Shown: one piece after another, positions 1-23,331 of the stretch | Position numbering within the stretch: position 1 is the first letter of the stretch | How the letters are laid out: every line of letters begins with the position of its first letter | Source: Sulfurimonadaceae bacterium | Lineage (GTDB): Bacteria > Campylobacterota > Campylobacteria > Campylobacterales > Sulfurimonadaceae | Assembly: GCA_041548245.1 (NCBI GenBank) | Contig: JBFESZ010000026.1 | Coordinates: 1 to 23,331 of the forward strand | Direction: 5' to 3' | Length of the DNA: 23,331 nt | Notes under the pieces: model-generated | Databases searched by the model: none | Seen by the model: the letters and a program-made list of their open reading frames with translations, nothing else | Told to the model about the DNA's origin: nothing | Made by a program: the position numbers and the translations under genes

Positions 1-520
1 GAATAAATTCTATCTTGTATTTACTAAAAATATGCTTCCATGATGATTTTTTTTCAATCTTTTTAAAAAATTTGTTTAATAACTCTTTTTTATTTATCTC
101 AACATCAAGTGAACCAAAGCCTTCTGGGGATTTCACAAGATTAATTCCAATTCCACATAAAAGATCATTTTCTCTTAAAAAAGTGATTGTTCCACCTATC
201 TTTTCATTTCCAAGATAGAAATCATTGGGCCATTTCAGCCAAAGTTTAGAGCCCTCTTCCATCAAGGTCTCTTTCAAAAGGTATGAGAAGTAGATAGATG
301 AAGACTCTAATGCCAGGTCTGAAGGCAGCTCATCCCGACTGATAGCGAAAGAGAAAAAAAGATTTCCTTCCAAACCTATCCAGGAGTTTCCACGCGAACC
401 AACTCCTTTGGTTTGCCTTTTAGCTACAATGGCCACAGGAGAGCGCACGTCACCTGTGCGAAGTTTTTCTTTTAGATAAGTCTGTGTAGAATCGAGTTCA
501 TCAAACCAATATATCTGCAC
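1..520 (-). CDS. birA: Biotin--[acetyl-CoA-carboxylase] ligase (group I, no N-terminal HTH); 3' end runs off the window
   Basis: Not in the ORF track. Manual translation from GTG at 518-520 gives [18 protein letters not shown]...AKRQTKGVGSRGNSW...GNLFFSFA...WLKWPNDFYLGNEKIGG, containing the BPL motifs DST, QTxGxGxRG.xW, KWPND and KIGG. Overlaps the fmt 3' end; fmt-birA order as in Campylobacter. Confidence 0.93.
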   Translation of the reverse strand, partial: MQIYWFDELDSTQTYLKEKLRTGDVRSPVAIVAKRQTKGVGSRGNSWIGLEGNLFFSFAISRDELPSDLALESSSIYFSYLLKETLMEEGSKLWLKWPNDFYLGNEKIGGTITFLRENDLLCGIGINLVKSPEGFGSLDVEINKKELLNKFFKKIEKKSSWKHIFSKYKIEFI

Positions 521-1412
521 GCTTTAGTTTTTTCCCATTTAGGTATGAAGCGCCATCAACCTGTTTTTTTGATGGGGCCTGAAGTTGGTTAACACGAATA
601 CAACCTTTCTTACATCCCACTAAAAATGAATCTTTGGATTTGACCAAAATTTCACCGGGTTGATAACTTCCCTGGGTCGATTGCAAAACTATATCTTTGA
701 GCTTCAATCCACTCTCCAAATACACACCGGGCCAAGGGGTAAATGCGCGATATTTGTTATATAGTTCCTGCGCATCGTCAAAACTGACCAATCCGTTTTC
801 TTTGCTAATCTTTGAACAATGGGTTGCAGCAGCATCATTCTGTTTTTGAGGCGTTAATGTATAATAGTTTTTCAATACATCAAGAGTCAAATCAGCCGCA
901 ATAGCTGTCAAAGCATCGAAGAGATCCTCAACCATCATATCACGAGGAATTTCAAATCTTGAAATCTTCAAGATATCTCCTGTATCCAATCCTTCATCCA
1001 TCAACATTGCTGTCACACCAGTCTCTTTATCACCATTAAGCAAAGACTGTTGAATAGGGCTTGCTCCCCGGTACTGCGGTAATATAGATGCATGCAAATT
1101 AATACATGGAGCAATATCCAAAATACTCTTGGGCAATATCTGTCCATAGGCTGCAACTACAATAAAATCAGGATGCAAAGCTTTTATCTCTTCTTCTATC
1201 TTATCTGAGCGAAGATTGACAGGCTGATGTACCAAAATTCCATTTTCAAGTGCCACCTTCTTCACAATCGGTGGTGTCAGCACCATCTTTCGTCCAACCG
1301 GTTTATCTGGCTGGGTATATACACTAAGTACATTGATTTTCGGGTCTTTAATAAGTGCTTGTAAAATAACAGAAGCATAATCCGGTGTACCCATATAAAC
1401 AACATTTATCAT
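501..1412 (-). CDS. fmt: Methionyl-tRNA formyltransferase
   Basis: [42 protein letters not shown] and [10 protein letters not shown] motifs. Confidence 0.97.
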
Positions 1413-2164
1413 CTGAACAGTGTCCCCCCTTTATGATCGTTCTCAAGCAGGAAACTCTTGACATCACTAAGATCAAAGCCGCTAGCTAAAAACATTGATT
1501 TCTCTCTTTTCAACAAAAAGTCTGCCGCTTTGAGTTTAGTCACAATTCCACCCGTAGCGAATGAATTGTTCGGCGTCACTACAGCCTCAAGCTCGCTTGG
1601 TTCTATAGCGGAAACCACTTTCAAAACCTTTGCATCTTCATGTTTTCTCGGATCCTTGTCATAATAGGCATCGATATCTGAAAGAATGATTAGCATATCT
1701 GCATCAAAATAATACGCCGTATAAGCCGAAAGCTGATCATTATCACCAAGAACTAATTCATCCGTAGCTGTTGCATCATTCTCATTGATAATAGGTAGGG
1801 CACCTTTTTCAATAAGTGCGTTGATCGTATTTTTTGCAGAAGTTGCCTGTTCAGGTGTTTTAAAATTTGACGCCGTCACAAGGACCTGTGCAACAATTAT
1901 CTCATGTCCTTCAAACTTCTTTTTATAACGGTTCATCAAAAGAGGTTGACCTATCGCAGCAAGTGCCTGTTTATTTGCCAAAATACTTTTGTCTAGTTTG
2001 AGTTCTGTATATCCAGCTGCCACTGCACCGGATGAGACAAGAATCACATCATATTTTTCTCGTAACTGAGCAATAAAATCAACAAGGTTTTGCATTCGCT
2101 CACGAGCAATTCTATTTTGTTCAGTCAATACAGCTGAACCAACTTTGATCACTATACGTTTCAT
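1409..2164 (-). CDS. proB: Glutamate 5-kinase (short form lacking the PUA domain)
   Basis: [52 protein letters not shown]; 251 aa; ATGA overlaps with both neighbours. Confidence 0.97.
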
Positions 2165-3255
2165 CGATGGTGTCGCACCAGCTCAAACAGAGCATGTGAT
2201 AATGCTTTCGTGTTTTTATGTGTCACTGAAGATATAGGAGCCACGACAAAAGGAAGATCATTGTCATACTCTCCTGTCACATCAGGGACTTGTTCATAAA
2301 AAGGAAGATCGTCATCAAAGCCATACTGACTTTTGAGTGTCGGTTTCAGACCAAGCATTTTGATAAAGGCGGCACTCTTCTCTTCTGCTTCTTCCGGACT
2401 CATAGCATCAGAACGCGTCATTGCAATCGCAAAGGAACGGGTAGAAAGTACTTTGGAAAAGTTCTCCAATTCAACTTTCAAGGTATCGTACTGATACTCC
2501 ATTTCATGATATGAAGCCAAGTCTATAGTAAATAGCAGTGTCTTTGTGCGCTCGATATGCTGAAGAAACTGCAGACCAAGACCTTTCCCCTCAGAAGCTC
2601 CCCCTATAATCCCCGGGATATCAGCCATGACAAAAGAATCATAATCACCAATATCAACCTGACCGAGTTTTGGTGTAAGTGTTGTAAACTCATAGTTTGC
2701 TATCTCAGGGCGAGCGTTTGATACCGTAGAGATAAGTGTCGATTTTCCCACATTGGGAAAACCGACCAGACCAACATCAGCCATCAATTTAAGGTCTAAT
2801 ATCACCTCTTTCGTCACACCTGGAAGACCTGGTTGCGCATAAGTAGGAGTCTGATTCGTAGAAGACTTAAAATGGTAGTTACCAAGACCACCTTTACCCC
2901 CTCTGAGGTAAACAAACTCTTCGCCATGCTTGGTCAGATCACAAACGACTTCTCCTGTCTCTTTGTCAATAACCTGTGTTCCCGGAGGTACGATAACATA
3001 ATGTGTTTTACCAGACTTTCCCGTACAACGGCTTGCACCGCCTTGTTGTCCATTATCCGCTTTGGCATGATGACGTCCACGAAAATGAGATAGTGTATGA
3101 GTATTGTTGTCACATCTAAAAGCCAGGTCACCGCCTTTACCACCGTCACCCCCTTCAGGGCCACCTTGCGTGACAAATTTTTCGCGGCGGAAAGCGACAC
3201 AACCTTGTCCGCCTTTTCCTGATGACACAGTGATTTCTACACGATCTATAAACAT
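2161..3255 (-). CDS. obgE: GTPase ObgE/CgtA
   Basis: Gly-rich Obg domain ([18 protein letters not shown]), G1 [19 protein letters not shown]. Start placed at the second ATG (3255) because the AAGGA Shine-Dalgarno abuts the first ATG (3261). Confidence 0.97.
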
Positions 3256-3389
3256 CGTCATTCCTTCTTAAAATAGGGATATGTTATACAAAATTCTTCA
3301 AAACTCAAGAGTATACAAATTTAATATGAAAGTATACTATTAAATGTTGAAATTCTGATTTTATTGAGGTTATATTTGAATAGAAGAGA

Positions 3390-3453
3390 TACTCGCCGAG
3401 GCAAGAAACCTTCAGAAACATTCATCTGAAAAAGGTTCTCACACCCACGAGCA
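3390..3453 (-). other. Long imperfect stem-loop immediately downstream of rpmA (terminator, processing or stability element)
   Basis: Minus-strand RNA: UGCUCGU/GCGAGUA, GUGAGAACCU/AGGUUUCUUGC and UUCAGA/UCUGAA stack into one ~64-nt hairpin. Confidence 0.55.
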
Positions 3454-3458
3454 ATTAA

Positions 3459-3713
3459 TTATGCAGGGATAATTGAAACTTGTTTACGTTTTTTGTCATA
3501 ACGCTCAAAAGCAACTACACCGTCTACAAGAGCGAATAGAGTGTGATCTTTACCCATTCCGATGTTTTTACCTGGGTGGATTTTAGTTCCACGTTGACGA
3601 ATAATGATGTTACCCGCACGTACAGTCTCACCGCCATATTTTTTAACGCCTAAACGACGTCCAGCAGAATCTCTATTATTCTGTGTACTACCCTGACCTT
3701 TCTTATGTGCCAT
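3459..3713 (-). CDS. rpmA: 50S ribosomal protein bL27
   Basis: [24 protein letters not shown]...[17 protein letters not shown] upstream. Confidence 0.99.
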
Positions 3714-3747
3714 CTTAGTGTCCTTTTAGTTTTGTTAAAACTGCTTA

Positions 3748-4056
3748 TTAAGCAGCGATTTTCGTGATACGTACACGAGTAAAGTCACGACGGAAACCGC
3801 GTTTGACTTTAGAGTCTTTACGACGACGTTTTTTGAATGTGATAACTTTTTTATCACGACCTTCGTTGATCACTTCAGCAGTCACAACAGCACCGTCAAC
3901 ATATGGAGTACCAAATTTAAGTTCACCATTGTTTACAGCCAAAACTTCTTTGATTTCAACTGCTGCTTTTGGCTCTAAAGACATTTTGTCTAGTAAAAGG
4001 ATATCACCCTCTTGAACCTTGTACTGTTTACCACCATTTTTGATAATTGCGTACAT
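3748..4056 (-). CDS. rplU: 50S ribosomal protein bL21
   Basis: [18 protein letters not shown]...KKRRRK...GFRRDFT; AAGGA SD upstream. Confidence 0.99.
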
Positions 4057-4283
4057 TAAATTTCCTTGTTTTAATTAAGAGTCCTCTAAAAACGCTTAGT
4101 GCCTGCACTAAACCCATCATCACAAAACTCTATAATAGCCTCAAGGCAATTAAGAAAGTTCAACATTGGTGATAATCAAGCCTGCGCAAGTAAAGAGAAG
4201 GAGTTTCACCCTCTCCGACACCAAGAGTTCTAAAAAACTCTTTTAGTCTTTGACAAGACACTCGTGATGCCCTGAGTTAAAGT
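4057..4283 (-). promoter_or_regulatory. Putative long structured 5' leader (or ncRNA) of the rplU-rpmA operon
   Basis: About 225 nt between a TATAAT box and the rplU start, containing a 9-bp closing stem (4268-4276 with 4140-4148), internal hairpins (4246-4259, 4223-4242, 4194-4216) and a hairpin plus U-run (about 4088-4113). Confidence 0.55.
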
Positions 4284-4289
4284 TCGCGA

Positions 4290-4312
4290 ATTATACTGAA
4301 GTTTTCTTTAAA
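4290..4312 (-). promoter_or_regulatory. Sigma70-type promoter of rplU
   Basis: TATAAT at 4290-4295 (minus) with an upstream AT-rich TTTAAAG tract (4306-4312), typical of Campylobacterota promoters. Confidence 0.6.
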
Positions 4313-4340
4313 CTTACTTTATCCATCCGCATGGATCATA

Positions 4341-4778
4341 CTACTTGATTCGTCTTACACAACGTACATAATTTGTATCACTTTTATGATAATACGATAC
4401 GTCCTCATAAATGAATAAAACGATCCATCCATATTCTTTAGAATACTCTGTTGATGACCAGTAGTAGTCAGCATTTACATTTTCAAAGGCATTATCAATA
4501 CACCGTGGGTAGTTTTCCGCTTTGATGATGCTCTTTAACTCATCAACACTCGGTAGATACCAGTCCCTATATCCTGCCAAATCCAAATCGTCACAATATG
4601 CTTTTGCCTCTTTCAGACTCTTATCGATGCTCACACTGTTGTCTTGCCACATAAGATGGCGCTGCTGATCGATGACAACCTCTTTCGTATTGTCTCGGTA
4701 AAACTCATCTGCCTGTAGCGTACACAATGTCAGATATACACTAAGCAGGTAGAAAAGCGGTTTTACCGGAATACTCAT
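4341..4778 (-). CDS. Secreted DUF1566 (Lcl C-terminal domain) protein
   Basis: VVID...LMWQD, AKAYCDDLDLAGYRDWYLPSVDELKSI, YYWSST and terminal YVRCVR are family hallmarks. N-terminal hydrophobic signal peptide. Start moved to ATG 4778, just after the ridA stop. Confidence 0.85.
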   Translation of the reverse strand: MSIPVKPLFYLLSVYLTLCTLQADEFYRDNTKEVVIDQQRHLMWQDNSVSIDKSLKEAKAYCDDLDLAGYRDWYLPSVDELKSIIKAENYPRCIDNAFENVNADYYWSSTEYSKEYGWIVLFIYEDVSYYHKSDTNYVRCVRRIK

Positions 4779-4779
4779 C

Positions 4780-5178
4780 CTAATAAGAGTAGTGATCTGG
4801 ACAAAGCGCAATCACTTCTATCTCAACCAAGGCATTTTTCGGCAATGTCTTGGCCGCGACAAGAGAACGCGCCGGTTTATGCTCACCAAAGGCTTCTGCA
4901 TAAATCTCGTTGACAGTAGCGAAATCATTGATATCGGCAACAAAAGCCATCACTTTGACTACCTTGTCCAATGAAGTTCCTGCTTCTTCAAGTACTGCTT
5001 TGAGATTGGCAAACACCTGTTTGGTCTGAAGTACAACATCATCCTCGACCATACTTCCGTCCGGACGCAAAGCAATCTGACCTGAGGTATATACCATACC
5101 ATTAACTTTCACCGCTTGGGAGTAGGGACCGATAGCGGCCGGTGCATTCTCTGTTGCGATAAACTCCATTTTACTCAT
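4780..5178 (-). CDS. ridA: RidA/YjgF family enamine/imine deaminase
   Basis: [34 protein letters not shown] (catalytic Arg), [10 protein letters not shown]. Confidence 0.93.
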
Positions 5179-5201
5179 TTACTCTCTCCAATGTTTTTGT
5201 T

Positions 5202-5207
5202 ATTTTA
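5202..5207 (-). promoter_or_regulatory. Possible -10 box of ridA
   Basis: TAAAAT on the minus strand 23 nt upstream of the ATG; GGAG SD in between. Confidence 0.4.
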
Positions 5208-5253
5208 CTCAAAAAAAGTGATATTTGTTCACTCTCTATTTCAAGTTTCCGTT

Positions 5254-5664
5254 TTAATAACTTTTACGTCCTAGCTTATAATCCACATCGTCTAAAAACG
5301 AAAGATAATCCTCTACATTCCAATAGCCAACCACTTTTTTAATAATAGGCTGGCCATTGACATCAAGAAAGAAGGTCGTAGGCACCCCACTCGCTTTTAA
5401 ATGGCTGGGATAATCATCCTTACCTCGAGTAACATGCACTGAGATATAATCCTTTTCAAGACGATTGATAACACCTTCATCTTGCAAGGTTGTCGATTCA
5501 AGCTTACGGCACCAACGACATCGCTTCGTTGTCACCAGGAGCATCACATTCTTATTCTGCTGAAAAGCCTTTTGCATGGCTTCTTCATAGCTCTTTGCCC
5601 AATTAAGTTCAGCCCCATACAGTGAAAAGAAACTCAAACATAATGATATAAATATTTTTCGCAT
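5254..5664 (-). CDS. Exported thioredoxin-fold protein (CRWC; SoxW/thioredoxin-like family)
   Basis: Signal peptide MRKIFISLCLSFFSLYGA, W.xSYEEAM..A..xNK pattern, CRWC active site, GVPT cis-Pro loop. Confidence 0.85.
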   Translation of the reverse strand: MRKIFISLCLSFFSLYGAELNWAKSYEEAMQKAFQQNKNVMLLVTTKRCRWCRKLESTTLQDEGVINRLEKDYISVHVTRGKDDYPSHLKASGVPTTFFLDVNGQPIIKKVVGYWNVEDYLSFLDDVDYKLGRKSY

Positions 5665-5693
5665 AGTTAAACTTCTTTTTTAATCTAGTGCAT

Positions 5694-5702
5694 ATTCTAT
5701 CA
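5694..5702 (-). promoter_or_regulatory. Extended -10 promoter of the thioredoxin gene
   Basis: TGATAGAAT (TGn-TAnAAT) about 30 nt upstream of the ATG. Confidence 0.5.
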
Positions 5703-5780
5703 TAAGCATACTAACATCTCTTATACCAATGGATACGAGATCTTAGCATTTATACAAACGGTGTGTGAAAGTCTTCAGCT

Positions 5781-6875
5781 TTAAAATGTATCGATCAACT
5801 CTCTAAAGACTTCATACAATTTCTGTACTTCTTCTTTTGAAGTCCGTTCATTTGGAGCATGAATCGTATCGTTTTTGACACCAAACTCAACTACATCAAC
5901 ACCGCACGGAGAAATAAACCTGGCATCTGATGTTCCCCCTGCCGTAGAGTGTTTAGGCTTTACACCTGTTACCTTTTCGATAGCACTGTCAAGGGTTCGC
6001 ACAATATGCGTATTCGAATCAGTCACAAACGGATAGGCTGACTGATCAAGCTTCAGCGAATAATTCATTGACTTAAAGTGCTCCTGAACAAACTCTTCTA
6101 TCTCTTTTTGGGTCGTCTTTGTCGAATTACGTACATTAAACATCATCTTGAGTTTACCCGGTGAGACATTGGTCACTTCCATACCTGCTCTGATATCCGT
6201 CACGACAAACTTTGAAGGAGAAAAATATTCATCTCCCTCATCCAGATTTATACCTGCCACCTGCTGTAGAACCTGAGCAATCTGATGAATGGGATTGATA
6301 GCCTTTTCAGGATAAGCAGCATGCCCCTGCTTACCAATTATCTCTATCACGCCATTAATGGAACCTCGACGTCCAACCTTCATCGCATCACCAAAGACCT
6401 GTTCACAGGTAGGTTCAGCAACAATACAAGCATCAGGCATCAGGTTTTGCTCCTTAAGGGCCTCCAATACCTTGACTGTACCATTCTTAGCGGGCCCCTC
6501 TTCATCCGATGTAAGCAAAAGCGAAAGTGTTCCATCAAATACTATCGTATCATGAACTGCTTGGATAAAAGCTGACAATCCGGACTTCATATCTTGTGCA
6601 CCGCGCCCGTAGATATATCCATCCTTCTCTACTGCTTCATAAGGGTTGCTTTCCCACCCTTCGCCAGCTGGAACCACGTCAACATGGCCGGCAAAGCACA
6701 GATGCTTACCTTCCCCAAACTTTTTATAGATAAAGAGGTTTTTCACCTCTTCTACATTAATCACGACAGAGGTATAACCCTCAAGGTATTCACTTATCCA
6801 TGCAAGTGCTCCACCATCCTCAGGTGTCTCACTTTTACGCTCGATCATACTTTTAAAAAGTTCTATAACATCCAC
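5781..6875 (-). CDS. dapE: Succinyl-diaminopimelate desuccinylase
   Basis: FAGHVDVVP, YGRGAQDMK, TSDEEG, AEPT, GRRGS, QGHAAYP, STAGGTSDARF, TIH; GTG start. Confidence 0.96.
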   Translation of the reverse strand: MDVIELFKSMIERKSETPEDGGALAWISEYLEGYTSVVINVEEVKNLFIYKKFGEGKHLCFAGHVDVVPAGEGWESNPYEAVEKDGYIYGRGAQDMKSGLSAFIQAVHDTIVFDGTLSLLLTSDEEGPAKNGTVKVLEALKEQNLMPDACIVAEPTCEQVFGDAMKVGRRGSINGVIEIIGKQGHAAYPEKAINPIHQIAQVLQQVAGINLDEGDEYFSPSKFVVTDIRAGMEVTNVSPGKLKMMFNVRNSTKTTQKEIEEFVQEHFKSMNYSLKLDQSAYPFVTDSNTHIVRTLDSAIEKVTGVKPKHSTAGGTSDARFISPCGVDVVEFGVKNDTIHAPNERTSKEEVQKLYEVFRELIDTF

Positions 6876-6884
6876 GTCTTCTGC

Positions 6885-7226
6885 CTACTTCTTCGCATTT
6901 TCATAAAATACATACGATGTAGAATAATCACTGATCTCAAAATAGACCTTTTTCTCACCCTCATCGACTTTAAGATTAAAGTTCTCATCCATCACACCAT
7001 AGCCATAACGATAGGCACGAGGCTGATTGTCGCTTGCGTCAGCTCCTGTTGTCAATTTGTCTACTTTAATAAAGCGCTTGACAAGTTTCTCACCGGCATA
7101 CACATCAAGAACACCATTCGTTCCCGTATAGTTCTGAATAGCCCGGCCAAATTTGTTTTGGCTCTCTTGGGTACATCCTGTTAATAATATGAGTGATGTC
7201 ACTGATATCATGAATAATTTATGCAT
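6885..7226 (-). CDS. Hypothetical lipoprotein
   Basis: Lipobox LLTG-C at residue 17; AAGGA SD; fills the gap between mutS and dapE (16 and 9 nt spacers). No family recognised. Confidence 0.8.
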   Translation of the reverse strand: MHKLFMISVTSLILLTGCTQESQNKFGRAIQNYTGTNGVLDVYAGEKLVKRFIKVDKLTTGADASDNQPRAYRYGYGVMDENFNLKVDEGEKKVYFEISDYSTSYVFYENAKK

Positions 7227-7242
7227 CTTATATCCTTTTTAT

Positions 7243-10221
7243 TTATTTTCTAGCTGAGAGTTGCTCTTCATAATCTAACTCTAGACCTGTAGAAGTCATC
7301 CTGAATCCTCTGACCAATATCTTTCCACTGTGGATATCATTGTGATGGTCCCGACATAAGGGAATAAGATTATGCTTATGGTCTTGATGGAAATGACCGA
7401 TAAAACCTGCCCGATTTGCCATGGACTGATGTGAGATATGGTGCACATCTTCAGCAATGTTTCCACAGATGACACACTTAGTCACATACAGGTCTTTATT
7501 GTACTTGCTTCTTTTTTTCTTCTTGACCAAAAGTTCAAGCTCATCATAGTCATTGGCCAAGCGTTTTCTGATACTGTTTGCTGCGTCAAGAAACTCCTGA
7601 TCCATATGTAAAGACTTGGCGAACTCCAGACCATAAATACTGCTTCCACTTCCACTTTGGAGTGTTCTGTTGTACAGAAGTTTATCCAAGGCTTCATCAT
7701 AAGCAACTTCCAAATGCAGATTAACGACATTCTTAAGTTTTACCACCTCTTCCATTGTCGAAAGCTGATGAAGATGGGTGGCGAACAGAAATACCGAGCG
7801 TAGTTTAGCCAGTTTCATAATCGCTGACGCGACGATAGCGACACCGGAGAGTGTTTCAGTGCCATGCGAGATCTCATCACCCAATACAAGGCTTTTCGTA
7901 CCTGCACGATTAAAGATGTTCTTCATCTCCAACATCTCCACGGCGAAAGTTGAAAGTCCCTTGGCCAGGTTGTCTTTGGAGACGATACGTGTAAAGATGG
8001 ACTCAAAGAGTGAGAATTTCATAGCCGAAGCCGGGACAAAGAAACCGGCCTGTGCCATCAACACAGCAAGCCCTATACTCTTCATCAACGAGGACTTTCC
8101 GCTTGAATTGATCCCGTAGAGTAAAACACCATGTATCTGATGACCGTCATGCACCATAGAGTCCAGCATAATCGTATCGGGATAAGGAAGATCCATGTAC
8201 TCCCTGTTACCCATGACAATATCATTAGGGACATAGATACCCTGATGCTCCTGCACTTCAATCAGCGGATGTCTCAACTCCAGGATCTGTAAAAAATTTT
8301 CATCCTCATCTGTCTTTACTACCATCGGTCTGGCATAATTGTATAGCTCTGCCGTCTTAGCGGTAGAGACAGCCACATCAATATCGGCGACATAATGGAT
8401 CATTCTCTCAAACAGAAGTGTATATCTGCGTTCTAACTGATGCTGTTTCTCCACAAACTTCTCTTTGGCCAGCGCTACGATCTTTGAGCGGTTACGCATG
8501 ATCTTATCGGAAAGTGAATCAATCAAATCTGAGGTAATCTTCACATTGTTCGTCAATTTTTTTACACTGAACTCTTTAAAAGAAAAATATTCGCCTTCAA
8601 TATCGACACCTGTTCCAAAAAACTCTGTTTCAATCATCGCGAAACGGTTTTTGGAAAGGTTGATAAAGTAGCCCTCTTTATCCAGCTGACCCAGACTGAC
8701 CAGACGGTTCTCACCCTTGTTGGTGACATTACTGAGCATCTCTTCGATCGTATCCATGATGATATAGATCGTCTGAAACATCTTGGAGTTCTCATCACTT
8801 AACTCGTCAATATGTGGATCAATACCCCGCATAAAGAAGTTCTCTTCTACTGTCTGTATGGTATATTTACGCGTCACCTCAAGATTATAGGTCTTTTCTA
8901 TCTCTTTGATAAAAGCCGAGACCTCATTTTCAGAAAAAGGCGTTTTTGAAAGTTTGTGCTTTTTGACATAAGCCATAAGCTCCTGAATCCCCAAAAGTGA
9001 ATCATAAATAAAGTTCATCTCAAAAGGGTGAAGTCTTCCCAGGTTGGTTCGGCGGGAAAGACGTTCAAGGTCATAGATATTGCGTAGGCTCTCTTCAAGT
9101 AATTTGGTATGCGACATCACCTTTTCTGCCAAGTTATAACGTCTACTCAGCTCTTCTTCTTCCATAATTGGATTAAGCAGACGCTCTTTAAGCAGACGTT
9201 TTCCAATAGCTGTCACCGACTTATCGATCAAACGCAACAGTGTCATCTCGTCTTTGTCCTTGGATATTACACCAAGCTGTTCAAAAGCAGAGTTTCCAAG
9301 ATACATATAACGGCGATTGTCTATCAATTGCGGCCGTGAAAGTTTTTGAATAATATGATAATCATGTTCAATGACAAAATGTACCAGCACAGCTAAAGAC
9401 TCAGAGATCATCGGTGTACGTTCAAGATCCAAATGCTCTATAGGAGAAAGTAGTGATTGAATCTGATACACCCGTTTGAAAAGTTCATTTTGATATTCGA
9501 TCTTTGGACGATGATTGTTTACACTGTAAGTATAATGTTCATCAATTTCAAGGTAACGCAGGACCTGTTTTTGATCATCTACACCTTCTAAAAAGCTCAG
9601 GACGACCTCTGATGTTTTATAGACATTTAAAAGGTTGAATATCTCATCAAGGGCATAGTTCTGATCTTCGCTTGTACCGTGAGCTTCATACAAAAAGGTC
9701 TTTCCCGTTGTCACGTCTATAGCCGAATAGCCGATGGAGTAGATATCCTTATGCTTGTCCACCAAAAGTGAAACTATGTAGTTATCCTCATTATCAGTCG
9801 TATAGTCAAAATTCGTGCCCGGTGAGATAATCTGTGCGACATAACGGGAGACCTTCGGCGGTTCACCACGTTGTCTGATATAGATGATAGTATATTTTTT
9901 TTCTTGGATAAGACGGTTGAGATAACGCTCAAACGAGATGGTAGGCACCCCTGCTAGTAGCGGATTCTTAACAGAGTTTTCTGCAATGGTCTTGTTTTTC
10001 TTGGTCAGCTGAATATTAAGCAGCTCAGCCATCTCTTTGGCCTTGCCGATTTGGAGCTCATCATTATTGACCTCATAGACCTCAACAAAGGTCCCGATCT
10101 CCATGAAAACAACAGTATTGCTCCCATACTTTTGTTCAAAATGCTCCTGTAATTTAAAATAGACCTCAGTTAAAAGTAACTTCTTATCGTTTAAAAGAGC
10201 ATTGACATCATCAGCAAGCAT
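7243..10221 (-). CDS. mutS: MutS-family ATPase with C-terminal HNH endonuclease domain (MutS7-type)
   Basis: Mismatch-binding GTFVE (F-x-E, 10081-10095), LLAGVP, Walker A GINSSGKS (8092-8115), GLSTFAVEM, Walker [20 protein letters not shown]-terminal [26 protein letters not shown] (7330-7476). Confidence 0.92.
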
Positions 10222-10261
10222 AGACCACCATTGTAAAACATTTTCTATTAGTAATGCGCGT

Positions 10262-10270
10262 ATTATACCA
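10262..10270 (-). promoter_or_regulatory. Extended -10 promoter of mutS7
   Basis: Perfect TGGTATAAT 40 nt upstream of the ATG, with AT-rich tracts further upstream. Confidence 0.65.
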
Positions 10271-10333
10271 CTCTAGCTAAAAAGCTTCTTTAAACCCAAT
10301 TGTCTAACTTATATTTTTTTTATATTTCTTGGA

Positions 10334-10339
10334 TAGAAT
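10334..10339 (+). promoter_or_regulatory. Possible -10 box of the PAS gene
   Basis: TAGAAT followed by an A-rich leader and AAGGA SD before ATG 10378. Confidence 0.45.
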
Positions 10340-10377
10340 ATGAGATAAATAATATAAAAAAAGTTTAAGGAAAATCC

Positions 10378-10788
10378 ATGACACGACCTGTACCTATTGA
10401 CCAAGAAGTCTTATTTGATGGAAGAAGCCTTATATCTGAAACAGATACAAAAGGCATTATCACCTTCGTCAATAGAAAGTTCATTGAGATGACTGGCTAC
10501 AGCAAAGAAGAAGCTGTCGGACAACCGCATAATCTCTTGCGTCATCCGGATATGCCAAAGGCCGCATTTGAAGAGATGTGGAGTACGATCAAAAGCGGTA
10601 CCACCTGGGAAGGATACGTAAAGAACCTTCGAAAAGATGGAAAGTATTACTGGGTTATTGTCAATATCATCCCAAAACTTGATGAAAATGGTGAGATCAT
10701 TGGTTACATCGCTTCACGAAAAGTCCCTAATCGCAACCAACTGGAAAAAGTGAAACAGACCTATAAGAAGATGCTTGAAGCAGAGTGA
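10378..10788 (+). CDS. Stand-alone PAS-domain protein (Aer/CetB-like, probable FAD binding)
   Basis: ISETDTKGIITFVN..F..MTGYSKEE.VGQPHNLLRHPDMP..AF..MW, W.GYVKNLRKDGKYYWV: Aer-type PAS signature. Strong SD. Confidence 0.92.
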   Translation: MTRPVPIDQEVLFDGRSLISETDTKGIITFVNRKFIEMTGYSKEEAVGQPHNLLRHPDMPKAAFEEMWSTIKSGTTWEGYVKNLRKDGKYYWVIVNIIPKLDENGEIIGYIASRKVPNRNQLEKVKQTYKKMLEAE

Positions 10789-10825
10789 AGCCAGATAGAG
10801 GCTCCACCCATTTTACTTGCATTGT

Positions 10826-12004
10826 CTATACAATCATATGTCCAACAAACTTACTCATGTTGTCCAAGATCTTTCCGCCTCGCCTAAACCCCAGACCACA
10901 AGCCTCATAAGCGAAGAAAACACCTGCCTGATAATGGTTTCCAGCCGCGTCTTGAGGAAATTCGACAGCCGCTTGATAGACTGATTTGTAATGTGCATAC
11001 TCACCATCTGTCTGTGCTGCGATAGAGCCATCGGCATTAACAAATTTCGTATTCGCACCTTCACGACCGAAAACCTTCTTCTCTACATAGGCTTTAGCTT
11101 TAAGAGGCTCATATGCAGTCTCCAGAAGATAAGGTGAATCCGGGAAGAGGTCATACAATATCTTCAACATCCCCTTGGACTGGAATAGAAGGGTATAGGC
11201 CGGATTAAGTATGATGGCTGATTGCGATTGTAAGATGTTTTGTAGTGTCAATGCCAGCTCACCTTCTTCAATCGCAATATCTTCCCATGGAAAGAGCTTA
11301 AACCAATATTCATACTCCTGATTCTCTTTATCACATATACTCTCATTGTCAAAAAGCACTTCATGTAAAAAGGTAAAACCTGTTAGAAATCCGGCGTCTT
11401 CAGCCATACGCTTGAGAAGTCTAGTCGTAACTTCTTCTTCATCATTGCCTTCTATAGACGAGAACAGGATACGCCAACCCTCGTACAGTTCTTCAAATCT
11501 TGACGTGTCATCAAAGAGTGTAATTAGACGTTTAAAGTTTTCAGATATAGACTCATAGACTGTATTGAACTGCTTCGCCTCGTCCAGTCCATTGGCTTTC
11601 AACATAGCCCACTGGACAATAGCCGTTTCGAAGAGTCCTGTCGGCGTGTCAGCATTGAATTCTATGAGTTTGATCGGTTTTCCATCAATCCCTCCGGCAA
11701 GATCAAAACGCCCATAAAGGTGCCAATGTACATCATTTTCCCATGATTTTTTAATTGTTTCAACAAGGTTAAATGGAATCCCCAGTTCAAAAAAGAGATC
11801 ATGCTGTATGACATATTCAGCCGCTTCGACATACATGTCATAGAGTTCATTGACCGCAGTATAATAGGCCTCCGCTTCATCTGTATTGATCTGAACAAGC
11901 TCATCAGCGACATATTGCGTTCCATCTGTATCCGTATGCCAGGAGAAGCCTATTTCATCCAAGGTACTGTTATCAATGGGTTTAACTTTTAATGGCGTTA
12001 TCAT
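10826..12004 (-). CDS. Glutathionylspermidine synthase family ATP-grasp protein (YgiC/YjfC-like, synthetase domain only)
   Basis: LYGRFDL, KLIEFNADTPT, FKLFPWE, QSKGML, GREGANT, GLGFR motifs; no N-terminal CHAP amidase. Start placed at ATG 12004, overlapping the upstream stop (ATGA). Confidence 0.92.
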   Translation of the reverse strand: MITPLKVKPIDNSTLDEIGFSWHTDTDGTQYVADELVQINTDEAEAYYTAVNELYDMYVEAAEYVIQHDLFFELGIPFNLVETIKKSWENDVHWHLYGRFDLAGGIDGKPIKLIEFNADTPTGLFETAIVQWAMLKANGLDEAKQFNTVYESISENFKRLITLFDDTSRFEELYEGWRILFSSIEGNDEEEVTTRLLKRMAEDAGFLTGFTFLHEVLFDNESICDKENQEYEYWFKLFPWEDIAIEEGELALTLQNILQSQSAIILNPAYTLLFQSKGMLKILYDLFPDSPYLLETAYEPLKAKAYVEKKVFGREGANTKFVNADGSIAAQTDGEYAHYKSVYQAAVEFPQDAAGNHYQAGVFFAYEACGLGFRRGGKILDNMSKFVGHMIV

Positions 12005-12573
12005 CCACCCCATCCTGAAGTTTTACTACCGATGCTTGATGTTGTTCCACTTGATGTGGATTTTTTAGAGAAAAAGCTTTTTTTCGAACTGCCAGCCGCT
12101 GAACGCTTTTGTGCATGATACGCCGATTTATTAACACTGTTGGCATTTTGAGAAAAGTTCTTATTCCCCATCAGCTGATTAGCGATCATATTTCCCATAA
12201 GAGAACCTGCCGCGACGGCCAAAATCGTACCTGCCAATCCCATCCCTTCTGAACCATGGGCTTGAGTCGTTTCAGATGTTCCTTCTTGGACCTTTTTATA
12301 CTCTTGTTCAGCTAAGGCACGCATTTCATCTTCACTCATCAATCTTTCAATGGTATTACCATTCTCGTCTTTCTCACGGATGATGGCACGAGATGGTCCA
12401 TCTGTCGGTACCTCCTCGATAACATTATATTTTCCCATTGCATTTTGTTCAATAATTAAAAAACGGTTCTTAGGCTCCTGCTGTTCCTGTACACATCCGC
12501 TTAATGCACTCATGACTACGACACTCATACTGCCAAGGCCTATCGCCGAAACAGTTGTTTTAAATTTGCTCAC
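12001..12573 (-). CDS. UPF0323-family lipoprotein (Cj0371/HP0232-like)
   Basis: Probable GTG start at 12573 with AAGGA SD; lipobox ALSG-C; Gly-rich hydrophobic segment GMGLAGTILAVAAGSLMGNMIA; Ser/Lys-rich tail ending GWGG; directly upstream of the Gsp-synthase-like gene as in Campylobacter/Helicobacter. Confidence 0.85.
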   Translation of the reverse strand: MSKFKTTVSAIGLGSMSVVVMSALSGCVQEQQEPKNRFLIIEQNAMGKYNVIEEVPTDGPSRAIIREKDENGNTIERLMSEDEMRALAEQEYKKVQEGTSETTQAHGSEGMGLAGTILAVAAGSLMGNMIANQLMGNKNFSQNANSVNKSAYHAQKRSAAGSSKKSFFSKKSTSSGTTSSIGSKTSGWGG

Positions 12574-13012
12574 TGATCTTTTCCTTCTCAAATGTAATTA
12601 TTTTTTCTAGTTCATCATCATAAAACCAAACCGTATCTCTACCTGTATATATGATCGTACCAATGTAGATATGCGCTCCGGATCTTATAACCTTCTCTTT
12701 CTCAGCCAAAAGCATACTGCCGACTTCTTTTCCAATCGACGGTATCTGTGTCAGATTGACGATAATCAAACAGAGGGTAAAAATAATTGCTGCTATCTTT
12801 GTGTCTTTGAAAAACACGAACAGATAGCCAAAACATATGACACCTAAAGAGTAGAGTATATAACTTTGGTGATCTGCAAACAGCACATTATAATAGACAT
12901 CTATATTCTGGGCCTTTATATAGTTTAAAAAAATTCCCAGTATAAAAAAGAAATCCAGGAAAAAAGTAAAGAACATCCCTGCCAACAATGCAGAACCAAG
13001 TTTATAACCCAT
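12560..13012 (-). CDS. Hypothetical membrane protein (about 3 TM segments plus a soluble C-terminal part)
   Basis: Three hydrophobic stretches; overlaps both neighbours (TAATG coupling at 13012). Confidence 0.8.
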   Translation of the reverse strand: MGYKLGSALLAGMFFTFFLDFFFILGIFLNYIKAQNIDVYYNVLFADHQSYILYSLGVICFGYLFVFFKDTKIAAIIFTLCLIIVNLTQIPSIGKEVGSMLLAEKEKVIRSGAHIYIGTIIYTGRDTVWFYDDELEKIITFEKEKISEQI

Positions 13013-13476
13013 TATCTCAACCTTTTAATTTTTGAGTGACAAAGACGATAAATTGTAGAAGCCTGCCCTTCATAAAGTCCCTTGCCATCTTCAACGATTA
13101 TATCACTGTTTGCAAAAGCGAATCTTTGATCATATGCTAAAGAGCGTTCGTTCGCAGAAGTTGAGTAGAACCACTTATAAGGCTTGACAAACTTGGCATG
13201 ACGTGGCTCTTTCACAACTCTTACAGCTTGATTGTTAGGATAAACAAATGTCGTCTTTTTAGAACGTCTTACCCTCGTTGCATGTGCCTTTGGGATACGT
13301 GATATGGTTTTGAGAACTTTGAATGAAGCCGCCACGCGGACAAAAGGCTTGTCGACGGGACGTTCTTTGAGGTGGGCGAGACGCACACCGTCTTGAGACA
13401 GGAAACCGACTGTTGTATCGGTCTGAACAAGCCAAAGCTTATTCTGCAAGATAGTCTTGTAAAGGAACTGGCTCAT
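13012..13476 (-). CDS. Short Sua5/YciO/YrdC/YwlC (TsaC-like) family protein
   Basis: QTDTTVGF (degenerate PTDTVYG), K.RP.DKP, AVRV, STSAN and ASTI motifs; only 154 aa. Confidence 0.8.
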
Positions 13477-16400
13477 TCCAATTCTCGTTCTTCATCTGAC
13501 CAAGTGCATCAATAGCAGCGCGTGCAGCAGAAAGTGTCGTAAAGTATGGGATACTCATTCGTAAAACGATCTGACGTATCTTGACCGCATCGTCTTTGGC
13601 CGTTTTGTTATCAGATGTATTGATCGCCATCGTGATATCACCATTTTTCATCACATCTTCGATGTTTGGACGCCCTTCAGAGATTTTAAGTACTGTCTCA
13701 CATTGTATACCTGCAGCATTAATGACTTCAGCAGTCCCCTTGGTAGCTACTAGTCTGATACCATGTTCACTCAGACCTTTGGCTATCTCTGGTGCATGTT
13801 TTTTATCCATGTCAATGAAAGAAAGGAAACATGTTCCCTCTGTCGGGATGATATTACCTGCAGCCATCTGTGATTTTGCGAATGAGATTCCAAAGTTTTT
13901 CGAAACACCCATAACCTCACCTGTGGATTTCATCTCCGGACTCAATACAAGGTCGGCTCCATAAAGTTTGTTGAATGGGAATACAGCCTCTTTAAGAGCG
14001 ATATGGTTTTTCAGACGCGGTTTAAGCAGACCGTTCTCTTCCATGACGATATTATAGTTGTCATAAAACTCAAGAGCGTTACGTAAGGAATCACCCATCA
14101 TCACACGGGTTGCAACTTTTGCAAGCGGCATACCTGTCGCTTTGGAGACAAATGGAACAGTACGTGATGCCCGCGGATTCACTTCAATCAGATAGACCTC
14201 ATTTTGATAGATAGCATACTGGATGTTTAACAGACCTCTAACGCCCAGACCCAATGCGATCGTCTTCGTCTGTTCTTCAACCTGTACCTTCAACTCGTCT
14301 GACAAATTAACAGGTGGCAAGGAACATGCCGAGTCACCGGAGTGTATACCCGCCTCTTCGATATGCTGCATAACAGAGCCGATGTATACGTCTTCTCCGT
14401 CACAAATCGCATCAACATCAAGTTCAACAGCCTGATCCAAGAATTTGTCGACAAGGACAGGTGCATCATTGGAGACCGAGACCGCTTCATCCATATAGGT
14501 TCTAAGTTCATCAGAGTTATAAACGATGCGCATCGCACGCCCGCCAAGGACAAATGAAGGACGGACCAGCACAGGGTACGTCAATCTTTCAGCAATAGAG
14601 ACGGCTTGTTCTTTTGTCGTTGCTAGACCGTTAGAAGGCTGTTTAAGTCCATGCGAATTAACAAAATCAGAGAACTTTTCTCTGTCTTCGGCCAGGTCAA
14701 TAACCTTAGCCGGTGTTCCAGAGATCTTGGCACCGATAGCCGTTAAAGGATTCGCCAGTTTGAGCGGGGTCTGTCCGCCAAAATGTACGATGATGCCATC
14801 TGGTTGTTCATGTTCAATGACTTCACGTACATGTTCGAAATCGATCGGTTCAAAGTAAAGGACATCCGAAGTGTCATAGTCGGTAGAGACCGTCTCAGGG
14901 TTACAGTTATACATAATCGTCTCAATACCCATCTCTTGAAGAGCAAAGGCTGCATGGACACAACAGTAATCAAACTCGATACCCTGACCGATACGGTTAG
15001 GCCCGCCACCAAGGATCATAACTTTCTTTTTGGTCTCGTCCACACGGTTAGTGACACTTGGAAGTTTTGTGATATTGGTTGTCGAGTATAGATATGGTGT
15101 CAAGGCTTCAAATTCGGCGGCACAGGTATCGACTTCATTATATTCCAGATGAATACCCAAACGTTTACGTGCATTGTAGACGTCGTTCTCACTTTGGTCT
15201 GTATTCGAATTTCTATTAATCTGTTTTGCTATCATCTTATCAGAGAAGCCGTCTGTTTTTGCTTTTCTAAAACGTTCTGCATCATTCAAGATATCGATAT
15301 CAAGCGTTTTCTCCATAGCAACGATCTCTTCAAGCTGGTAAAGGAACCAAGGGTCAATTTTACAAAGTTCGAAGATCTCTTCATGCGTCAAGCCACGGCG
15401 GAAACCTTCGGCAACATACAACATACGTTTTGCATTCGGACGTCGGATCTCATGCTTAATGAACTCGATATCCCCTTCCATACACTCAAAACCGCTATAC
15501 CCTTCTTCCAAAGAGCATAGAGCCTTTTGAAAAGATTCTTTAAAAGTACGACCGATTGCCATCGCTTCACCGACAGATTTCATGCCTGTAGAGAGGGTCG
15601 AGTCTGCTTCCGGGAACTTCTCGAATGTAAAACGAGGAACCTTTGTCACGACATAATCGATGACCGGCTCAAACGAAGCAGGCGTTCCCGTAATATCATT
15701 TTTCAGCTCATCCAATGTATAACCTACAGCCAACAGCGTCGCGATCTTTGCGATAGGGTAACCTGTCGCCTTGGATGCCAATGCAGATGAACGAGAAACA
15801 CGAGGGTTCATCTCGATAACGATCATACGTCCTGTTTTTGGATCAACCGAGAACTGGACATTTGATCCACCCGTATCGACACCAATCTCACGCAAGATAT
15901 CAAATGAGGCGTCACGCATACGCTGATACTCTTTGTCTGTCAGTGTCAATGCCGGAGCAACAGTAATCGAGTCACCCGTATGAACACCCATAGGATCAAA
16001 GTTTTCGATTGAACAGATGATGATACAGTTATCCGCCTTATCACGGATAACCTCCATCTCATACTCCTTCCAGCCTAAAAGTGACTCTTCTACAAGAATT
16101 TCACTGATCGGACTTTCATCCAGACCGCGCTGTGCAAGTACCTTATATTCATCAATATTGTAAGCCACACCTGAACCACCACCGGCAAGTGTGAATGAAG
16201 CACGAATGATGATAGGAAAGCCTATCTCCTCAGCTGCTGCAAGGGCTTCATCCATATTGTAAGCATAACGTGAATGAGGTAGGTCCATACCGATCTTGAT
16301 CATAGCCTCTTTAAAGGCCTGGCGATCTTCACCCTTTCTTATTGCTTCAGGATTTGCCCCTAGAAATTCGATGCCTTCAAGCATCCCTCTCTCATACATC

Positions 16401-16702
16401 TTCATCGCTGTGTTCAGTGCTGTTTGTCCACCCATTGTCGGTAAGATTGCATCAACATTCTCTTTTTTGATGATCTCAGCAATAATCTCAGGTGTAATAG
16501 GTTCAATATATGTTCTGTCTGCAAATTCTGGGTCGGTCATAATCGTTGCAGGGTTAGAGTTAATAAGTACAACACGATATCCAAGCTCTTTAAGCGTTTT
16601 GACTGCTTGTGTTCCTGAGTAGTCAAACTCACAGGCTTGTCCAATAACAATCGGACCTGAACCGATCAGTAAAATGGTTTTTATATCGTCTCTTTTTGGC
16701 AT
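13439..16702 (-). CDS. carB: Carbamoyl-phosphate synthase large subunit
   Basis: [33 protein letters not shown], duplicated ATP-grasp halves ([11 protein letters not shown] and [10 protein letters not shown]), C-terminal MGS domain; 1087 aa. Confidence 0.99.
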
Positions 16703-16751
16703 TATGACCCTTTTATACGTGTAGATTATATGTTAGATAAAAAATTTGTAG

Positions 16752-16774
16752 ATTATATCCATTAAGCACTTAAA
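16752..16774 (-). promoter_or_regulatory. Sigma70-type promoter of carB
   Basis: TATAAT at 16752-16757 and TTTAAGT at 16768-16774 (minus), about 50 nt upstream of the ATG. Confidence 0.55.
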
Positions 16775-16860
16775 AATGGATGAGTTTTAGTGTGAAAACA
16801 AGCTTTTGCAACGTTTAAAATCAAAGTGCCTTCTAGAAGGGTGAGGTATGTGTTACCGTA

Positions 16861-16900
16861 AGATCAAAAAAGGGAAGGCCTTGTCTCTTTTTTTTGATCT
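16861..16900. terminator. Inverted repeat at the end of the fabZ-mreC operon (possible bidirectional terminator)
   Basis: AGATCAAAAAA (16861-16871) is the exact reverse complement of TTTTTTGATCT (16890-16900); it overlaps the last codons of the small ORF. Confidence 0.45.
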
Positions 16901-17046
16901 CTTTTCTCTTTTTTGTGTATTGTCTGCATATTTTTACCCGTCGCTTTGAGTGTGAGGATCTCTGCTTTTAAAGCGATATTCTCTTGTTGAATATCTTTGA
17001 TCTTTTCTAAAAGAACGTTCAGCTTTTCTTGCGACTCTAAAGACAT
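16864..17046 (-). CDS. Small hypothetical coiled-coil protein
   Basis: ATG overlaps the mreC stop (TGATG); heptad-like L/I pattern in the first 35 aa; 60 aa. Confidence 0.6.
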   Translation of the reverse strand: MSLESQEKLNVLLEKIKDIQQENIALKAEILTLKATGKNMQTIHKKEKRDQKKETRPSLF

Positions 17047-17807
17047 CAGTACCTGTTCATTATCACTTGGAAATACCCCGGTTGTGTCACATCAAAATAG
17101 GGTTTGATCCTGGCATTTTGAAAGCCTTGTGATTTAGTAACCTCTGTGACCTGACCGACTTTTAAACCCGTAAGGAACAGATTATCAAGACCGCTTGTAT
17201 AGACCTCGTCTCCGATCTCGATCTGAATCCAGTTAGGAATAAACTCGACAAGCATCTCTTCAGTGTTTTTTCCATGTACAATGCCAGGTGCTCTTTTTTT
17301 CCCAATATACACCGCATAGGAGCATTTATAATCCGAGTTTAAAAGTGCCATGGGCTGACCATGTTGAAAGGTTACGATTCCTGCACTGACTCCTTTACTC
17401 ACTAATCCATACACCTTGGAAGTATTATAATCCTTCATATCAATCCATACACGATTGATATCGCCAAACTTTGCATAGGAAAGGGTCTTGACAAGCTGTA
17501 CTTTAGGTGAAATCTCTAAGGAAGATTGATGTTCTTCAAACATAAGGTTAAGTTCACTGGCAAACTCTTGTGCAAGCAGACTATTTTCTTGATATATTTT
17601 GTTTTCTTTTTGGAGTCTTTGGATAGTGGCTTGTTGATCAAAATGTTCATCAATCGAAGCATTGATACTCTCAATACTCTCATGATAAAAGGCTTTAACA
17701 CTGTTTAATGCCCCGATAAAAGGATCTTGAATCCAGTTGGTAAACTTTAAAACGCCGATTAAAATGGCAAATCCTATAAACAGAAAGCCAATCAGCTCTC
17801 TATTCAT
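17046..17807 (-). CDS. mreC: Rod shape-determining protein MreC
   Basis: N-terminal TM, coiled coil, C-terminal IGDEVYTSGLDNLF..GLKVGQV motif; follows mreB. Confidence 0.94.
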   Translation of the reverse strand: MNRELIGFLFIGFAILIGVLKFTNWIQDPFIGALNSVKAFYHESIESINASIDEHFDQQATIQRLQKENKIYQENSLLAQEFASELNLMFEEHQSSLEISPKVQLVKTLSYAKFGDINRVWIDMKDYNTSKVYGLVSKGVSAGIVTFQHGQPMALLNSDYKCSYAVYIGKKRAPGIVHGKNTEEMLVEFIPNWIQIEIGDEVYTSGLDNLFLTGLKVGQVTEVTKSQGFQNARIKPYFDVTQPGYFQVIMNRY

Positions 17808-18837
17808 GCTCGAAGAGTTCCTGTAGTAGGTCTATCTCCTCAAGTGCACGGCCTGTCCCTTTGGCTACAGCTAGCAGAGGTTCATCAGCCACATAAACTG
17901 GGATCTTGATCAATTCGGAGAGATATTTGTCCAGCTGACGGATCAAGGCACCTCCACCGGTTAAGATAATGCCGTGATTAACGATATCACCTGCTAGGTC
18001 AGGCGGCATAATCTCAAGTACATCGCGTAAAGCTTCTCCTATCTCTTTCAATGGATCACGCATCGCTTCACGGGCATCTTCACTTGTCAGTTCGATTGAA
18101 CTTAGAAGCCCCTCTACCTGGTCACGGCCATTAACAATCATCGTCAGTTCTTCGTCTAGCGGCATTGCTGTACCAATAGCGATCTTGATCTCTTCAGCCG
18201 AACGTTCACCAATGAGAAGATTATATTTTCGCTTTACAAAGTCAATAATCGCTTGATCGATTTTGTCACCCGCAACACGAATTGACTTGGACAGTACAAG
18301 ACCACCAAGAGAAACTACACCGATCTCTGTCGTACCGCCACCAATATCCACAACAAGGTTTCCTTGCGGTTCACGAATATCGATACCGGCACCAATAGCA
18401 GCTGCCATGGGCTCTTCTATCAGAAAAACTTCACGTGCACCTGCAGAAAGAGCCGATTCACGTACAGCTTTACGTTCTACCTGTGTCAGACCGTATGGGA
18501 CACAGATGATGATACGAGGACTGATCAATGCTGAGCGCCCATGCGCTTTTTGGATGAACTTTCGGATCATCTTCTCGGTCATATCAAAATCAGCGATAAC
18601 CCCATCCTTCATAGGACGAATCGCCTTGATATTACCCGGCGTCTTACCGACCATGTCTTTGGCTTCACGGCCTACTGCCAGCACTTTTTGCTGACCAAAG
18701 CGTTCTGTCTTAACTGCAACCACAGAAGGCTCATTGATGATGATACCTTGACCTTTGGCAATAACCAGTGTATTCGCTGTCCCTAAGTCGATTGAAAGGT
18801 CACTTGAAAAAAGTCCAATAAACTTGTTAAAAATCAT
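17800..18837 (-). CDS. mreB: Rod shape-determining protein MreB
   Basis: [54 protein letters not shown]. Confidence 0.99.
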
Positions 18838-18850
18838 ATATAGTCCTGAA

Positions 18851-20089
18851 TTATGCTATTTTTTTCTTACTTTTTTTGACGTATACGGGTTTCTCACCCT
18901 CTTGTACCATCTCTTTTGTGACAATGACCTCGTATCCTGAGTATTCCGGTAGTTCATACATCACATCGATCATCATCTCTTCTAAAATTGAACGAAGCCC
19001 GCGTGCACCCGTTTTACGCTCTATCGCTTTTTTCGCTATGGCCTTTAATGCTTCATCTTCAAAATTCAGCTCAACATCGTCTATAGCGAAAAGCTTTTTG
19101 TATTGGCGTACCAGAGAGTTCTTCGGCTCTGTCAATATTTTGACCATTGCCTCTTCTTCAATCTCGCTAAGTGTAGCAATAATTGGTAAACGGCCGATCA
19201 ACTCAGGAATCAATCCGTATTGCACCAAGTCATCAGGTTCGACCATATCAAAGGTCGGTTCCTGCTCATCCTTCGACTTTTTCTCATGACCAAAACCGAG
19301 AACGTTTTCTCCACCCTTTCGTTTGAGAATATCTTTCATCCCATCAAAGGCACCACCACAGATGAACAGAATCCCTGAAGTGTCAATCGATATAAACTCT
19401 TGATTAGGGTGTTTACGACCACCTTTTGGTGGAATATTGACCTGCGCGCCTTCAATGATCTTAAGAAGAGCCTGTTGTACCCCTTCTCCCGATACATCAC
19501 GGGTAATCGAACGGTTCTCGCTCATACGTGAAATCTTGTCGATCTCGTCGATAAAGACGATTCCCTGCTGCGCTCGTTCCACATCTCCATCAGCGGCTTG
19601 AAGCAGTCGCGTTAAGATATTCTCGACATCTTCACCCACATACCCTGCTTCTGTAAGACTGGTAGCATCGGCAATCGCCAAAGGCACGTTCAATACACGT
19701 GCAATTGTCTGAGCCATCAGTGTCTTGCCTGAACCCGTTGGACCTATGAGCAAGATGTTTGATTTTGCAATTTCAGTCTCATCCTCTTCGACTTCATGCT
19801 GCTTGAAGATACGTTTGTAATGATTGTATACCGCTACAGAGAGAAGCTTACGTGCATTTTCTTGACCGATGACATATTCGCCCAAGAAAGCGTTCAGCTC
19901 TTTAGGTGTCATCAATTCACCCACCATTTGTGGCTGTGCCGCACTCTCCTCTTCACTCATATCATCACCGAACATGATACGATAGGCCGATATCACACAG
20001 TTCTTACAGATATAGACACCGTTACCTGCAATAAGAGGGTTCTCTTCTGTTTCCATCGCTTCACAAAAGCTACAGTTTCTATGAATCAT
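18851..20089 (-). CDS. clpX: ATP-dependent Clp protease ATP-binding subunit ClpX
   Basis: C4 zinc domain CSFC...[32 protein letters not shown] loop, LGF loop, TGARGLR. Start moved to ATG 20089 (AAGGA SD; avoids a long overlap with lpxA). Confidence 0.98.
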
Positions 20090-20870
20090 TATTCTTCCTT
20101 TCGTATGCAATACCGCGCTTCGTATTAATAGCAAAATCACACAAAGCTTTTACATGTTCGCTTTGTGTTTTATCAAACAGTTCCTGGGCGGCTTCTTTAA
20201 GCGGACGCCCTTTTTCAAACAGTTCTCTGTAAGCCGATTTCAATTGATTGATCTCATCTCTTTCCAGATTACGTCTTAACCCGGTTAAATTCAGACCTCG
20301 AATACCGGCACGATTTCCCTCTGCCATACAAAAAGGCGGTACATCCTGAGAAAGTGCAGAAGCACCCGCTACCATCGCATAATCACCTATCTTGACAAAC
20401 TGATGTATCGGGGTCATACCACCGACAACTACATAGTTTCCAATTTCTACATGCCCGGCAATCGTTGCGGCATTGGCAAAAATACAGTTTGAACCGATAA
20501 TACAATCATGGCCGACGTGTACATATCCCATAAAAAGGTTGTTCGATCCAATAATCGTCTTTGATCCACCCCCTTCTGTACCCGGGTTAAACAAGGTAAA
20601 CTCACGAATCGTATTATTATCACCGATGATTAGCTCTACCTCTTCACCATTATATTTTAGGTCTTGGGGAATTGATCCTATCACAGCATGAGAAAAGATT
20701 CTATTATTTTTTCCAACGGTCGTTTTTCCGTAAATACAAGCACCTTGGGCAATCGTCGTCCCATCTCCGATGACTGCTTCAGAAGAGACAAATGCATACG
20801 GAGCAATGGAAACATTTTCACCGATAACGGCACCTTTTTCGATAATGGCGAGTTCTGAAATTACACTCAT
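20079..20870 (-). CDS. lpxA: Acyl-ACP--UDP-N-acetylglucosamine O-acyltransferase
   Basis: Hexapeptide repeats, [39 protein letters not shown]. Alternative GTG start at 20873. Confidence 0.97.
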
Positions 20871-20878
20871 CACTTGCC

Positions 20879-21322
20879 TTACTTATCTACAACCATAGCT
20901 TTTAGTTCAGCTTCTGAGACAAGGTTTCCATCCACATATGCCTTGCCTTGAAGAACCCAAATAGCACCTTTATGCTTGATTACAGAGATCTCATACTCCA
21001 AACGATCACCAGGGCGCACAGGGTTACGGAACTTAGCCTTGTCAATACTCATAAAATAAACAACTTTTTCAGCGGCTTCTTCTTCAGTCATCTCCATACT
21101 TTTGAATGCCAGAATACCACCGGCTTGAGCCATCCCTTCAAGGATCATTACACCAGGGTAGATTGGATGACCCGGAAAGTGACCTTCAAAAACCTGCTCA
21201 CCGATACTTACATTTTTATAACCTAGAAGTTTTTCATTATCAACAATATCTGTAACTCTATCGATTAACAGAAGAGGGAATCTGTGGGGTAATATTTTCT
21301 GAATTTCTACAACATCCATCAT
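20879..21322 (-). CDS. fabZ: 3-hydroxyacyl-ACP dehydratase
   Basis: [52 protein letters not shown] at 21322 (or 21319) preferred over TTG 21331. Confidence 0.98.
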
Positions 21323-21353
21323 AAGCAGCAAAACCTTTTTATAAAATTTAGCT

Positions 21354-21362
21354 ATTTTATCA
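21354..21362 (-). promoter_or_regulatory. Extended -10 promoter of the fabZ-lpxA-clpX-mreBC operon
   Basis: TGATAAAAT about 30 nt upstream of fabZ. Confidence 0.55.
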
Positions 21363-21396
21363 AAAAACAGGTTAATTTAGTATTATTTATATCTGG

Positions 21397-21426
21397 CGAA
21401 AGAAGAAACTCTTGTCAGAGCCTCTT
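21397..21426 (-). terminator. Probable intrinsic terminator after the DUF1538-PII gene
   Basis: AAGAGGCUCU-GACA-AGAGUUUCUU 10-bp stem (two G-U pairs that work only on the minus strand) followed by CUUUC; 18 nt after the stop. Confidence 0.55.
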
Positions 21427-21444
21427 TTAGTGTATTTGTATGGC

Positions 21445-23331
21445 TTAAAGATCAGCCATGTTCAAGGTCAGTCCTTTAAGGTTTGAGATCGGATATGAAT
21501 AGGTAATACCGGCACCCTCTCCGATAAGATCAAGATCATCCATAATTCTTTTGATAATACTTTCTACCCTTTTTGTCGGAGTAATAAACATCAGGTTGGA
21601 ATCTGTCGCTCCCTCATGAAGCCTGTTGTAAAAATTCTCCATCTGCTCCAAGCCCAACCCATGCGCTCGCATGACAGTCACTCCTTTCGCACCGGCTTCT
21701 CTGGCCGAAAGGATGGCCTCTTCCTCTCTCTCCTGAGGTACGATGACGTGCACTGCAGAGAATGGAAGGTCGTAAGTGTGTCTCTTGTCCGTTCCATAGA
21801 TATTGACCGTAGAGAGCCCCATATCTTGAGCAAGTTCAAGTGCGTTTTTCAGTTCGTTGATATGGATCGTCTCAAGCTCATGTCTGCCTTTAATTCCCAT
21901 TCTTTCCGTAATGACACCATACGCCATTACCGTCAACATAGGGAAAAGTGAAGCAAATGCGATAAGACCGAAACCATCAATCAAGGGGTCACGTCCGGGA
22001 ATGTTTGTCGCTAAACCAAGTCCAAGTGCTGCGACCAAAGGGACAGTTACCGTAGAAGTCGTGACCCCGCCACTGTCATAGGCGATCGGAATGATATACT
22101 TGGGTGCAATAAAAGTCAGAGCAATGACAAACAGGTATCCTGCCATGATGTAAAATACGATTTCACCACCATTGACAATTCTGTAGGCTCCCAAAGCAAT
22201 CCCGATGGCTACCCCAAAGGCGACAAACAGGCGCAAGACGAAATCATTGATCTTCCCATCACTGATCTCTTTGGCCTTTTTTGCAATGGCTGTCAATGAT
22301 GGTTCAGCCATGGTCGTTGAGAACCCGATAGCAAAGGAAAAAGCATAAATGATAATCGTACTGTCATTTTTCGTAAGTTCAAAGGCCATCGTCTCTCCTA
22401 GGGAGAAAAGGCCAAGTTCCAGACCGATAATAAAGGCATCAAGTCCGAGAATCACCAGCCCGAAACCGATGAGTACGCATTTCAAATTCTCGATTGGCTT
22501 TTTCAGTACAACATACTGAAAAAAGAATATCACTGCCAAAATCGGAAAAACGTCCATAACGACGCTGAAAAGTCCTTTTAAAAGTGCCAACGGGTTCAGA
22601 TCTAAGGTAAACGAAGCTTCACATGCTTCAGCTACAACCGGGACTAAAGGTTTTACCACCTCAGCAGCTTCGATAAACTCATAAACAAAGATCCCATAAA
22701 ACTGTACAAATATCATCGGAGTCAAAGAGGCAAAAGCGATCAATCCAAAACCGTCCAGAACAGGATTTCTCCCCTTTATTGTCGAAGCCAGCCCAATACC
22801 AAGTGCCGCCACAAGAGGAACGGTGACAGTAGAGGTCGTTACCCCGCCAAGATCAAAGGCAAGTCCGACGATCTCTTTGGGAGACAAGGCTGTAGAGGCA
22901 ACCACTAGAATGTATCCAACGATGATGTAATAATGAATCGGATGCCCCTTGATGATCCTCCAGACACCTAAGACTATAGCAAAACCGACAGAAAAAGCAA
23001 CGACCATCCTCAAGATGGTCGCATCAATACGCCCGCAACTGATGGCTGCTGCTTTTTCAGCGATCACCACTAAAGCAGGCTCAGCCACTGTTGTACCAAA
23101 TCCGATCATAAAGGCAAAAAGCACTATCCAGAACACAGAACCTCTGTGTGCAAAATCACTGGCTAGCTTTTCACCTACAGGGAAAATTCCCACCTCAAGC
23201 CCTAAGAGAAAAACAGCCAGACCAATAGCAACAATAAAAAGACCGATGGCAGTACTGATCCAATGCAGAGGAACGCTTTGAATAATTGCAAGCTGAAAGA
23301 ACATAATGACCAAGATGATCGGCATCAGGTC
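21445..23331 (-). CDS. Tandem DUF1538 membrane protein fused to a C-terminal PII-like domain; 5' end lies beyond the window
   Basis: Two homologous hydrophobic halves, each with GF.TT.AEP.L, D.GGVTTSTVTVPLVAALG.G and DGFGLIAFASL. Last ~105 aa have a PII-like pattern (VIVP..E..I.SAREAGAKGVTVMRAHGLG...GAGITYSYPI...GL). Frame is open to the window edge (GAC CTG ATG). Confidence 0.85.
   Translation of the reverse strand, partial: DLMPIILVIMFFQLAIIQSVPLHWISTAIGLFIVAIGLAVFLLGLEVGIFPVGEKLASDFAHRGSVFWIVLFAFMIGFGTTVAEPALVVIAEKAAAISCGRIDATILRMVVAFSVGFAIVLGVWRIIKGHPIHYYIIVGYILVVASTALSPKEIVGLAFDLGGVTTSTVTVPLVAALGIGLASTIKGRNPVLDGFGLIAFASLTPMIFVQFYGIFVYEFIEAAEVVKPLVPVVAEACEASFTLDLNPLALLKGLFSVVMDVFPILAVIFFFQYVVLKKPIENLKCVLIGFGLVILGLDAFIIGLELGLFSLGETMAFELTKNDSTIIIYAFSFAIGFSTTMAEPSLTAIAKKAKEISDGKINDFVLRLFVAFGVAIGIALGAYRIVNGGEIVFYIMAGYLFVIALTFIAPKYIIPIAYDSGGVTTSTVTVPLVAALGLGLATNIPGRDPLIDGFGLIAFASLFPMLTVMAYGVITERMGIKGRHELETIHINELKNALELAQDMGLSTVNIYGTDKRHTYDLPFSAVHVIVPQEREEEAILSAREAGAKGVTVMRAHGLGLEQMENFYNRLHEGATDSNLMFITPTKRVESIIKRIMDDLDLIGEGAGITYSYPISNLKGLTLNMADL

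Follow-up and report, generated by a model that had tools for sequence, protein, structure and literature searches.

The gene pair examined here raises the question of what a glutathionylspermidine (Gsp) synthetase-like ATP-grasp ligase acts upon when it is encoded directly after a lipoprotein ending in Gly-Gly. The window, that is the whole 23,331-nucleotide stretch of Sulfurimonadaceae DNA that was analysed, carries both genes on the minus strand, lipoprotein gene first and ligase gene downstream, and both ORFs were confirmed (Table 1). In the initial annotation it was proposed that the real substrate of the enzyme is the C-terminal Gly of its partner, ligated to a polyamine, lysine side chain or amino-lipid in a ubiquitin-like manner. 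We consider it probable that the ligase spends ATP on attaching spermidine to the free carboxylate at the C-terminus of the neighbouring lipoprotein, once a motif in the lipoprotein tail has docked on the enzyme. The overlap of the two genes was read correctly at the outset, as the ligase ATG in the 392-aa database gene call shares bases with the lipoprotein TGA (ATGA at 12004); a longer ligase start at 12013, given by the ORF finder, is probably not in use. E. coli too has members of the ligase family, next to tolC and a paralogue of PspA; this E. coli-type neighbourhood (tolC, DUF350, PspA) was absent at the locus, and a profile search of the source genome gave no match for DUF350 or PspA. 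Beside the pair neither a conserved alternative candidate-substrate gene nor a recognisable E1-like ORF was found.

Table 1. Positions of the genes and predicted features of the pair within the window
Feature	Position	Strand	Remarks
UPF0323/Cj0371-type lipoprotein gene, candidate substrate	12001..12573	-	190 aa; GTG start at 12573, TGA at 12001
Signal peptide II and lipobox LSGC	12493..12573	-	Cys27 at 12495-12493
Folded domain, residues 36-97	12283..12468	-	four-stranded sheet and helix, pLDDT about 90
Second Gly-rich hydrophobic segment, residues 110-136	12166..12246	-	broken helix in model
Docking motif SKKSFFS, residues 163-169	12067..12087	-	co-fold; counterpart of distant RGGFG
Terminal SGWGG, residues 186-190, candidate acyl donor	12004..12018	-	end conservation
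YgiC/YjfC-like single-domain ATP-grasp ligase gene	10826..12004	-	392 aa, ATG start at 12004; profile and fold matches
Catalytic RFD (R99, D101) and EFNAD (E115, N117)	11648..11710	-	GspS R316/D318 and E330/N332
Predicted docking edge, ligase residues 213-219	11348..11368	-	co-fold
GREG loop, G313-G316	11057..11068	-	GspS R538/G540 equivalents

The ligase ORF was matched by PF03738 over residues 16-394 of 395 (E 1.6e-119, 399.9 bits vs 29.3), and no amidase domain was found by profile search. Its model (pLDDT 92) gave the YjfC/YgiC structures 7uk6, 7uk8 and 7uka as top Foldseek matches (TM 0.85-0.79), and the enzyme is nearer to YjfC/YgiC (E 4e-32, TM 0.85) than to GspSA (E 2e-16). The reading of an amidase-less Gsp-synthase-family enzyme was upheld, with RFD (R99-D101), EFNAD (E115-D119) and GREG all intact. 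In alignment R99, D101, E115, N117, T122 and E189 correspond to GspS R316, D318, E330, N332, S337 and E391, and K277, K309, R314, G316 and R374 to K498, K533, R538, G540 and R598. We take R316, D318, E330, N332, K498, K533, R538, G540 and R598 to have catalytic, Mg/ATP and spermidine-binding roles. Spermidine-binding or catalytic roles have been described for S337 and E391 (PMC6272389). As judged from these alignments, the catalytic, Mg/ATP and spermidine-binding residues are intact in the ligase, and by domain, fold and residues it appears to be a YgiC/YjfC-type single-domain peptide-spermidine ligase. Among 18 homologues, the only one lacking a tailed neighbour has lost its catalytic residues. 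The earlier description of YgiC as an ATPase is outdated, since YgiC has been reported to be a peptide-spermidine ligase (PMC11762307); YjfC bears the same annotation, and YgiC has no Gsp-forming activity.

The family name of PF03738 and the catalytic residues held in common with GspS might suggest a plain Gsp synthetase working on imported glutathione. We regard this as most improbable, as the enzyme is closer to YjfC/YgiC than to GspSA, YgiC itself being reported without Gsp activity, and as two GspS positions that we take to belong to the glutathione site are changed (A443 to P239, T446 to D242). The search for gshA and gshB that had been proposed bears this out: PF04262-type GshA gave no match in the source genome (96% complete), and GshB (TIGR01380) was over the cut-off in 0/151 Campylobacterota genomes, with two matches below it. 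A PF02955 match in the source genome was rejected as a glutathione synthetase, being RimK-like by sequence recognition. A Gsp synthetase would also leave the strict coupling to the partner, described below, unexplained.

Carboxyspermidine decarboxylase was found in 151/151 Campylobacterota genomes, spermidine synthesis genes thus being present throughout, and the carboxyspermidine route was found in the source genome; PF01564 matches there were too weak and partial (best E 3.5e-7) to be accepted as a spermidine synthase. It might still be argued that the tail is the acyl donor and that the amine is something other than free spermidine, such as an amino-lipid, lysine, homospermidine or a second tail in a cross-link. 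Three acidic pocket residues of GspS are altered in the ligase (D387 to I184, D389 to N187, D610 to K385), and in phage Motura the pair adjoins a homospermidine synthase. In trypanothione synthetase, glutathione is joined through both polyamine ends. Against another amine, YgiC and YjfC carry comparable changes at D389 and D610 (T/T and R/R) yet both have peptide-spermidine ligase as their annotation, E391, the key residue for spermidine, is retained as E189, and every genome surveyed has spermidine synthesis genes. We therefore think another amine unlikely; by analogy with YgiC/YjfC spermidine is the most likely of the amines first listed, lysine and amino-lipid being less likely.

The lipoprotein appears to be of the UPF0323 (Cj0371) type, having both a lipobox, as first noted, and a place directly upstream of a Gsp-like ligase. 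It matched NF003146 over residues 3-182 (E 1.4e-39) with 135.7 bits vs a curated cut-off of 194, a cut-off missed by all 7 genomes of the host's taxonomic family, and is 36% identical to Campylobacter jejuni Cj0371. Cys27 is invariant across 102 aligned partner sequences. Pfam gave no match for the lipoprotein, DUF1190 was absent among the 25 families listed, out of 29, for the 102 partner members, and the mature protein is free of Cys, the Cys pairs of the YgiB/YjfM type being missing. From its sequence the lipoprotein would work like the DUF1190 partners but is no member of that family. Residues 27-109 are acidic (10 K/R, 18 D/E), the folded domain, for which a fold search against the PDB gave no match at E 0.001, presumably lies in the periplasm, and the second Gly-rich hydrophobic segment was found where it had been placed. 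The best 19-residue Kyte-Doolittle mean (KD19) of this segment is 1.64 (partner family median 1.61), and it would be a marginal transmembrane or glycine-zipper segment.

The remaining residues, 136-190, form the Ser/Lys/Gly tail ending in SKTSGWGG that had been recognised from the sequence, with 9 K/R, zero D/E and 40% S+G, and are disordered in the structure model. The Gly-Gly end exceeds chance: of the 1758 ORFs in the source genome with 150 aa or more, only two end in GG, the lipoprotein and an ORF that we take to be MoaA-like, and only nine end in GG or GS. In the 101 complete Campylobacterota pairs (out of 110 loci) the last residue was G or S in all 101, against a background of 66% G/S at positions -4 to -13, G stood next to last in 93, and 86 had an aromatic residue at -3. 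A quick tree implies at least 8 changes of the last residue between G and S (12 under parsimony), with no third residue appearing. Conservation of a terminal Gly or GG, which had been set as a check, does not hold in the strict form, as C. jejuni ends in FGS, a Helicobacter-like group in IS, NS or NA, other tails in WS, and GG was present in 64/101 Campylobacterota pairs. Among 125 distant tails, a set that retains 4 wrong automatic partner picks (for two of which the annotated partner ends in GG), the ends were GG 43, GS 25, SS 13, GE 12, HA 3 and others, with G, S or A last in 109; the bias of this last residue exceeds that of the leash, itself 71% G/S/A, to a moderate degree only. No ligase column covaried convincingly with the last residue of the partner: the top columns for tails ending in GE resemble clade markers, and Met123, a mark of the Helicobacter-like clade, also goes with partners ending in LGG or LGS.

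Since the SGWGG codons also overlap the likely Shine-Dalgarno site of the ligase, the Gly-Gly end could be a by-product of a plain low-complexity tail whose Gly codons supply that site. Where the gap is 1-6 nt, the penultimate codon is GGA in 45/69 loci, and GGAG lies within the last 12 nt in 40/69, compared with 1/16 where gaps are at least 9 nt. Ligase-unlinked partners, however, end in GG, GS or GA in 13/13 cases, GG is kept where the partner gene follows the ligase gene or lies apart from it (Sulfitobacter, Vibrio, Arthrobacter and three phages), terminal Ser is encoded by both AGY (22) and TCT (12), and GG or GS ends are as rare in the source genome as stated above. Translation signals were rejected as the sole cause of the end, an explanation that we hold to be scarcely credible; a contributing dual use of these codons remains.

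The two genes also occur together. The ligase was detected in 137/151 Campylobacterota genomes and the partner in the same 137; the 14 ligase-free genomes lacked the partner in 13 cases, and the weak match in the remaining one is an unrelated acidic protein, so that ligase and partner are jointly absent in 14 genomes and co-occurrence is strict. Outside this phylum, an RGGFG-type motif followed by an S/G tail was found in a neighbour of 137/162 distinct distant ligases; partners there were chosen by motif and tail, which replaced a lipobox-first choice that often took unrelated lipoproteins. No partner was detected for the other 25 of the 162, although for 12 of these the upstream flank was 1500 nt or longer. 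The spacer from motif to end was 7-15 residues in 117/125 distant tails and never below 7, in a search that permitted lengths down to 3, and never under 9 in Campylobacterota (n=97). What these sequences suggest as the rule for partners is that a small residue comes last and that a docking motif precedes it by a fixed distance. PF03738-type ligases occur in 123 phage records; a viral scan with the single source ligase gave no match, and the alignment-based scans did.

Co-folding of the tail with the ligase, a check proposed earlier, was positive for docking, with a score of 0.67 vs 0.01 for the best control, run agreement of at least 35% and partner pLDDT of at least 38 (about 40); the co-fold mark was reached by 116/157 solved pairs and 2/215 mismatched pairs. 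Only the motif SKKSFFS was confidently placed, and no other part of the tail, terminal GG included. Its predicted docking edge also includes ligase I184, F238, E247 and L250; F218, E247 and L250 do not vary among 102 orthologues, and I184 and F238 align with GspS D387 and W442. In GspS, D387 is among the residues lining the substrate pockets (PMC6272389). By itself the modelled docking would be equally compatible with a tether or regulator, and the tail could bring the ligase to the membrane or cell pole, or fill its site as a pseudo-substrate, while another peptide, protein or small acid would be spermidinylated. The confinement of the co-fold to the motif agrees with this, as do the variable ends (GE and HA included) and the polar, CheV-binding Cj0371, and we rate it as improbable, though the least so of the readings set against our own. 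A pure tether needs neither a constrained last residue nor a bounded spacer (none below 7 in 125 tails, none below 9 in 97), and no further conserved candidate-substrate gene accompanies the pair, DUF350 and PspA not being in the source genome.

The partner C-terminus is the best candidate substrate because of strict co-occurrence, constrained ends even away from the ligase, the tail co-fold and the lack of a glutathione synthetase. What stands of the first proposal is the C-terminus as candidate, on co-occurrence, ends and co-fold, and what falls is an invariant Gly. The ubiquitin-like mode was not sustained either: no E1, thioester or beta-grasp fold (no match at E 0.001) was found, the tail is disordered, GG is not invariant, and ATP-grasp acyl-phosphate chemistry would apply. 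In the mechanism that we propose, the KKSFF motif of the tail would dock on the ligase, a short leash of Ser and Gly would bring the small residues at the end of the protein into the active site, and the ligase, using ATP, would link spermidine to the C-terminal carboxylate. In GspS a C-terminal carboxylate is phosphorylated and spermidine attacks the acyl-phosphate (PMC6272389).

Such a reaction would place the tail in the cytoplasm, with the lipid-anchored N-terminus outside and the second hydrophobic segment across the inner membrane. Across partners, the residues beyond the segment form a basic stretch (median 8 K/R, 0 D/E), in Cys-rich distant partners every mature Cys precedes the hydrophobic segment, a C-terminal Cj0371-EGFP fusion is fluorescent (PMC4944492), and Cj0371 pulls down cytoplasmic CheV (PMC6104132). 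A cytoplasmic tail is plausible and fits the charge asymmetry, the KD19 of 1.64 and the Cj0371-EGFP fluorescence. Against simple spanning, the segment is modelled as a broken helix and its hydrophobicity is marginal. A transmembrane-like segment is missing (KD19 about 0.5 or less) in partners from Acinetobacter, Deinococcus, Arthrobacter, Sphingomonas and two phages; in the many distant partners that lack one, a lipoprotein tail would not readily meet a cytoplasmic ATP enzyme. Alternatively, the tail might be modified before export. For YgiB an outer-membrane lipoprotein has been predicted, and the protein builds up when Tsp, a periplasmic C-terminal protease, is mutated (PMC13435647). This accumulation, together with very short distant partners of about 70-110 residues past the lipobox and little besides the tail, could also be taken to mean that the tail or a precursor is cleaved and the freed peptide spermidinylated into a diffusible peptide-polyamine. 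We find this very unlikely, given that no conserved protease adjoins the pair in the annotated loci examined, that the Campylobacterota partner retains its folded domain, and that full-length Cj0371 fusions are polar (PMC4944492).

The product of C-terminal spermidine ligation would be a lipoprotein whose already basic tail bears a polycationic cap, which under envelope stress would probably tune how it binds to partner proteins or anionic membrane. With slightly less assurance than for the pair itself, we lean towards the view that at least six bacterial phyla and many large phages cap a lipoprotein C-terminus with spermidine by way of a motif, a leash and a small-residue end, which would solve the substrate of YgiC/YjfC; tail cross-linking, or coupling of the polyamine pool to envelope-stress or chemotaxis proteins, is conceivable. 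If true, this would be a new bacterial post-translational modification, protein C-terminal polyamination, a widespread two-gene way for bacteria and phages to cap a protein end with a polyamine, and a biochemical handle on the unexplained ygiBC/yjfMC and cj0371 mutant phenotypes. The analysis names a specific candidate substrate and recognition motif for YgiC/YjfC-type ligases, and an expected mass shift of +127.15 Da, equal to spermidine minus water.

The families of both genes were known before; what is added here is the evidence on the substrate, the docking motif and the controls. Like the E. coli pairs YgiB-YgiC and YjfM-YjfC, the pair described here has a single-domain PF03738 ligase (TM 0.82-0.85, about 25% identity) encoded directly downstream of a lipoprotein, and in YgiB and YjfM, too, an acidic body and a hydrophobic segment go with a basic tail that has an RGGF/YG motif and terminates in GG. 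They differ in having DUF1190 bodies with Cys pairs, whereas the source partner is UPF0323 with neither; the YgiB and YjfM bodies have no detectable homology to the lipoprotein (E 0.16, 0.025). A 2025 source gives the physiological substrate of YgiC as unknown (PMC11762307). C. jejuni Cj0371 and its downstream Gsp-synthase-family gene are orthologous and in the same order (partner 36%, ligase 62% identical), Cj0371 ending in FGS rather than GG. Cj0371 is a polar negative regulator of chemotaxis that binds CheV, and cj0372 has 0 occurrences in the two papers concerned (PMC4944492, PMC6104132).

GspSA and trypanothione synthetase share the fold, the catalytic residues and an acyl-phosphate attacked by spermidine (PMC6272389). 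GspSA differs by its amidase domain, its unaltered glutathione pocket and glutathione as acyl donor, the proposed donor here being a protein tail; against the bifunctional GspSA profile NF007801 the ligase scored 104 bits vs 882, the synthetase part alone matching. ATP-grasp enzymes of the RimK/tubulin-tyrosine ligase type also extend the protein C-terminus of a dedicated substrate, but add amino acids, not a polyamine, to soluble, cytoplasmic substrates; they form another ATP-grasp clade, and the source genome has a separate RimK-like gene. Conjugation of SUMO or ubiquitin with spermidine likewise gives a spermidine amide on a C-terminal Gly (PMC12270671), but is eukaryotic and uses E1 and E2, whereas the pair described here has one ATP-grasp enzyme and a disordered tail.

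The contig (C26 in a 2.16 Mb genome that is 96% complete) carries a UPF0323/Cj0371-type lipoprotein, here called the partner, whose stop shares an ATGA with the start of a YgiC/YjfC-like ATP-grasp ligase. Several of the closest relatives of the ligase are labeled Sulfurimonadaceae (Campylobacterota). The lipobox, second hydrophobic segment and basic Ser/Gly tail with an SGWGG end, as well as the RFD, EFNAD and GREG motifs of the ligase, are all present as the initial annotation described them. The locus is real and conserved, and both parts come from known families. Of the 1758 ORFs in this genome that are 150 aa or longer, just 2 end in GG and 7 in GS.

Features of the lipoprotein-ligase region (positions in the window)
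Feature	Position	Strand	Length
Lipoprotein (partner) gene	12573-12001	minus	190 aa
Second hydrophobic segment of lipoprotein	12246-12166	minus	
Ligase gene	12004-10826	minus	392 aa
MutS	7243-10221	minus	992 aa
Hydrophobic protein	12560-13012	minus	150 aa
Short Sua5/YrdC-like protein	13012-13476	minus	154 aa

The MutS has domains I, III and V and a C-terminal HNH-like domain. The hydrophobic protein, which has no Pfam family, overlaps the lipoprotein start with its 3' end; within 1.5 kb flanks its homologues adjoin the pair at 50 of the 80 close loci vs 0 of 30 wider-phylum loci, and it could be the counterpart of the membrane helper DUF350 elsewhere. The Sua5/YrdC-like protein barely exceeded the Pfam cut-off, and 62 of the 80 close loci have its gene linked to both the pair and carB.

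A PF03738 match spans the ligase end to end, and its score against the bifunctional glutathionylspermidine (Gsp) synthetase-amidase model is far under the cut-off. By sequence and by structure model (pLDDT 92) its nearest relatives are E. coli YjfC (TM 0.85) and YgiC (TM 0.82). In alignment every catalytic position of Gsp synthetase (GspS) that was examined is conserved, among them the equivalents of Glu391 and Ser337, to which an excerpt of PMC6272389 assigns roles in spermidine binding. A gshA/gshB search, suggested by the initial annotation, found no GshA in the window's genome and no GshB reaching the cut-off in any of 151 Campylobacterota genomes; two weaker, full-length glutathione-synthetase-like matches lie at G065:C2:262617-263576 and G071:C1:734924-735859. 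Ordinary Gsp synthesis is exceedingly improbable. In a 2025 review, YgiC is described as lacking Gsp synthetase activity and having peptide-spermidine ligase activity, its physiological substrate being stated as unknown (PMC11762307). In RefSeq, YgiC and YjfC are both now annotated as peptide-spermidine ligases. Triglycine was reportedly the model substrate of Pederick 2023, with spermidine the sole amine accepted. A carboxyspermidine route is found in the host (NspC above cut-off, with a dehydrogenase-like ORF upstream), and NspC is present in 151/151 genomes of the sample; use of another amine, or formation of a cross-link, is distinctly unlikely. The genome has a second ATP-grasp ligase at G000:C7 (L134 1390-2316, minus strand), which we take to be RimK-like. 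On an Azospirillum brasilense plasmid, the divergent homologue at L133 (2369-3520) has had several of its catalytic residues lost and stands without a tailed partner in its vicinity; it is likely a pseudo-enzyme.

The ligase occurs in 137 of the 151 genomes and the partner in the same 137, a count in which kin are not independent and pair losses are spread over several families. Thirteen of the 14 ligase-free genomes have no partner match, and the weak match in the 14th is itself an unrelated acidic protein. Phages also carry the whole pair (L128-L132, L180-L331), with 123 phage records matching the ligase; in Achromobacter phage Motura it directly follows homospermidine synthase, and it is found in Delftia phage PhiW-14, whose DNA is putrescine-modified. 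In two loci (L153 in G056, L154 in G148) two diverged tandem partner paralogues, both keeping the docking motif and ending FGG, precede one ligase.

The 110 Campylobacterota loci gave 101 complete pairs, 9 being left out as truncated, frameshifted or unlinked. Their partners end in GG (64), GS (29), IS (4), AG (2), SS (1) and SG (1); the penultimate residue is Gly in 93, position -3 is aromatic in 86, and the leash between docking motif and end is 66% G/S. On a quick maximum-likelihood ligase tree the last residue changed between Gly and Ser 12 times, at least 8 of them forced by well-supported branches. In 40 further regions, chosen from partner matches in the 151-genome search, 13 partners unlinked from a ligase end in GG (8), GS (4) and GA (1), and the other 29 matches in GG (25), NS (2) and NA (1), plus the unrelated acidic protein already mentioned. 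E. coli YgiB and YjfM, the partners of YgiC and YjfC, both end in GG. From the 100 matches listed, 18 distant loci on plasmids and phages were selected by hand to give a broad spread; their partners end in GG (12), GS (3) and HA (1). Of the remaining two loci, L133 has no partner and the other has a long neighbour with an SS end. In a larger, unselected distant set (viral and metagenome scans plus these 18) an RGGFG-type motif with an S/G-rich tail was found in the neighbour of 137 of 162 distinct ligases, and the 125 distinct tails, 4 wrong picks included, end in GG (43), GS (25), SS (13), GE (12), AS (7), GA (6), SA (4), HA (3) and others. Therefore strict Gly-Gly is not the rule, and of the terminal glycine conservation raised by the initial annotation what stands is a small last residue (G/S in 101/101 Campylobacterota tails); as read from these alignments, the rule is a small last residue, usually with Gly before it. 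A Gly-Gly end arising as a by-product of a Shine-Dalgarno sequence has real weight, since GGAG lies within the last 12 nt in 40 of 69 closely spaced vs 1 of 16 widely spaced loci, but it leaves unlinked and downstream partners unexplained and is highly improbable. Should the 12 Gly-Glu tails (L194, L208, L238, L255, L372, L383, L388, L390-L392, L399, L403) serve as substrates, their ligases may have a different terminal pocket or activate a different carboxylate. A genus group, Helicobacter-like by sequence (g17: L160-L162, L092, L098, L099, L104), has lost the penultimate Gly and ends FNS, FNA or xIS, and the partner tail of L062 is off-pattern beyond the docking motif, probably through an assembly frameshift.

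No tail feature is as constant over lineages as an internal motif that reads KKSFF/KSGFF in Campylobacterota and RGGFG in the other lineages. In 97 of 101 Campylobacterota tails, 9-49 residues (median 16) separate it from the end; among the 125 distant tails the distance is 7-15 residues in 117 and at least 7 in all. A co-fold based on paired alignments combined the ligase with ADP, Mg and the tail (residues 136-190). The predicted complex scored 0.67 vs 0.01 for the best control; at least 35% of contacts agreed between runs, and the pLDDT of the partner was 38 or more. Of 157 solved pairs 116 reach the co-fold mark, as do 2 of 215 mismatched ones, counts that apply here only roughly. The confident predicted interface is exactly motif residues 163-169 on ligase residues 213-219, 184, 238, 247 and 250, of which F218, E247 and L250 are invariant among 102 orthologues. 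Since I184 aligns with GspS Asp387, listed near the substrate pockets in an excerpt of PMC6272389, the predicted docking site would lie on the enzyme's substrate side. The YgiC/YjfC PDB structures among the matches listed are apo or ADP forms, thus a memorised partner complex is unlikely. In this co-folding of ligase and tail, a check suggested by the initial annotation, docking was predicted for the internal motif and not for the terminal GG, which was placed without confidence; in the model the internal aromatic motif, being the stronger, may have taken the binding place of the terminal aromatic residue. That the tail is instead a tether or regulator is unlikely.

The partner matches the UPF0323 model below cut-off, is 36% identical to C. 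jejuni Cj0371 (L085), and had no family in a Pfam search. In its predicted structure, which has no structural match in the PDB, residues 36-97 fold into a small domain, the hydrophobic helix is broken and the tail is disordered. The protein is acidic before the hydrophobic segment and basic after it (median 8 K/R, 0 D/E among 101 orthologues), an asymmetry also seen in YgiB, YjfM and most distant partners, whose cysteines precede the segment. EGFP is non-fluorescent after Sec export. A C-terminal Cj0371-EGFP fusion is described as fluorescing at the cell poles (PMC4944492, in part) and Cj0371 as binding CheV (excerpt of PMC6104132), which hints at a cytoplasmic C-terminus. Against this, the hydrophobic segment is marginal and is missing from several distant partners, YgiB is termed a predicted outer-membrane lipoprotein, and, in a section of PMC13435647, YgiB builds up when the periplasmic protease Tsp is absent. 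Modification of a released peptide is very unlikely. DUF1190 was described, with its operon, as a metal-chelating lipoprotein (Ravi et al., bioRxiv 10.1101/2020.09.24.301986, in part).

On balance we favor a reading in which the ligase caps the lipoprotein C-terminus with spermidine. The tail would dock on the ligase as predicted and the leash would bring in the small C-terminal residue; by the chemistry established for relatives, ATP would make its acyl-phosphate, and spermidine attack would give the capped lipoprotein. The identity of the substrate, the amine and the topology we infer. Among the papers listed on YgiC/YjfC, glutathionylspermidine, YgiB/YjfM, DUF1190, UPF0323, Cj0371/HP0232, spermidinylation, DUF350 contexts, amidoligases and peptide-spermidine substrates, no proposal of the partner tail as substrate was found, and Pederick 2023 and Iyer 2009 might contain it; excerpts of PMC10948618, PMC12506659, PMC12568646, PMC7824862, PMC12632600 and bioRxiv 10.1101/2021.12.13.472529 provide general context only. 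The proposed reaction turns the YgiC substrate question into a directly testable one and, if true, would count as a new variety of protein C-terminus modification by ATP-grasp enzymes. The nearest product analogue of the proposed spermidine-capped protein is SUMO-spermidine, as described in part of PMC12270671.
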